From Acidimicrobiia bacterium (lineage in GTDB: Bacteria > Actinomycetota > Acidimicrobiia > Spongiisociales > ZC4RG35): a stretch of 64,000 bases of DNA. Below, one piece after another: positions 1 through 64,000 of this stretch. The first letter of the stretch is position 1, and each line of letters opens with the position of its first letter. The position numbers were made by a program, and so were the translations under genes. The notes under the pieces were generated by a model that was not told where the DNA came from, did no database searches, and worked only from the letters and a program-made list of their open reading frames with translations. The stretch lies in assembly GCA_035292685.1 (NCBI GenBank), contig DATDPP010000040.1:65398-129397 (forward strand), read 5' to 3'.

Positions 1-743
1 TGGGGTTTGCCATCAAGGCGCTGCGCGGGATCCCGGAGACCGGGCACTCCTCGATTCTCCCCGGCCGACCACGGCCGGGTTGGGCCGGGTACACCCGGAT
101 CGGCTTCTCCCGAACAATCAAGACCACAGGTCTCGTCATCCGCAACCGGCCGCTGCTGGTCTTCCTGGTGGCCTTCATCCTGTTCAACGATGGGGTTCAG
201 ACCACCATCGCCATGGCCTCCATTTACGCAACCGAGACCCTCGATCTCGAGATCACGACAGTCATAGTCGCCGTTCTCTTGGTCCAGTTCGTGGCCTTCT
301 TCGGGGCGATGGCATTTGGCCGCTACGCGGTGCGGGCCGGCACCCGGAGAGCCCTATTGACCAGCATCATGGTCTGGGCCTCGGTGTCGGTGGCCGCCTT
401 CTTCCTCCCGGTGGGCGCCGTCGCCCCGTTCCTCGCCCTGGCGGTGCTGATCGGATTCGTGTTGGGGGGGACCCAGGCCCTTTCCCGCAGCCTGTACGGG
501 TCGATGATCCCCGAGGAGCAGTCGGCCGAGTTCTATGGGTTCTTCTCCGTCTTCTCCAAATTCAGCGCAATCTGGGGGCCGTGGATCTTCGCCCTGGTCC
601 GCCAGGTCACGGGCTCGGCGCGTTGGGCGATCCTCTCGATAGCAATCTTCTTCGTGGTGGGCGGGCTCCTCTTCAGAACCGTAAACATCGAGCAGGGCCG
701 TGACAACCGTGATTCACTGCGGGTGACCGCCTCCCCCACGTAG
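1..743 (+). CDS. MFS transporter, UMF1/Atg22-like (5' end outside window)
   Basis: Frame 3 is open from the window edge to TGA 741-743; the track lists only the internal GTG at 168. Hydrophobic multi-TM sequence (FYGFFSVFSKFSAIWGPWIFALV) resembles the C-terminal half of the complete MFS gene at 9970-11247. Family call by eye. Confidence 0.7.
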   Translation, partial: GFAIKALRGIPETGHSSILPGRPRPGWAGYTRIGFSRTIKTTGLVIRNRPLLVFLVAFILFNDGVQTTIAMASIYATETLDLEITTVIVAVLLVQFVAFFGAMAFGRYAVRAGTRRALLTSIMVWASVSVAAFFLPVGAVAPFLALAVLIGFVLGGTQALSRSLYGSMIPEEQSAEFYGFFSVFSKFSAIWGPWIFALVRQVTGSARWAILSIAIFFVVGGLLFRTVNIEQGRDNRDSLRVTASPT

Positions 744-752
744 CCTGGGGCC

Positions 753-1085
753 ATGTCCGACGACTCGATGACCACGCCCGAGCCTGCGGAGGAGGCGCCG
801 GGAAGCGCCCCCGAAACCACGGCGGAGGGGTCTGGTGTTGCCTGGGGAGCGGGGATTCTTCTCCTGGCGCTGGCTCTGTTGATCGTCTTCGCCATCCAGA
901 ACACGGATCCGGTACCGGTCGAGTTCCTGTGGCTGGACGGTGAATACCCTCTCTCGTTGGTGATCCTGATCACCGTGGCGATCGTGGTGCTCGTTGTCGA
1001 GTTGTTCGAGGTGATCAAACGCCGACGGCGACGCAAGACGCTCGCGGAGCGGCAGGAATTGAAGCGGTTCCGCGAATCCTCCTGA
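753..1085 (+). CDS. LapA-domain (DUF1049)-like small membrane protein
   Basis: 110-aa ORF with an acidic N-terminus, two TM helices flanking NTDPVPVEFLWLDG, and a basic RRRRRK tail. This is the typical LapA_dom pattern. Confidence 0.55.
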   Translation: MSDDSMTTPEPAEEAPGSAPETTAEGSGVAWGAGILLLALALLIVFAIQNTDPVPVEFLWLDGEYPLSLVILITVAIVVLVVELFEVIKRRRRRKTLAERQELKRFRESS

Positions 1086-1182
1086 TCCCAGCCCGTTAGG
1101 GCGTGAGGTTTGCTTCACTGTTGACTTCGACGACAATGGCGACGGCAGCTCGTTGGCGCTGCTCTCGTGAGGAGCAAGAAAG

Positions 1183-1374
1183 ATGATCTTCGGATACTTG
1201 GACGCCGGCTCGGGGAGTCTGCTCCTGCAGGCATTGATTGCCGGAGCGGCCGGGATCGGTGTCGCCTACAGGGCCATGCGCATGAAGATGAGGCGTGCCG
1301 GGAGTGTCGAGCCCGAAGCGGTCGAGGGCGAAGGGGACACTGCCGAGGAAACCGCCCTGCCCGCCGAGTCCTGA
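1183..1374 (+). CDS. Small membrane protein with N-terminal DxGSGS helix
   Basis: 63-aa ORF with GAGGAG 8 nt upstream of the ATG. N-terminal MIFGYLDAGSGSLLLQALIAGAAGIGV helix, then basic and acidic tail. Stop lies 7 nt before the next start. Confidence 0.5.
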   Translation: MIFGYLDAGSGSLLLQALIAGAAGIGVAYRAMRMKMRRAGSVEPEAVEGEGDTAEETALPAES

Positions 1375-1381
1375 ACGCGCA

Positions 1382-2740
1382 GTGATATCGCCCGATCCTG
1401 GGTCGTTTCGCGACCCGGCCTCACGAGTTGTCCTCGATGGCGAGAAGGTCCTCCGCCTCCTCGACGCTCGAGGCCTTGAAGGCTGGCGCGCTCTGGCAGG
1501 GAGCGACTTCTTCGCATCAGAGGTCTCCCAGGGCCGGATCATCGCCGCCGTCGAGGTCGAGGCGCCGCCGGGCAGTGCCGGTGCTCTCGAACACCCGCGT
1601 CTTCCACTCGTCAGCTACCCGTACGAGTGGACGTTCTCCATGCTCAGGGACGCGGCCCTCCTCCAACTCGAACTGCTCGAGGGAGCGCTTCGTGCAGGTC
1701 TGACCATCAAGGACAGCACGCCCTACAACATCCAGTTCGTCGAAGGGCGGCCGGTCTTCATCGACATCGGGTCTTTCGAGCCCTATCGGCAGGGAGAGCC
1801 CTGGATCGGATACCGCCAATTCACACGTCAGTTCCTGTTCCCGCTCATGTTGCGGGCCTGGGTGGGAGTCCCGTTCCAGCCCTGGCTGCGTGGCGACATC
1901 GAAGGCCCGACTCCAGCCCAAATGGCAAGGCTTCTCGGTCGCAGGAAGAGACTCAACACGGGCGCCCTTTTTCATGTCAGGCTCCAGGCGCGCATGGAGG
2001 CCGGGATGTCGGGTCGTGCGGTCAGGGAGGATCTGCGAACGGCTGGGTTCACCCCTGAGCTCATCCTGGCCAATGTGAAAAAGCTCCGTTTACTGGTCAC
2101 CTCCCTCGAGTGGGAGCACACCGACGACGGTTGGTCGGACTATGGCTCCTGCAGTCACGTGTCCCGGGACAGAGACACGAAGGGCGAATTCCTGCAGGCG
2201 GCCATCGAACGAGTCGGCCCGCATCGCGTCCTCGACCTCGGCGCCAACGATGGGCATTTCTCAGCCATCGCCGCCGCTGCCGGGGCACAGGCCGTCGCGG
2301 TGGACGGCGACGAGGCGGTGCTCGACGACCTCTACCTGCGCAGCGTCGGGCAGAGCCTGTCAGTCGTGCTCACCGATCTGGGCAATCCATCGCCGGCCCA
2401 GGGATGGGCGGGGACGGAAAGACCAGGCATCATCGAGCGGGCCCGGCCAGATCTGGTGATCGCATACGGGCTCATCCACCACCTCATCTACTCGGCGAGC
2501 ATCCCGCCCCGGGAAGTCCTGCGCTGGTTGCGCGGCTTCGGCACCCCGGTGGTTGTGGAGTTCGTCGCACCGGCCGACGAAATGGTGGCCAAGCTGGTTG
2601 CGAACAAACTCCCCGAAGAGCTCCATGTCGGCCGTGAGGAGGGCGAATTCAGGGCCCTCATGGAAGAGATCTTCGACATAGCCCACGAGCAGAGTCTCGG
2701 TGAGGGCACCAGGATCCTCTTCGATCTCGAACCGCGATGA
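1382..2740 (+). CDS. Class I SAM-dependent methyltransferase with N-terminal PYEW domain
   Basis: Start set to in-frame GTG 1382, because track start 1295 would overlap the preceding small ORF. N-terminal FRDP...SYPYEW...KDSTPYNIQF...FIDIGSFE region, then SAM motif I VLDLGANDGHFS. Stop overlaps the next ATG (ATGA 2737-2740). Confidence 0.75.
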   Translation: MISPDPGSFRDPASRVVLDGEKVLRLLDARGLEGWRALAGSDFFASEVSQGRIIAAVEVEAPPGSAGALEHPRLPLVSYPYEWTFSMLRDAALLQLELLEGALRAGLTIKDSTPYNIQFVEGRPVFIDIGSFEPYRQGEPWIGYRQFTRQFLFPLMLRAWVGVPFQPWLRGDIEGPTPAQMARLLGRRKRLNTGALFHVRLQARMEAGMSGRAVREDLRTAGFTPELILANVKKLRLLVTSLEWEHTDDGWSDYGSCSHVSRDRDTKGEFLQAAIERVGPHRVLDLGANDGHFSAIAAAAGAQAVAVDGDEAVLDDLYLRSVGQSLSVVLTDLGNPSPAQGWAGTERPGIIERARPDLVIAYGLIHHLIYSASIPPREVLRWLRGFGTPVVVEFVAPADEMVAKLVANKLPEELHVGREEGEFRALMEEIFDIAHEQSLGEGTRILFDLEPR

Positions 2741-4827
2741 GCTTGGAGCGGCTCGGTTCGGTGCGCTGGTGGATCGTTCCCCTGTCGCTGGCCACTGTAG
2801 CCGCCTTCGCATTCGGCCAACCTTTCCTCGACCTTCTCGGCCACAATCCTGACTTCTTCATCGCACGCGGGCTCACCTCGGTTGATGTGATCCTCTTTCC
2901 GATCGCGGTCCTCGTCTTGCCGGTTGTGCTCGCAGTCCCGGTGCTCGCCTTGCGACGGGTCGGGCCTCGCAGCGCCGGGCTCGCCCACGCCATCTGCATC
3001 GGCGGCCTGTTCGCCATGATGGTGGCCTCGGCTTGGATCGCCCTGCTGGGCTCCAACGTCGATTCGGTTGTGTTCGTGATTGCGACCATCGGGGCCGGGA
3101 CGTTGTTTGCGGTCGCTTTCACCCGGTATCCACTGGTGCGGAAGGCGGTCGGCTACGCGTCCTGGTCGCTGCTCGCCTTCACCGCCTGGTTCCTGCTGAT
3201 GACGCCCTCCAGCGATGTCGCCTTCGCCAGCCCTGGCGACCTCCCCGAGTTCGGTGAGGTTGCCAACCCGGTCCCGATAGTGATGCTGGTCTTCGACGAG
3301 TTCCCGGTGGCGACCATGATCGATTCCAGGGGAAACCTCCTGGACCATCTGTTCCCCAGTTTCGCCGAGCTCGCTGCCGACGGTGTTTGGTATCGGAATG
3401 GAGTCGGCGTGCGCCAACAGACCGAAGAGGCCCTGCCCACGATCCTCTCCGGGTTTGGGGCGAAAATGGGGAGTATTCCCATTTCGGCGGACCACCCCCT
3501 GAACCTGTTCACCCTGTTCGCCGACGCTTACGACATCGCGGCAATCGAGACGGTCACCAGTCTCTGCCCCGACTTCGCCTGTGAGAACTCGAGCCGTCAC
3601 ATCGACTCGCTGTCGCAACGGTGGAGTGCGATGGCCGTCGACCTCTCGGTGGTGTACGGCCATTTGACGATGCCCCGGGCCATCTCCGATCGGCTGCCGG
3701 CCATCGACCAGACGTGGGGAAACTTCACCACCGGTGATCGCTCGGAATTCGACATCATCGACCGTTTCCTGGCCAGCGTGGATGAGGACCGGCGAGAAGA
3801 GGTCACCCGCTTTCTCGACACCCTCGAGTTCGACGCGACCGAGCCACCGCTGCGATTCGGGCATTTCCTGTACCCCCATCATCCGTGGGACCTGACCGCG
3901 GACGGGCAACGCACCGGCGTCACTTGGTCCCCCGGGAGCGAGGGCCTAGGGTGGAAGACGGACAGATGGCTGGTGGGACAGGGCTACCAGCGGCACATCA
4001 TCCAGGCCCAGTATGCCGACACGATCCTGGGTCAGGTGATCGATCGCATGCAAGAGGAGGGCATCTACGACGAGGCGCTCCTGGTCGTGGTCGCCGACCA
4101 TGGCATAGCCATCCGCCCTGGGGTCGAGCACCAACGTGTGGTGACACCCGACACGGTTGGCTCGATCGCGGCGGTGCCTATGTTCGTCAAGTACCCGCGC
4201 CAGTTCCCCGATGTCGCGCCCGGGACCATCGATGACATCAGGGCAGAAACGGTTGATCTCCTGCCAACCGTGGCCCAGGTTGTCGGCGTCACCGTGCCCT
4301 GGGATATGGATGGGATCTCGCTTCTCGATCCCGATCGGGCAGCTCGCACCGAGTCGGTCATGGTCGGTAAGCAAGGATCGGTCCGATTCGGTGTCGGAGG
4401 GACTGAGAAACTGGATGCCGCGGCGGAGAAGGAGGTGTGGTTCCCGGACGGTGACCCATGGTCCCTCACCCCGCCTGGCTGGCAAGAGTGGCTGGGCCGG
4501 TCGCTGACAACCGTGGACCCGCTCGATGTGCCCGGGATCTCGATAATTGTCAAGCAGCAGAGTGCTCTCGACGCGTTGGCGTCGGACCCGGACGTCCTCC
4601 CCGCGTTCCTCTCGGGTGGGGTGACCCTCGAAGAGAACGCAACCGGAGAGGAGATACTGGTGGTTGCGGTTGACGGCGTGGCCCGGGCGATCACCAGGAC
4701 CTTCGACCCTCGAGCCAAATCGGCCTCATTCCACGTGCTGATCCCCCCTGAGCTGCTCCATCCCGGTCACAACGACGTGGTGGTCTGGCTGGCTACTGGA
4801 GGTCCCGAGGGGTCATTGCTGCGTTGA
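2737..4827 (+). CDS. Membrane-anchored alkaline-phosphatase/sulfatase-superfamily transferase (LtaS/EptA-like architecture)
   Basis: 696 aa. N-terminal TM block, then VMLVFDEFP (metal Asp), QTEEALPTILSG (Thr nucleophile region) and LVVVADHGIA (DH ligands), followed by a long C-terminal extension. Confidence 0.8.
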   Translation: MSLERLGSVRWWIVPLSLATVAAFAFGQPFLDLLGHNPDFFIARGLTSVDVILFPIAVLVLPVVLAVPVLALRRVGPRSAGLAHAICIGGLFAMMVASAWIALLGSNVDSVVFVIATIGAGTLFAVAFTRYPLVRKAVGYASWSLLAFTAWFLLMTPSSDVAFASPGDLPEFGEVANPVPIVMLVFDEFPVATMIDSRGNLLDHLFPSFAELAADGVWYRNGVGVRQQTEEALPTILSGFGAKMGSIPISADHPLNLFTLFADAYDIAAIETVTSLCPDFACENSSRHIDSLSQRWSAMAVDLSVVYGHLTMPRAISDRLPAIDQTWGNFTTGDRSEFDIIDRFLASVDEDRREEVTRFLDTLEFDATEPPLRFGHFLYPHHPWDLTADGQRTGVTWSPGSEGLGWKTDRWLVGQGYQRHIIQAQYADTILGQVIDRMQEEGIYDEALLVVVADHGIAIRPGVEHQRVVTPDTVGSIAAVPMFVKYPRQFPDVAPGTIDDIRAETVDLLPTVAQVVGVTVPWDMDGISLLDPDRAARTESVMVGKQGSVRFGVGGTEKLDAAAEKEVWFPDGDPWSLTPPGWQEWLGRSLTTVDPLDVPGISIIVKQQSALDALASDPDVLPAFLSGGVTLEENATGEEILVVAVDGVARAITRTFDPRAKSASFHVLIPPELLHPGHNDVVVWLATGGPEGSLLR

Positions 4828-4848
4828 CCGACCTGTCGAGAGGTGCCC

Positions 4849-7347
4849 TCAACGGGGAAGAGTCGCCGGGCTCTCGATGGCATAGTCACCGAACTCGGCG
4901 ATGACGGTCAGGCGCTCGACGTCGTCCGGGATCTTCTCGGCCGGGATGTCGAACGTATACCCGGAGTGGAGGAGGAGGTCGCTCTTGAACCAGCGCACCA
5001 CGTTCTCGTTGTCGAGGTTGGGCGGGCCGGACACCACCAATTGGTCCCCGGCGAACACGTAGATCCGATCGGCAGTGAGCTTTGCCTTGACGTCGGCCGC
5101 CCATCCTTTCACCAGCCAACCGGCATCGGTCTCACGTACCGCACTTATCTCGAGACGACGATCCCCTTCGGAGCGGATGTCGAGCTGATGGCCGTCTTCG
5201 GCTATGTAGTCCACGGTGATGTCGGCGGCGGCACCGGTGAGCCATCCCTTCCCTTGCGGATCCGGGATGAGGATTGACACCTCGTTGACGCCGTCTATCA
5301 ATAGCTCTTCGGCCAACAGACCTCGTATCTCTCCGCTGGTGTCGCTGTCCCTCATCACGAACCCGGTGCCGGCCACGGTTCCGTTGACGACCAGGAGCAG
5401 GTCGTCCCCCTTGACACCAGGGGGAAGCTCCAGACGACCCGATATGAACGTCGGCACCATCCCGGATGCACGGCTCACCGAGGACAGCTGATCAGCCTGG
5501 GTGAGCGACCAGTGCAAGTCGTTGCTCGGCCGCGGCGACAAATCGGACGCCGGGCTCCCGACCAATTCGGCGTAGGGCCCGGACCCGGCGATACTCATCC
5601 AACTTGTCTGGTCAGGCACCCATTGGTGGTTGCGCCGCACCTGTGCGAACAGCTCACCGATCTCGGTGCTTGCCGGATCCCGATTACAGCAGTAGTAGAT
5701 CGGCTCATGTGGCCGGTCGGTCCCTTCGATGGACAAAAGGGAACGACCGTCGAATTCCCAGTCGGTCGAGATGTCGAGTGCATCGACGATGGTGGGGACG
5801 ACGTCGATGGCGAAAACCGGCTCGTCGAACGTGGCGCCCTCGACCTGACCCGGAAGTTTGATGAACAACGGGATTCGGTAGAGATCGCTGAGATTGTCCT
5901 CCTCCGGCCAGCGCCGGTGCTCCCCTGGCACGAACGAGGCCCCGTGATCGGCAAGGACCACGATCAGGGAGTCGTCCCAGTTGCCCGTCTCGTCGAGGCG
6001 TTCGAAAAGTGCCCCCAGTCTCTGGTCGACAAACCCGAGTTGGTAGAGGTGTCGCTGGAAGGCAAGACGGGGCAGATCCGGCCGGATCACCCAGTGACCG
6101 CCGCCTTCAACCCCGTCGACCTCGTCGTATTGCTCCGGTCGCTCATAGTGGCTTCCCGACGGGTTGATCCTCCATGGGATGTGGGGAGCCTGAAGATGGG
6201 CGAAGTGCAGGGTGGGCGGGGCATCCTCTTCGACACCGTCGATGATCCGCTCGATCCAGTCCACCCACTTGCTCCTCACCCCGGAGGCGGGAACGGGCAG
6301 GTCCCCGATGTCGACCGGTGCAGCCTCACGAGCCTCGGCCTGGCCAAGGAATCCCTTCCAACTGCCATCGATGCTGGGGAGGTTCTCGCGGGCAGATTCG
6401 GGAAGGGAGAGATGGGCATAGACCACACCCACGTCCTCCAGGAGTGATGCAAAGCGCGCCGGGCCCCGGCCGGCGTAGTCCTTGCACAAATCTTCGGGGC
6501 ACATGTCGGTCAGCCACTCGACAACGTGCATCTCGTATCCCGCGCCGAGGAGGGTGAACAGGTTGTTGGGGTGATCGACCAGGGCAGGACTGTCGTCCTT
6601 CACTCCGAGACGGCCGCTGAGGATGGCCGGCACGCTGGCGGTGGTCGAGATCGAGTTGGACAGGGCGTTGCGATACCAGTTCCCGGAGGCGGCCAACCGT
6701 GCAAAATTGGGGAAAAGGGCGGCGTTGATGGCCCCGCTCTCATCCATCAACGATGCAGGCGGAAGCTCATCGAGTTGGATGAAGACGATCGACGCCGGTC
6801 GCCCTACCTGGTCCGGGGCAACACGGGGGGTTGCCGGCTCGGCCAATAGCTGGGAGGTGGGCGAGATGACCAGGAACATCACCAGGACCGCGGGCCCAAG
6901 GAGCGAGAAGAAGAGCAGCCCGGGCTCGATCCGCCGGCGGAGAAGGAGGACGACCCCGGCCACACCGATCGCCAGGGCCACCGCACCAACCGTGTTGTTT
7001 GGTATCACCTGGCGGCTTATGACCAAACCGGTCGCCGCAGCCGAGATCCCGACCAGCACGTAATAGGCGATGTCGGCACTCTGTCGGCTGATCGTCTCAG
7101 TGATCGTGAGGATGATTACCGCGAGGAGAGGCAGTGTGAATGTCACCAGCAGCCCGAACATGACGATTTGCCCCGGGGTGCTTCGATTGGCCACGAAGAC
7201 ACCCGGGTTCCTTCCGTAGAGGTCCAGAACCGGGGCGGCCACGCCTGCGGTCAGCAGGCCGAGGATGACCAATGAGCGCCGCCAGACGCGACGACGTCCG
7301 ATATTGGGCAAAGTCACGCCACTAAAAATACCTGGCCTTCGAATCAA
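4849..7347 (-). CDS. Membrane-anchored alkaline-phosphatase/sulfatase-superfamily transferase, paralog of 2737-4827
   Basis: 832 aa. N-terminal TM block, IVFIQLDELPP, ISTTASVPAILSG (resembles the TxxSxP nucleophile motif of phosphoethanolamine transferases), LIVVLADHGASF, and a long C-terminal extension. Start (TTG 7347) is uncertain. Confidence 0.8.
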   Translation of the reverse strand: MIRRPGIFSGVTLPNIGRRRVWRRSLVILGLLTAGVAAPVLDLYGRNPGVFVANRSTPGQIVMFGLLVTFTLPLLAVIILTITETISRQSADIAYYVLVGISAAATGLVISRQVIPNNTVGAVALAIGVAGVVLLLRRRIEPGLLFFSLLGPAVLVMFLVISPTSQLLAEPATPRVAPDQVGRPASIVFIQLDELPPASLMDESGAINAALFPNFARLAASGNWYRNALSNSISTTASVPAILSGRLGVKDDSPALVDHPNNLFTLLGAGYEMHVVEWLTDMCPEDLCKDYAGRGPARFASLLEDVGVVYAHLSLPESARENLPSIDGSWKGFLGQAEAREAAPVDIGDLPVPASGVRSKWVDWIERIIDGVEEDAPPTLHFAHLQAPHIPWRINPSGSHYERPEQYDEVDGVEGGGHWVIRPDLPRLAFQRHLYQLGFVDQRLGALFERLDETGNWDDSLIVVLADHGASFVPGEHRRWPEEDNLSDLYRIPLFIKLPGQVEGATFDEPVFAIDVVPTIVDALDISTDWEFDGRSLLSIEGTDRPHEPIYYCCNRDPASTEIGELFAQVRRNHQWVPDQTSWMSIAGSGPYAELVGSPASDLSPRPSNDLHWSLTQADQLSSVSRASGMVPTFISGRLELPPGVKGDDLLLVVNGTVAGTGFVMRDSDTSGEIRGLLAEELLIDGVNEVSILIPDPQGKGWLTGAAADITVDYIAEDGHQLDIRSEGDRRLEISAVRETDAGWLVKGWAADVKAKLTADRIYVFAGDQLVVSGPPNLDNENVVRWFKSDLLLHSGYTFDIPAEKIPDDVERLTVIAEFGDYAIESPATLPR

Positions 7348-7390
7348 GGCGCACTGCTTTGGAATCGCGAGCCGCCCCGTCGAACCGGGC

Positions 7391-7432
7391 TTGCCGTCCT
7401 ACGATGGAGGCCCAGCTCGGAAAGGACGGCAA
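7391..7432 (+). promoter_or_regulatory. RBS-sequestering hairpin upstream of the small acidic ORF
   Basis: Perfect 10-bp inverted repeat TTGCCGTCCT (7391-7400) / AGGACGGCAA (7423-7432) with a 22-nt loop. The 3' arm contains the AGGA Shine-Dalgarno and the first base of ATG 7432. Confidence 0.4.
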
Positions 7433-7632
7433 TGGGATTCATGGACACCGTCAAGGGGTGGTTTGGCAAGGGGAGCGACGAGGGCTACGACCTCGCCAAC
7501 AAGACCCAGGATTTTGCCACTGACGCCCCTGCGCTCCAGGAAACGGCCCAAGCTCGGTACGAACCGGTCGATGAGGAGGATTCCGACAGCACCGGCCAGA
7601 GCGACGGGGCGGTGGACACCGCAGCGGGTTGA
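7432..7632 (+). CDS. Small acidic protein (N-terminus resembles CsbD / Rv0909-type small proteins)
   Basis: 66-aa ORF with AAAGGA upstream. N-terminus MGFMDTVKGWFGKGSDEG...DLANKTQDF, C-terminal half very acidic. Similarity is recalled by eye only. Confidence 0.4.
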   Translation: MGFMDTVKGWFGKGSDEGYDLANKTQDFATDAPALQETAQARYEPVDEEDSDSTGQSDGAVDTAAG

Positions 7633-7679
7633 GACGCGACCGCGACACCCCGCGAGATGCTTAGTCTGCGATCACCGGT

Positions 7680-8855
7680 ATGAAGAGAGTCTCCGCTCGC
7701 CTCGGGCACCTGCCCCCCTCCGCCACCCTGGGTATCGCCGCCCGGGCAAGAGAGCTGCGCGCCGGCGGGGTAGAAGTGATCTCTTTCGGAGCCGGGGAGC
7801 CCGATTTTCCCACACCCGAGCATGTGGTAGCCGAGGCGGCACGGGCGTGCTTCGACCCGCAGAACCACAAGTACACCGCAGCCGCAGGGCTCCCTCAGTT
7901 GCGCAAGGCCATCGCCGAGGACGTCGCCCGCTACTCCAAAGTCGATGTCGACTGGTCGGAGGTCATGGTCACCAACGGGGCCAAGCAGGCGATTTTCCAG
8001 ACGTTTGCCGCCCTCCTCGACCCTGGTGACGAGGTCCTGTTGCCGTCGCCATACTGGGTGACCTATCCCGCCGGCATCGAGCTCGCCGGGGGAACCACGA
8101 TCCCGGTTGCGACCCGTCTCGAAGAAGGGTTCAAGGTGACGGTGGGCAGCCTGGAAGAGGCGCGGACCGAGCGCACCAAGCTCCTGGTGTTTGTCTCCCC
8201 CTCGAATCCGACCGGTGCGGTCTATACGGCGGAAGAGGCCCGCGCCATCGGGGATTGGGCGGCGGCCAATGACATCTGGGTGATGGCCGATGAGATCTAC
8301 CAGCGTCTCACCTACGTCACGGATGTGGCGGCCTCGATCGCAGCGGTCACCCCTCGGTTCGAGAACTGGGTTCTGATCAACGGCGTCGCCAAGAGCTACT
8401 CGATGACCGGCTGGCGAGTGGGCTGGATGGTGGGGCCGGCGGACGTGATCGACGCCGCCAACAGTCATCAGTCCCACGCAACCGGAAACGTGGCAAACGT
8501 GGCCCAGCATGCGGCTTTGGCCGCACTCACCGGCCCCCAGGAGGTCGTCGAGGAGATGCGGCTGGCCTTCGATGCCAGACGCAAGCTGATGTACTCACTG
8601 GTCAGCTCGCTCCCCGGCGTCGCTTGCATTGAGCCTGAAGGGGCCTTCTACGTCTTCCCCGACTTCTCGGTGCACATAGGCGACCGCTGGGGAAGCAGCG
8701 ATGATCTGGCCACGGCGATCCTCGAGGAAGCCGGTGTGGCGTTGGTGTCCGGCGAATCGTTCGGCGCACCAGGATTCCTGAGGCTTTCGTATGCGGTTGG
8801 CGAGGAGGACATCGAACGCGGCGTCGGCCGAATCGCCACATTGCTTGCTCGTTGA
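7680..8855 (+). CDS. Pyridoxal-phosphate aminotransferase class I (aspartate aminotransferase type)
   Basis: 391 aa. Carries SPSNPTGAVY and the PLP-lysine region NGVAKSYSMTGWRVGW, typical of AspC/AspB-type transaminases. Confidence 0.9.
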   Translation: MKRVSARLGHLPPSATLGIAARARELRAGGVEVISFGAGEPDFPTPEHVVAEAARACFDPQNHKYTAAAGLPQLRKAIAEDVARYSKVDVDWSEVMVTNGAKQAIFQTFAALLDPGDEVLLPSPYWVTYPAGIELAGGTTIPVATRLEEGFKVTVGSLEEARTERTKLLVFVSPSNPTGAVYTAEEARAIGDWAAANDIWVMADEIYQRLTYVTDVAASIAAVTPRFENWVLINGVAKSYSMTGWRVGWMVGPADVIDAANSHQSHATGNVANVAQHAALAALTGPQEVVEEMRLAFDARRKLMYSLVSSLPGVACIEPEGAFYVFPDFSVHIGDRWGSSDDLATAILEEAGVALVSGESFGAPGFLRLSYAVGEEDIERGVGRIATLLAR

Positions 8856-8891
8856 CGGAGGGGGCCGGGACCGGGTTTACACTCGCCAACG

Positions 8892-9968
8892 ATGGAGCAA
8901 GGGACCAAGGCCCGGGCCATGATGCTCGTCGAGCCCAAGCACTTCACGCTGACCGAGTTGCCGACCCAACCTGTTGACCGTGGCGGTTGGCTGGCGGTGG
9001 AGGCAACCGGAATCTCGGGCGCAGATGTCCAGGTCTGGAAGGGCGATGCCCGGGACGTGGTCTATCCGCTGGTGCCCGGTCACGAGGTGGTAGGGCGAAT
9101 CGCCACCGAAGGGCCCACGATCCCCTTCCCCATCGGAACCCGAGTCGCGGTTGAGCCCCGAATCCGATGCGGTGAATGTCGTCGCTGCAAGCAGAGCCTG
9201 GCCACTTGTGTCAGACGGCGACCATCCAACTCCTATGGGTTCATCCCGTCGATGGAGCCACCCGGACTGTGGGGCGGTCTCGCCGAGTACCTGTTCATCG
9301 ACCCCGATGCAATCCTCCATCCTCTGACCGATGATGTCCCGGCCGAGGTCTCGACCTTCGTGCACCCCCTGGCTGCGGGCCATACCTGGGCCGTCGAGCT
9401 CCCCTCGCTGCAGACCGGCGATAGCGTGCTCATCCTCGGCCCGGGTCCACGCGGGCTGGCCTGTCTGATCGCGGCCAAAGCGGCGGGTGCCGGCTGGGTG
9501 GGGGTCACCGGTCTCGCCCATGACCGCGATCGTCTCGAGCTCGCCAAAAGACTTGGCGCCGATCTGACGATCGACGCCGAAAGCGACGATGTCGGCGGGG
9601 CGATCGCCGAGGCCGTCGGCCGGCGGCCGGACATCGTCGTCGATGTGACCTCCGACGATCCTGAGGCAGTATTCACCGCCCTTGACCTGGTCCGAAGTGG
9701 CGGGCGGGTGATTCTGGCGTCCACCAAGGGCAACCGCGCCTTCCATTTTCTCAGTGACGTGCTGGTGGCCAAGCAACTCACTATCCGTGGCGCCATGGGT
9801 GCGAGCAGTGTCGGTTATCAGTGGGCGACTCGTCAGATCGAGATCGACCCCCGGATCGACGACCTCGTCTCCCATCAGTTCCCACTGTCCGAGGCGTCAC
9901 GCGCCCTCCAGGCGGCGGCAGGGCTCCTGGGTCGAGAAGAGCTGATCTCGGTCGCCGTCACCTTCTGA
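8892..9968 (+). CDS. Zinc-dependent alcohol dehydrogenase family (MDR) oxidoreductase
   Basis: PLVPGHEVVGRI zinc motif, structural-zinc Cys cluster CGECRRCK, and Rossmann LILGPGPRGL. An internal ATG a few codons downstream is also a possible start. Confidence 0.85.
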   Translation: MEQGTKARAMMLVEPKHFTLTELPTQPVDRGGWLAVEATGISGADVQVWKGDARDVVYPLVPGHEVVGRIATEGPTIPFPIGTRVAVEPRIRCGECRRCKQSLATCVRRRPSNSYGFIPSMEPPGLWGGLAEYLFIDPDAILHPLTDDVPAEVSTFVHPLAAGHTWAVELPSLQTGDSVLILGPGPRGLACLIAAKAAGAGWVGVTGLAHDRDRLELAKRLGADLTIDAESDDVGGAIAEAVGRRPDIVVDVTSDDPEAVFTALDLVRSGGRVILASTKGNRAFHFLSDVLVAKQLTIRGAMGASSVGYQWATRQIEIDPRIDDLVSHQFPLSEASRALQAAAGLLGREELISVAVTF

Positions 9969-9969
9969 C

Positions 9970-11247
9970 ATGACCCGGGCCCACAGCGGTCTCGATCGGC
10001 TCTCGGTCGGGTCCTGGGTCCTCTACGACCTGGCCAACACCATCTTCGCCTTGGGCGTTATCGGCCGATACTTCCCGGAATGGCTGACCACAGTTGACCA
10101 GCCAGACTCCTCACTGGCCCTGGTCGAGGCAATGGCCGGCTTGTTGGTCATCTTCCTCGCCCCCTGGGCGGGGGCCCGCAGCGATGTCCGGGGAGCCCGG
10201 GTCCCCACGCTTCGGATCACAACCCTGATCGCGGTGGGCGCGACTGCCGGCCTTGCCGCGGGCCCGATCACCATGACGCTCATACTGCTCGGGATCGGCC
10301 TGGTCGGGTTCAACGTGGGGTCGGTGGTCTACGACGCCCTCCTGGTTGATGTCAGCACCCCGGAAACCCGGGGCCGAATCTCCGGGTTGGGGGTTGGGGT
10401 CGGCTATATCGGCTCGTTCATCGGGCTGGGAATCGGGGTCGTGACACTCGAAGCCCTCGGCTGGTCCTTTGCCGCCACCTTCAAGGTGCTCGCGCTGGCC
10501 TTTCTCGTTTTCGCCCTCCCCTCCTTCGTCTTCATCAAGGAGCGGCCCGCAGCCCGCGATACCCCGATGCCCAGGCTCCGGGACGTGCCAAGCCGAATCA
10601 TCTCGTCGTGGGGCACGGCACGCGGCTACGACGGCATGATCCGCTTCCTCGTCGGGCGCTTTCTCTACACCGATGCCATCAACACCCTGATCGGGGGGTT
10701 TCTCACCATTTTTGTGATCGAGGAACTCGGTCTCGATGGGCAATTCGCGACCAGACTTCTCGGACTGGCGATCGCCGCCGCAATCGTCGGCGCCCTGGTG
10801 GGCGGCCGTCTCGTCGAGGTGGCGGGCCCTCTGCGGGTGCTGCGGGCGGCCCTTGTCTTGTGGATGATCGCCATCGCCTCAGGCGTCGCCGCCTCGGTGA
10901 CCGGGCAGACCGGTCTCGCCTGGGCAATCGGGCCCCTGGGCGGCCTGGCCCTGGGCGCGACCTGGACCGCCGACCGGGTGGTGATGACCCGGATCTCCCC
11001 ACCCCGGCATCTCGGTGAGTTCTACGGCCTGTATGCCACTGTTGGAAGGTTTGCCACCATCCTGGGGCCTCTGACATGGGCGCTGGTCGTCGACGGCCTC
11101 GGCTGGGGAAGACAGGTGGCGATGAGCGCACTGATTGTCTTCATCGCCGCCGGATGGTGGGCGCTGCGGCTGGTCGATGACTCGGAGCGGGAGTGGCCAC
11201 CCGAAGACCGTTTGTCGTTCAGCGGAAGCCCCGCTCCCCCGAGATGA
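9970..11247 (+). CDS. MFS transporter, UMF1/Atg22-like
   Basis: 425 aa with about 12 hydrophobic segments. Paralogous to the truncated gene at the window start. Begins 2 nt after the upstream stop. Confidence 0.85.
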   Translation: MTRAHSGLDRLSVGSWVLYDLANTIFALGVIGRYFPEWLTTVDQPDSSLALVEAMAGLLVIFLAPWAGARSDVRGARVPTLRITTLIAVGATAGLAAGPITMTLILLGIGLVGFNVGSVVYDALLVDVSTPETRGRISGLGVGVGYIGSFIGLGIGVVTLEALGWSFAATFKVLALAFLVFALPSFVFIKERPAARDTPMPRLRDVPSRIISSWGTARGYDGMIRFLVGRFLYTDAINTLIGGFLTIFVIEELGLDGQFATRLLGLAIAAAIVGALVGGRLVEVAGPLRVLRAALVLWMIAIASGVAASVTGQTGLAWAIGPLGGLALGATWTADRVVMTRISPPRHLGEFYGLYATVGRFATILGPLTWALVVDGLGWGRQVAMSALIVFIAAGWWALRLVDDSEREWPPEDRLSFSGSPAPPR

Positions 11248-12181
11248 GGTGTTGTTCAACGGCGTAGGGAATCGGGAGGTCACCGACCTCGTTGGGTCCC
11301 CTCACCAGGCGCCTCCCGATCTCGGCGAACCAGGTGTCGTTGGCGAACGCCCACGGCCAGGCACGAATCCCGATCCTGGCCCCCATGATCCCCCCGACCA
11401 CGGCTCCGAGAGTGCTGCCGCCGATCCGGGCGGCTTGCTCGATTGGGATATGCGACCGGTCTGCCGGGGGCGCGGCCAGGAGCAAACCCGCCCTCATCAG
11501 GGCCCAGGGCCCGGGCTCGGGATCGGCGCCGACTGTTTTCAGGGCCTCCTCCCCATCGGTCACCCCGACGTGATCCATGAGGGCACGCAAGTCGCCCGCC
11601 AGCTCGTCCCACGAGACCCCCGAATATCTGAGGGTCGACCCCACCTGGGCTTCGGTGAGCTCGACTGTCTCCACCACACCGGCAATCAGGTCCCGACCCG
11701 ACTGTCCGAAACAAGAGGCCGCGGTGGCACTGGCGCTGACGACCCCGGCCACGATCGAGGAAAGGTCCGAGTGAAACACCCGACTGAGCTCGACCACTGT
11801 CTCTCTGAGGAGGCTGGGATCGCGACGGAGGGCAACACCCAAGGGCACAGCCCGCGGCGCCGCGTCGAGCGAAGGCTCTTCCTCAGGGACCGCGCCGCCG
11901 GCTGCGGCACGGCCAAGCCAGGTGCGGAAGTGAGGGGTCTCGGCGCGATACACAGGTTCCTCTTCCTCGGCGCCGTCGAGCTCGAGTATCGACCGCACCA
12001 GATGGGTGGTTTCGAGCTCACCCGTCTCTATGAGCTGATAGGCGATGACGGTCGCCTGTTCCGTGATGGCCGAGTACCCCAATTCCCAGGCTCCACCGGC
12101 GCTGTCGCCGGCCGCCAGGCCGAGCATGGTGCCATCCCCTTCACCAGCAACCAACGAGAAGCGGGAATCCGAGTCGCTCAC
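11219..12181 (-). CDS. ADP-ribosylglycohydrolase-family protein (divergent)
   Basis: N-terminal GLAAGDSAGG and C-terminal IGGSTLGAVVGGIMGARIG match the spacing of ARH/DraG family motifs, but the acidic ligands are replaced. The 3' end overlaps the convergent MFS gene by 29 nt. Confidence 0.6.
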   Translation of the reverse strand: MSDSDSRFSLVAGEGDGTMLGLAAGDSAGGAWELGYSAITEQATVIAYQLIETGELETTHLVRSILELDGAEEEEPVYRAETPHFRTWLGRAAAGGAVPEEEPSLDAAPRAVPLGVALRRDPSLLRETVVELSRVFHSDLSSIVAGVVSASATAASCFGQSGRDLIAGVVETVELTEAQVGSTLRYSGVSWDELAGDLRALMDHVGVTDGEEALKTVGADPEPGPWALMRAGLLLAAPPADRSHIPIEQAARIGGSTLGAVVGGIMGARIGIRAWPWAFANDTWFAEIGRRLVRGPNEVGDLPIPYAVEQHLISGERGFR

Positions 12182-12216
12182 GGTGGGGGAGGGTACCGGG
12201 GTAGGCTCGGCTCCGA

Positions 12217-13149
12217 ATGCACCGGATCGTGGTCATAGCCAACCCGGCTGCCTCCCAGTTCACCGGTGGCTCACACCGCGACGTCATGGCAACCCTGCAC
12301 CGGGTTGCCGACGTCGAGTCGATTTGGCCCGGATCACCCTCCGAGGCCGCGGCGAGAGCCCGGGAGTCGGCAGAAGGAGGGGCCGACATCGTGGTTGCCA
12401 TGGGAGGCGACGGGATGGTCCATCATGTCAGTCAGGGACTGGTGGGCGCCACGGCCTCGTTGGGTGTGATCCCGGTGGGTACCACCAACGTCTTCGCCAG
12501 ATTGATGGGGATCCCTTCCAAACCCATCAAGGCAGCGCGTCTGCTGGTGACCTCGCCCCGGATCGATCGGGTCGGGGTGGCCACGATGACCCTGAGCCGG
12601 GGATCGACCGAAACCGTGCACCATTCGATCTTCGCCTGTGGGTTCGGCCTCGACGCGGCCGTGGTGCAGCGGGCCGAGAAGGAGCCATATCGGAAATACC
12701 GGTTCGGCTCGATCCATTACGCCCGATCGGCGTTCGGCGCCGCACTTCAGGATTTCCCCCGTCGCCGACCGCATGTCACCGCCCGATCCGAGGGTCATGA
12801 GGCCTCTGCCACGGCAGCGATGATCCAATTCCGTGAGATCTACACCTACTTCGGGAGAGTGCCGCTCAAGATCACGCCCGAGCCACCCGACCCGATGACG
12901 GCTCTTGTCGTGAAGCGGCTTCGACGCAGGCACATACCGCAGATCGCATTCACTCTGTTTGCCGGACGAGATCTGGAATCGATTCGCGACATGGAGGTAT
13001 GGCGGCGGGTCGACCGGTTCGAGCTCGAGGCGGACCCTCCGGTGGAGGCTCAAGCAGACGGAGAGCCCCTGGGAATGGTCGACGGCGGGACGGTGGAATG
13101 GGCACCCGACGCTCTCGGGGTCATCGTCGCGGCGACACTGCCTCGCTAG
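12217..13149 (+). CDS. Diacylglycerol-kinase-family lipid kinase (YegS/DagK type)
   Basis: IVVAMGGDGMVHHV and LGVIPVGTTNVFAR motifs of the DAGK catalytic domain. Confidence 0.85.
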   Translation: MHRIVVIANPAASQFTGGSHRDVMATLHRVADVESIWPGSPSEAAARARESAEGGADIVVAMGGDGMVHHVSQGLVGATASLGVIPVGTTNVFARLMGIPSKPIKAARLLVTSPRIDRVGVATMTLSRGSTETVHHSIFACGFGLDAAVVQRAEKEPYRKYRFGSIHYARSAFGAALQDFPRRRPHVTARSEGHEASATAAMIQFREIYTYFGRVPLKITPEPPDPMTALVVKRLRRRHIPQIAFTLFAGRDLESIRDMEVWRRVDRFELEADPPVEAQADGEPLGMVDGGTVEWAPDALGVIVAATLPR

Positions 13150-13152
13150 GCA

Positions 13153-13938
13153 TCAAGGGGCTGCAGAGAAGCGAATGCCCTCGGCGTCGAACCGCTTCTT
13201 GATCCGGCGCAAGGCCTCCCGCTGCACCTTCGAGCGCTGGTGTGCGTCTGTGGTGAGCCGGCCTCTGATCACGACTGAAGCGTCTCCGAATTGCTGGACG
13301 CCGAGCATCTCGGCGGGGCCTCGCATCATGGGCCCGAACTCGGGATCCTCCGCCAGGGTGTTGAGCTCCTCGAGCATCACCTCCATGGCGCGGTCCACTT
13401 CCTGGTCGTAGGCGATCCCGACATCGATCACAGGCCTTGCGAAGATCCTGGTGGAATTGGAGGCCACCGCGATCTGCCCATTCGCCACGTAGTGGACGTT
13501 GCCCTCGTTGTCCCGAAGGACGGTGACCCGGAATTGGATGTCCTCCACCGTGCCGGTGACACCCCCGATCGACACCTCGTCACCTATCTGATACTGATCC
13601 TCGGCGAGTATGAAGAAACCGTAGAGGACGTCTTTCACCAGGCTCTGGGCGCCAAAACCGACGGCGGCCGCGATCACGGTCCCGATGGCAATGAACGGTG
13701 CCAGGCTGAGCCCCCAAATCGAGAAGACCATGAGCACCACAAAGACGATGAAGGTGGCCTGGATCACCCGGCGGACCATCAGCCACAGAGTGCGGGCTCG
13801 GGATGCGGCTTCCGGTCCCTTGAGCCCGATCCTCTCCACGAATCGGGCGCCGATTCTCACCAGGATGAAGTACCCGATCAGCGACAGGGCCATCACGGCC
13901 GCGGTTTGCAGCCATGGTGTCCACGTGGTGTCGTCCAT
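13153..13938 (-). CDS. Small-conductance mechanosensitive channel (MscS family)
   Basis: Three N-terminal TM helices, then the beta-domain motif IGDEVSIGGVTGTVEDIQFRVTVLRDNEGNVHYVANG. Confidence 0.85.
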   Translation of the reverse strand: MDDTTWTPWLQTAAVMALSLIGYFILVRIGARFVERIGLKGPEAASRARTLWLMVRRVIQATFIVFVVLMVFSIWGLSLAPFIAIGTVIAAAVGFGAQSLVKDVLYGFFILAEDQYQIGDEVSIGGVTGTVEDIQFRVTVLRDNEGNVHYVANGQIAVASNSTRIFARPVIDVGIAYDQEVDRAMEVMLEELNTLAEDPEFGPMMRGPAEMLGVQQFGDASVVIRGRLTTDAHQRSKVQREALRRIKKRFDAEGIRFSAAP

Positions 13939-13953
13939 GACCGGCGAGGGTAC

Positions 13954-15195
13954 CTATCCGGATCGCCGGCTCAGGTCGTTGAGGGCCAGCGTCAGCTCGG
14001 CGATCGAGGCCTGGGCCCGTGCTCTCCTCGCCATCATCCCCCGGACCGGATCGCCGAACTCGGTCTCCAGGGTCACCCTGATCCCCTCTGAGCCTGGAGC
14101 TTCAGACACGGTTGGGGGTTTCGCCCGACGCCCCGGCCACCACGACGGGCGCCGTCGCTTCGGGCCCCCGGCTCCAGGCTGGGCGGCGGCGGCGACGACG
14201 GCGCCGAGCACCACCGCCGGTGCGGCGTGCGCCATCTCGCTCATCGTCTTTCCCGGCCCGCCACCCGTCTCATCGCCCAACTGCTCGAGAAAGGCGGCCA
14301 CCTTTTGGCCGGCGGCCGAGAATTCTCCGGCATCGACCTGGGCGACCGCCTCGTCGACAACCTGATCCCAACGGGTGTCGAAGTCCACCCCCGGGCTGCC
14401 TCCGACCGCTTCGAGGAGAGGCAGGAACCCGGCTCGGAGGTCGATGAGCGACTTCTCGTACACCGACCCGCCAACCATCTGGCGGAGACGGGTGAGCAGG
14501 TCCTCGATCCCCAGGGCCGGGCCTACCGCCGGTTGGGCCGCAGTCTCGAGCACCACCGGGTCCCCGATCCCATCTTCGACGAGCGCGGCGGCCAGATCGG
14601 CCTTCACCCTTCCCACCTCGTCGGGGCGCAGACGGTCGATCTGGTTGAGCACGAATACGAACTGGCTCTGATAAGGCGCCATCGGGGCCAGATAGCCGTG
14701 ATGAAGGGAGGCGTCTCGATATTTCTCGGGATCGACCACCCACACCACGCAATCGAGACGGGGCAGGAGGGAGTCCACGCGTTGCCGGTGGTCGACTTCC
14801 ACGCTGTCGGTGTCGGGGAGATCGATCAGACAAAGCCACTCGTGCCCCCGGTGAGACACCCGGTCCTCGACACCGATCTCGTCGAGATAGCCGGCGAGGG
14901 TCGAAACTGAGGACAGTGGCACAAGGGCCTGAGGGCGCGCGGTGGTCGGCCGAACGCCCCCCGTTGGGGCCGCCTCTTCTCCGGCGACCGCGTTGAACAA
15001 ACTCGACTTGCCTGATCCGGTGCCCCCGGCCAGGGCAGCCAGCAGCACATCGTCCGGATATGCCACCCGGGCCAGCATCCGGTCGCGCATGTGGGCAACC
15101 GGCTCCAGGGAGACCTCGTCGACCACTCCGACGCAGTCTGCCAGAGCCTGGTCGATCATCGGCAGCAGGCCGATGATGGCGTCACGCATCGGCAA
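13954..15195 (-). CDS. P-loop GTPase, dynamin-like/YfjP-like, second of a tandem pair
   Basis: G1 GGTGSGKSSLFN, G3-like LIDLPDTDS and G4-like LNQID, then a long helical C-terminal region. No TM segment seen. Confidence 0.7.
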   Translation of the reverse strand: MPMRDAIIGLLPMIDQALADCVGVVDEVSLEPVAHMRDRMLARVAYPDDVLLAALAGGTGSGKSSLFNAVAGEEAAPTGGVRPTTARPQALVPLSSVSTLAGYLDEIGVEDRVSHRGHEWLCLIDLPDTDSVEVDHRQRVDSLLPRLDCVVWVVDPEKYRDASLHHGYLAPMAPYQSQFVFVLNQIDRLRPDEVGRVKADLAAALVEDGIGDPVVLETAAQPAVGPALGIEDLLTRLRQMVGGSVYEKSLIDLRAGFLPLLEAVGGSPGVDFDTRWDQVVDEAVAQVDAGEFSAAGQKVAAFLEQLGDETGGGPGKTMSEMAHAAPAVVLGAVVAAAAQPGAGGPKRRRPSWWPGRRAKPPTVSEAPGSEGIRVTLETEFGDPVRGMMARRARAQASIAELTLALNDLSRRSG

Positions 15196-16699
15196 AAGCT
15201 GACCGCGCCACCGCTTCGGCCACGAGCGTCCGGGCGCGGTCTACCGCGGGAGTCGGTGTTGCCTTCTCCATGACCAGCGTGACCAGATGGTCGCGCACCG
15301 AGCCGTATATCGGCCCCAGGGCACGATCCAGTCCCTCGGTGGAGGCGCTCACAAGGGCGGAGGGCTCGCTGCCGGGGAGAATCGCCCTCAGAGCGGCCTC
15401 GAGGTCAGGATCCGCCCCCAGTGTGGAGATCGCCAGCAGCAGGGCGCCGATGTCGGGGCGATTCCCCACCGTTGAAGCGCAGAGATCCTCCAACTCCGCC
15501 CACCAGTTGCCGACAGCCCCGGCGATGGCGGCGTGCGTCTCTGGGTCGAGTCTGGTGGCGGCCACGTCGTGATCGTCGAGGACCACGTCACCATCTTGAA
15601 TCGAGACCCTCAGGTCGCCGGCCACGGCAGTGATCACGGTCTCGAGCACGATTTGCCTCGACTCTGCGACCACCTCCGGGGCGGGAGACTTCCTTCGCAT
15701 CCAGGCCCGCACCCGTCGCGGGCGGGCGGGATCGCGGCCGGCGAGGGGTGAGTAATCGAAACCGGCGGCGGGTGACCCATGCGCCAATGCCAGGATCCTC
15801 TCCAGTCGGGGTGAAAAGGCCTGATCGAGCATCCCCTCGATGAGGTCCGCTTCAATCGAGCCCAGCTCGGCAGCGCCGATCAGCTCTCGGGCCTGACCCA
15901 ATGTCACCCACAGCACCGAGCGCACGATTGTGACCCTCTCGGCATGAGCATCTACGACGTGGCCCATGAGACGCCGGCGCAAGGAACGCACCGCCACCGA
16001 GGGAACCGATGGCGAGCCGGTCGAAAGATGATGCTCATGCACCACCAGGATGTCCCCGTCGGTGCCCTCCCGCTCCAGCCGATTCCGATAATCGGTCAAG
16101 GCCCCGGTCGTCGCGCTGGTCAACCGGTTCAGCACGTGGATCACCGGTGCGCCCCGGGACCGCGCCCGACGCAACACCTCCCAGGGAACCAGGTCGGCGT
16201 ATCTGAGGGCGGAGCTGACGAAGACCACGATGTCAGCGTGGTCGATCAGCGTCTCGGCGGCGACACGATGGGACAGCACGGTCGAGTCGAGGTCGGGGGT
16301 GTCTACCAGGGTCATCGAACCGAGAATCGGAGCCCGGCCCTCGACGACGACACAATCGATCTCCCCGACCCGGTCGTAGCCCGAGACATTGGCAGCGAGG
16401 ACCACAGGGGCTTTGGTTGTTGGTCGCAACGGCCCGGTCTCGGCGATTTCGAGACCGGAGACGGTGTTGAGAAGGGTCGACTTCCCGGCGCCGGTCGGGC
16501 CGGCGAACACGACAAAGAGCGGAGTCGACGGGTTGAGCATTCGGGGCAACAGGTAGGAGCGGATCGTCTTGACGATGCGGTCGCGTTCCCTGGCGTGAAT
16601 CCGCCCGGCCGGCTCGTCGCCAAAGACCAAGCCCTCAACCGCCCTGGCGAGCTCTTCGAGCTCGAACGTCAGATCATCGGCCGCGCTGATTGCCACCAC
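15182..16699 (-). CDS. P-loop GTPase, dynamin-like/YfjP-like, first of a tandem pair
   Basis: G1 GPTGAGKSTLLN and G3-like LVDTPDLDS, then a long helical C-terminal region. The 3' end overlaps the next GTPase gene by 14 nt. Confidence 0.7.
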   Translation of the reverse strand: MVAISAADDLTFELEELARAVEGLVFGDEPAGRIHARERDRIVKTIRSYLLPRMLNPSTPLFVVFAGPTGAGKSTLLNTVSGLEIAETGPLRPTTKAPVVLAANVSGYDRVGEIDCVVVEGRAPILGSMTLVDTPDLDSTVLSHRVAAETLIDHADIVVFVSSALRYADLVPWEVLRRARSRGAPVIHVLNRLTSATTGALTDYRNRLEREGTDGDILVVHEHHLSTGSPSVPSVAVRSLRRRLMGHVVDAHAERVTIVRSVLWVTLGQARELIGAAELGSIEADLIEGMLDQAFSPRLERILALAHGSPAAGFDYSPLAGRDPARPRRVRAWMRRKSPAPEVVAESRQIVLETVITAVAGDLRVSIQDGDVVLDDHDVAATRLDPETHAAIAGAVGNWWAELEDLCASTVGNRPDIGALLLAISTLGADPDLEAALRAILPGSEPSALVSASTEGLDRALGPIYGSVRDHLVTLVMEKATPTPAVDRARTLVAEAVARSAFADA

Positions 16700-16738
16700 T
16701 CGGATGAAAGTGTGGCACGGACCCGTCTCAGATCGGTG

Positions 16739-17614
16739 TCAGGCGGTCCATCCCCCCGAGGGCCGTTCGAACCACACATGGACCTGCCCGGTGCCCGTGG
16801 CGTTCTCATAATCCGAGAACATCTCGCCGGGGGCGACACAGTTCCTCCCTCCGATTGCGCCGAGCATCATCAGATAGTGGCCAAAGCGCCCTTCCGGGGC
16901 GTACTCGAAGTAGTCGTCCATGGTGTCGACGACCCGGGCGTGGTCGCCGGCCCGCATCATCGCGAGCCGCTCCTCATCGGCCGCCCGGGCCGCAGGGGTG
17001 ATGATGTGCACCGGATCGGAGGCCTCGTGTTTCGAGATCTCCTTCAAGGGCCAGAAGGTGTGGCTCATCCCTCCCGATGCAAGGACCACCACCCGTCGGT
17101 CGAGCCGGGCAACCGCCTCCCCGATGGCCTCACCCATGGTCATGAAGTCGTCTGTCTCTCCGGTCTGGACCACGGAGACCGAAACCACCTTTTCCTCCTC
17201 GCGCAGGTAGTGGATGAGGTTGATCGTGGCGTAGTAGATGGGCAGATAGTCGTCTTCAGAGGCGTGAGTCGGCGTGCCCAGCTCCGAGCCGAGAGTGGCC
17301 AAGAGTCTGGCCAGCTCGGGATCGCCCGGGTAGTCGTATGGGATCTGGGCCATGCCCCGGGGCAGCTCGGAGGAGGTGAAGATGCCGTGGCGGCGGGCAT
17401 GCGCCGAAATCAGGTGCTCCACCGTGGAGAACCAGTGGGAGTCGACGATCACGATCGTGTCGGGCTGGAGACGGTCGAAGACCTCGGTGCGAAGCCGGTT
17501 GAGACCGGGCACCAGGCTGATCTCCATGCCCTCGTTTATCTCGAGACGGGTCGCCTCGTCGAACATGATCGTTGGCGCATGACTGATGAGCCCGGCACCG
17601 ACTATCTCGCCCAT
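16739..17614 (-). CDS. hpaD: Class III (LigB-type) extradiol dioxygenase, homoprotocatechuate 2,3-dioxygenase-like
   Basis: 291 aa. MGEIVGAGLISHAPTI, IVIVDSHW, LASGGMSHTF and ATGTGQV align by eye along the full length with E. coli HpaD (MGKLALAAKITHVPS, DTHW, LASGSLSH, SGTGQV). Confidence 0.6.
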   Translation of the reverse strand: MGEIVGAGLISHAPTIMFDEATRLEINEGMEISLVPGLNRLRTEVFDRLQPDTIVIVDSHWFSTVEHLISAHARRHGIFTSSELPRGMAQIPYDYPGDPELARLLATLGSELGTPTHASEDDYLPIYYATINLIHYLREEEKVVSVSVVQTGETDDFMTMGEAIGEAVARLDRRVVVLASGGMSHTFWPLKEISKHEASDPVHIITPAARAADEERLAMMRAGDHARVVDTMDDYFEYAPEGRFGHYLMMLGAIGGRNCVAPGEMFSDYENATGTGQVHVWFERPSGGWTA

Positions 17615-17653
17615 TCAGTCCCTCCTCGAGATCGTTAGGAAGCTAATGAGATT

Positions 17654-18199
17654 CTATGCCTTTGCCCGATCGCCGGCCACGAGCGGGAGGTCGTCGGCCG
17701 TGGCGGTCACGATTCGGAGCAACCGGGCGAGTTCCCCGCGCTCCCGCGGGCCGAGGCCCGATGTGAGCTTCGTCTCGTGCTCGTTGAACCTGGGAAAGAC
17801 CCTCTCGATCACCTCCCGACCGCCCCCCTCCAGTGCGACGATGACCCGGCGCCCATCCTCGGGATGACGGGTGCGGGACACAAGACCGGTCTTCTCGAGG
17901 GTGCCCAGCATGCCGCTGAGGGTTCCCTTGGCCAGCCCGCAGTCGTCGGCGAGTTGGCCGGTCTCCCGCTCTCCCCACACCCAAAGGACGAACAGGATGG
18001 TGAACCCTCCCCAGGACAGCCCTTCCGGCCCAAGGACCTCTCGTTCCATCCGGTTCCGCACCGCGTTGGCAGCGCGATAGATGTTGGAAACGGCGAGGAG
18101 GGCATCGAAATCGAACTGTCGATCCCCGAGCCGGGCACGAATGTCTCGCTCCGCCTCGAGCACGACCCTGGGATCGTCGTCGATGAGTGGTCTTGGCAT
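17654..18199 (-). CDS. MarR-family transcriptional regulator
   Basis: 181 aa with a winged-HTH core (GQLADDCGLAKGTLSGMLGTLEKTGLVSRTRHPEDGRRV). Divergent from the aldehyde dehydrogenase gene, as HpaR-type regulators are. Confidence 0.85.
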   Translation of the reverse strand: MPRPLIDDDPRVVLEAERDIRARLGDRQFDFDALLAVSNIYRAANAVRNRMEREVLGPEGLSWGGFTILFVLWVWGERETGQLADDCGLAKGTLSGMLGTLEKTGLVSRTRHPEDGRRVIVALEGGGREVIERVFPRFNEHETKLTSGLGPRERGELARLLRIVTATADDLPLVAGDRAKA

Positions 18200-18205
18200 G
18201 GGGTT

Positions 18206-18230
18206 CTAAGGACAGGCAGTTTATCCTTAG
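18206..18230. promoter_or_regulatory. Candidate MarR operator (palindrome) in divergent promoter region
   Basis: CTAAGGA (18206-18212) N11 TCCTTAG (18224-18230) is a perfect 7-bp inverted repeat. It sits between the MarR start (18199) and the ALDH start (18255). Confidence 0.45.
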
Positions 18231-18254
18231 CTTGCGAACGATCTGCATCCACCC

Positions 18255-19718
18255 ATGCCCACCACCCGAGTCGAGATCTCCGAATACGCCGTTTCCCCCG
18301 ACCATTACATCGGTGGCAAGCGTGTTGCCTCACCCCAGACCTTCGAAGTGCGCTCCCCGCTCGACTGGGACTGGAAGCTGGCGGACGTCGCCAGAGGGGA
18401 TGCGCTGGCCGCCGACGAGGCGGTCAGCTCGGCGATCGCCGCCTTCCCGGGTTGGGCTGCTCTCAATCCCAAGGAGCGGGGCGAGTACCTGCATCGTCTC
18501 GCCGACCTGATCGACCAGAACATCGAGGTCATCGCCCAGGTCGAGTGTGTCGACATGGCGATGCTCCTCGAGAGCCTCCAGGCCCGGGTCATCCACCGTG
18601 GCGCCGAGAACCTCCGGAACTACGCCGACCTGGCCGCGGGTTACGAGGGCCGGCGCTGGTCGTCGAAGGGCACCGACAACCAGGTGCAAAGGATGCCCGC
18701 CGGGCCGGCGGTGATCATCACCCCCTGGAACGCACCCTGGCTGCTCTCGACCTGGAAACTGGCCCCAGCCCTGGCCGCCGGAAACCCGGTCATTCTCAAG
18801 CCGGCCGAATGGGCACCCCTCTCCGCCTCCCTGCTCGCGGATCTGGCGGAGGAGGCAGGTCTGCCACCCGGGGTGTTGAATGTGGTCCAGGGAATCGGCG
18901 ACGAGGTCGGGGCGGCCCTGGTGTCGGACCGCAGGGTGCGTCGTATCTCGTTCACAGGCTCCCCGGAGGCCGCCCGGCACATCGGGATCGCGGCCGCGGG
19001 CAACATCGTCCCCTTCACGGCGGAGCTGGGCGGCAAGGGGCCTTTTGTCGTCTTCGCCGACTGCGACCTGGAGGCGGCGGCCAAGAAAGCGGCCGGTCAG
19101 TACGACGACGCGGGTCAGGTTTGCCTCGCCGGCACCCGGCTCTTGGTGGAAGGGAGTGTCTCGACCGAGTTCCTGGAGCTATTTCACCGGTTCACCGACA
19201 CCCATGTGCTCGGCGACAGCCGGAGCCCTCTCACCACGATCAGCCCGCTGATCCATCCTGATCATCTGGCCCGGGTCGAGGGCTTCGTGAGACGGGCCCG
19301 GGAGGCGGGTGACCGGATCGTTCGGGGCGGCGAGCGGTGGAAGCAGGACGGTTTGTGGTACGAGCCAACGCTGATCGAGCCCAAATCGAACGACTCCGAG
19401 GTGGTGCAACGCGAGGTGTTCGGGCCGGTGCTCACCTATCAGACCTTCGAGAGCGAGGTCGAGGCGATCGATCTGGCCAATTCCACGCGGTACGGGCTTT
19501 CCGGCATCGTCTACACCGGCTCCGAGGAGCGGGCCGAGCGGGTAGGGCGCGGGATCAGGGCGGGGACGATCTGGGTGAACACCTTCCTGGTGCGTGATTT
19601 GACCGCCCCGTTTGGGGGGTGCCGGATCTCCGGGATCGGACGGGAGGGCGGCGACTATGCCCTCGACTTCCATTCCGAGCTGAAGACGGTTCAGGTCAAG
19701 CAGGGAACGGTGGGATGA
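18255..19718 (+). CDS. hpaE: NAD-dependent aldehyde dehydrogenase, 5-carboxymethyl-2-hydroxymuconate semialdehyde dehydrogenase-like
   Basis: 487 aa. LADLIDQN, ELGGKGP, catalytic-Cys region AGQVCLAG and C-terminal VRDLTAPFGGCRISGIGREGGDYALDFH closely parallel E. coli HpaE (LGDLIDQN ... VRDLRQPFGGVKASGTGREGGEYSFEVF). Confidence 0.6.
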   Translation: MPTTRVEISEYAVSPDHYIGGKRVASPQTFEVRSPLDWDWKLADVARGDALAADEAVSSAIAAFPGWAALNPKERGEYLHRLADLIDQNIEVIAQVECVDMAMLLESLQARVIHRGAENLRNYADLAAGYEGRRWSSKGTDNQVQRMPAGPAVIITPWNAPWLLSTWKLAPALAAGNPVILKPAEWAPLSASLLADLAEEAGLPPGVLNVVQGIGDEVGAALVSDRRVRRISFTGSPEAARHIGIAAAGNIVPFTAELGGKGPFVVFADCDLEAAAKKAAGQYDDAGQVCLAGTRLLVEGSVSTEFLELFHRFTDTHVLGDSRSPLTTISPLIHPDHLARVEGFVRRAREAGDRIVRGGERWKQDGLWYEPTLIEPKSNDSEVVQREVFGPVLTYQTFESEVEAIDLANSTRYGLSGIVYTGSEERAERVGRGIRAGTIWVNTFLVRDLTAPFGGCRISGIGREGGDYALDFHSELKTVQVKQGTVG

Positions 19719-20398
19719 GAATGGGCCCTGTGGGCAACGAAGCGGTTCGGCTGGCCGTCTACCACTCGTTTCGCACCACCGGCCGGGCACCGTCGGCGAG
19801 AGAGCTGGCGAACAACCTCGACACGTCGCTCGAGTCGATCGCCAAGGGTTACGCCAAGCTGGCGATCCAGAGACACCTGGTCCTCGATGCTGCCGGTGAG
19901 ATTGTGATGGCGCATCCGTTCACGGCCATACCGATGGGGTTCTCCGTGATGGGCGCCAACACCTTGTGGTGGGGCGGGTGCTCCTGGGACTCGTTCGCCA
20001 TCCCGCATCTGGTTCCCGAGGAACCGCAGGTGCTGGTGGCGACCCAATGCCCGGGATGCGGCCTGCCAGTGGCATGGATCGTCACACGAGACGAGCCTCC
20101 GGCCACCGATTGGCTTGCTCACTTCCTGGTGCCGGTGGCTCGGATGTGGGACAACGTGATCCACACCTGCTCCAACCAGCGTCTGTTCTGTTCAGAGGCC
20201 TGTCTCACCGAATGGCTGGATGCCCACGACCATCAGAAGGGCTACGTGATGGACACCGCCACCTTGTGGCGGCTGGCCAGCCGCTGGTACCAGGGTCGCC
20301 TCGACGCCGGGTATGTACGACGCGAGCCCTCGGAGGCTCGCGACTACTTCAAGAGTGTCGGGCTGGAGGGTCGGTTCTGGGGCCTGGGCGAGGATTGA
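19715..20398 (+). CDS. MerB-like (alkylmercury lyase family) protein
   Basis: Start set to ATG 19715, which overlaps the ALDH stop (ATGA). It is in frame with track ORF 19619-20398. N-terminal wHTH-like segment, then WWGGCSWDSFAIP and HTCSNQRLFCSEAC, which align by eye with the MerB Cys96/Asp99 and Cys159 regions. Confidence 0.65.
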   Translation: MRMGPVGNEAVRLAVYHSFRTTGRAPSARELANNLDTSLESIAKGYAKLAIQRHLVLDAAGEIVMAHPFTAIPMGFSVMGANTLWWGGCSWDSFAIPHLVPEEPQVLVATQCPGCGLPVAWIVTRDEPPATDWLAHFLVPVARMWDNVIHTCSNQRLFCSEACLTEWLDAHDHQKGYVMDTATLWRLASRWYQGRLDAGYVRREPSEARDYFKSVGLEGRFWGLGED

Positions 20399-20421
20399 GG
20401 TCGCCGAGTCGTGCTTGGAAC

Positions 20422-20504
20422 TCGTGTGCAACCGACCACCGGGGTGGTGGTCAGCGGCACACGGGATGTCGTGTGAGCGAATCGTGTGCACACGACCCCC
20501 GGGG
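20422..20504. repeat. Imperfect direct repeat (23 nt, 60-nt period) in a convergent intergenic region
   Basis: TCGTGTGCAACCGACCACCGGGG (20422-20444) and TCGTGTGCACACGACCCCCGGGG (20482-20504) match at 20/23 positions. The second copy contains the perfect 14-nt palindrome TCGTGTGCACACGA (20482-20495) and CCCCGGGG. Confidence 0.6.
20434..20452. terminator. Hairpin downstream of the MerB-like gene (candidate terminator, no T-tract)
   Basis: GACCACC (20434-20440), loop GGGGT, GGTGGTC (20446-20452) form a 7-bp perfect stem 36 nt after the stop codon. Confidence 0.35.
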
Positions 20505-20527
20505 ACGGGTATAGATGCACACAACGG

Positions 20528-21982
20528 TTACCAGTTGACCGCTATGTATTTGGTCTCGAGGTACTCGTCCATCCCCTCGTGGGAGCCTTCCCGCCCGACT
20601 CCGGAGTGCTTCACACCCCCAAAGGGGGCGGCCGGGTCTGACACCAGGCCCCGGTTGACCCCCACCATCCCCGCCTCGATGGCCTCGGCGGCTCGCAACC
20701 CGCGGGCCAGATCACCGCTGTACAGATAGGCAGCCAGCCCGTACACGGTGTCATTGGCGAGGGCGATGGCCTCCTCATCCGTCTCGAACGTCACCACCGG
20801 TGCCACCGGTCCAAAGATCTCCTGTTGGAGGATCTCCGAATCTGCAGCCACCCCGCTCAGCACCGTCGGCTCGTAGAAGTAGCCCCGACGATCGGGGACC
20901 GATGCCCCCACCACCACCTTGGCCCCGTCGTCGACCGCGGTTTGGACCAGTTTGGCGATGTCGTCACGCGAGCGCTCGTTGATCATGGGGCCCACCTGAT
21001 TGGAGCGGTCGATCCCGGGCCCCATCTTCAGCGACCCCATCGCACCGGCCAGCATCGAGGTGAACTCATCGGCAACCGCGGCATGGACCAGGAACCGGTT
21101 GGCTGCGGTGCACGCCTCACCGGCGTTGCGCATCTTGGCCACCATCGCTCCTTCCAGCGCCGCACCCAGATTGGCGTCGTCGAAGACGAGGAATGGCGCA
21201 TTCCCGCCCAGTTCCATCGAAACCCGGAGCACTTGATCCGAGGCCACCTTCAACAACGTTCGGCCGACCTCGGTCGAGCCGGTGAAGGAGAGCTTGCGGA
21301 CCCGGGGGTCGCGGAGCATGTTCTCGATTACCCCCGAGGATCCCTTGGCCACCACAATGTTGACCACCCCTGGCGGGAGACCCGCCTGCTCCATGAGATG
21401 GACGATGGCAAGGGTGGTCAGCGGGGCGTCGGAGGCAGGCTTGACGATCGCAGTGCAGCCCGCGGCCAGGGCCGGGCCCAATTTCCTCGTCGCCATCGCA
21501 GCCGGGAAGTTCCACGGGGTGACCATCACCGACACCCCGACCGGCTGGCGGAAGGTCATGATCCGCTTGTCGCCGGCGGGAGCCATGCGCAACTCCCCCG
21601 ACACCCGGGACGCCTCCTCGGAGAACCAGCGGAAAAACTCGGCGGCATAGCGAACCTCGCCGAGCGCATCCGGATAAGCCTTGCCGTTCTCGAGGACGAT
21701 CAGCTCGGCCAGGTCTTCCTCCCTGGCTCGCATCGCCTCGAAGGTGCGTCTCAGGATCTCACCGCGCTCCCGGGGTGGGGTCAGCGCCCAGGGCTTCGAT
21801 GCGTCGAAGGCTGCCACCACCGCATTCTCTGCATGGGCGGCCTCGGCCAACCCCACCCCGACCAGAACCTCTTCGGAGGCGGGATCGACCACCGGCAGCT
21901 CCTCTGCGCACTCGACCCAGTCGCCGCCGATGAAGACCCCGGTCTTGCCGCTTGCTTTCAGTTCTTCGAGGATTGATGTCAT
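20528..21982 (-). CDS. gabD: NAD(P)-dependent succinate-semialdehyde dehydrogenase-like aldehyde dehydrogenase
   Basis: Start trimmed to ATG 21982, which overlaps the upstream stop (ATGA). GEVRYAAEFFRWFSEEASRVSGE, MELGGNAP and the GEACTAANR catalytic-Cys region are typical of GabD/SSADH. Confidence 0.7.
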   Translation of the reverse strand: MTSILEELKASGKTGVFIGGDWVECAEELPVVDPASEEVLVGVGLAEAAHAENAVVAAFDASKPWALTPPRERGEILRRTFEAMRAREEDLAELIVLENGKAYPDALGEVRYAAEFFRWFSEEASRVSGELRMAPAGDKRIMTFRQPVGVSVMVTPWNFPAAMATRKLGPALAAGCTAIVKPASDAPLTTLAIVHLMEQAGLPPGVVNIVVAKGSSGVIENMLRDPRVRKLSFTGSTEVGRTLLKVASDQVLRVSMELGGNAPFLVFDDANLGAALEGAMVAKMRNAGEACTAANRFLVHAAVADEFTSMLAGAMGSLKMGPGIDRSNQVGPMINERSRDDIAKLVQTAVDDGAKVVVGASVPDRRGYFYEPTVLSGVAADSEILQQEIFGPVAPVVTFETDEEAIALANDTVYGLAAYLYSGDLARGLRAAEAIEAGMVGVNRGLVSDPAAPFGGVKHSGVGREGSHEGMDEYLETKYIAVNW

Positions 21983-22788
21983 TCTTCGTCGACCTCCATT
22001 GGAACAGTACGCCGCAGCGTCGTCCCCTCCTTCCATGTCACCCCGACACGGTGGTAGTAGCCACCGATCATCTCCAGCGGCTCGAGCACGGCGAGCTCCT
22101 CGGTCGGGGCGTCGAACAACCGGATTTCAGCATCCCCCGACCACACATCACTCATCTCGCCGTCCACACCGCGCATCGTCACCAACTCGTCCATCGAGTC
22201 GACCCCATCGGATTCGATGGCTGGCCACCACCTGTTGTGCAGCATCGGGTGGCCGTTGACGAATCCCGGGCTCTTCGCCCGCTCGCGCAGGGTCACCACC
22301 GCCTCGGCGATGCGACGACCGGTCACCGACAGCGTGGCACCGAAACGGCCCCCTGTCTCGAGCCGGGGGCCGGCCCTGCCCACCAGTATGGGGCGGGTCA
22401 TCCAGATCTCCCCCAGCTTCTTGGGGTAGCCCTGGTGATATCCGCGGACCAGGGAGAAATCCTTGTCCACCCATATGTACGGGCACCTGCTCCAGGTCGC
22501 GCCCTCCCACTCGCAACGGACCACCACGAAGCACTCTTTGTACTGGGAGCGCACCGGGTCCAGGATCTCGTTGAAGTCGTCACCACAGCTCTGCCAATCG
22601 GCCCAGATCACAGCCACCGCTCCGGGGTCCTCATAAGCGAGCGTCAAGCCGTCTGGAAGCAGACCGGCAACACGGTCCGGATCGGCCCGATACTCGACCG
22701 TGAGCATCTCGCCCGAGTAGTGCCACGGTGGGGGCGGGATCAGCGACGAACGTCCGTCGGCGGTGCGTGGGAAGAGGAATCCGGCCAT
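21979..22788 (-). CDS. Acetoacetate decarboxylase (ADC)-family protein
   Basis: Start trimmed to ATG 22788 (MAGFLFPRTADGRSSLIPPPPWHYSGEML). GYPKK matches the Schiff-base lysine pair motif G(F/Y)PKK of the ADC fold. Confidence 0.7.
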   Translation of the reverse strand: MAGFLFPRTADGRSSLIPPPPWHYSGEMLTVEYRADPDRVAGLLPDGLTLAYEDPGAVAVIWADWQSCGDDFNEILDPVRSQYKECFVVVRCEWEGATWSRCPYIWVDKDFSLVRGYHQGYPKKLGEIWMTRPILVGRAGPRLETGGRFGATLSVTGRRIAEAVVTLRERAKSPGFVNGHPMLHNRWWPAIESDGVDSMDELVTMRGVDGEMSDVWSGDAEIRLFDAPTEELAVLEPLEMIGGYYHRVGVTWKEGTTLRRTVPMEVDEE

Positions 22789-22819
22789 TTGAGGAGGGGC
22801 ATATCGTAGATGGCCGGAT
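22779..22819. promoter_or_regulatory. 10-bp perfect inverted repeat in divergent promoter region
   Basis: ATCCGGCCAT (22779-22788, includes the ADC start codon) N21 ATGGCCGGAT (22810-22819). Lies between the ADC-family gene and the PLP decarboxylase gene. Confidence 0.3.
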
Positions 22820-22846
22820 CTCCGAACAGCACTCAGGTGGGCTACC

Positions 22847-24235
22847 TTGACCCCGATGTCGAAGCCTCTGGAGCCCGACAACCAAGAGCGTGAAGCCCTG
22901 AGTCGGGCGATCCTCGACTATCTCGACGACTGGTACGAGCAAGCCGCCACCATGCCCGCCTCCGGTGTCGATCTCGACCCGTCGCTGACAGCCAATCTGG
23001 CCCGTCCTCCTTCTGAGGAGGGCCGTCCCCTGAAAGAGATCCTGAAGGATCTCGATGCGGCCGGTCAGTCCGGAATTCTCCACCCGGCAGGTGGTCACCT
23101 CTCCTACATACCCAACGGAGGCCTGTACACCGCCGCCCTGGCCGAGTTCCTCGCCGCCGGGCTCAACCGTTACACCGGGGTCGCGGCAGCCGCCCCGGGG
23201 ATGAGCGCCATCGAGCATGGCGTGGTCGCATGGATGACGTCACTCTTCGACCTCGGGGAGAAGGCCTCCGGGCTCATGCTCTCAGGAGGCTCGCTGGCCA
23301 ATTTCACCGCGATCGTGGCCGCCCGCACCTCCAGGTTGGGGGATGACCTGACCCGGGGTGTCCTTTACATCACCTCGCATACCCATCATTCGGTGGCCAA
23401 GGCGGCACGTCTCGCCGGTTTCGGTGACGACCAGATTCGAACCGTGCCCGTCGACGCCGACCTCCGCATGGACCCCGAGGCCCTGGCCAACGCCGTCGAG
23501 GAGGACCGAGAAGCTGGGCGGCAGCCGTTCCTGGTCGTGGGCTCGGCGGGAACCACCGACACCGGGACCATCGACCCCCTCCCGGATCTCGGTGACGTGT
23601 GCGCCGACAGTGAGCTCTGGTTTCACATCGACGGCGCCTACGGGGGATTCTTTCAGCTGACAAAACGAGGGCGAGCCCGGCTCACCGGAATCGAGCGGGC
23701 CGACTCCATCTCCATCGACCCCCACAAGGGCCTTTCCATCCCCTTCGGCAACGGTGCCCTGCTGGTGAGAGACGAGTCGCATCTGGTCGACGCCAACCAA
23801 GGCCGGGGCGCCTACCTCCTCGACGAGGACAGCCATTCCGGGCTCCGTGACATCGCCTCCCTCGGCCCCGAGTTGTCACGACCGTTTCGGGGGCTCCAGG
23901 TATGGCTCCCGCTCCACCTTCACGGGGTAGCGCCGTTTCGGGAGGCGTTGGACCGGGCTCTCGACCTGGCGGATTCCGCATACAGCCGGCTGGCCGGGAT
24001 CGAGGGCATCGAGACCCCCTGGCGGCCGGACCTCTCGATTGTTGCCTTCCGGTTCCGCGACGACGAACAGGGACGGGCGGCGATGGAGGCAGTGAACCGG
24101 GATCGGAAGGTTCACGTCTCTCCGACCATCGTCGACGACCGGTTCGTGCTCCGATTCGCCATCCTCAACCGGAGAACCACGATCGATCACATCGACCATG
24201 CGATCGACATCATCGAAAAGACCCTGATCGGTTGA
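22847..24235 (+). CDS. Group II PLP-dependent amino-acid decarboxylase (aromatic-L-amino-acid/tyrosine decarboxylase type)
   Basis: 462 aa. SHTHHSVAKAARLAG and the PLP-lysine motif SISIDPHKGLSIPFGNGALLV. Start is TTG 22847 or ATG 22856. Confidence 0.8.
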   Translation: MTPMSKPLEPDNQEREALSRAILDYLDDWYEQAATMPASGVDLDPSLTANLARPPSEEGRPLKEILKDLDAAGQSGILHPAGGHLSYIPNGGLYTAALAEFLAAGLNRYTGVAAAAPGMSAIEHGVVAWMTSLFDLGEKASGLMLSGGSLANFTAIVAARTSRLGDDLTRGVLYITSHTHHSVAKAARLAGFGDDQIRTVPVDADLRMDPEALANAVEEDREAGRQPFLVVGSAGTTDTGTIDPLPDLGDVCADSELWFHIDGAYGGFFQLTKRGRARLTGIERADSISIDPHKGLSIPFGNGALLVRDESHLVDANQGRGAYLLDEDSHSGLRDIASLGPELSRPFRGLQVWLPLHLHGVAPFREALDRALDLADSAYSRLAGIEGIETPWRPDLSIVAFRFRDDEQGRAAMEAVNRDRKVHVSPTIVDDRFVLRFAILNRRTTIDHIDHAIDIIEKTLIG

Positions 24236-24245
24236 TCAGGGTCTT
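24218..24245. terminator. Strong bidirectional hairpin between convergent genes
   Basis: AAGACCCTGATC (24218-24229), loop GGTT, GATCAGGGTCTT (24234-24245) form a perfect 12-bp stem. It includes the decarboxylase stop codon and lies 19 nt from the SnoaL-like stop. Confidence 0.6.
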
Positions 24246-24263
24246 GGCGGCGCGGATGCAGGG

Positions 24264-24689
24264 TCAGGAGCCGGCACCCACCGTCCCGCCGATTTGTCGC
24301 ATCAGATCGAAGAGATCCGGGCCGCCCCATTGCTCGGCGAACCGGCCGTCCTCCACCCGGATCAGGTCGAGCAGCCCCACTTCGATCTCGCGACCGGTTG
24401 CCGGGATGCCCATGAACTCACCCTGGTGAGTCCCCCGCATGACCGACCGGAAGGCAATGAAGTCACCCTTGATCACGGTGTCCTCGACGGTGATGGTGGC
24501 GTCCGGGAACGCGGCCTGAATGCCCTTCAATCGTCGAAGCTGCCCCTCGGCATCCAATGGTGGCGCCGTGGCCGAGAGATGACGTTCATAGCCGGGAGTG
24601 ATGAAGTCGGTCACTGCCGCCGGGTTGCCCTGGTTCCATACCGCCTCGATGTACCGGTCGAGCAGGGTGCGGAGATCGGGTTCGGTCAT
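24264..24689 (-). CDS. SnoaL-like / ester-cyclase (NTF2-fold) protein
   Basis: 141 aa. LLDRYIEAVWNQGNPAAVTDFITPGYERH is typical of the SnoaL-like ester cyclase family. The start overlaps the P450 stop (ATGA). Confidence 0.7.
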   Translation of the reverse strand: MTEPDLRTLLDRYIEAVWNQGNPAAVTDFITPGYERHLSATAPPLDAEGQLRRLKGIQAAFPDATITVEDTVIKGDFIAFRSVMRGTHQGEFMGIPATGREIEVGLLDLIRVEDGRFAEQWGGPDLFDLMRQIGGTVGAGS

Positions 24690-25969
24690 GCCACCTCCAT
24701 CCGCACCCGGAGATGTTTGATCCCGTTTATGAAGTTGGAGCGAAGGCGATCGGGCTCACCGATGATCTCGATGAGGCCCGCCCGCTTCAATAGCTCTTCG
24801 AATACAACCCGGACCTCGAGACGGGCCAATGAGGCGCCGAGACAGACATGACGCCCGGCACCGAAGGTCAGGTGGTCGTTGGGAGTGCGTCGGATGTCGA
24901 AACGAAACGGTTCCTCGAACACCGACTCGTCGTAGTTGGCTGACGGGTACCAGACCACCACCCGGTCACCCTCACCGATGACGACGCCGCCCAGTCCGGT
25001 GTCGGCCGTGGCGGTGCGGCGGAAATGCATCGTCACCGTCGACGCCCTGAGGATTTCCTCTGTTGCCGACACGGAAAGACCTTCGCGATCGGCGCGCAAT
25101 GCCTCCAGCTGCTCGGGATGGGTGGTCAGAAAGATCAGCCCGTGGCTGATGGTGTGCCGGGTCGTCTCATTGCCGGCCACCATCATGAGGGTGAAGAAGT
25201 TTTTGAATTCCAGATCGGTCAACGGCTCCCCGTCCGGCTCGGCATGGAGGAGGGTGGTGATGATGTCGTCCTTGGGATTCGCCCTTCGCTCCAGCGCCAT
25301 CTCCTCGGCATAACGGAACACCTCTATCGCCGCCGGAGAACGGAACGGCAGCAGCCGATACTGGTCGGTGTCGTCCTTGTCGATCACCACCGGGGTGTAC
25401 TCCGGGTCGGCGTTGGAGATCATCTGGTCGCCCCAAGCAACGAGTTGGGTGGCATCGGATTCGGGAACACCCAACAGTCGACAGAGGAGCCGGATCGGAA
25501 GCTCGCGCGCGATCTCGGTGACGAAATCGAACTCGCCCAATGGCAGCACCCGGTCGAGCACCTGGCCGGTCAGCCGTCGGAAGGCCTCCTCGTAGGTGGC
25601 GACCACTTTGGGGGTGAAACCGGGCTGGACCAGCCTCCGCAATCGGGCATGCTCAGGGGGGTCGAACTCCATCATGGTCCGTCGGGCCTCCAGCTCATCG
25701 GGAGCCATGTCCTCGATCCGGATCCCGCGCGATGCGGTGAACCTGGCGAAGTCGCGACTGACCATCTCCACGTCGGCATGTCGGGTGACGGCCCAGAAGC
25801 CCGCTCCGTCGCTCTCCTCGACCCAAGCCACCGGTTCCTCGCGGCGCATCCTGGCAAACGTGGCATGAGGCACACACCGGACGAACGTGTCGTGCGACGC
25901 CAGGTCGGCGTTCGCCTCCCCGAGGTCCTGATGAAGGATGTTGAGCGGCATGCGGTCGTTAGGAACCAA
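24686..25969 (-). CDS. Cytochrome P450
   Basis: 427 aa. I-helix MMVAGNETTRH, ExxR, and heme-thiolate loop FGAGRHVCLGASLA. Confidence 0.9.
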   Translation of the reverse strand: MVPNDRMPLNILHQDLGEANADLASHDTFVRCVPHATFARMRREEPVAWVEESDGAGFWAVTRHADVEMVSRDFARFTASRGIRIEDMAPDELEARRTMMEFDPPEHARLRRLVQPGFTPKVVATYEEAFRRLTGQVLDRVLPLGEFDFVTEIARELPIRLLCRLLGVPESDATQLVAWGDQMISNADPEYTPVVIDKDDTDQYRLLPFRSPAAIEVFRYAEEMALERRANPKDDIITTLLHAEPDGEPLTDLEFKNFFTLMMVAGNETTRHTISHGLIFLTTHPEQLEALRADREGLSVSATEEILRASTVTMHFRRTATADTGLGGVVIGEGDRVVVWYPSANYDESVFEEPFRFDIRRTPNDHLTFGAGRHVCLGASLARLEVRVVFEELLKRAGLIEIIGEPDRLRSNFINGIKHLRVRMEVA

Positions 25970-26008
25970 ACATAATCGGCCACTCCCCTGTGGTTACCGT
26001 GTCACTCG

Positions 26009-26896
26009 ATGACCGAACATCGGAGAATCCTGATCGACGGGGGCCCGCTCGACGTTCGACGCGACGGTAACGACCTGGTGGCCGCCGACGGCCGGAGGTT
26101 CGACGTCGGGTCAGCCGATCATCTCCCTCCCACCGAGCCGTCGAAGGTACTCGCGGTCCACCTCAACTACCGGAGCAGGGTTGAGGAATTCATGACCCGG
26201 CTCCCCTCCGCACCGACCTACTTCCAGAAGCCCACCTCGGCGCTCAACTGGCATCTCGGCGAGGTGATCCGGCCCCCCGGCTGCAAGTACCTCAATTACG
26301 AGGGGGAGATCGCCATCGTCATCGGGGAGACATGCAAGGACGTCGCCCCGGCCGATGCAGAGGCCTACATCGCCGGCTACACCATCGCCAACGACTACGG
26401 GCTCCACGACTTTCGCGACACCGATGCAGGCTCGATGCTTCGGGTCAAGGGATCGGACACCCTCTGCCCGCTGGGACCGGGTCTCGTGGACGATTGGGAC
26501 TTTCGGAACAAGCGGATCAGGACCCTGGTCAACAATCAGGTGAGACAAGAGGACACCACCTCCGAGATGGAGTGGGACATGGCCTACCTGGTGGCAGACC
26601 TGGCCCGTACCATCACCTTGCTCCCGGGTGACGTGATCCTGAGCGGGACGCCGGCCGGCTCCCGGCCGGTAATGCCGGGAGATGTGGTGACCGTTGAAGT
26701 GGAAGGGTTGGGGGCATTGACCAACACCATCGTCGAGGGCGAATCCCCGATCCGAGCCGACGTCGGCGCCCAACCCAGCGAATCCGAAGAGGTGGTCTCC
26801 ACCGCCCTCGGCGGAGACTGGGAGCTCAGGGGAATCCGTGCCCCACACGGTGCCGAGGCCAGACATGGCGAATCGGGAGAGCAGTTGGCTTCGTGA
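26009..26896 (+). CDS. Fumarylacetoacetate hydrolase (FAH)-family enzyme, HpaG/HpcE-like
   Basis: 295 aa. YEGEIAIVIG, IAGYTIANDYG and LLPGDVILSGTPAG are motifs of the single-domain FAH isomerase/decarboxylase family. Confidence 0.75.
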   Translation: MTEHRRILIDGGPLDVRRDGNDLVAADGRRFDVGSADHLPPTEPSKVLAVHLNYRSRVEEFMTRLPSAPTYFQKPTSALNWHLGEVIRPPGCKYLNYEGEIAIVIGETCKDVAPADAEAYIAGYTIANDYGLHDFRDTDAGSMLRVKGSDTLCPLGPGLVDDWDFRNKRIRTLVNNQVRQEDTTSEMEWDMAYLVADLARTITLLPGDVILSGTPAGSRPVMPGDVVTVEVEGLGALTNTIVEGESPIRADVGAQPSESEEVVSTALGGDWELRGIRAPHGAEARHGESGEQLAS

Positions 26897-27438
26897 GCCT
26901 TGTTGTCGCCCTGCTCCGAGGCGTCAACGTCGGGGGCCGCGCCCGATTGCCGATGGCTGAGCTGCGCACCACGCTCTCGAATCTCGGATTCAAAGATGTC
27001 CGGACCTATTCACAGAGCGGCAACGTCGTCCTCGACCCAGGCGGCCGGCACCTTCAGGACCTCCCCGACGCGCTTCAAATCGCCATCGCCGAGGGATTCG
27101 GGCTCGAGATCCGGGTCATAGTTCGGATCCGGGAGGATCTTGCCGCCGTGACAACGTCCCACCCATTTCTCGATGGCGAGCCGGACCGCTCCCGTCTCCA
27201 CGTGGTCTTCCTGGAAGGGACGCCAGATGCCGTCAAGATCGCCGGGCTCGACCCCGACCGCTCCCCACCGGACCGGTTCGAGGTGAAAGGGCGCGAGATC
27301 TACTTGAGTTATCCAAACGGACAGGGCCGCAGCAAACTGAGTCTCGACTACTTCGAACGTGTGCTGGGTATGGCCGGAACCGCGCGTAATTCGAACACCG
27401 TCACCAAGCTCCTCGAGATGGTGAGTCGAGACACATGA
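26893..27438 (+). CDS. DUF1697-domain protein
   Basis: N-terminus SLVVALLRGVNVGGRARLPMAELR is characteristic of DUF1697. The GTG start overlaps the FAH stop (GTGA). Confidence 0.75.
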   Translation: MSLVVALLRGVNVGGRARLPMAELRTTLSNLGFKDVRTYSQSGNVVLDPGGRHLQDLPDALQIAIAEGFGLEIRVIVRIREDLAAVTTSHPFLDGEPDRSRLHVVFLEGTPDAVKIAGLDPDRSPPDRFEVKGREIYLSYPNGQGRSKLSLDYFERVLGMAGTARNSNTVTKLLEMVSRDT

Positions 27439-27441
27439 CGA

Positions 27442-27873
27442 TCAGGCGAGCACTGCCTGAACGGAGATCTCCACGTTGCCTTTCAATGCATTGGAGACCG
27501 GGCAACCATCCTTCGCCACGGCTGCGGCTTCCTGAAACTCCTCGGCGCCGATCCCGGGCACGTTACCCCTGACGCTCAAGGCCATCGTGGTGAGCCGCCA
27601 CCCCGGTTCCATCTTCTCGAAGGTGGCCTCGGCGGTGGTGTCGAGCCGAGCTGGTGGGAAGCCTCGGCCCGAGAGGCCATTGGAGAAGGCCATCGAGTAG
27701 CACGCCGCATGTGCCGCGGCGATCAACTCCTCGGGGCTGGTCTTTCCGTTGGCGGCCTCAGTCCGGCTCGGCCAGCTGACCGGGAGGTCAGACGCCACGC
27801 CACTAGCGAGGCTGGCCGTCCCCGACCCGGTGAAGAGATCCCCTTCCCAGGTGGCAGTGGCACGACTTTGCAT
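27442..27873 (-). CDS. osmC: OsmC-family peroxiredoxin
   Basis: 143 aa. WEGDLFTGSGT, SPEELIAAAHAACYSMAF and KDGCPVSNAL align along the full length with E. coli OsmC, including both catalytic Cys. Confidence 0.85.
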   Translation of the reverse strand: MQSRATATWEGDLFTGSGTASLASGVASDLPVSWPSRTEAANGKTSPEELIAAAHAACYSMAFSNGLSGRGFPPARLDTTAEATFEKMEPGWRLTTMALSVRGNVPGIGAEEFQEAAAVAKDGCPVSNALKGNVEISVQAVLA

Positions 27874-27939
27874 GGATGCTCCTGTCTGTCGACGTCCAAG
27901 CAGAGCCTACGTAACCCGGCCCCCGGGGTCCGAATCGAC

Positions 27940-28290
27940 CTATACGCCGACGGAGACCGGGGGCATGAGGACCTGGCGGATCTCGTCGAGACGCTGCGAC
28001 ACCACTCGATAGTGAACCCATCGACCCTCACGATTCCCGGTCACCAGACCGGCCTCGCGCAGGATCTTGAGATGGTGTGACACAGTCGGCTGACTGAGTC
28101 CCAGAGGTGACTCGAGCTCGCAGCCACAAGCAGTTCCGCCCGGTGCCGCGGCCAGCAAGGAGACGATTCGGAGACGGACCGGGTCGCCGAGCGCGGCTAT
28201 CGCCTTTGCGGTCTCCACCGCATCCTTCTCCTCGATGACCCCCTCGAACACTGGCGTGCAACAGAACTCCATGCCCATATATTGACACAT
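27940..28290 (-). CDS. ArsR/SmtB-family metalloregulator or thiol-sensing repressor
   Basis: wHTH core RLRIVSLLAAAPGGTACGCELESPLGLSQPTVSHHLKILREAGLV. It has a CGC in the alpha3 CxC position and an N-terminal CC pair (MEFCC). The true start could be Met1, Met5 or Met7. Confidence 0.85.
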   Translation of the reverse strand: MCQYMGMEFCCTPVFEGVIEEKDAVETAKAIAALGDPVRLRIVSLLAAAPGGTACGCELESPLGLSQPTVSHHLKILREAGLVTGNREGRWVHYRVVSQRLDEIRQVLMPPVSVGV

Positions 28291-28332
28291 CTCGATTCAT
28301 CGACCAAGATAAATATATCGAAGGTCATCGAT
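28277..28332. promoter_or_regulatory. AT-rich divergent control region with dyad symmetry and a -35-like TTGACA
   Basis: Dyad ATATATT (28277-28283) ... TCGAT (28292-28296) / ATCGA (28299-28303) ... AATATAT (28312-28318), symmetric about 28297/28298. Second repeat ATCGA (28317-28321) N6 TCGAT (28328-28332). TTGACA at 28282-28287 with CAAGAT 17 nt downstream. Confidence 0.4.
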
Positions 28333-28347
28333 CTAAAAGGAGATGAG

Positions 28348-28407
28348 ATGACCATCCACGAAGACCCATCTGGATGTTGCGGTGGTGGCGGCTGCTGCTG
28401 CTGCTGA
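28348..28407 (+). CDS. Poly-cysteine micro-ORF, 19 aa: MTIHEDPSGCCGGGGCCCC
   Basis: Not in the track (under 60 aa). ATG 28348 is preceded by AAAGGAG (28336-28342). Stop is TGA 28405-28407, and a terminator hairpin follows 16 nt later. Six Cys and five Gly fall in the last 11 residues. Coding status is inferred only from signal architecture. Confidence 0.5.
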   Translation: MTIHEDPSGCCGGGGCCCC

Positions 28408-28423
28408 CAGATGACCCGGCCCG

Positions 28424-28448
28424 GGCGCTGCTCTAGCCGAGCAGCGCC
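28424..28448. terminator. Bidirectional hairpin between the micro-ORF and the convergent nuclease gene
   Basis: GGCGCTGCTC (28424-28433), loop TAGCC, GAGCAGCGCC (28439-28448) form a perfect 10-bp stem. The loop/stem contains the nuclease stop codon (CTA 28433-28435 on the + strand). Confidence 0.55.
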
Positions 28449-29215
28449 TCGGTCGCCTGACCCTCGGCACACTCTGCGAGGAGCGGGCAGTAGCGACACC
28501 AGGGCCCGCCGGTTCGCAACGGCTCCACACCCGAGGACCACGCCCGGCGAATCTCGTTGACCAGGCCGCCAACCTCTGTGGCCACCCGGTTGATGTCTCC
28601 CGAGGAGGGGACGGTGCGGTAGCGCTCCCCGGTCCGCACCGACACCGCCTCTACATACGCCGGTATCTCGCCCTTCTCCATGGTCCAGAGCAGTGCGTAG
28701 AACAGAAGCTGATCCTCGGGCTCACCGAGGTCTCCCGTCTTCCAATCGACGAGCCGATGCCCGCCGAGATCCTCCCGATAGACGGCATCCACTGATCCGA
28801 CCAATTCCACGCCCTCCGCCGGCTCGCTGACGACCGACACCTCTGATCCCTCGAATCCCTCGGTAGGCAGCCTGGTGAAGCGCTCGTACAAGCCGCGCAC
28901 CTCCTCAATCACGGAGGCGAGGATCGAAGGCTTCAACTCGAGGCCCGCCAGCTTGTTGTTGAGCGGCGATCCACCGATCTCCTCCTTGCACGCCTGAACG
29001 AACTCTTCGGAGCCGATCGGGCCCCCGGTCAGGTGCCGGCTGAAGATTCGGTGGGCCAGGCTCCCGAGGAAAGCTGGTCGGGTGTCAGGGCCGTAGATCC
29101 CCTGTAGACGGGCGTTCGCCTGCCCGGCGCATTTCTTGTACGTGACGTAAATGGACGCCGAAACTCGAATACGGTCGCCATCGATCACTGTTGGGAACAC
29201 CACCGTCACCAACAT
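28433..29215 (-). CDS. PD-(D/E)XK nuclease, Cas4/AddB-like with predicted 4Fe-4S cysteine signature
   Basis: 260 aa. VDAVY ... RLVDWKTG (D...(D/E)xK). One N-terminal Cys (KKCAG) plus C-terminal CRYCPLLAEC (CxxCx5C). Confidence 0.7.
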   Translation of the reverse strand: MLVTVVFPTVIDGDRIRVSASIYVTYKKCAGQANARLQGIYGPDTRPAFLGSLAHRIFSRHLTGGPIGSEEFVQACKEEIGGSPLNNKLAGLELKPSILASVIEEVRGLYERFTRLPTEGFEGSEVSVVSEPAEGVELVGSVDAVYREDLGGHRLVDWKTGDLGEPEDQLLFYALLWTMEKGEIPAYVEAVSVRTGERYRTVPSSGDINRVATEVGGLVNEIRRAWSSGVEPLRTGGPWCRYCPLLAECAEGQATEALLG

Positions 29216-29316
29216 CGAGAGTAGACGCAGTCATGCCGGGGCGAGTGGGACTAGGAACCCACCCCCGGTTACCATCCGCCAGCCCATCCACAAGGTCGTT
29301 TGGGGCGGCCTTCTGA

Positions 29317-31221
29317 ATGAACAAACACGTCTTCGCACGGACAACTACATGGATCGCCCTCGTCGTGGTTTTAGGGGCGGTCATCGCATTCCTCCTCGGT
29401 CTTTATGGACTAACCCGGTTCATGTCGAGAGGCGAGGTGATGGGTCGCGTCGAGGTGGCCTCGACTCCGATCGGGGGCCTCGACACCGAACAGGCCCTGA
29501 CCGCTCTGGTGGCTGTCGAGGACGTCTACGTGTCGCGCCCCGCCATCTTCACAGTCGACGGTGAAGTAGTGAACGTGATCCCCCATGAAACGGGCCTCGA
29601 AATCGACGATGAGGCAATAGTCGAAGATGCAATGGCAGTAGGGCGCCAGGGCAACGTGATCTCCCAGTTCGCCTGGTGGCTGGGCCATGTCTTCGCCACG
29701 GTCGAGGTGCCGGTATCGGGCTCGGTGGACGACGAATCAGTCGACGCCATCTTCGATATGTGGGATGCCGAGGTCATTGCCAGCCCGGCCAACCCGGGCG
29801 GAATCGAGTTGGTCGACGAGGAGCTGGTGCCGGTGTACCCGGCGACCGGCAAGGCCGTCGAACGGCCAACTGCGGCCGTCATCGTCGAATCGTCGATGTT
29901 GGCCAGTGAGGCGCAGAACCTCATCATCCCGGTGGCCACCGTCGAGCCCGACCTCACGAACGCCGACGTCGACGCGGCATTGGCTGAAGCCGAGGAGTTG
30001 CTCTCGGACTCGATCGAACTCGCCCACAACGGCACTGAGGTCATCTTCACCCGGGCTCAACTCCACGAGGCGTTTCGCTCCGAGACCGCTGTCGAAGACA
30101 CCACACATATCGACAACTTCTTTGATCCGGCGGTGGTCGACGAGCTCCTGGAACCGGTTCGGGCCGACTTCGAGGCAGAGCCGGTGAACGCCGAATTCGA
30201 GATCTCGGGTAACGAGATCAGCATCGTCCCCGGGGCAAACGGAACCGAAATCGACGCGGTGGAGACCGCCCGTCGTCTCGCCGTCGCCGGGCTCACCAGC
30301 CAGCGGACCGGCGAGCTGCCACTGGTCGAGGGCGCCGAGCCCGACGTCACCACGGAATACCTGGACAGTCTCGGCATCGAGCACCTGGTCTCGCAGTTCA
30401 CCACGTATCACGACTGCTGCCAGCCAAGGGTGACCAACATCCACACCATGGCGGACACCGTCGACGGGACGATCGTGCTTTCTGGAGATACCTTCAGCCT
30501 CAACGACACGGTCGGGCAGCGAACGCTCGAGGATGGATACGTCCTGGCACCGGGGATCCTCGGTGGAGTGCTGGAGGAGTCCCTCGGTGGAGGCGTCAGC
30601 CAATTCACGACCACGCTCTACAACGCGGTGTTTTGGGGGGGATACGAGGACGTGGAGCACAGACCACACTCCTACTACTTCTCCCGCTATCCGGAGGGCA
30701 TCGAAGCCACCCTGAGCTGGACGAGCCCCGATCTCCGGTTCCGCAACAACGGGAGTGGCGCGCTGTTGATCGACACCAGGTACACCGACGGCTCGATCAC
30801 GGTGCGGATCTTCGGGAACAACGATGGCCGGATCATGAAGGGTGAGCAGAGCGGGGGGGATACCTCGATCTGGACTGACGGCGAAGGAGGCCCCGATGCC
30901 CTCCACGTGAAAGGCGAAGTGTCCGAACGCTACGGCCTCACCGATCCCCCGCCACCCAAATACGTCGCCAACCCCGAGCTCGATGTGGACGAGCAGCATC
31001 AGACCCAGATCGAGGGAGGCGGATGGAGTGTGACAGTCACCCGGGAGATCTGGCGTGGCGACGAATTGGTCGACTCCCAGGAGTGGGTGGTCAGGTACGC
31101 CCCCAAGTTCGCGGTCTTCGAGGTCCACCCCTGCAAGCTCCCGGAAACCGCGGTCGCCTGTCCCTCCACGACACTTCCCGCGAGCACCACGGTGCCGGCC
31201 ACCCCGACGACGACTTACTAG
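29317..31221 (+). CDS. VanW-family protein, membrane anchored
   Basis: 634 aa with an N-terminal TM helix. VanW core: LSGDTFSLNDTVGQRTLEDGYVLAPGI ... GGGVSQFTTTLYNAVFWGGYEDVEHRPHSYYFSRYPEGIEATL. Confidence 0.8.
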   Translation: MNKHVFARTTTWIALVVVLGAVIAFLLGLYGLTRFMSRGEVMGRVEVASTPIGGLDTEQALTALVAVEDVYVSRPAIFTVDGEVVNVIPHETGLEIDDEAIVEDAMAVGRQGNVISQFAWWLGHVFATVEVPVSGSVDDESVDAIFDMWDAEVIASPANPGGIELVDEELVPVYPATGKAVERPTAAVIVESSMLASEAQNLIIPVATVEPDLTNADVDAALAEAEELLSDSIELAHNGTEVIFTRAQLHEAFRSETAVEDTTHIDNFFDPAVVDELLEPVRADFEAEPVNAEFEISGNEISIVPGANGTEIDAVETARRLAVAGLTSQRTGELPLVEGAEPDVTTEYLDSLGIEHLVSQFTTYHDCCQPRVTNIHTMADTVDGTIVLSGDTFSLNDTVGQRTLEDGYVLAPGILGGVLEESLGGGVSQFTTTLYNAVFWGGYEDVEHRPHSYYFSRYPEGIEATLSWTSPDLRFRNNGSGALLIDTRYTDGSITVRIFGNNDGRIMKGEQSGGDTSIWTDGEGGPDALHVKGEVSERYGLTDPPPPKYVANPELDVDEQHQTQIEGGGWSVTVTREIWRGDELVDSQEWVVRYAPKFAVFEVHPCKLPETAVACPSTTLPASTTVPATPTTTY

Positions 31222-31233
31222 GCGTGCTCGCTA

Positions 31234-32667
31234 TCAGGAGCCGAAGCCACCGGGATGGTCGCCGATCACCTGGACTTTGAGCAGATTGGTCGAGGCCTGA
31301 AGATTGGGAGGCACCCCGGCGACCATCACCACCGTGTCGCCCGATGCCGCCAATCCCTCGCTCTCGAGGATCGAGGAAGCTGCCGCCATCTCGTCGTCGG
31401 TGTAGTCGCACCGCTCGAACTCATGGGGAAAGACACCCCAAAAGAGCGCCATACGGCGCAATGTGGCCTCGTTCGGGCTGAAGGCGATCATTCGGCCCTC
31501 AGGCCGGTACTTGGAGATGAGCCGAGCGGTGTTGCCGGATTCGGTGAAGGCGACGATGGCCGTGGCTCCCAGGTTGACCGCCACCTCGGTGGCTGCCTGG
31601 GCGACCGCGGAGGCAACTGTGTTCCCATCCCCGACGAAGGGGATCGGGTGGTGGCCCCGATCGGAGAGGGTGTCTTCCTCGACGACGCGGCAGATCTCGG
31701 CCATGGCGGCAACGGCCTGTGCCGGATAGTCGCCAACGGCAGTCTCACCTGAGAGCATCACCGCGTCTGTCCCGGCGATGACAGCGGTGGCGACGTCGGT
31801 GACCTCGGCCCGGGTAGGCCGGGGGCTCTTGGTCATCGACTCCAGCATCTCAGTGGCGGTTATGGAAATCCGGCCGGCGGCATTGGTGCGTCTGAGGATG
31901 TCGGCCTGGATCAACGGGATCCTCTCCAGCGGAAGCTGGACGCCGAGATCGCCCCTCGCCACCATCACCCCGAACGAAGGCTCAAGGATGTTGTCGAGAT
32001 TCTCATAGGCCTGAGCCAGTTCGATCTTGGCGATCACCGGCACGCCTCCCGACAGCTCACTGACCCGTCTCACGTCGTCGCCGCTGCGCACAAAGGAGGC
32101 GGCAACGTAGTCGACCCCGAGCTCTCGGCCGAAGGCGAGGTCGACCTCGTCCTTGGGGGTGACGCTTTCCGTGGAGAGAACACTGTCGGGGAAGGCGACC
32201 CCTTTGTGGTCCGAGAGATCCCCGCCCGTGTGCACCTCGGCCACCAATCCACTATCGGAGAGCCCGATGACGTCGAGGTGGATGAGCCCATCGGCGAGCA
32301 GCACGCGGTGACCGGGCAGAACGTCGGTGAGGAGCTGGTCGTAGCCGACAGGAATGACATCGCGCTCCCCGAGCTCGCTGCCCGCGACGAGATGGACCTG
32401 GTCGCCCTTCTTGAGGCGGATGGCGCCCGAGGGGAACTCGCCAACCCGCAGCTTCGGGCCCTGGACGTCCTGGAGAATGGCCACCACCCTCCCTGCCTCC
32501 CGGGCCGCCTGTCTCACCCATCCGGCGAGGGCCCGATGGAATTCATGATCGCCATGGGAGAAGTTGAGCCGGGCGACATCCATCCCGGCGTCGACAAGCG
32601 CACGAATGCTCGGCTTGTCGGCCACTGCCGGTCCCAGGGTGGCGATGATCTTGGTATGCCGATGCAT
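31234..32667 (-). CDS. pyk: Pyruvate kinase
   Basis: 477 aa. MHRHTKIIATLGPA, MDVARLNFSHG, MVARGDLGVQLP. Confidence 0.95.
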   Translation of the reverse strand: MHRHTKIIATLGPAVADKPSIRALVDAGMDVARLNFSHGDHEFHRALAGWVRQAAREAGRVVAILQDVQGPKLRVGEFPSGAIRLKKGDQVHLVAGSELGERDVIPVGYDQLLTDVLPGHRVLLADGLIHLDVIGLSDSGLVAEVHTGGDLSDHKGVAFPDSVLSTESVTPKDEVDLAFGRELGVDYVAASFVRSGDDVRRVSELSGGVPVIAKIELAQAYENLDNILEPSFGVMVARGDLGVQLPLERIPLIQADILRRTNAAGRISITATEMLESMTKSPRPTRAEVTDVATAVIAGTDAVMLSGETAVGDYPAQAVAAMAEICRVVEEDTLSDRGHHPIPFVGDGNTVASAVAQAATEVAVNLGATAIVAFTESGNTARLISKYRPEGRMIAFSPNEATLRRMALFWGVFPHEFERCDYTDDEMAAASSILESEGLAASGDTVVMVAGVPPNLQASTNLLKVQVIGDHPGGFGS

Positions 32668-32705
32668 CTCGCGCGAAGCTAACCGATGTCGCGTCTTTCT
32701 CCTGG

Positions 32706-34154
32706 TCAGGCCAGAAGCTGCTCCCGGAGCAACTCGTCGACCATTCTGGGATCAGCCTTGCCCTGGGTTGCTCTCATCACCTGGCCCACCAGGAAGCCAA
32801 CGACTTTCTCGTCGCCTCCGCGATACCCCTCGACCGCCTTGGGGTTGGCCGCCAACACCTCGGCGACCAGAGTCTCCAAAGATGCCCGGTCACTGATCTG
32901 GATCAAGTCCCTGGTCTCGGCAACCTCGGCAGGGCGCCCTTCCCCACTGAGCACACCATCGAGGACGTCTTTGGCGGCCGACGACGAGATCCTTCCCTCG
33001 CCAACCATCCCGACCAGCTCGGCCAGGGCGGCGCCGTCGAGCTGGAGCTCGATTGGGTCCAGCTCGCGGCGGCGCAGCCAGGCGATCACGTCGCCAGTCA
33101 CCCAATTCGCGGCAGCCTTCGGATCGGCTCCCACCGTCACCGCGTCCTCGTAGATGTGGCGCAACGCCGGGTCCGCTGCGGCAAGGACACCAGCCAGGGC
33201 ATCACCAAGCCCGTCCCTTCGATACCGCTCGCGCCGCGAGGCGGGCAGCTCGGGCAACGTCTCCTGAATCTGACGCACCCATTCGCGATCCAACACCATC
33301 GGCACCAGGTCGGGCTCCACGAAATAGCGGTAGTCCGATGAGCCTTCCTTGGTCCTCATCGAATGGGTGACCCCGGCCTCCTCGTCCCAATGCCGGGTCT
33401 CCATGACCACCTTGCCACCTGAGTCGACCAGCCCGATCTGACGCGCGATTTCGTGTTCCACCGCCCGCTCCAGGGAGCGAAACGAATTCATGTTCTTGAC
33501 CTCGACCTTGGTGCCCAAATCCGTGCTGCCCTGGGGGCGGATCGAGACGTTGGCATCGAAGCGCATCGAGCCCTCTTCGAGACGGGCATCGGAGACACCG
33601 AGCTCGACAACCACCGAGCGCAGCTCCTGGGCGTAGGCCCTGGCCTCCTCGGCGCTCCGAATCTCAGGGCGGGAAACGATTTCGACCAGCGGCACCCCGG
33701 AGCGGTTGAAGTCGAGCAGGGTCGACTCGGCGGCATGGATCCGCCCCCCCGCCCCCACATGTGTCGATTTGCCGGTGTCCTCCTCCATGTGGGCGCGTTC
33801 GATCCCCACCCGGTGGCTTGCCCCCTCGACCTCGACGTCGAGATAGCCCCCGGTGCAAACCGGGTTGTCGAACTGGGAGATCTGATAGTTCTTGGGAAGG
33901 TCGGCGTAGAAGTAGTTCTTTCGATGGAACACCGACCGCGGGGAGACCTCACAGTTCAGGGCGAGCCCGATCGCCATGATCGACTCGATCGCCGCCCGAT
34001 TGGTCACGGGGAGGGCACCGGGAAGCCCGAGACAGGTCGGGCAGACATTGGTGTTGGGCTCGGCCCCGAACCCGACCGCACAACCACAGAACATCTTGGA
34101 GTCGGTGAGAAGCTCGACATGGACCTCGATCCCGATCACCGGCTCCCACCTCAC
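32706..34154 (-). CDS. gatB: Asp-tRNA(Asn)/Glu-tRNA(Gln) amidotransferase subunit B
   Basis: 482 aa. [26 protein letters not shown]-terminal GatB/YqeY domain. The start overlaps the gatA stop by 4 nt. Confidence 0.95.
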
Positions 34155-35617
34155 GAGGCAACCTCTTGCAGGGTGGGTGCCAGCTCGAATCCGGCAAATC
34201 GCTCCACCTCGGCAGCCACCTGGTACATGACCTCTTCCCCGAGCGGGGGCGCCATCACCTGGAATCCGATCGGGAGTCCCTGGCTGTCGAGCCCCACGGG
34301 AACCGAGATCGCCGGATGCCCGGCCAGGTTGGAAGGGATGGTGCAGATGTCGGACAGATACATGGCAAGTGGATTGGCGGTGCGCTCCCCCGCGGCGAAG
34401 GCCACGGTCGGGCTCGTTGGTGAGACCAGCACGTCGACCTGCTGGTAGGCCCGCGTGAAGTCTTCCTGAATCGCGGCCCGCACCCTTTGTGCCTGGCCGT
34501 AGAAGGCTTCGTAGTAGCCGGCGGACAGGGCATACGTGCCGAGGAGGATACGTCTCGTGACTTCAGGCCCGAATCCCTCCGCTCGGGTTCGTGACATCAG
34601 GCCCTCGGTGGTCGACCCTTGCCCCCGGTGCCCGTACCGAATCCCGTCGAATCGAGCCAGATTGGCCGAACATTCGGCGGGCGCGATCAGATAATAGGCG
34701 GACAGGGCTATCTCGAAGGACGGCAATGACACCTCGACGACCTCGACCCCGGCACCCTCGAGCCGGGAGACCATCTCACCCATAGCCGACTCCACTGCAG
34801 GCTCGTATCCCTCCCCTGACAGCTCCTTCACAACCCCGACCCGCAGACCGGCCACGCCCCGGTCCAGTCCCGCTTTGGGATCTGGGTAGTCACCCGAGTA
34901 CGACGTGGCATCGAGCGGGTCATGACCCCAGATGACCTCGAGGGTGAGCGCCGAGTCCTCGACGGTTCGGGTCAGGGGCCCGATCTGGTCCAGTGAGGAA
35001 GCGAATGCGATCAGGCCATATCTACTGACGGTCCCATAAGTGGGCTTCATCCCCACGACGCCGCACAGGGCGGCCGGCTGGCGAATCGAGCCACCGGTGT
35101 CGGAGCCCAGGGCTGCGACGGAGGACCCGACCGCGACCGCTGCTGCCGACCCGCCCGAGGAGCCACCGGGCACGCGGGTTATGTCCCAGGGGTTGAAGGT
35201 GGGGCCATATGCCGAGTTCTCGGTGGATGAGCCCATGGCGAACTCGTCGAGATTGGTCTTGCCCACCACGACCGCACCCCCTTCACCCAGCCTGGAGACG
35301 ACCGTTGCGTCATATGGAGGGCGATATCCGGCGAGGATCTGGGAGGCGGCGGTGGTCTCCACCCCGCGGGTGCACATGTTGTCTTTGAGAGCGATCGGGA
35401 TGCCGTGCAACGGTCCGCGATCGATCCCGTCTGCAAGGTCGGCATCGGCCCGGGCGGCCGTCTCGAGGGCCCGCTCCCGGTCAATCGTCAGAAAGGCGTG
35501 GATCTGCGCCTCGCAGTTTGCTGCGCGCTGCAGGGCACCTTCCAGAAGCCGGACTGCGGTGGTCTCGCCATCCCGGAGCCAGCGCCCCGCTTCGACCACA
35601 CTGGGCATCGGGCTCAT
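34151..35617 (-). CDS. gatA: Asp-tRNA(Asn)/Glu-tRNA(Gln) amidotransferase subunit A
   Basis: 488 aa with the amidase signature [12 protein letters not shown]. Sits in gatC-gatA-gatB order. Confidence 0.95.
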
Positions 35618-35904
35618 TCGCCCTCCATTGCCGGGGGAACCACGAAGTACCCCTCAGCCGTCTCGGGTGCCGCAGCCAGGACCTCGTCGCGGTCCAAAGA
35701 GGGTAGGACCACGTCGTCACGAAAACTGTTGAACAGACCAAGCGGATGGGCGTTTTCGGCATGCGGCTCGGCATCGAGAGACTGAACCCGGGCCGCGTGC
35801 TCGAGGATCAGCCCGAGCTGGTCCTTGTAGCCCTCGAGCTCCTCGGCGCTGAGATCGAGCCGCGCCAGGCGCGCAACGTGTTCGATGTCGATTTCGACGG
35901 GCAT
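35614..35904 (-). CDS. gatC: Asp-tRNA(Asn)/Glu-tRNA(Gln) amidotransferase subunit C
   Basis: 96 aa. [24 protein letters not shown]. 4-nt overlap with gatA. Confidence 0.9.
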
Positions 35905-35926
35905 GGTGCGGGAGTTTAGGAAGCAG

Positions 35927-36949
35927 TCACTCGAGCACTGCCGACAACGAATCGAAGGCCCAGGTCAGATCCTCGATCCGGACCGACTCCCCGGGTTTGT
36001 GGGCGAGGGTCGGCTCGCCGGGTCCGAAGTTGATGGAGGGAATCCCGGCCTCGGACAGCTGGGCGACGTCGGTCCACCCCTGCTTGCCTGAGATCGGGGC
36101 CGCCGCAACCTCGGCCAATCTCTGGAATAGCGGATGCTCGACGGCCACCGCCCCAGCCGGGGCCGAGTCGGTGACGAGAAAGCGGTCACCTGCCGAGCAC
36201 ACCTCCCCCATCCGTTCGATGGCCTCGTCCCGGGAACGGTCCGGGGCAAATCGATAGTTGACGTTGAGCCGGAACTCCGCAGGGATGATGTTCTTGGCCA
36301 CACCGCCGCTGGCGGTCGTCACCGAGATCACCTCCCTGAACTCGAGACCGCCCACCACGTGGAGCTCGGGCTCCAAAGCGCGCATTCGGGTCAGGAACTC
36401 CCCAGCTTTGGTTATGGCGTTGTCACCCAGCCACGGCCGGGCTGAATGGGCAGCCTCGCCCTCGAATGTCACCTCGGCGTTGATCACACCCTGACAACCG
36501 GCCTCGATCCCCCGGTCGGTCGGCTCCAGCACGACCGCAGCCGACGCGGTCCGCACCCAGGGAGCAGCCTGGAGGACCATCCCCAGCTGATTCCCGGCGA
36601 GTGGGCCCTCCTCCCCGGCGTAGAAGACGCCAACGACCCGATCCGGGCCGAGTGACTCGACAAGATGGATCATCACCGCCAACCCGCTCTTCATGTCGGT
36701 GGCGCCGAGACCGTGGACCCTGTCCCCCTCGACCGTCGACCCGATGTGACCTTGAAGGGGGACGGTGTCGAGATGGCCCACCAGGAGGACCGCCTGGTCC
36801 CGGGGTTGGCCGACAACCAGGGAGTCGGCAACAACCTGTGATGGCATTCCTTCGAGACGTTGTGCAATGGCGTCGCGCAGCCGGGTCTCGTCGCCGGTCA
36901 CGGACGGGATGTCGACGAGCCAACAGAGGGTCTCGACGAGGTCGGTCAC
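35927..36949 (-). CDS. dapE: Succinyl-diaminopimelate desuccinylase (M20 peptidase family)
   Basis: Start trimmed to GTG 36949, which overlaps the dapD stop (GTGA). LVGHLDTVP, GATDMKSG, AGEEG metal-ligand motifs. Confidence 0.8.
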   Translation of the reverse strand: MTDLVETLCWLVDIPSVTGDETRLRDAIAQRLEGMPSQVVADSLVVGQPRDQAVLLVGHLDTVPLQGHIGSTVEGDRVHGLGATDMKSGLAVMIHLVESLGPDRVVGVFYAGEEGPLAGNQLGMVLQAAPWVRTASAAVVLEPTDRGIEAGCQGVINAEVTFEGEAAHSARPWLGDNAITKAGEFLTRMRALEPELHVVGGLEFREVISVTTASGGVAKNIIPAEFRLNVNYRFAPDRSRDEAIERMGEVCSAGDRFLVTDSAPAGAVAVEHPLFQRLAEVAAAPISGKQGWTDVAQLSEAGIPSINFGPGEPTLAHKPGESVRIEDLTWAFDSLSAVLE

Positions 36950-37752
36950 AGCTGGACGCCGAGATCCCGAAGGTCTTCGTTGAGGGCGGTCTTCTGGTCG
37001 GTGGCCTCGGTTCTCCGTCCGATGATCAGGGCGCATATCAGGTCATAGGTGCCACTGGGAAACTCCTTGGGGCGGGTTCCGGGCACCACCACCGAGCCGG
37101 CGGGGACCCTCCCCCTGTGCTCCACCGGCTCCGGCCCGGTCACATCGATGATGGGTGTCGATCCGGTGAGCACCGTGTTGGCGCCGAGAACGGCGCCTTC
37201 TTCAACGATCACACCCTCGACGACGATCGACCGACTCCCGATGAATGCCCCGTCTTCGATGATGACCGGGCGTGCGCTTGGAGGTTCGAGCACGCCACCG
37301 ATTCCCACGCCGCCCGAGAGGTGGACTCCCTTGCCGATCTGGGCACAGGAGCCGACGGTGGCCCAGGTATCGACCATCGTGCCGGCGCCGACATAGGCGC
37401 CGATGTTCACGTAACCCGGCATCACGATGACACCGGGCTCGCAAAAAGCGCCGTAGCGGACGGTCCCGGGCGGCACCACCCGCACACCTTGTGCCGCCAG
37501 CCCTTTCTTGAGGGGGATCTTGTCGTAATACTCGTAGCCGCCTACCTCGACCGTCTCCATCTCCCGAAGCCGGAAGTAGAGGAGGATCGCCTCCTTCAGC
37601 CACTCGTTGACCACCCACCCCGCCTCGGTCTTCTCGGCGACACGGGCCTCGCCCCGGTCGAGGGAGAGAATGGCCCCTTCCACAGCCTCGCGGGCGGTCT
37701 CGATTTCGACGGCGCCGGCGAAGGCCGACCTGATCAATTCTTGGTCCGACAA
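36946..37752 (-). CDS. dapD: 2,3,4,5-tetrahydropyridine-2,6-dicarboxylate N-succinyltransferase
   Basis: 268 aa with hexapeptide-repeat left-handed beta-helix sequence (GAYVGAGTMVDTWATVGSCAQIGKGVHLSGGVGIGG). N-terminal domain has WLKEAILLYFR. Confidence 0.85.
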   Translation of the reverse strand: MSDQELIRSAFAGAVEIETAREAVEGAILSLDRGEARVAEKTEAGWVVNEWLKEAILLYFRLREMETVEVGGYEYYDKIPLKKGLAAQGVRVVPPGTVRYGAFCEPGVIVMPGYVNIGAYVGAGTMVDTWATVGSCAQIGKGVHLSGGVGIGGVLEPPSARPVIIEDGAFIGSRSIVVEGVIVEEGAVLGANTVLTGSTPIIDVTGPEPVEHRGRVPAGSVVVPGTRPKEFPSGTYDLICALIIGRRTEATDQKTALNEDLRDLGVQL

Positions 37753-37818
37753 ACCTCGATCACCTCACAACGGTGTCCCGACGGCAGGGTAACTGCGCAC
37801 AGCTACGGTGCCCGTGGC

Positions 37819-38208
37819 ATGTCCTATCGTCTCATCTACCTTGGGCTGGGGTTGGTGGCGGTCGCCGCCATCGCCTTCGGCATCGTTTTCGCCACCGAGG
37901 GCGAGGAGATCGTGCTCCCGGGGCCGATCGAATCGGTCTCCCCGGAGCCGGGGAGCCTGGTGCCACGGCAGGCTTCGATCGAGGTCGACCTCGAAGTCGG
38001 CTACACCGCAGACATCTACGTGGACGGATGGCTGATGTCCGACACCACGTTTGTCGAGGGAACCGGGGTCTATCGATGGGCGCCGAGCCCGAGCAACCCG
38101 ACAATCAACGAATGGACTCCCGGGGAGCACACGATCCGGGTGGTCTATGACACGGTCAACGGCCTCCCCGACCCCGGTGAATTCTCCTGGTCGTTCCGGG
38201 TGGGATGA
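37819..38208 (+). CDS. Small membrane-anchored protein, unknown function
   Basis: This is the C-terminal 129 codons of track ORF 36601-38208, whose upstream part is a shadow frame antisense to dapD. ATG 37819, one TM helix (LIYLGLGLVAVAAIAFGIVF), then a beta-rich domain. Confidence 0.5.
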   Translation: MSYRLIYLGLGLVAVAAIAFGIVFATEGEEIVLPGPIESVSPEPGSLVPRQASIEVDLEVGYTADIYVDGWLMSDTTFVEGTGVYRWAPSPSNPTINEWTPGEHTIRVVYDTVNGLPDPGEFSWSFRVG

Positions 38209-38233
38209 GCCAGGCCTGAGCGCCGGCAGAACC

Positions 38234-41332
<3,099 letters not shown>

Positions 41333-41336
<4 letters not shown>

Positions 41337-42466
41337 CGCAGCTTTCCCACCAGGTCGGTCACGATCTCGGCCGCTTCCTCGGCTTCCTCGATGGTGCTGG
41401 GCCAGCCGAAACTGAAACGGATGCTCTCCCGGGCCTGATTGGGGGTCAGCCCCATCGCCTCCAAGACGTGGGAAACCTCCGAGGCCCCGGACTGACATGC
41501 CGATCCGGCCGAGGCCGCCACCCCGGCCAGGTCCATTCGGACCAACAGGGTCTCGTTGAGCACCCCGGGGAACCGGACGTTGAGATGATGCGGGGAACGC
41601 CGATGCTCGGGGGTGTTGACCACCAGACCCTCGACTCCGACCGTCAGCCTCTTTTCGAAATCGTCCCGAATCTGGCCGACGCGGTGACAGAAGCCCTCCC
41701 GATCATCCAATGACATCTCCATCGCCATAGCCATCCCCACGGCCCCGCCCACGTCGTGGGTGCCGGAGCGACGACCCAACTCCTGGCCTCCACCGTGTTG
41801 CACGGGCTCGAGAACGGCCCCCTCACGGACATAGAGGATGCCCACGCCCTTAGGGCCACCAAACTTGTGGGCGGCCAGTGACATCAGATCGACACCCAGA
41901 GCCGCGACATCGATGGGCTCGGAGCAAAACGCCTGGACCGCGTCGGTGTGCACCAGTACTTCGGGATCCTTGGTTTTCACTGCCTCCACAATCCGCGCCA
42001 CATCCTGAATCGCCCCGGTCTCGTTGTTGAGAAGCATCACCGACACGACGGCGGTTCCCTCGTCCACGACGGACGCCAACTCATCGAGATCGACCCGCCC
42101 CCCGGAGTCGACGCCGAGCACCGTCACTGGCATGCCCAGGCGTCTCAGGAAGTCCGCCGTTTCCAGGACCGCCTCGTGCTCGGTGGCCGCCGTGACCACG
42201 CCCCGCCGCGGTCCACCGTTGAACACTGCCCCCTTGATGGCGAGATTGTCCGACTCGGTGCCACCAGAAGTGAGAACGATCTCCAGGGTGCCGGCGCCGA
42301 TGGCGGCAGCAATCGACTCCCGGGCCCCCTCCAGGGCGTTCTTGGCGCGTCGGGACACCCGATGGATCCCCGATGAGTTGCCGAATTCGACGTCGGTGTA
42401 GGGGGCCATGGCATCCCAAACCCCGGGACGCATCGGTGTTGTGGCGGCGTGGTCGAGATAGATCAC
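41333..42466 (-). CDS. iscS: Cysteine desulfurase (NifS/IscS class V aminotransferase)
   Basis: 377 aa. MIYLDHAATTP, PLP-Lys region SLAAHKFGGPKG, catalytic loop SAGSACQSG. Adjacent to mnmA, as in mycobacteria. Confidence 0.9.
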
Positions 42467-42522
42467 AACCTGGATTGTCGCAGGATGCGAGGTCTGTTCG
42501 AGCTAGGAATAGCCTCGACCCG

Positions 42523-42966
42523 GTGCGACCCATTCAACTCGTCATCGTGATCCCGGCCCCGCCCGATCGGGTTTGGGCAGTACTTGCCGACCTCGGCTCA
42601 CACCACGAGTGGATGGCTGACGCCGGTGAGATCCGATTCGACGGGCCACAGAGGACCGGTGTCGGCACCCGGATGAGGGTCCCGACCCGGGTCGGGCCGT
42701 TTCGCACCACCGACTTGATGACGGTCGTCGAATGGGATGAGGGCACCGCAATCTCTGTGGACCATGTGGGGGCGGTGTCTGGCTCCGGCCGGTTTCACCT
42801 GGAGCAGCAGGGTGAAGGGACCCGTCTCACCTGGTCCGAGTGGCTTCGATTCCCCTGGTGGATGGGAGGCAAGGCCGGGGCCTGGCTGGCCACCCCGATC
42901 TTGAAACGTATCTGGCGGGACAACCTGGCCCGGCTCGCGGCTCGGGCGGCGGTCAGCGACCCTTGA
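42523..42966 (+). CDS. SRPBCC-family (polyketide cyclase/dehydrase-like) protein
   Basis: Start set to in-frame GTG 42523 (VRPIQLVIVIPAPPDRVWAVLADLGSHHEW). The upstream part of the track ORF is antisense to iscS. The 3' end overlaps the convergent gene by 14 nt. Confidence 0.65.
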   Translation: MRPIQLVIVIPAPPDRVWAVLADLGSHHEWMADAGEIRFDGPQRTGVGTRMRVPTRVGPFRTTDLMTVVEWDEGTAISVDHVGAVSGSGRFHLEQQGEGTRLTWSEWLRFPWWMGGKAGAWLATPILKRIWRDNLARLAARAAVSDP

Positions 42967-43720
42967 ACTCGGGCGGTCTCTTCTCGATGAAGGCGGCCAC
43001 CCCTTCCCGGGCGTCCTCGGACCCGAAAGCGACCTGAAACGCATCGCGCTCCATCAGAAGCCCTTCTTCGACGGGAAGGCCGAACCCGCGATTCAGGGCC
43101 ATCTTGGCGGCAGCGATGGCTCGGGTGGCCTTTCCGGCCAACTCGGCGGCGTCGGCCAGGGCCAGCCCGAGAATGTCCTCTGGAGCCGCCACCTTGTCGG
43201 CGAGGCGGATGGCGAGGGCCTCCTCCGCTCCCACTTGTCGGCCGCTGAGCACCATCTCCTTGGCTCGTTGATAGCCGACGAGTCGGGGCAGGCGCTGGGT
43301 CCCTCCTGCTCCGGGGATGATCCCGAGCAGGATTTCGGGCTGACCGACTCTGGCGTCGTCGGCTAGGTAACGAAAGTCGGCGCCCATTGCCAGCTCCAAG
43401 CCGCCACCGAGGGCATACCCGTGGACCGCGGCGATGGTCGGCTTCTCCAGACCCTCCAGGGCGGCGATTGCCTCTTGGAGTGTCCAGGCCGTCCGCTCCT
43501 GGGCCCCGGCGTCGAAGGCGGCCTGAAAGCCCTTGATGTCGGCCCCGGCGGCGAAGTGGGGATGGCCCGTGACCACCACCGCCCTGATCTCGGGGTCGAC
43601 ACAGGCCGCGAACGCCTGTTTCAGCTCGCCGGCGACCTGTTCGGAGAGGGCATTGACCGGGGGCCGGTCGAGACGCACCAGAGCCACCGCACCGTCGATG
43701 GTCACCTGCACGTGTTCCAT
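42953..43720 (-). CDS. Enoyl-CoA hydratase/isomerase (crotonase) family
   Basis: 255 aa. VVVTGHPHFAAGADIKG, AAVHGYALGGGLELAM. Confidence 0.9.
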   Translation of the reverse strand: MEHVQVTIDGAVALVRLDRPPVNALSEQVAGELKQAFAACVDPEIRAVVVTGHPHFAAGADIKGFQAAFDAGAQERTAWTLQEAIAALEGLEKPTIAAVHGYALGGGLELAMGADFRYLADDARVGQPEILLGIIPGAGGTQRLPRLVGYQRAKEMVLSGRQVGAEEALAIRLADKVAAPEDILGLALADAAELAGKATRAIAAAKMALNRGFGLPVEEGLLMERDAFQVAFGSEDAREGVAAFIEKRPPEFKGR

Positions 43721-43738
43721 GAGTCGAGGCTATACGTA

Positions 43739-44338
43739 TTAGCGGTCGGCCCAGGCGAAGTTCGCAATCGGGGGGTCACCGCCGGTCGAAGAACCGGTGA
43801 CAACGAAACCACATTCCTCGAGCGTTGAAGACACGTCTGCGGGGCGGATTGCCCGCGAACGGCTCCTATAGGAGCCGATGATGATGCGCCCTCCCGGGGT
43901 CACCCACCTCGCCAGCCGTCCCAACCAGGCGCAGGCGAGGTGATCGGGGGCGAGATCGAGCAGGCTGTAAACGAAGTCCCAGGTCCGCATTGGGTCCCAG
44001 TCCCAGGCATCAACCGCTTCGAAGATGGCAGTCTGCCCCTTGAATCGGCGACGAGCTAGTTCGATCAAATCCGGGCCGATATCCACTCCATAAGCGACTA
44101 CCACATGGCCCTTCTCGGCCGACCACGCCACTACATCCTTGGCGAGCAGCCCATTGGCGCAACCAACATCGAGGAAGTCGCCGTCGTGATCTATGGCGTC
44201 GACCAGAGGCGACCTCTCTGTCACCCAGCACTCGCGGCCACCGGAGAACCCGGACTGCACGATCGGGTCCCGACTGGCCAGGTAGGCGCCTTGCAACGAC
44301 TGCATCTCCTCGATGAACGTGGGATCGGGGCGATTCAC
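43739..44338 (-). CDS. Class I SAM-dependent methyltransferase
   Basis: 199 aa with motif I DFLDVGCANGLLA. Confidence 0.7.
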   Translation of the reverse strand: MNRPDPTFIEEMQSLQGAYLASRDPIVQSGFSGGRECWVTERSPLVDAIDHDGDFLDVGCANGLLAKDVVAWSAEKGHVVVAYGVDIGPDLIELARRRFKGQTAIFEAVDAWDWDPMRTWDFVYSLLDLAPDHLACAWLGRLARWVTPGGRIIIGSYRSRSRAIRPADVSSTLEECGFVVTGSSTGGDPPIANFAWADR

Positions 44339-44387
44339 TCGATCATTCTCGTCGGTGTCGTTGGCGCGGTGGCGGGGGCGGCTGCCC

Positions 44388-45623
44388 CTAGGTTCGGATG
44401 AGTTCTCGGACTCGGGGATCCAGTCCGGGTCGGACCGGTGGATAAACCTGACCGTTCGGATTTCTGAAGATCAGTTTGCCATCGGGGTCACCTTCGATCG
44501 TCCAGCCGTGCTCGTGTAGGAACCGGTGGTGGAACCCGCATAACAAGACCAGATTCTCCAGGTCGGTGGACCCCCCGTCGGCCCAGTGTTTGCGGTGGTG
44601 GGCGTGTACCCAACCCTGATGGGGACATCCCGGGAACCGACAACCCGCATCCCGATACCAGAGTTGACGTCGTAGCCAGCCGGGAATGGTCCGGGTCAAC
44701 CGTCCCACCCCCAACACCCGACAGTCGTCGTAGACCGCGGTTTCCACGATCGCATCACAGGCCAACCGGCGTGCCGTCTCGTTGGCCAAAACCGGCCCGG
44801 CTTCTAGTTCGGCAACACCAGTGGTTTCTGACGTGGAGGTGAGGGCTTCGAGGTCGGCATGGACCGTGATCTGAACACTCGGTGAGCTTTGGTTACCACT
44901 GGTGGCGCAGAGTTCGACCAGCCCATCGGCGAGCCGGGTCGAATAATCGTCGAAGAGCCCGGTTTCGGGGTTGGGACCAAACCGGTCCGCCCGCGACCTG
45001 ACCGCCACTTCCACCAGTTTGCCTTCCGCACCAGGCAGGTTCCCGTGCAGGTTGAGTTCGGACAGGTCCAGATTCCACTGCAACCCCAGCCGACGCCTCT
45101 CCCACACCGAACGCTCATCCCCAACACTCGGAGGGTTTGCTCTCCTGGCGGCACGATCCAGGGCCGCGCTCGACAACCCCAGAGCCTCCTCGATCAGCTC
45201 CCCCTCTGACTCGGGGGTGGCCATCCGGGAGATGGCGTCCACCTGATCCAAAGACAATTCCCCCGCAGAGAACCTTTCCCGAAGCAAAGGAAGATCCTGC
45301 AACCTTCGGGCCACCCCCACCAATTGAAACGCAGTCGAATGACGCAACCCGAACCGGGCCGAAACCCACTGCACCAGATCGGGGGCACCATCCGCCAGAA
45401 ACTGTTGACGGTGATCCGCCACCATCAACCAGTCGCAAATCTCAGCCAAGAAAGCCTGCGAACCGGCAAACAGGTGGGACAACACCTGGTCCACGTCATC
45501 ATTGGAAAACGTCTCCCACTCCACACCCCGAACATACGTTCCCCCAGTGACAGATACCAGAGGTTCGTCACCAGAAATCAAAAAATCTTCAGAAGCCGCG
45601 CTGCCAGGCCCGCTCCAGGTCAT
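44388..45623 (-). CDS. HNH endonuclease with DUF222 N-terminal domain (13E12-repeat-type protein)
   Basis: C-terminal CRFPGCPHQGWVHAHHRKHWADGGSTDLENLVLLCGFHHRFLHEHGW and an N-terminal DUF222-like helical region. The start is uncertain: ATG 45674, ATG 45623, TTG 45581 and a later GTG are all in frame. The first two overlap the padR 3' end. Confidence 0.75.
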   Translation of the reverse strand: MTWSGPGSAASEDFLISGDEPLVSVTGGTYVRGVEWETFSNDDVDQVLSHLFAGSQAFLAEICDWLMVADHRQQFLADGAPDLVQWVSARFGLRHSTAFQLVGVARRLQDLPLLRERFSAGELSLDQVDAISRMATPESEGELIEEALGLSSAALDRAARRANPPSVGDERSVWERRRLGLQWNLDLSELNLHGNLPGAEGKLVEVAVRSRADRFGPNPETGLFDDYSTRLADGLVELCATSGNQSSPSVQITVHADLEALTSTSETTGVAELEAGPVLANETARRLACDAIVETAVYDDCRVLGVGRLTRTIPGWLRRQLWYRDAGCRFPGCPHQGWVHAHHRKHWADGGSTDLENLVLLCGFHHRFLHEHGWTIEGDPDGKLIFRNPNGQVYPPVRPGLDPRVRELIRT

Positions 45624-46116
45624 CGAGAAACCCAGCCGCCGCCAGGGCGTTGTGACGACGCCACAACTCGACATGGTTCGGCTCCGCTCCCCCCGGGGCC
45701 TCCAACGCCGCCAGCGTGGGATGCAGTGCCGCCTTCTGGGCGGAGATCAACGCCAGTGGTGATCGGCCGGCACGTTGCAGGAGGGTGAGCTTGAGCAAAA
45801 ACTCGATTCTCATCTCACGCACGTGTTGCACCGGTTGCCGCAGCCATCGGTTGAGACGTCGTCGGCCGTTGGGGGTGATCCGGTGGATGATCCTCTGCGG
45901 CCCGGCATCACCCGGTTCGGCGTGGATCGGCTCGGTGAGACGGGCAACGGCGAGACGGTCCAGTGCGCGGTAGATCAGGGGGCGCCTAACCGTGATCACA
46001 CGCCCCACCTCGCCTTCGGGGGCAAACAACCTGGCGATGGCGAATCCGTGACTCGGGCCCTCGTCGAGTATCCCGAGGACGGCGTATTCGGTTACGGAGA
46101 GATGGGACGGGGGCAT
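45589..46116 (-). CDS. PadR-family transcriptional regulator
   Basis: 175 aa. TEYAVLGILDEGPSHGFAIARLF and RPLIYRALDRL wHTH. Confidence 0.85.
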   Translation of the reverse strand: MPPSHLSVTEYAVLGILDEGPSHGFAIARLFAPEGEVGRVITVRRPLIYRALDRLAVARLTEPIHAEPGDAGPQRIIHRITPNGRRRLNRWLRQPVQHVREMRIEFLLKLTLLQRAGRSPLALISAQKAALHPTLAALEAPGGAEPNHVELWRRHNALAAAGFLDDLERAWQRGF

Positions 46117-46210
46117 GTCGATCCGAACCGGGTATCCTTATCGGCTACTAGTCGCATTGAGACTATCGCGGAGGTGGACACTGACAAGGTTTCGCCGGAT
46201 CACGCCTCTC

Positions 46211-46939
46211 ATGGCGTTTGCCGTCGTCCTCGCCGGCTGTTCGGGGGCCGGTGATAAGAGCGTCGATGGAGAGGTCCTGGTATCGGCCGCGGCCTCGTTG
46301 ACCAACGCCTTCGGCGCCATCGAAGTTGCGTTCGAGGAGGCCAACCCGGGAGTGGACGTGGTGCTCAACCTGGGATCCAGCTCTGGCCTCCGGGAGCAGA
46401 TCCTGGAGGGCGCCCCAGTGGATGTGTTCGCTTCGGCCAACACCTCAAACATGGATCAGGTGGTGGAGGCGGGGCAAACCGGGGGCCAAGCCCGGGTATT
46501 CGCCAGGAATTCACTGCAGATCGCGGTCCCGACGGACAATCCGGCCGGTGTCATCGGTCTGGCCGACTTCGCCAGCGAAGAGCTGTTGGTCGGCCTCTGC
46601 GCCGAAGGGGTCCCGTGTGGCGACCTTGGCCGCCAGGTGCTGGAGAAGGCCGGAATCACCCCGTCGATCGACAGCAACGAGCCCGACGTCCGCGCCTTGC
46701 TCACCAAGATCGAAGCCGGTGAGCTCGATGCCGGGCTCGTCTATGTGACCGATCTCATCTCGACCGAAGGCGGGGTGGAGGGTGTTGAGATCCCCCAGAG
46801 CCAAAACCTGGCGACCGGATACCCGATTGCAGTCCTGGCGAACGCCCCCAACCCTGACGGCGCCAGGGCCTTCGTCGATTTCGTCGTCTCCGACCAGGGT
46901 CAGGCGATCATGAGCGAGTACGGGTTCATCGCCCCTTGA
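46211..46939 (+). CDS. modA: Molybdate ABC transporter substrate-binding lipoprotein
   Basis: Start set to ATG 46211 (MAFAVVLAGCSG lipobox). Track start 46115 would overlap the divergent padR start codon (CATG 46114-46117). VSAAASLTNAF and GLVYVTD motifs. Confidence 0.8.
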   Translation: MAFAVVLAGCSGAGDKSVDGEVLVSAAASLTNAFGAIEVAFEEANPGVDVVLNLGSSSGLREQILEGAPVDVFASANTSNMDQVVEAGQTGGQARVFARNSLQIAVPTDNPAGVIGLADFASEELLVGLCAEGVPCGDLGRQVLEKAGITPSIDSNEPDVRALLTKIEAGELDAGLVYVTDLISTEGGVEGVEIPQSQNLATGYPIAVLANAPNPDGARAFVDFVVSDQGQAIMSEYGFIAP

Positions 46940-47742
46940 ACGAGGTCACAGCACGCCGGGGCCGACGCCAACCCCCGCTTCTGGTGCTCGCCCTGGCGAT
47001 CATCGGCCTTTCGGTCTTCGTGATTCCCCTGCTCGGGTTGCTGTCCAGGGTCCCGTGGGGGGATCTGGGCGAGTTGGTCTCGAGCGATCTGGTGATCGAC
47101 GCCCTCAGGTTGTCCCTCCTCAGCTCGTTGGCTGCCACCGCCATCTCGACGTTGTTGGGAGTTCCGCTGGCCTGGGTGATGGCTCGCACCGAGTTCCGGG
47201 GGCGATCGATAGTGCGCGCTCTGATCATGCTTCCCCTCGTGCTTCCACCAGTCGTCGGCGGGGCGGCACTCCTCTTCGCCCTCGGACGTCGCGGGTTGCT
47301 GGGCGAGCCGCTGAACCAGGCCACGGGGCTGGTCCTGCCCTATTCCGCCTGGGGAGTAGTGCTCGCCACCACATTCGTGGCGATGCCATTCCTGGTGATC
47401 ACCGTGGAGGGAGCCCTGCGCAACCTGGATCCCCGCTTCGAGGGAGCCGCCTCCACTCTCGGTGCCGGGAGATGGAGCGTGATGCGACGGGTCACCCTGC
47501 CCATGATCGGGCCCTCCCTATTGGCCGGGCTCGTCCTCACCTGGGCCAGGGCATTCGGCGAGTTCGGGGCGACCATCACCTTTGCCGGCAACCTGCAGGG
47601 AAAAACCCAGACCCTGCCCCTGGCGGTGTTCGTCGCCCTGGAAAGCAACCGGGACGCGGCGGTGGCCATCAGCCTGGTCATGGTGGTGATCTCCCTCGCT
47701 GTCCTGATCGCCCTCCGCGACCGATGGTGGAGGGCGTGGTGA
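46936..47742 (+). CDS. modB: Molybdate ABC transporter permease
   Basis: 268 aa with about 5 TM segments and an EAA-like loop (EGAASTLGAGRWSVMRRVTLP). 4-nt overlap with modA. Confidence 0.85.
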   Translation: MNEVTARRGRRQPPLLVLALAIIGLSVFVIPLLGLLSRVPWGDLGELVSSDLVIDALRLSLLSSLAATAISTLLGVPLAWVMARTEFRGRSIVRALIMLPLVLPPVVGGAALLFALGRRGLLGEPLNQATGLVLPYSAWGVVLATTFVAMPFLVITVEGALRNLDPRFEGAASTLGAGRWSVMRRVTLPMIGPSLLAGLVLTWARAFGEFGATITFAGNLQGKTQTLPLAVFVALESNRDAAVAISLVMVVISLAVLIALRDRWWRAW

Positions 47743-48839
47743 CCAGCGTCTCGAGCCAGCTTGGCCTCGAAGCCAGCTTCACGGTTCGACGAAGTCCCGA
47801 GTTCACTCTCGATCTCTCGATGGCCATCCCCCCCGGCCGCACCGTGGCTTTGCTCGGGCCCAATGGTGCGGGAAAGTCGACGGCGGTGGCTGCTCTGGCC
47901 GGCCTGATCCAGGTGGACTCCGGGCGGATCGAGCTCGGTGGAAGGACCCTGGACGACGCCGGACAGGCTCGGTTCTTGCCTCCCGAGGAGCGGCGGGTCG
48001 GGGTGGTCTTCCAGGATTACGTCCTCTTCCCCCATCTCTCGGTGGCCGAGAACATCGCGTTCGGGCCGCGAAGCCACCGGATGGGCCGGGAGCCCGCCAT
48101 GGAGCGGGCCGCACTCTGGATGAAACGGCTCTCCCTCGACGATCTGGCTCAAAGGAAGCCCGGCGAGCTCTCAGGAGGTCAAGCGCAACGAGTGGCCCTG
48201 GCGCGGGCTTTGGCGATCGAGCCTGATCTCCTTCTCCTCGATGAGCCATTGTCGGCTCTCGACATAGTCACCCGGGCCCTCTCGCGACGGGCGCTCACCG
48301 AGCATCTCGCCCAATTCCCGGGCCCCCGGCTGTTGATCACCCATGACCCGAGCGAGGCATTTCTCCTGGCCGACGACATCCACGTCATAGAAGGCGGAAG
48401 GGTCACCCAGGTCGGCAACGCCGACGAAATCCGGCTTCGGCCCCGGACGCCTTACATCGCCGACCTGGCGGGGTCCAACCTTCTCTCGGGGATCGCACAT
48501 GACGGGCTCGTGCAGATCGGCGCCACCGGACTTCGAATCGCCGATCACACCCTCGAGGGCCCGGTGCTTATCACCATCCACCCCCGGACCATCTCCCTGC
48601 ATCGGGGCCGGCCTGAGGGAAGCGCACGCAACCTCTGGGAGACCTCGATCGCTTTGATCGAGCTTCTGGGCGACCGAGCCCGACTCCAGGTGAGCGACCC
48701 CCTGGCCCTCACCGTCGAGGTCACCCGGGAGGCGATCGACGACCTCGAGTTGGACACGGGGGCCCGGGTCTGGCTCTCGATCAAGGCGACCGAGATCGGC
48801 GTCGAAGCGGACTACCCGGGCGCGTATGCCATCAGTTGA
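47724..48839 (+). CDS. modC: Molybdate ABC transporter ATP-binding protein with C-terminal TOBE/Mop domain
   Basis: C-terminal part of track ORF 47055-48839. Walker A GPNGAGKST, signature LSGGQAQRVALARAL, Walker B LLLLDEP. Start is ATG 47724 or GTG 47739 (GTGA overlap with modB). Confidence 0.85.
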   Translation: MVEGVVTSVSSQLGLEASFTVRRSPEFTLDLSMAIPPGRTVALLGPNGAGKSTAVAALAGLIQVDSGRIELGGRTLDDAGQARFLPPEERRVGVVFQDYVLFPHLSVAENIAFGPRSHRMGREPAMERAALWMKRLSLDDLAQRKPGELSGGQAQRVALARALAIEPDLLLLDEPLSALDIVTRALSRRALTEHLAQFPGPRLLITHDPSEAFLLADDIHVIEGGRVTQVGNADEIRLRPRTPYIADLAGSNLLSGIAHDGLVQIGATGLRIADHTLEGPVLITIHPRTISLHRGRPEGSARNLWETSIALIELLGDRARLQVSDPLALTVEVTREAIDDLELDTGARVWLSIKATEIGVEADYPGAYAIS

Positions 48840-48855
48840 CGTCCCCAACTATTGG

Positions 48856-51579
48856 TCACGTCACCCCGGGCAGGTCGCGCATTCGGGGATGACGCGCATC
48901 CGGGACCGGTTGTATCCGGATCCGGGCGTCGACAACAACCACGCCCTCACCCGGCGGCAACACCTTCACCGGGTTGAGATCCATCTCCATGAGCTCGGGC
49001 ACGATGCTGATGAGACCTGAGACCCTCAGTAGGGCTCGCTCCAATTCCGCCACATCGCCTTCGGCAGTGTTGCGAAATCCCTGGAGGAGCCGGAAGCCCT
49101 TGGTTTCCCTGATCATCTCAGATGCATCGACATCGGTCAGGGGATGGATTCGGAACACCACGTCGTGAAGGAGCTCCACATAGACGCCGCCGAGCCCGAA
49201 TCCGACCAGAGGGCCGAAGTTGGGATCCTGGGTCATCCCGATCAACACCTCATGGCCGCCACCTACGAACTCCTGAATCAGGACGCCATCCGCATCGAAC
49301 ACCGCTTTGGTGACCGTCTCGTAGGCAACCCTCACCTGGTCTTTGCCCTCCACGCCGAGAACGACACCCCCAACATCGGACTTGTGGAGAGCCGACTCAG
49401 AGATCACCTTGACCACCACCAGCCCTCCGATCGCCTTCGCGGCGGCAATGGCTTCTTCCGGCGACCGAGCCACGGTCGACCTCGGCACCCGCAGACCGGC
49501 CGCGGTCAGGATGGCGTCGACCTGCTCAGGCTCCATCCAGGCCCCGGTGGCAGGCACTTTCTCGAGCGCGGCGTCGACGATCGCTCTGATCGCCGCTTCG
49601 TCCCCGGTTTCCAGCCGACCTTCGAAGCCGGGGTCGCGGAGACGCCAGACCCCATGCCCTACCGCCCGGGCCAACGCAAGTGCCGCAGCCTCGGGGAACA
49701 TATAGGTAGGGATCGCGCGCCGACCTGGGCCACCCGCCAAATGGCGGGCTGTGTCCCCGCTGTGCATGAACACCGACAGCAGCGCGACCACCCCGTCGTA
49801 GCCCTCCTGACAGCCGCTGAGGGCATCTGCGACATCCTGGGCCCCCTCCGGCGACGTCGGGACATAGATCACGATCACCGAGTCCACCTCACCGGACTCG
49901 AGGAGCAGGGAAACCGCGTGGTGAAACTCGGCCGGGCCACCGGAGGCGATGAGATCGATCGGGTTTCTCGTCGAAGCCTCTTTCGGAAGCAACTCTCCGA
50001 TCTCGGCCTGGAGCTGGGGGGACAACTCGGGCAGGGTCAGGCCATTCCCTTCCAAGGCGTCTGCTGCCAGGATCCCGGGGCCGCCGGCGTTGGTCACGAT
50101 TCCCACCCGGTTCCCCCTCGGGATCGGCTGGTTGGCGAGGAGGTTGGCGGTGGAGAACAACTCCTCGATCGAGTCCACCCTGATCACTCCCGATTGGCGG
50201 AACAACGCCTGCACGGCCACCTCCGACGAGGCGAGGGCGCCGGTGTGCGAGGAGGCGGCCCGGCTTCCAGAGGAGGTTCTGCCGGACTTGACTGCGATGA
50301 TTGGCTTTCGACGGCCGATTCTGCGGGCGATACGCGAGAACCTCTTGGGGTTTCCAAACGACTCCAGATACAGGGTGATGACATCGGTCTGAGGATCGTC
50401 CTCCCACGCCAGGATGAGATCGTTGCCGCTGACATCCGCCTTGTTGCCCACCGAGACGAACTGGGAGATGCCGATGTTGTTGCGGGTGGCGAAGTCGAGA
50501 ATGGTGATCCCCAGCGCACCAGACTGACTCAACATCGCCACGTTCCCCGCCGGCGGGTACACCGGGGCAAAGGTCCCGTTGAGCTGCACCGATGAGGCTG
50601 TGTTGAGCAGACCCATGCAATTCGGCCCCACCATCCTCATACCCGAATTGCGAACCACCTCGAGCAGTTGATGCTCGAGGTCGGCACCCTCAGGGCCAAC
50701 CTCGGAGAAGCCGGCCGAGATGACCACGATCCCCCTCACCCCCGCTTCGGCGCACTGACTCGCCACGTCGATCACGAACCGCTGGGGGACGACGATGAAT
50801 GCGAGATCCACCTCATCGGGGACGTCGAGGATCGTGGGGTAGGCGCGCACCGAGTTGATCACCTTGGCCTTGGGGTTGACCGGATAGAGAGGGCCGGTGA
50901 ATGAGGTGGAGAGGATGTTGCGGAACAACTTGCCGCCGATCGAGGACGGGTCGCCAGAGGCACCTATGACGGCCACCGACCTCGGAAAGAACAGGGGCAA
51001 CAGGGAAGCGGCCACCGCCCGCTTCTCGCGTTCCGCCTCGGCTTCGAGCTGTCCCTCGCTCTCGGCCACCGGGAAGTCGACGGTGAACACCCCGTCGTCG
51101 ATGGTTCGGGTCAGTTCGTAGCCGGAATTGCGAAACAACCGCATCATCTGGCGGTTCTCGGGCAGGACATAGGCGCGGAACCGCTCGATGCCGTGTGATC
51201 GGGCATGATTGGTCAGCAATTGGAGAAGCTGGGTGCCCAGACCCCGTCCCTGATGCTGGTCGGCCACCGCAAAGGCAACCTCGGCTGCGCTGGCGTCGTG
51301 GGCCTCCCGGTCGTAGCGGGCCACGGCAATCATCTTGCCGTCGAGGAGGGCGATCAAGGCCATCCGGTCGGAGTAATCGACCTGGGTGAAAAAGGCGACT
51401 TCGTCGGGCCTGAGCGTCTCCTTGATCCTGAAGAACCTGAAATAGCGCGATTCGGGGCCGAGGGTCTCAAAGAAGTCGATGATCAAACCCGCATCCTCGG
51501 GCTTGATCGGGCGCACCCTGGCCCCGCCGCCATCGCGGAGCACGACGTCCAACTCGTATTCGGATGGGTATTCAGCCAT
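48856..51579 (-). CDS. Protein lysine acetyltransferase: N-terminal GNAT fused to NDP-forming acyl-CoA synthetase-like domains
   Basis: Start trimmed to ATG 51579 (MAEYPSEYEL), because the track ORF runs through the tRNA gene. GNAT motif A QHQGRGLGTQLL, then CoA-binding, ligase-CoA and ATP-grasp regions. Confidence 0.8.
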   Translation of the reverse strand: MAEYPSEYELDVVLRDGGGARVRPIKPEDAGLIIDFFETLGPESRYFRFFRIKETLRPDEVAFFTQVDYSDRMALIALLDGKMIAVARYDREAHDASAAEVAFAVADQHQGRGLGTQLLQLLTNHARSHGIERFRAYVLPENRQMMRLFRNSGYELTRTIDDGVFTVDFPVAESEGQLEAEAEREKRAVAASLLPLFFPRSVAVIGASGDPSSIGGKLFRNILSTSFTGPLYPVNPKAKVINSVRAYPTILDVPDEVDLAFIVVPQRFVIDVASQCAEAGVRGIVVISAGFSEVGPEGADLEHQLLEVVRNSGMRMVGPNCMGLLNTASSVQLNGTFAPVYPPAGNVAMLSQSGALGITILDFATRNNIGISQFVSVGNKADVSGNDLILAWEDDPQTDVITLYLESFGNPKRFSRIARRIGRRKPIIAVKSGRTSSGSRAASSHTGALASSEVAVQALFRQSGVIRVDSIEELFSTANLLANQPIPRGNRVGIVTNAGGPGILAADALEGNGLTLPELSPQLQAEIGELLPKEASTRNPIDLIASGGPAEFHHAVSLLLESGEVDSVIVIYVPTSPEGAQDVADALSGCQEGYDGVVALLSVFMHSGDTARHLAGGPGRRAIPTYMFPEAAALALARAVGHGVWRLRDPGFEGRLETGDEAAIRAIVDAALEKVPATGAWMEPEQVDAILTAAGLRVPRSTVARSPEEAIAAAKAIGGLVVVKVISESALHKSDVGGVVLGVEGKDQVRVAYETVTKAVFDADGVLIQEFVGGGHEVLIGMTQDPNFGPLVGFGLGGVYVELLHDVVFRIHPLTDVDASEMIRETKGFRLLQGFRNTAEGDVAELERALLRVSGLISIVPELMEMDLNPVKVLPPGEGVVVVDARIRIQPVPDARHPRMRDLPGVT

Positions 51580-51725
51580 TTCAGGTCCAGGGCATGACGC
51601 TAACCGAGTCGCAGCCGGCACCGGCCACGCCCCCTCCCCAACAGGATGTCTGGTTACACTTTCGGGACGGGGTTGAGTCTGTGTGGGAAGGTGGTGTCCT
51701 TGGAGAAAGATCCGGCCTCGTTCGT

Positions 51726-51782
51726 CGTGGGGCCCGGGCCCGGTTCCTCTCCCCTCCCCCACCCACCGGCCCGGGTCCCACG
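51726..51782. other. Long GC hairpin in the tRNA-Leu / acetyltransferase spacer
   Basis: Positions 51726-51740 pair with 51768-51782: 15 bp with one G-U on the + strand, or 6+8 bp with an A-C mismatch on the - strand. The loop is C-rich on + and G-tract-rich on -. A second 7-bp hairpin lies at 51785-51809. Confidence 0.5.
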
Positions 51783-51853
51783 ACCTTTCTGACCGACGCG
51801 CGCAGAAAGAATCAGAACCGGCAGATGGAAGGTGGACACGCAACACCCACCGG

Positions 51854-51938
51854 TGCCCGGGGTGGGATTTGAACCCACACGAGCCGTAACGGCTCAAGGG
51901 GGTTTAAGCCCCTCGCGTCTGCATTCCGCCACCCGGGC
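51854..51938 (-). tRNA. tRNA-Leu (anticodon UAA)
   Basis: Reverse complement folds as a class II tRNA: acceptor GCCCGGG/CCCGGGC, anticodon stem AGGGG/CCCCU with loop CUUAAAC, long variable arm GAGCCG-UUA-CGGCUC, T-arm GUGGG-UUCAAAU-CCCAC, discriminator A. CCA is not fully encoded. Confidence 0.9.
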
Positions 51939-51951
51939 GCGGGTGTCATGG

Positions 51952-52824
51952 TCAGGGTAAAGCCAACAGGGTCATGGCGACACCATCGAGGTTGTCATGC
52001 TCGGAAACCCAAGCGCTGTCGGCGCCCAAGGCATCCATCACACCCTCCGCCACCAGGATCCCACCCAGGATGACCGGGGCCCGTTTCGGGTCGAGACCGG
52101 GAAGGGTCGCCGTTTCTTCGATCGTGAGTTGCGCCATGATGTCGACGATCGTCCCCACTTCGGCCCGGGTGACCTGGTGGCCGTGCACCGTGGTGCCCCG
52201 GGGAATGGCACGCGCCACCGATGCCAGGCTGGTCCAGGTCCCGGCGACCCCGATCAGCGATTCGACCGCGAAGGCCGGCAGGCCGGCGAACGATTCCCCG
52301 ATCAGGGCCCGGGCAGAGGCAACCTCGTCTCGCTCGGCGGGTCGAAAGGGAAGGGCCCGCTCGGTGATCCGCACCGACCCGATGTCGATCGAGACACCGC
52401 TCTTCTCGGTGACAAACTCTGTGCTCCCTCCTCCGATGTCGGAGACCACAACCGGTCTCGGGCCTTCGAAACCCTGGACCGCGCCCGCATAGGCAAGCCG
52501 GGCTTCCTCCTCACCCGAGATCAAAGTCGGCCGGACGTCGATCATCTCCTCGACACGGTCGAAGAAGGCTTCGCGGTTGGCCGCGTCCCGGGAGGCCGAG
52601 GTGGCGATGGCCTTGCGTATCGAGACCCCGGCCTCCTCCAACATTCGGCCATAGCGGTTGAGCACCACCAATGTCTCCACAATCCGGGGCTCCGAGAGGA
52701 CGCCGGTGCTATCCACCCCACTCCCCAGCCCCGTGACCTCCTCCAACCGCTGCAGGTCGTTGTCCCCGTCGGTGATCAACAGCCGAATCGAGTTGGTCCC
52801 GATGTCGACGACGCCCACCCTCAT
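51952..52824 (-). CDS. ppx: Ppx/GppA-family phosphatase (exopolyphosphatase)
   Basis: Start trimmed to ATG 52824 (MRVGVVDIGTNSIRLL), which overlaps the upstream stop (ATGA). Confidence 0.85.
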   Translation of the reverse strand: MRVGVVDIGTNSIRLLITDGDNDLQRLEEVTGLGSGVDSTGVLSEPRIVETLVVLNRYGRMLEEAGVSIRKAIATSASRDAANREAFFDRVEEMIDVRPTLISGEEEARLAYAGAVQGFEGPRPVVVSDIGGGSTEFVTEKSGVSIDIGSVRITERALPFRPAERDEVASARALIGESFAGLPAFAVESLIGVAGTWTSLASVARAIPRGTTVHGHQVTRAEVGTIVDIMAQLTIEETATLPGLDPKRAPVILGGILVAEGVMDALGADSAWVSEHDNLDGVAMTLLALP

Positions 52825-53335
52825 GGGTTGCTCACCCAGGCGGGGTTGGCCTCTCCGTCCACGACACACGGCACCGGGCAATCCAGGGGCTCGATAAAGG
52901 ACGCGACCAACTCGCCCACCGGATTGGCCTCGCCCGATCGGGTGTGGGCGTAATGGGCGTGCAGGCATTTCACCCCGACGGTGCTGCCCCCGACTCCGCC
53001 CGAAGGTGCCGGTGACACACCAGCGGGGACGAGGGCATCACGGTTGGCGGCATAGGACCGATGCGCCTCCTCCAGGCGCCGGCTGAATTGGGGATCCGCC
53101 GTGGCTTTCTGTTCCATCCGCCTCACCCCGCCGGCGCCTTCGAGCCGTCCGATCCGGGTCACGGCCAGCGGACAAGTCAGCCAATAGAGGGTGGGGAACG
53201 GTGTGCCGTCGTCGAGGATGGGGGGCACCCTGGCCACGACAGGGAGGCCCAAATGACATCGGGAAACGGTGGTCGAGTCGGCGCGGGGCGGTCGTCCGAT
53301 CTGGGCCTCGATTACCCGCCGGTCGTCCGTTTCGG

Positions 53336-53339
<4 letters not shown>
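52821..53339 (-). CDS. DUF501-domain protein
   Basis: Start trimmed to GTG 53339 (GTGA overlap with ftsB). Occupies the conserved actinobacterial position between ftsB and ppx. TLYWLTCP and VKCLHAHYAH motifs. Confidence 0.75.
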
Positions 53340-56488
<3,149 letters not shown>

Positions 56489-56492
<4 letters not shown>

Positions 56493-57421
56493 TCGGCGGG
56501 TGGTACCACCTCGGGCACGGGCTCGGCCTGCCAGGTCCCGAACTTCTTGTTCACCTCGACCACCGCTCCGGCCGCCGTCTCCAGAAGCCAGTCGTTGGAG
56601 GCCGGTGTCGCGGCTTGGTTGAGAAGCAAGTCGATGATCTCCTCCTCGGTTGGCAATTCCCCTGGCTGGGCCTCGGTGCGCTTGGAAACAAGCAGGATGT
56701 GATAACCGAACTCTGACAGGACCGGGTCGGTGGGCACGCCCAACTCGGCGGCCAATGCGGCCGTGGCGAACTCGGGGACATAACCGCCCGCCACCTGACA
56801 CCCGAGGTCCCCACCCTGAGCCCCGCTGCCGGTGTCGGTTGACAGTTCCGTGGCCAGGTCGGCGAACTCCTCACCACCCCCGATTCTGGTCAGTACCTCC
56901 TGGGCCTCGGCTTCGGTCGCCACCAGGATGTGGGACGCGCAAACCTCGGTGAGATCGGCGGAAGACTGCTCCATTTGGGCGTCTATCTCCTCCTGACTAG
57001 GAGGCGGCAGATCGGCCTGGATCTCCTCGAGGATGGCGGCCTCGATCAGCGTCTGATGGGCGACCTGTTGCAAGAGAAGCTCGGTGACCTCGCTCGCCTC
57101 GAGGTATTCCTCGCGTGTCTGACCCTCGGATAGCTGGCCGGCAATTATCTCATCAGCCTGAGCGGCGATCTCCTCCTCGGTGAAGGTGATCCCGAAATCG
57201 GCCTCTGCCTGACGGGAGAAGATGTCGAGGGTGATGTTGAACAACAGGTACTTGGCGAAATCCTCCTTCGAGATGACGGCGTCGTCAGGCTTGTTGTACA
57301 GGGCTTCGACATCACCGACGGTCACCTCGTTGCCGTCAACCGTCGCCGCCACCTCGTTGCTGCCCCCACATGCCACCAGTGAGAGGGCGCACACGATCAC
57401 GAGAGATGAGAGTTTCTTCAA
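56489..57421 (-). CDS. Parvulin-type peptidyl-prolyl isomerase lipoprotein (PpiC/PrsA-like)
   Basis: Start set to in-frame TTG 57421 with AAGGA 7 nt upstream, giving (M)KKLSSLVIVCALSLVACGG with a lipobox. Rotamase core ASHILV ... GGDLGC ... FGYHILLV. Confidence 0.8.
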
Positions 57422-57502
57422 GAGAGATCCTTTATAGGAGTGGAGAAAGAGAGTTTGCGAGATGGTAGAGGTTTGACGCATCTAGTAGCACCCCGCGAGC
57501 CG

Positions 57503-60500
57503 CTACCCGTCCCCAGGCGGCCACATTTGGGCGATGAATTGGGAAAGCCCCGGCACCAGGGGCGCCGGCGCCGGGATGAAGATGAGGCCCTCCGCGGCGC
57601 GGAGCACAGCACGTGGCTGAAGGCGTCTGAGACGCACCTCTTGGGAAGGCTTGAGGTCCACCGGGCCCAACCTGATCTCATGACGGAGTTTCACCATCTC
57701 CTCGAGCCCGACCCGCAGGGCGTCCACGCGGAGCCGGGCAAGCTCGACCAGCACCAAAGCGGCGGGTGGCAGCGGCCCGAACCGGTCCACCCACTCGGCC
57801 GCGACGTCATCCACCTCGAGATGAGTGGAAGTGCCCGCCAGCCGTCGATAGGCCTCGAGCCGAAGCTCCTGTTCGGGGATATAGGCCTCGGGCAGATGGG
57901 CATCGACCGGGAGATCGATCCGGACCTCGTAGGGAACCTCGCTCGGGACGACTCTCCCCTCCAACTCCGAAACAGCGTCCGCGACCAGTTCGGCGTACAA
58001 CTCGAACCCGACGGCCGCGATGTGGCCGCTTTGGACTTCGCCGAGAATCGACCCGGCCCCTCTGATCTCGAGATCCCTCAAAGCGAGTTGGAACCCGGAT
58101 CCCAGATCGGTTGCCTCGCCGATCGCCTCGAGCCGGCGATGGGCCTCCTCAGTGAGACTGCGATCCCGGGGATGAAACAAATACGCATAAGCCCGCTGAC
58201 TGGAGCGGCCAACCCGGCCCCGAAGCTGATAGAGCTGGGCCAGTCCCAGAAGATCGGCGCGCTCCACGATGAGAGTGTTCACCTGGGGCAGATCGAGGCC
58301 GGATTCGATGATGGTGGTCGACACCATGACGTCGTATTCGCGATTCCAGAAGTCGATCATCACCTGTTCGAGCTGTCCCTCCGACATCTGACCGTGGGCT
58401 ACCGCGTATCGGGCGTCTGGAGCCAACTCGCGGAGATGGGCGACCGCCCGATCGATCGATTGCACCCGGTTGTGCACATAGAAGATCTGGCCTTCCCGGA
58501 GTAGTTCGCGCCGAATCGCCGCCGACACCGCCTGATCGTCGAAAGGCCCGACATAGGTGAGAATCGGATGACGGTCCTCGGGGGCCGTCCTGATGTGGGA
58601 GACGTCCCGGATCCCGGTCAGAGCCATCTCCAGCGTGCGCGGGATCGGAGTTGCGGTCAGGGTCAGGACGTCGACCCCCAACTTCAACTCCTTGAGAGCG
58701 TCCTTGGCGGTCACTCCGAACCGTTGCTCTTCGTCGATCACCAACAAGCCGAGCTCCTTGAACCGGATGTCTTCGGACAGAAGTCGGTGGGTCCCGATCA
58801 CCACGTCGACCTCACCCGTTGCGAGTGCAGCGACGACCCGATCCTGCTGTCTCGGGGTGAGAAACCTGGAGAGGGCCTCGACCCGCACCGGGTAGGGCGC
58901 AAACCGCTCGGAGAAGGTTTGCTGATGCTGTTGGACGAGAAGGGTTGTCGGGCACAGAATGGCCACTTGTTTGCCGGACTCGACCGCCTTGAAGGCGGCG
59001 CGGATCGCGACTTCCGTCTTGCCGAAGCCGACATCACCGAAGACCAGCCGGTCCATTGGCTTGTCGTTCTGCATGTCGGCTTTGACCTCGACGATGGAGC
59101 GAAGCTGGTCGGGTGTCTCTTCGTAGGGGAAGGCGCCTTCCATCTCGACCTGCCAAGGGGAATCCAGGGCATAGGCGTGGCCTACGGCGGCGGCTCGCAA
59201 CCGATGCAGCTCGACCACGCGTTGGGCCACGGCGGCCACGGCCTTGCGAACCCGCGCCTTTTGGTCTGACCAATCCTTTCCCCCCATCCGCGACACCCTG
59301 GGAGTCTCCCCACCGGTGTACCTGGTGACTGCAGCCAACTGGTCGACAGGCACATAGAGACGGTCGGCGCCGGCGTAGGCGATGATCAGGTAGTCCCGTT
59401 CCACGCCCACCATCGTCCTCGACACCAGGCCCTCGAACCTGCCGATCCCGTGTTGGTGATGCACCACGTAGTCACCCTCGGTGAGGTCGCGGTACTGGTG
59501 GGTCAGGGCAGCCCGGGTCCGGCCTACCCGGCGGTGGGCCCGGCGGCGACCGGCGATCTCCTGTTCCCCCAGGACGGCAACCCCGAGACCGGGCGCCACG
59601 AATCCCCGATGGATCCCAACCGGGACGATGGCCGCCCTCGGATTGACGAGCGAGTCGAGACGTTCCAGGACCAGGCCGTGCTCGCCCAGGGCGCTTGCCA
59701 CCCGGTCGGCAGCCGCCACCCCGTCCATCGCCACCACCGTGATCATTCCCCGTTCCAAAAGACGTCCCAGCCCTCTAGCCACGGCCTCCGGATCGCCAGG
59801 AGTTGCATCGAGGCCCCGCACCTCCAGCACTGGATCCGAGGGGCCGGTCGGGGCGGCGGGGACCCGAAGATGTGCCCGATCCCGAAGTCTCTCCTCCAGG
59901 TCGAGAAACAAGGCGGGGTGCTCACCGGCCGCCGGGGCCTGCTCGCCCCAGGTCGGGGCGAGAGCTCGCGCCAGCTCGGTTTCCTCCTTGATCAGCTCAC
60001 GCGACCTGTCCAGGGCTCGGGAGGGCTCGATGACGACGAGCCGTATTCCCTTGGGGATGTCGTCGATCAGCGAGATGGGATCGGCCAGCCAGGGCAGCCA
60101 CGATTCGATACCGGGAAAGAGCTGGCCCTCGGCGACGCGGTCCCAAGTAGACGCCGCCCATTGCTCGGAGGCAACGAGCCCAAAGGCGCGCTCGGCCAGG
60201 GAACCACCGGGACGAACTTCTCGGGCGGGGTAGGCGACCAACCGATCGATGGGATCCTCGGAGCGCTGGGTCGCGACCGAAATGAGGCGGATGTCCTCGA
60301 CGGTGTCGCCGAAGAAATCGAGGCGAACCGGCTCTTCGGCCTGGGCCGGGAACACGTCGACGATCCCACCACGGACCGCAAACTCACCCCTGCCTTCGAC
60401 CCGATCCGTCCTCGAGTATCCCAGATCGGCCAGGTCGCGCACCAGGTGGTCGAGAGGGACTTCCTCTTCCCGAGCCAGGCTCAGAGGATCGGGGCTCGAT

Positions 60501-60868
60501 GGGCTGAGTCGTTGAATCGCGCTGCGGACGCTGGCGACCACCACCCCCGGGCCACCACCCCGGGCGAGGCGGTGCCGGGCCGCGGCCCGACGAGCCATGG
60601 TGGCGATGTTGGGGGACACGTGCTCGAAGGGGAGAGTCTCCCAAGCGGGCGCCAGCGTCACGTCATCGAGAAAGAGCGCGAGGTCGTCCGCCAGTTCCTC
60701 GGCGTCGCGCTCACCCGACACCAAGACCAGGAGCATGTCGTCGATCCGTTCGGCGAGCCCGGCCATGGCGAAGGCCCTCGCACCTGCGGACACCGCCCAT
60801 GATCCGCCGAGGTCAGGGAGGGGTGCGGAGCGCCAAGCGGACAGAAGAGGTGCAAGCGGTGCTGGCAT
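57503..60868 (-). CDS. mfd: Transcription-repair coupling factor
   Basis: Start trimmed to ATG 60868 (MPAPLAPLL), 15 nt after the upstream stop. CarD-like domain, helicase motifs GDVGFGKTEVA and DEEQRFG, and a TRG region. Confidence 0.95.
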   Translation of the reverse strand: MPAPLAPLLSAWRSAPLPDLGGSWAVSAGARAFAMAGLAERIDDMLLVLVSGERDAEELADDLALFLDDVTLAPAWETLPFEHVSPNIATMARRAAARHRLARGGGPGVVVASVRSAIQRLSPSSPDPLSLAREEEVPLDHLVRDLADLGYSRTDRVEGRGEFAVRGGIVDVFPAQAEEPVRLDFFGDTVEDIRLISVATQRSEDPIDRLVAYPAREVRPGGSLAERAFGLVASEQWAASTWDRVAEGQLFPGIESWLPWLADPISLIDDIPKGIRLVVIEPSRALDRSRELIKEETELARALAPTWGEQAPAAGEHPALFLDLEERLRDRAHLRVPAAPTGPSDPVLEVRGLDATPGDPEAVARGLGRLLERGMITVVAMDGVAAADRVASALGEHGLVLERLDSLVNPRAAIVPVGIHRGFVAPGLGVAVLGEQEIAGRRRAHRRVGRTRAALTHQYRDLTEGDYVVHHQHGIGRFEGLVSRTMVGVERDYLIIAYAGADRLYVPVDQLAAVTRYTGGETPRVSRMGGKDWSDQKARVRKAVAAVAQRVVELHRLRAAAVGHAYALDSPWQVEMEGAFPYEETPDQLRSIVEVKADMQNDKPMDRLVFGDVGFGKTEVAIRAAFKAVESGKQVAILCPTTLLVQQHQQTFSERFAPYPVRVEALSRFLTPRQQDRVVAALATGEVDVVIGTHRLLSEDIRFKELGLLVIDEEQRFGVTAKDALKELKLGVDVLTLTATPIPRTLEMALTGIRDVSHIRTAPEDRHPILTYVGPFDDQAVSAAIRRELLREGQIFYVHNRVQSIDRAVAHLRELAPDARYAVAHGQMSEGQLEQVMIDFWNREYDVMVSTTIIESGLDLPQVNTLIVERADLLGLAQLYQLRGRVGRSSQRAYAYLFHPRDRSLTEEAHRRLEAIGEATDLGSGFQLALRDLEIRGAGSILGEVQSGHIAAVGFELYAELVADAVSELEGRVVPSEVPYEVRIDLPVDAHLPEAYIPEQELRLEAYRRLAGTSTHLEVDDVAAEWVDRFGPLPPAALVLVELARLRVDALRVGLEEMVKLRHEIRLGPVDLKPSQEVRLRRLQPRAVLRAAEGLIFIPAPAPLVPGLSQFIAQMWPPGDG

Positions 60869-60882
60869 CGAGCCGTTCGATG

Positions 60883-61863
60883 CTAACGGGCCGCCTGGAG
60901 AAGGCCCTGGGCCCGGAACCAGTCGATGGTGCGTTGCACCGTTTCCTCGACCGGCAGGTAGCCCAGGCCCAGCTCCCGGGTCGCCCTGGTCCCGTCGTAG
61001 CGGTGCCCGTGGCGCAATGCGCGCACCATTTCGCGACACACCGGGGGGCGTCGTCCCAGGGCCCGCGCCCCAACCTCGACCACCCCAGCCAGCGCGGACA
61101 CCACCGAACCCGGCAGAAACCGGGGCTTGGAGGACAGCCCTCCCACCCGAGCCAGCAATGTCAGCGCCTCGCCCATAGTCAACGTGGCGCCGCTCAACAG
61201 GTAGCGCGCCCCGGGTTGACCCCGATCCGCGGCCAGGAGATGACCGCGGGCGCAATCATCGATGTCAATGATCGAGATCGTGGTCTCGACCAGAAAGGGG
61301 AGCTTGCCCCGCAGCGCGTCGAGGATCAGCCGGCCGGTCCCTGAAGCCCGGCCCGGCCCCTGTACCGAAGATGGGTTCACGCAAACGACGTCGAGCCCGG
61401 CCGACGTCTCGAGGAGGAGTTGTTCTGAGAGGTGCTTCGAGCGCTCGTAACGCGAGAGATACCAGCCTCGATGCGGGGTGGTCTCGGAGCCGACAGCACC
61501 CTCTTCCTCACCTATGGCCACGGCCGAGGAGGTGTGGATCAGCCGGTTCACTCCCGCTGCCCGACAGGCGTCGCGCACGTTGGCGGTGCCGACGATGTTC
61601 ACCCGGTCCATGTGCCCGGCGTCGATCGAGCACATTTCGTTGACCCCGGCGATGTGAAACACGCGATCCACCCCCGAGACCAACCGACCGAGACTCTCCG
61701 GGGCGAGCACGTCGCCGGGAATCGGCTCCCCCCCCAGTGCCGCGATCCGGCCCGCGGAGGCCTCGGTACGGGTCAAGCCCCTCACCTCATGGCCGGCAGC
61801 CACCAGATGTCTCACCACGGCGGCCCCCACGATTCCCGAGCCGCCGGTGACCGCGACCCTCAC
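60883..61863 (-). CDS. NAD-dependent epimerase/dehydratase (extended SDR)
   Basis: Start trimmed to GTG 61863 (GTGA overlap with pgsA). VAVTGGSGIVGAAV Rossmann motif and YERSK catalytic YxxxK. Confidence 0.8.
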   Translation of the reverse strand: MRVAVTGGSGIVGAAVVRHLVAAGHEVRGLTRTEASAGRIAALGGEPIPGDVLAPESLGRLVSGVDRVFHIAGVNEMCSIDAGHMDRVNIVGTANVRDACRAAGVNRLIHTSSAVAIGEEEGAVGSETTPHRGWYLSRYERSKHLSEQLLLETSAGLDVVCVNPSSVQGPGRASGTGRLILDALRGKLPFLVETTISIIDIDDCARGHLLAADRGQPGARYLLSGATLTMGEALTLLARVGGLSSKPRFLPGSVVSALAGVVEVGARALGRRPPVCREMVRALRHGHRYDGTRATRELGLGYLPVEETVQRTIDWFRAQGLLQAAR

Positions 61864-62402
61864 CTCGCGGTGCCGGCAGGCTCGGCACGCACCGTGTGCC
61901 AGAAGGCGGTCATATAGCCCCATGCCGAGCCGATGGTGGCGATCACGGCGATCAGCATCATCCATTGGTCCAGATACCAGGGCCCCCACCGCTCCTCGAG
62001 CCGGAAGAAGGCGAGAAAGATGGCAATGAACTGGGTGGCCGTTTTGATCTTTCCCCAGGTGGAGGGCCGAATCAGCCCTCCCTGGGCAGCCACCACCCCG
62101 CGCAGGGCCATCACCAGGAATTCACGAAAGATGATGATCGCCGCCGGCCAGATCGAGACCAGATCGACAGAGACCAGCGCAAGCAGGGTGCCGGTGACCA
62201 AGATCTTGTCGGCCGTGGTGTCGAGGAAGCCGCCGAGGATCGTGCCACCGCTGATCTTTCTCGCGAAGTAGCCGTCGAGATAGTCGGTGAAGGCGGCAAC
62301 CGCGAACACGGAGGCGGCAATCGTCAGCGAGTTCTCGATTTGCTCGCTCCTGGTGAATGCCATGATCACGGGCACCAGGAGGATCCGGGACAGCGCGAGC
62401 AT
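61860..62402 (-). CDS. pgsA: CDP-diacylglycerol--glycerol-3-phosphate 3-phosphatidyltransferase (CDP-alcohol phosphatidyltransferase family)
   Basis: 180 aa. DYLDGYFARK...GGFLDTTADKILV matches the family signature DGxxAR...G...D...D. Confidence 0.8.
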   Translation of the reverse strand: MLALSRILLVPVIMAFTRSEQIENSLTIAASVFAVAAFTDYLDGYFARKISGGTILGGFLDTTADKILVTGTLLALVSVDLVSIWPAAIIIFREFLVMALRGVVAAQGGLIRPSTWGKIKTATQFIAIFLAFFRLEERWGPWYLDQWMMLIAVIATIGSAWGYMTAFWHTVRAEPAGTAR

Positions 62403-62471
62403 GTCAGGCAGTGAGATGAGACCTCCTCGACTGGCCGCGATCTTATCTGTGGAAGCCGGGCAAACCTCGGG

Positions 62472-63962
<1,491 letters not shown>

Positions 63963-64000
63963 CGAGGAACTATGCCTTCCAGCCCGTTTTCGCGCGGGGA

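Follow-up and report, generated by a model that had tools for sequence, protein, structure and literature searches.

Small thiol-rich peptides that sequester thiophilic metals or arsenic are known from different sources. MymT is a mycobacterial copper metallothionein of 53 aa, specific for Cu(I), and phytochelatins are eukaryotic, non-ribosomal peptides made enzymatically from glutathione. In the cyanobacterial SmtB-SmtA system, a repressor gene is divergent from that of a small Cys-rich, presumably ligand-sequestering product, and operator dyads are found in the common intergenic region. SmtA, of about 56 aa, binds Zn and Cd through Cys/His ligands and has a zinc-finger-like fold. Cysteine pairs are also used in enzyme tails: the C-terminal Cys-pair tail of MerA acquires Hg(II) and delivers it to the active site. 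Finally, in the synthetic tetracysteine tag CCxxCC (FlAsH/ReAsH), each Cys pair binds one arsenic atom.

For group-15 metalloids, ars-regulated ArsD, a folded protein of about 120 aa and partner of the ArsA ATPase, buffers As(III) and hands it on. It binds As(III) via the vicinal pairs Cys12-13, 112-113, and 119-120 (PMC12607644). AntC, encoded by the Comamonas antRCA operon under the control of the ArsR/SmtB-family regulator AntR, is an Sb(III) metallochaperone that sequesters the metalloid and hands it to an exporter (PMC12641948). In mycobacteria, short polycysteine ORFs (Ms5788A etc.) are leaderless, serve as first cistron in operons for cysteine metabolism, and act in cis via an RNA structure over the ribosome-binding site belonging to the next gene (10.1101/834739).

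We analyzed a 64-kb stretch of DNA from an Acidimicrobiia bacterium, hereafter called the window, in which a 19-codon ORF, the micro-gene, is divergent from a gene encoding an ArsR/SmtB-family repressor (Table 1). The cysteines of the window peptide form a CC pair and a CCCC run, and a CC...CC arrangement is found in all its relatives. The ORF, its Shine-Dalgarno (SD) sequence, the promoter hexamers, and the hairpin had all been correctly placed by the initial annotation.

Table 1. Positions and strands of the features of the micro-gene locus in the 64-kb window.
Feature	Position	Strand	Remarks
OsmC-family peroxiredoxin	27442..27873	-	TIGR03562, 162 bits vs. cutoff 85.8
ArsR/SmtB-family repressor, 110 aa (MEFCCTPV...)	27940..28272	-	HTH_5 PF01022, E=1.7e-16
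Putative -35 hexamer TTGACA	28282..28287	+	Predicted promoter element; ATATTGACA invariant in 8-locus alignment
Dyad 1, TCGAT-TC-ATCGA	28292..28303		Between -35 and -10; putative ArsR operator
Putative weak -10 hexamer CAAGAT	28305..28310	+	Predicted; 17 nt past -35
Dyad 2, ATCGA-AGGTCA-TCGAT	28317..28332		Between -10 and SD; putative ArsR operator
Shine-Dalgarno AAAGGAG	28336..28342	+	5 nt 5' of ATG
Micro-gene, 19 codons + stop	ATG 28348-28350 to TGA 28405-28407	+	Product MTIHEDPSGCCGGGGCCCC
GC-rich hairpin, without T-run	28417..28455		Likely bidirectional terminator, common to the convergent nuclease gene
Convergent PD-(D/E)XK nuclease	28433-29215	-	

The region upstream of the micro-gene is indeed AT-rich, with a GC content of 37.5% at 28260-28339 vs. 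60-74% in the flanks. Both proposed promoter hexamers are present, but CAAGAT falls short of consensus strength. Because it matches TATAAT at only 3/6 positions, a consensus promoter scan of the window locus reported no promoter. CAAGAT agrees with the pattern nAnnnT, which we take to be a looser actinobacterial -10 element, and the orthologues carry GAGTAT or AATGAT at this site with unchanged spacing. A possible -10 of the divergent arsR promoter, minus-strand CAATAT, shares bases with TTGACA, and ATTGACA also occurs upstream of the promoters in Leifsonia, L134, and L143. As for the 42-bp dyad initially proposed in this region, the symmetry exists but is imperfect (13/21 complementary), and the conserved elements are two short dyads. 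Each of these occurs as a single copy in the 64-kb window, where about 0.15 would be expected by chance. Dyad 1 is partly conserved in the orthologues, and TCGAT/ATCGA dyads recur in Microbacteriaceae promoters adjoining related ArsR genes.

Downstream, the micro-gene stop codon lies 10-17 nt ahead of a hairpin whose core is a perfect 10-bp stem (GGCGCTGCTC/GAGCAGCGCC, 28424-28433 and 28439-28448). Each arm can be lengthened to 17 nt, at 82% complementarity. The stop codon of the nuclease gene falls in the loop region, and the whole-transcript fold has a z of -4.06. The stem is kept in 33 sequences with compensatory changes; for pair 121/148, GC is found 16 times, AU 10 times, GU 6 times, and CG once. 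The hairpin likely acts as a terminator in both directions. A terminator scan gave no site at the window locus, and an Rfam covariance-model search of 27800-28800 on both strands (E up to 1) gave no match to a known RNA family. Two other structures were considered and not retained. One is a 5' hairpin, predicted for the window, between GAAGGUCAUC and the start region, which would sequester the start site and is unsupported across orthologues, for which the consensus fold of the 5' region retains only the invariant operator dyad, without covariation. For a hairpin internal to the ORF, pairing Gly with Cys codons, "compensatory" changes are limited to a single clade, and it is not taken as established.

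A search using ATCGAAGNTCNTCNAT plus the SD sequence as a query over 185,579 species genomes yielded 34 orthologous loci and only 3 chance matches. A frame of 17-20 codons is kept in all 34 distinct Acidimicrobiia sequences, the two other frames are open in none of them (0/34), and every indel is in frame. GAA(A/G)GGAG is located 2-7 nt (usually 5) from the start codon at 34/34 loci, and the start codon is conserved along with it. The orthologues encode 27 distinct peptides with the common pattern M-x3-(D/E)D-x2-G-CC-GGG-xx-CC. Codon variation is synonymous: TGC (17) and TGT (13) are both used at Cys column 11, and all four Gly codons are used at column 17, where the amino acid is unchanged. 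Beyond the cysteines, the Gly3-4 linker, the acidic character of the N-terminal half, and the position of CC at the exact C-terminus are conserved at the protein level; the single His of the window peptide is not. The micro-ORF is maintained while the linked ArsR diverges down to 61% identity. Within the 64-kb window, on both strands, it is the sole ORF of 10-40 codons that starts with ATG and has five or more Cys; this uniqueness, together with conservation in relatives, places it beyond chance. The initial reading of the ORF as a micro-gene is thereby upheld: on comparative grounds, the window ORF is genuine, conserved, and coding. Its (TGC)n and (GGN)n tracts are slippage-prone, and part of the variation in Cys number may therefore be neutral.

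The micro-gene family is conserved yet unannotated in about 58 actinobacterial genomes belonging to two actinobacterial classes. With a peptide of about 19 aa, a homology search against billions of sequences cannot reach significance. Ten family peptides of at least 20 aa had no match in Pfam/NCBIfam with E up to 10, metallothionein and ArsD included, and the 41-aa extended frame of the window had none in Pfam (E<=0.01) or NCBIfam (E<=1). In an exact look-up of 20 candidate peptides in a collection of 15 billion proteins, 19 were absent; the only one present is an unnamed 41-aa JGI gene call corresponding to a Leifsonia-type ORF. A full-text literature search for ArsR-linked cysteine-rich micro-ORFs found no description.

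The divergent gene had been read as an ArsR/SmtB repressor with an N-terminal CC and a CGC at the alpha3 position, and both this assignment and its pairing with the micro-gene hold. The protein scores 95.6 bits with HTH_metalloreg NF033788 (cutoff 55), it carries Cys4-Cys5 and the alpha3 CGC motif Cys48-x-Cys50, and the conserved dyads sit in the predicted promoter and leader of the micro-gene. Both CC (in an xCCxP motif) and CxC are conserved family-wide. The nearest solved structure is that of the As(III) sensor CgArsR (6J0E, E=5.8e-17). In the alignment, window Cys4-Cys5 faces Cg Cys15/16, the N-terminal vicinal pair that provides As(III) ligands in CgArsR (PMC12607644). At the position of the third ligand, Cg Cys55, window Cys48-x-Cys50 is a few columns off, at the classical alpha3 CxC site. 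The best-scoring family is the Rv2640c-family equivalog NF041413 and weaker NCBIfam matches are to CmtR (E=4.6e-12) and to BigR-type sulfur sensing. The specificity of the window ArsR could differ, given its 97.8 bits with NF041413 vs. a cutoff of 155 and its identity of about 50% to ArsRs located in ars clusters; the Leifsonia and L036 relatives are likewise below the 155-bit cutoff.

The conserved neighbors of the orthologous loci are ArsR, (OsmC), DUF1697, the PD-(D/E)XK nuclease, and a 634-aa ORF, for which VanW-like is a putative label given without a domain search. The convergent nuclease gene follows the conserved terminator at these loci and, as proposed from the window, nothing co-oriented is found downstream of the micro-gene (34/34). 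None of the other ars genes looked for (ACR3, ArsC, ArsI, MIP, flavoprotein, P-type ATPase) was found in the 64-kb window. Within the lineage of the window, the arsenic link comes solely from the family and the ligand set of the repressor.

Elsewhere, related ArsRs adjoin ACR3, ArsC (LMW-PTP), ArsI/CadI with an aquaporin, or a flavoprotein. Annotated plasmids confirm this ars context, and one related plasmid locus has a P-type heavy-metal ATPase adjoining ArsR. Acidic micro-ORFs of 11-30 codons, all CC-terminated, adjoin a related ArsR in about 24 other actinobacterial genomes, with unrelated-looking sequences; they precede or follow arsC or stand by themselves. About 15 Microbacteriaceae loci have the micro-ORF 100-180 nt upstream of arsC and, between the two, a GC-rich hairpin; in four genomes, it follows arsC as the last gene of the operon, before a hairpin; at L140, L147, and L177, it stands alone. 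Comparable ORFs were encountered elsewhere only about 3 times in some 0.5 Mb scanned. At the two plasmid loci inspected, no micro-gene is annotated. Sequences outside the Cys pairs are extremely divergent, and Acidimicrobiia and Microbacteriaceae peptides cannot be aligned beyond CC...CC, so that it is their position and composition that suggest a common function. Of the ArsI/CadI and flavoprotein partners, almost all have a flexible C-terminal tail that ends in CC, CCS, or CCG, and the micro-peptide thus resembles a stand-alone copy of a tail of this kind. At the loci examined, no arsC operon has both a tailed flavoprotein and a micro-ORF. To our knowledge, the function of the ArsI/CadI and flavoprotein tails is not established. 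Altogether, the genomic context points to arsenic or another metalloid, over generic metallothionein-type metals.

The reading we favor, at an even chance, is that the micro-gene encodes an ArsR-derepressed, translated thiolate peptide that would buffer or chaperone As(III), Sb(III), or organoarsenicals by binding them. In the scheme we propose, repressor binding, inducer identity, translation, and metalloid binding are predictions from sequence. The locus would form a two-gene module composed of a thiolate-sensing ArsR-family repressor and its only local target, an acidic 19-residue peptide with two clusters of adjacent cysteines, the second at the very C-terminus. An ArsR dimer bound to both TCGAT/ATCGA dyads would switch off both the promoter of the micro-gene and the overlapping, divergent one from which ArsR itself (arsR-osmC) is expressed. 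Binding of As(III), Sb(III), or a trivalent organoarsenical to the N-terminal Cys-Cys and alpha3 Cys-x-Cys of the repressor would release the DNA, and a short mRNA of about 130 nt, ending at the hairpin, would then be efficiently translated from the strong ribosome-binding site. The vicinal Cys pairs, held by the flexible Gly3-4 linker, would chelate the metalloid with three thiolates for each As(III) or a single pair for each R-As(III). The peptide would act as an inducible buffer or as a diffusible hand-off arm shielding protein dithiols, may deliver the metalloid to proteins that export or modify it and, by lowering free inducer, would bring back repression. The peptide would be a product and not a cis-acting leader, since no co-oriented gene follows it in the Acidimicrobiia and since its relatives are also found after arsC or alone.

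This putative module has partial counterparts among the systems described above. With SmtB-SmtA, it shares the divergent ArsR/SmtB repressor, the Cys-rich product, and the intergenic dyads. However, a product of 17-20 aa (11-30 in other lineages; 19 in the window) differs from the SmtA/BmtA type, which has about 50-60 aa and a Cys/His zinc-cluster fold, in length and in the lack of a match to the family profile; adjacent CC pairs dominate it, and its ArsR family is tied to arsenic genes. Like ArsD, the peptide would be ars-regulated and would buffer and hand on As(III), but there is no relation in fold or sequence and no ArsD domain match, the common feature being the chemistry of vicinal Cys pairs only. 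AntC, likened by description only, is also a small accessory protein under an ArsR/SmtB-family regulator and devoted to a group-15 metalloid; it is nevertheless proteobacterial, has a P-type ATPase partner, and is encoded in the same operon as its regulator. The tails of ArsI/CadI, the flavoproteins, and MerA are flexible segments, acidic or Gly/Ser/Pro-rich, with CC at or near the C-terminus. They are tethered to an enzyme, whereas the micro-peptide has a gene to itself, complete with SD and with a predicted promoter and terminator. MymT and phytochelatins have no sequence relation to the window peptide. The tetracysteine tag (CCPGCC) and the micro-peptides (CCIPGCC, CCPDIGCC, and CCGGGxxCC here) have in common two adjacent Cys pairs and a short turn-forming linker, a resemblance that may be a lead on binding chemistry but is not evidence. 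No adjacent maturase, modification, or export genes, as expected for a (methanobactin-like) RiPP precursor, are present among the conserved neighbors.

The peptide could also be a generic soft-metal mini-metallothionein for Cd(II), Hg(II), Pb(II), Zn(II), or Cu(I), controlled by a CadC- or CmtR-like Cd/Pb sensor. The four thiolates of the repressor, N-terminal Cys plus alpha3 CxC, are those of the Cd/Pb-type alpha3N ligand set of CadC, CmtR is among the NCBIfam matches, and CadI, the namesake partner of the ArsR family, is cadmium-induced in Mycobacterium tuberculosis. The P-type ATPase of the plasmid locus and the SmtB-SmtA precedent are also in line with such a role. Nonetheless, we hold it to be unlikely, as the recurrent partners of the ArsR family are ACR3, ArsC, ArsI, and an aquaporin, and no metallothionein profile is matched. 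Moreover, adjacent CC pairs are reported to be ill suited to chelating a single metal ion (PMC8960804) and are known As(III)/organoarsenical sites, as in ArsD and ArsI (PMC12607644).

Alternatively, the ORF could sense the supply of cysteine or thiols. Stalling of the ribosome at the Cys codons when Cys-tRNA is scarce, for example upon thiol depletion, would change RNA folding or termination and so govern arsC downstream or read-through, in antisense, into the nuclease gene. Mycobacterial polycysteine ORFs work in this way (10.1101/834739) and, like them, the micro-gene is an unannotated actinobacterial short ORF with a C-terminal run of Cys codons; the hairpin between micro-ORF and arsC in Microbacteriaceae and the proximity of the stop codon to the hairpin in the window would also suit such a mechanism. 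However, the mycobacterial ORFs are leaderless, whereas the window family has a conserved SD sequence and a putative -10 about 38 nt upstream, hence a predicted leader. In addition, no cysteine-metabolism genes were found near the micro-gene in the window or at the orthologous loci, and the downstream gene, when there is one, is arsC (Microbacteriaceae). The opinion in the initial annotation that an attenuator fits less well is reinforced by the 34 loci without a co-oriented downstream gene and by the four genomes where the micro-ORF comes last, after arsC; the stand-alone micro-ORFs and the protein-level retention of linker, acidic half, and C-terminal CC also argue against it. We regard this mechanism as improbable.

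The same low probability applies to a redox module, in which ArsR would sense peroxide or disulfide stress via its vicinal cysteines and the peptide would be a sacrificial or exchangeable thiol working with OsmC. The position of osmC, which lies after arsR on the same strand and is probably co-transcribed with it, hints at such a role, and BigR-type sulfur sensing appears among the weaker matches of the repressor. The arrangement, noted at first for the window, exists there but recurs in only 8 of the 34 orthologous loci, whereas the pair of ArsR and micro-ORF is found in all; since it is limited to the subclade of the window, osmC is not a core part of the module. An ArsR-family protein, RexT, does sense H2O2 through a vicinal disulfide, but this type of switch is reported as limited to Nostocales (PMC8960804). 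Furthermore, the partners of the wider family are arsenic genes.

Many bacterial micro-proteins work by binding larger proteins, and the tight linkage of the peptide to ArsR, and often to ArsC, would allow it to modulate ArsR itself, ArsC, or an efflux protein rather than to bind a metalloid. We think this a very slim chance, as the extreme divergence outside the Cys pairs suits a chemical ligand better than a specific interface and the partner genes vary by lineage. Lastly, that so short an ORF, slippage-prone and missing from annotation, is a non-functional accident arising where GC-rich repeats follow a conserved promoter/operator region is extremely improbable and largely refuted by the comparative data, namely the retention of frame, start, SD, length, and Cys pairs in 34/34 diverged sequences with synonymous changes, the analogous ORFs in like position in the other genomes, and the rarity of comparable ORFs elsewhere.

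Returning to metalloid binding, a broader proposal can be made tentatively, with somewhat less than even confidence. The micro-ORFs would represent a widespread unannotated class of ribosomally encoded, phytochelatin-like As/Sb-binding peptides of 11-30 residues, marked by vicinal Cys pairs and by CC at the C-terminus. No smaller gene-encoded metal(loid) ligands would be known, and the peptides would be diffusible versions of the CC "swinging-arm" tails of actinobacterial ArsI/CadI and ars flavoproteins; in the Acidimicrobiia lineage of the window, a minimal sensor-plus-sponge module would have the peptide as its sole effector. Should the peptide be made and bind toxins of the arsenic type, bacterial arsenic/metal defense would gain a new and very small part, a counterpart of plant phytochelatins that is encoded by a gene. 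The Cys-pair tails of actinobacterial arsenic enzymes, so far unexplained, would also be accounted for, and annotation would have missed a conserved gene family because of length cutoffs. The compact module (repressor, operator, 60-nt gene) could provide parts for arsenic biosensing or sequestration, and the peptide is cheap to synthesize, which makes the hypothesis directly testable. As to where the micro-gene comes from, its conserved SD and start codon and its maintenance down to 61% ArsR identity led us to reject the view that it is at present a decayed remnant of a CadI/ArsI tail; an origin from the tail of a CadI/ArsI gene is possible.

The 19-codon micro-ORF divergent from the ArsR/SmtB gene is, as variation among its relatives indicates, a conserved coding gene under selection at the protein level. 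ArsR homologues were gathered from 185,579 species genomes, and a divergent micro-ORF lies at the same place in 7/7 of the closest ones (66-91% identical, all from Acidimicrobiia-type MAGs). The conserved operator-plus-Shine-Dalgarno (SD) string ATCGAAGNTCNTCNATNNNAANGGAG, searched in the same genomes, gave 37 matches, 34 of which are orthologous loci and three of which are chance matches in unrelated phyla. At all 34 orthologous loci, an ATG or GTG stands 2-7 nt past the GGAG and opens an ORF of 17-20 codons; the 27 distinct peptides fit M-x3-(D/E)D-x2-G-CC-GGG(G)-xx-CC(C/G). The initial annotation held that a frame broken by indels in relatives would speak against a gene. An ORF of 17-20 codons is present in frame 0 of 34/34 distinct sequences and in none in the other two frames, and all length changes are in frame, with no indel breaking the ORF. 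Synonymous variation is also seen, TGC and TGT being about equally frequent at the first Cys pair and all four codons being used for one invariant Gly.

The numbers of C-terminal Cys (2-4) and of Gly (2-6) differ among close relatives (window 28375-28404 and orthologous ORF ends) through in-frame gains and losses within (TGC)n and (GGN)n tracts, which looks like microsatellite-type slippage inside a coding micro-gene. Within the window's lineage, the gene is carried only by MAGs. One project, whose isolate names begin with MFD, supplied many of these (L001, L003, L005 and a large part of L081-L116) under the title "uncultured Acidobacteriota bacterium". In gene order the loci match those of Acidimicrobiia- or Acidimicrobiaceae-titled MAGs, with protein identities of 60-90%, and the titles look taxonomically wrong.

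Features of the micro-gene locus in the window
Feature	Position	Strand	Remark
OsmC peroxiredoxin	27442-27873	-	
ArsR/SmtB regulator	27940-28272	-	starts MEFCCTPV; ACGCE in alpha3
Putative -35 TTGACA	28282-28287	+	
Dyad 1, TCGAT-TC-ATCGA	28292-28303		single copy in the 64-kb window
Putative -10 CAAGAT	17 nt past TTGACA	+	weak -10
Dyad 2, ATCGA-AGGTCA-TCGAT	28317-28332		single copy in the 64-kb window
SD AAAGGAG	28336-28342	+	5 nt ahead of the start codon
Micro-gene ORF	ATG 28348 to TGA 28405-28407	+	peptide MTIHEDPSGCCGGGGCCCC
Hairpin	28424-28433 / 28439-28448		perfect 10-bp stem; 17-nt arms when extended, 28417-28455
PD-(D/E)XK nuclease, convergent	28433-29215	-	

The ORF, its SD sequence and spacing, the hairpin, the TTGACA/CAAGAT pair, the AT-rich stretch and the three neighbouring genes were all found where they had first been described. 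The GC content over 28260-28339 is 37.5%, the flanks being at 60-74%, and no other ATG-started ORF of 10-40 codons in the whole window has five or more Cys. Two earlier claims stand in part. Both promoter hexamers are present at the proposed spacing, but a consensus scan of the region calls no promoter because CAAGAT is a weak -10. The proposed 42-bp dyad is complementary at only 13/21 positions, and the meaningful elements are two short TCGAT/ATCGA dyads. An out-of-frame two-codon ORF (ATG AGA TGA, 28343-28351) overlaps the micro-gene start codon but is probably incidental, since orthologues do not keep it.

In the intergenic alignment, ATATTGACA, the two dyads, the SD sequence and the start codon are near-invariant. 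The arsR gene has no recognisable SD sequence (window 28270-28290, minus strand; same position in the homologous loci L001-L007). On the minus strand, a CAATAT overlaps the micro-gene TTGACA, its distance to the arsR ATG being about 6-7 nt, or about 4 nt in L003. This CAATAT is a possible -10 for arsR, so near the ATG that the arsR mRNA may be leaderless. The overlap suggests that the divergent promoters physically coincide in part, in which case a single bound repressor could shut both. At loci without a micro-ORF, the same layout (ATTGACA, TCGAT-type dyads, strong SD) stands directly ahead of arsC, indicating that the micro-gene is under an arsenic-operon promoter used family-wide.

The repressor itself belongs to a family that is linked to arsenic genes throughout. 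The closest solved structure is that of the As(III) sensor CgArsR (6J0E, E=5.8e-17). Cys4-Cys5 of the window protein align with Cys15-Cys16 of CgArsR, which are As(III) ligands (PMC12607644), and an N-terminal xCCxP and an alpha3 ACxC(D/E) are kept across the family. In a survey of about 160 loci obtained with two ArsR queries, the partners are ArsI/CadI followed by an aquaporin, a LMW-PTP-type ArsC, an ArsO-like flavoprotein, or an aquaporin right after arsR. Two RefSeq-annotated plasmid loci draw on the same gene set: in Clavibacter, arsR is divergent from ACR3-ArsC-flavoprotein genes, and in Rathayibacter the gene divergent from arsR codes for a flavoprotein, while the arsR strand carries, a few genes off, a MIP/aquaporin gene and a second oxidoreductase gene. 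No other ars gene was found within the 64-kb window. At a further locus (L143:2250-2560(-)), the gene after arsC has a product starting ...EGSTSCCSADAFDAPDVFGSVLYD...LGCGNP; judged by sequence only, this product resembles an ArsM-type arsenite methyltransferase that has a CC near its N-terminus.

The reading that we favour, and to which we give even chances as a whole, is that of a translated thiolate peptide derepressed through ArsR and chelating As(III), Sb(III) or R-As(III). ArsR bound to the dyads would repress both the micro-gene and its own transcript, until a thiophilic metalloid at the CC/CxC site freed it from DNA. The short mRNA would be translated off its strong SD sequence, and the peptide would chelate the metalloid via its Cys pairs and flexible Gly linker. 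It would thereby buffer the cytoplasm, possibly hand the metalloid on, and bring the inducer level down. A generic mini-metallothionein for Cd, Hg, Zn or Cu would agree with the four-thiolate site of the sensor, which resembles the CadC alpha3N site. We consider it unlikely, the partners of this ArsR family being arsenic genes and adjacent Cys pairs being described as ill suited to a single metal ion (PMC8960804).

Comparable ORFs, 11-30 codons long and each with an SD sequence ahead of its start, adjoin this ArsR in about 24 further actinomycete genomes (Leifsonia, Subtercola, Humibacter, Gryllotalpicola, Pseudolysinimonas, Microbacterium, Curtobacterium, Leucobacter, Amnibacterium, a Demequinaceae MAG, and others). 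Their products, from a scan that admitted at most two Arg, are acidic with few basic residues, contain CC and finish in CC, for example MGCCDTDECQTLPDGSCAPDCC, MDECCDPSVCPPECLAGCTPDCC, MDDCCDTGCCC, MCEDNGCCTPGCC, MDVLRDPCCPPDCCPPGCC and ...AESCCIPGCC. Away from these sites, the same filter picked up no more than about three such ORFs in about 0.5 Mb. Of the ArsR-linked micro-ORFs, most occupy the stretch from the operator to arsC and are set apart from arsC by a GC hairpin; four (M(T/N)GDDECCPDIGCC and relatives) close the operon, coming after arsC and ahead of a hairpin; others, including those at L140, L147 and L177, stand alone. Since the Acidimicrobiia and Microbacteriaceae peptides can be aligned at the Cys pairs only, the two groups may be either homologous or convergent. 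In Ruicaihuangia caeni (L128:2560-3010(-)), a 55-codon ORF (MFGINADAW...APAPACC) between the ArsR operator and arsC is basic, not acidic, has a terminal CC only, and may represent either a different kind of relative or a degenerate one. The record titles "Streptomyces sp. L7" (L020/L140), with a Leifsonia-type locus, and "Synechococcus sp." (MAG, L151), with an actinobacterial one, likewise look taxonomically wrong.

Variable position is expected of a trans-acting product and not of a leader peptide. This bears on the idea of a regulatory ORF that senses Cys supply, which has a precedent in mycobacteria (10.1101/834739) and would suit the many Microbacteriaceae with arsC downstream. However, nothing co-oriented lies downstream in 34/34 orthologous loci and four genomes have the micro-ORF after arsC, so that the poor fit already seen for an attenuator is borne out; the SD-led start and the protein-level conservation of non-Cys residues also make such a role improbable.

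The gene order kept across the orthologous loci is P450, FAH-family ORF, DUF1697, (OsmC), ArsR <> micro-ORF >< nuclease, 634-aa VanW-like ORF ("FAH-family" and "VanW-like" being labels from sequence, without a domain search), and arsR and the micro-ORF are always paired. Across the loci L081-L117, osmC separates arsR from the DUF1697 gene in the window's subclade only (8/34 loci). At the others, the convergent DUF1697 gene comes right after arsR, a few loci having no DUF1697 match. This distribution indicates that osmC joined the arsR transcript recently, and it speaks against a redox module formed with OsmC, which we hold as improbable as the Cys-sensing ORF. A peptide that modulates a protein by binding it has a slim chance, and a mere accident is scarcely credible. 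The hairpin 3' of the micro-ORF is kept in 33 sequences with compensatory changes. Its 3' arm lies within the last codons of the nuclease gene, whose stop codon is in the loop region, and its non-coding 5' arm co-varies with this coding arm (window 28417-28455; L081-L117 positions). Such a placement argues for a bidirectional terminator that probably ends both the micro-gene and the nuclease transcripts.

The thiolate peptide of the favoured reading may have a counterpart in the partner enzymes. Nearly all ArsI/CadI proteins (encoded divergently from arsR at L008, L012, L024, L025, L029-L034, L040, L043, L051, L053, L066, L068, L069, L072 and L075) and ArsO-like flavoproteins (L017, L019, L027, L037, L041, L049, L057, L059, L062, L079, L122, L126, L130, L138, L141, L146 and others) paired with this ArsR carry a low-complexity C-terminal tail; ArsC has none. 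The tails (for example ...GDGQCCIPEAIQAVPVSVGGGQRQSSSCC) end in CC, CCS or CCG, usually with a further Cys or CC 10-25 residues upstream, and we know of no explanation for their role. In MerA, the active site receives Hg(II) from the C-terminal Cys pair, and an engineered CCxxCC tag binds biarsenical dyes. Vicinal Cys pairs also serve as metalloid sites in ArsD and as the substrate site in ArsI (PMC12607644). The arsC operons examined have a tailed flavoprotein or a micro-ORF, never both, and from this mutual exclusion the micro-peptide looks like a free-standing copy of the enzyme tail. Another Cys-rich, CC-terminated tail close to this ArsR family ends an ORF of about 250-290 aa at L055 and L073 (~4710-5122(-); ...EAWRGEG(S/C)CAPAT(P/S)QGC(T/S)DGCC(D/E)), which could be a cation-efflux protein.

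Pfam, NCBIfam and Rfam gave no match to the micro-peptides or the region, and 19 of 20 peptides looked up exactly were absent from a collection of 15 billion proteins, the other being an unnamed 41-aa JGI gene call. ArsR-linked Cys-rich micro-peptides were not found in a full-text literature search, whose incomplete coverage makes an earlier description possible. The principle of pairing an ArsR/SmtB repressor with a product that is rich in thiolates and sequesters its ligand or acts as a chaperone is known from SmtB-SmtA, ArsR-ArsD and AntR-AntC. In contrast to these systems, the micro-peptides have only 11-30 residues, carry vicinal pairs with a C-terminal CC, stand in an arsenic context in Actinomycetota, can form a minimal sensor-plus-peptide module, and are apparently equivalent to enzyme tails.
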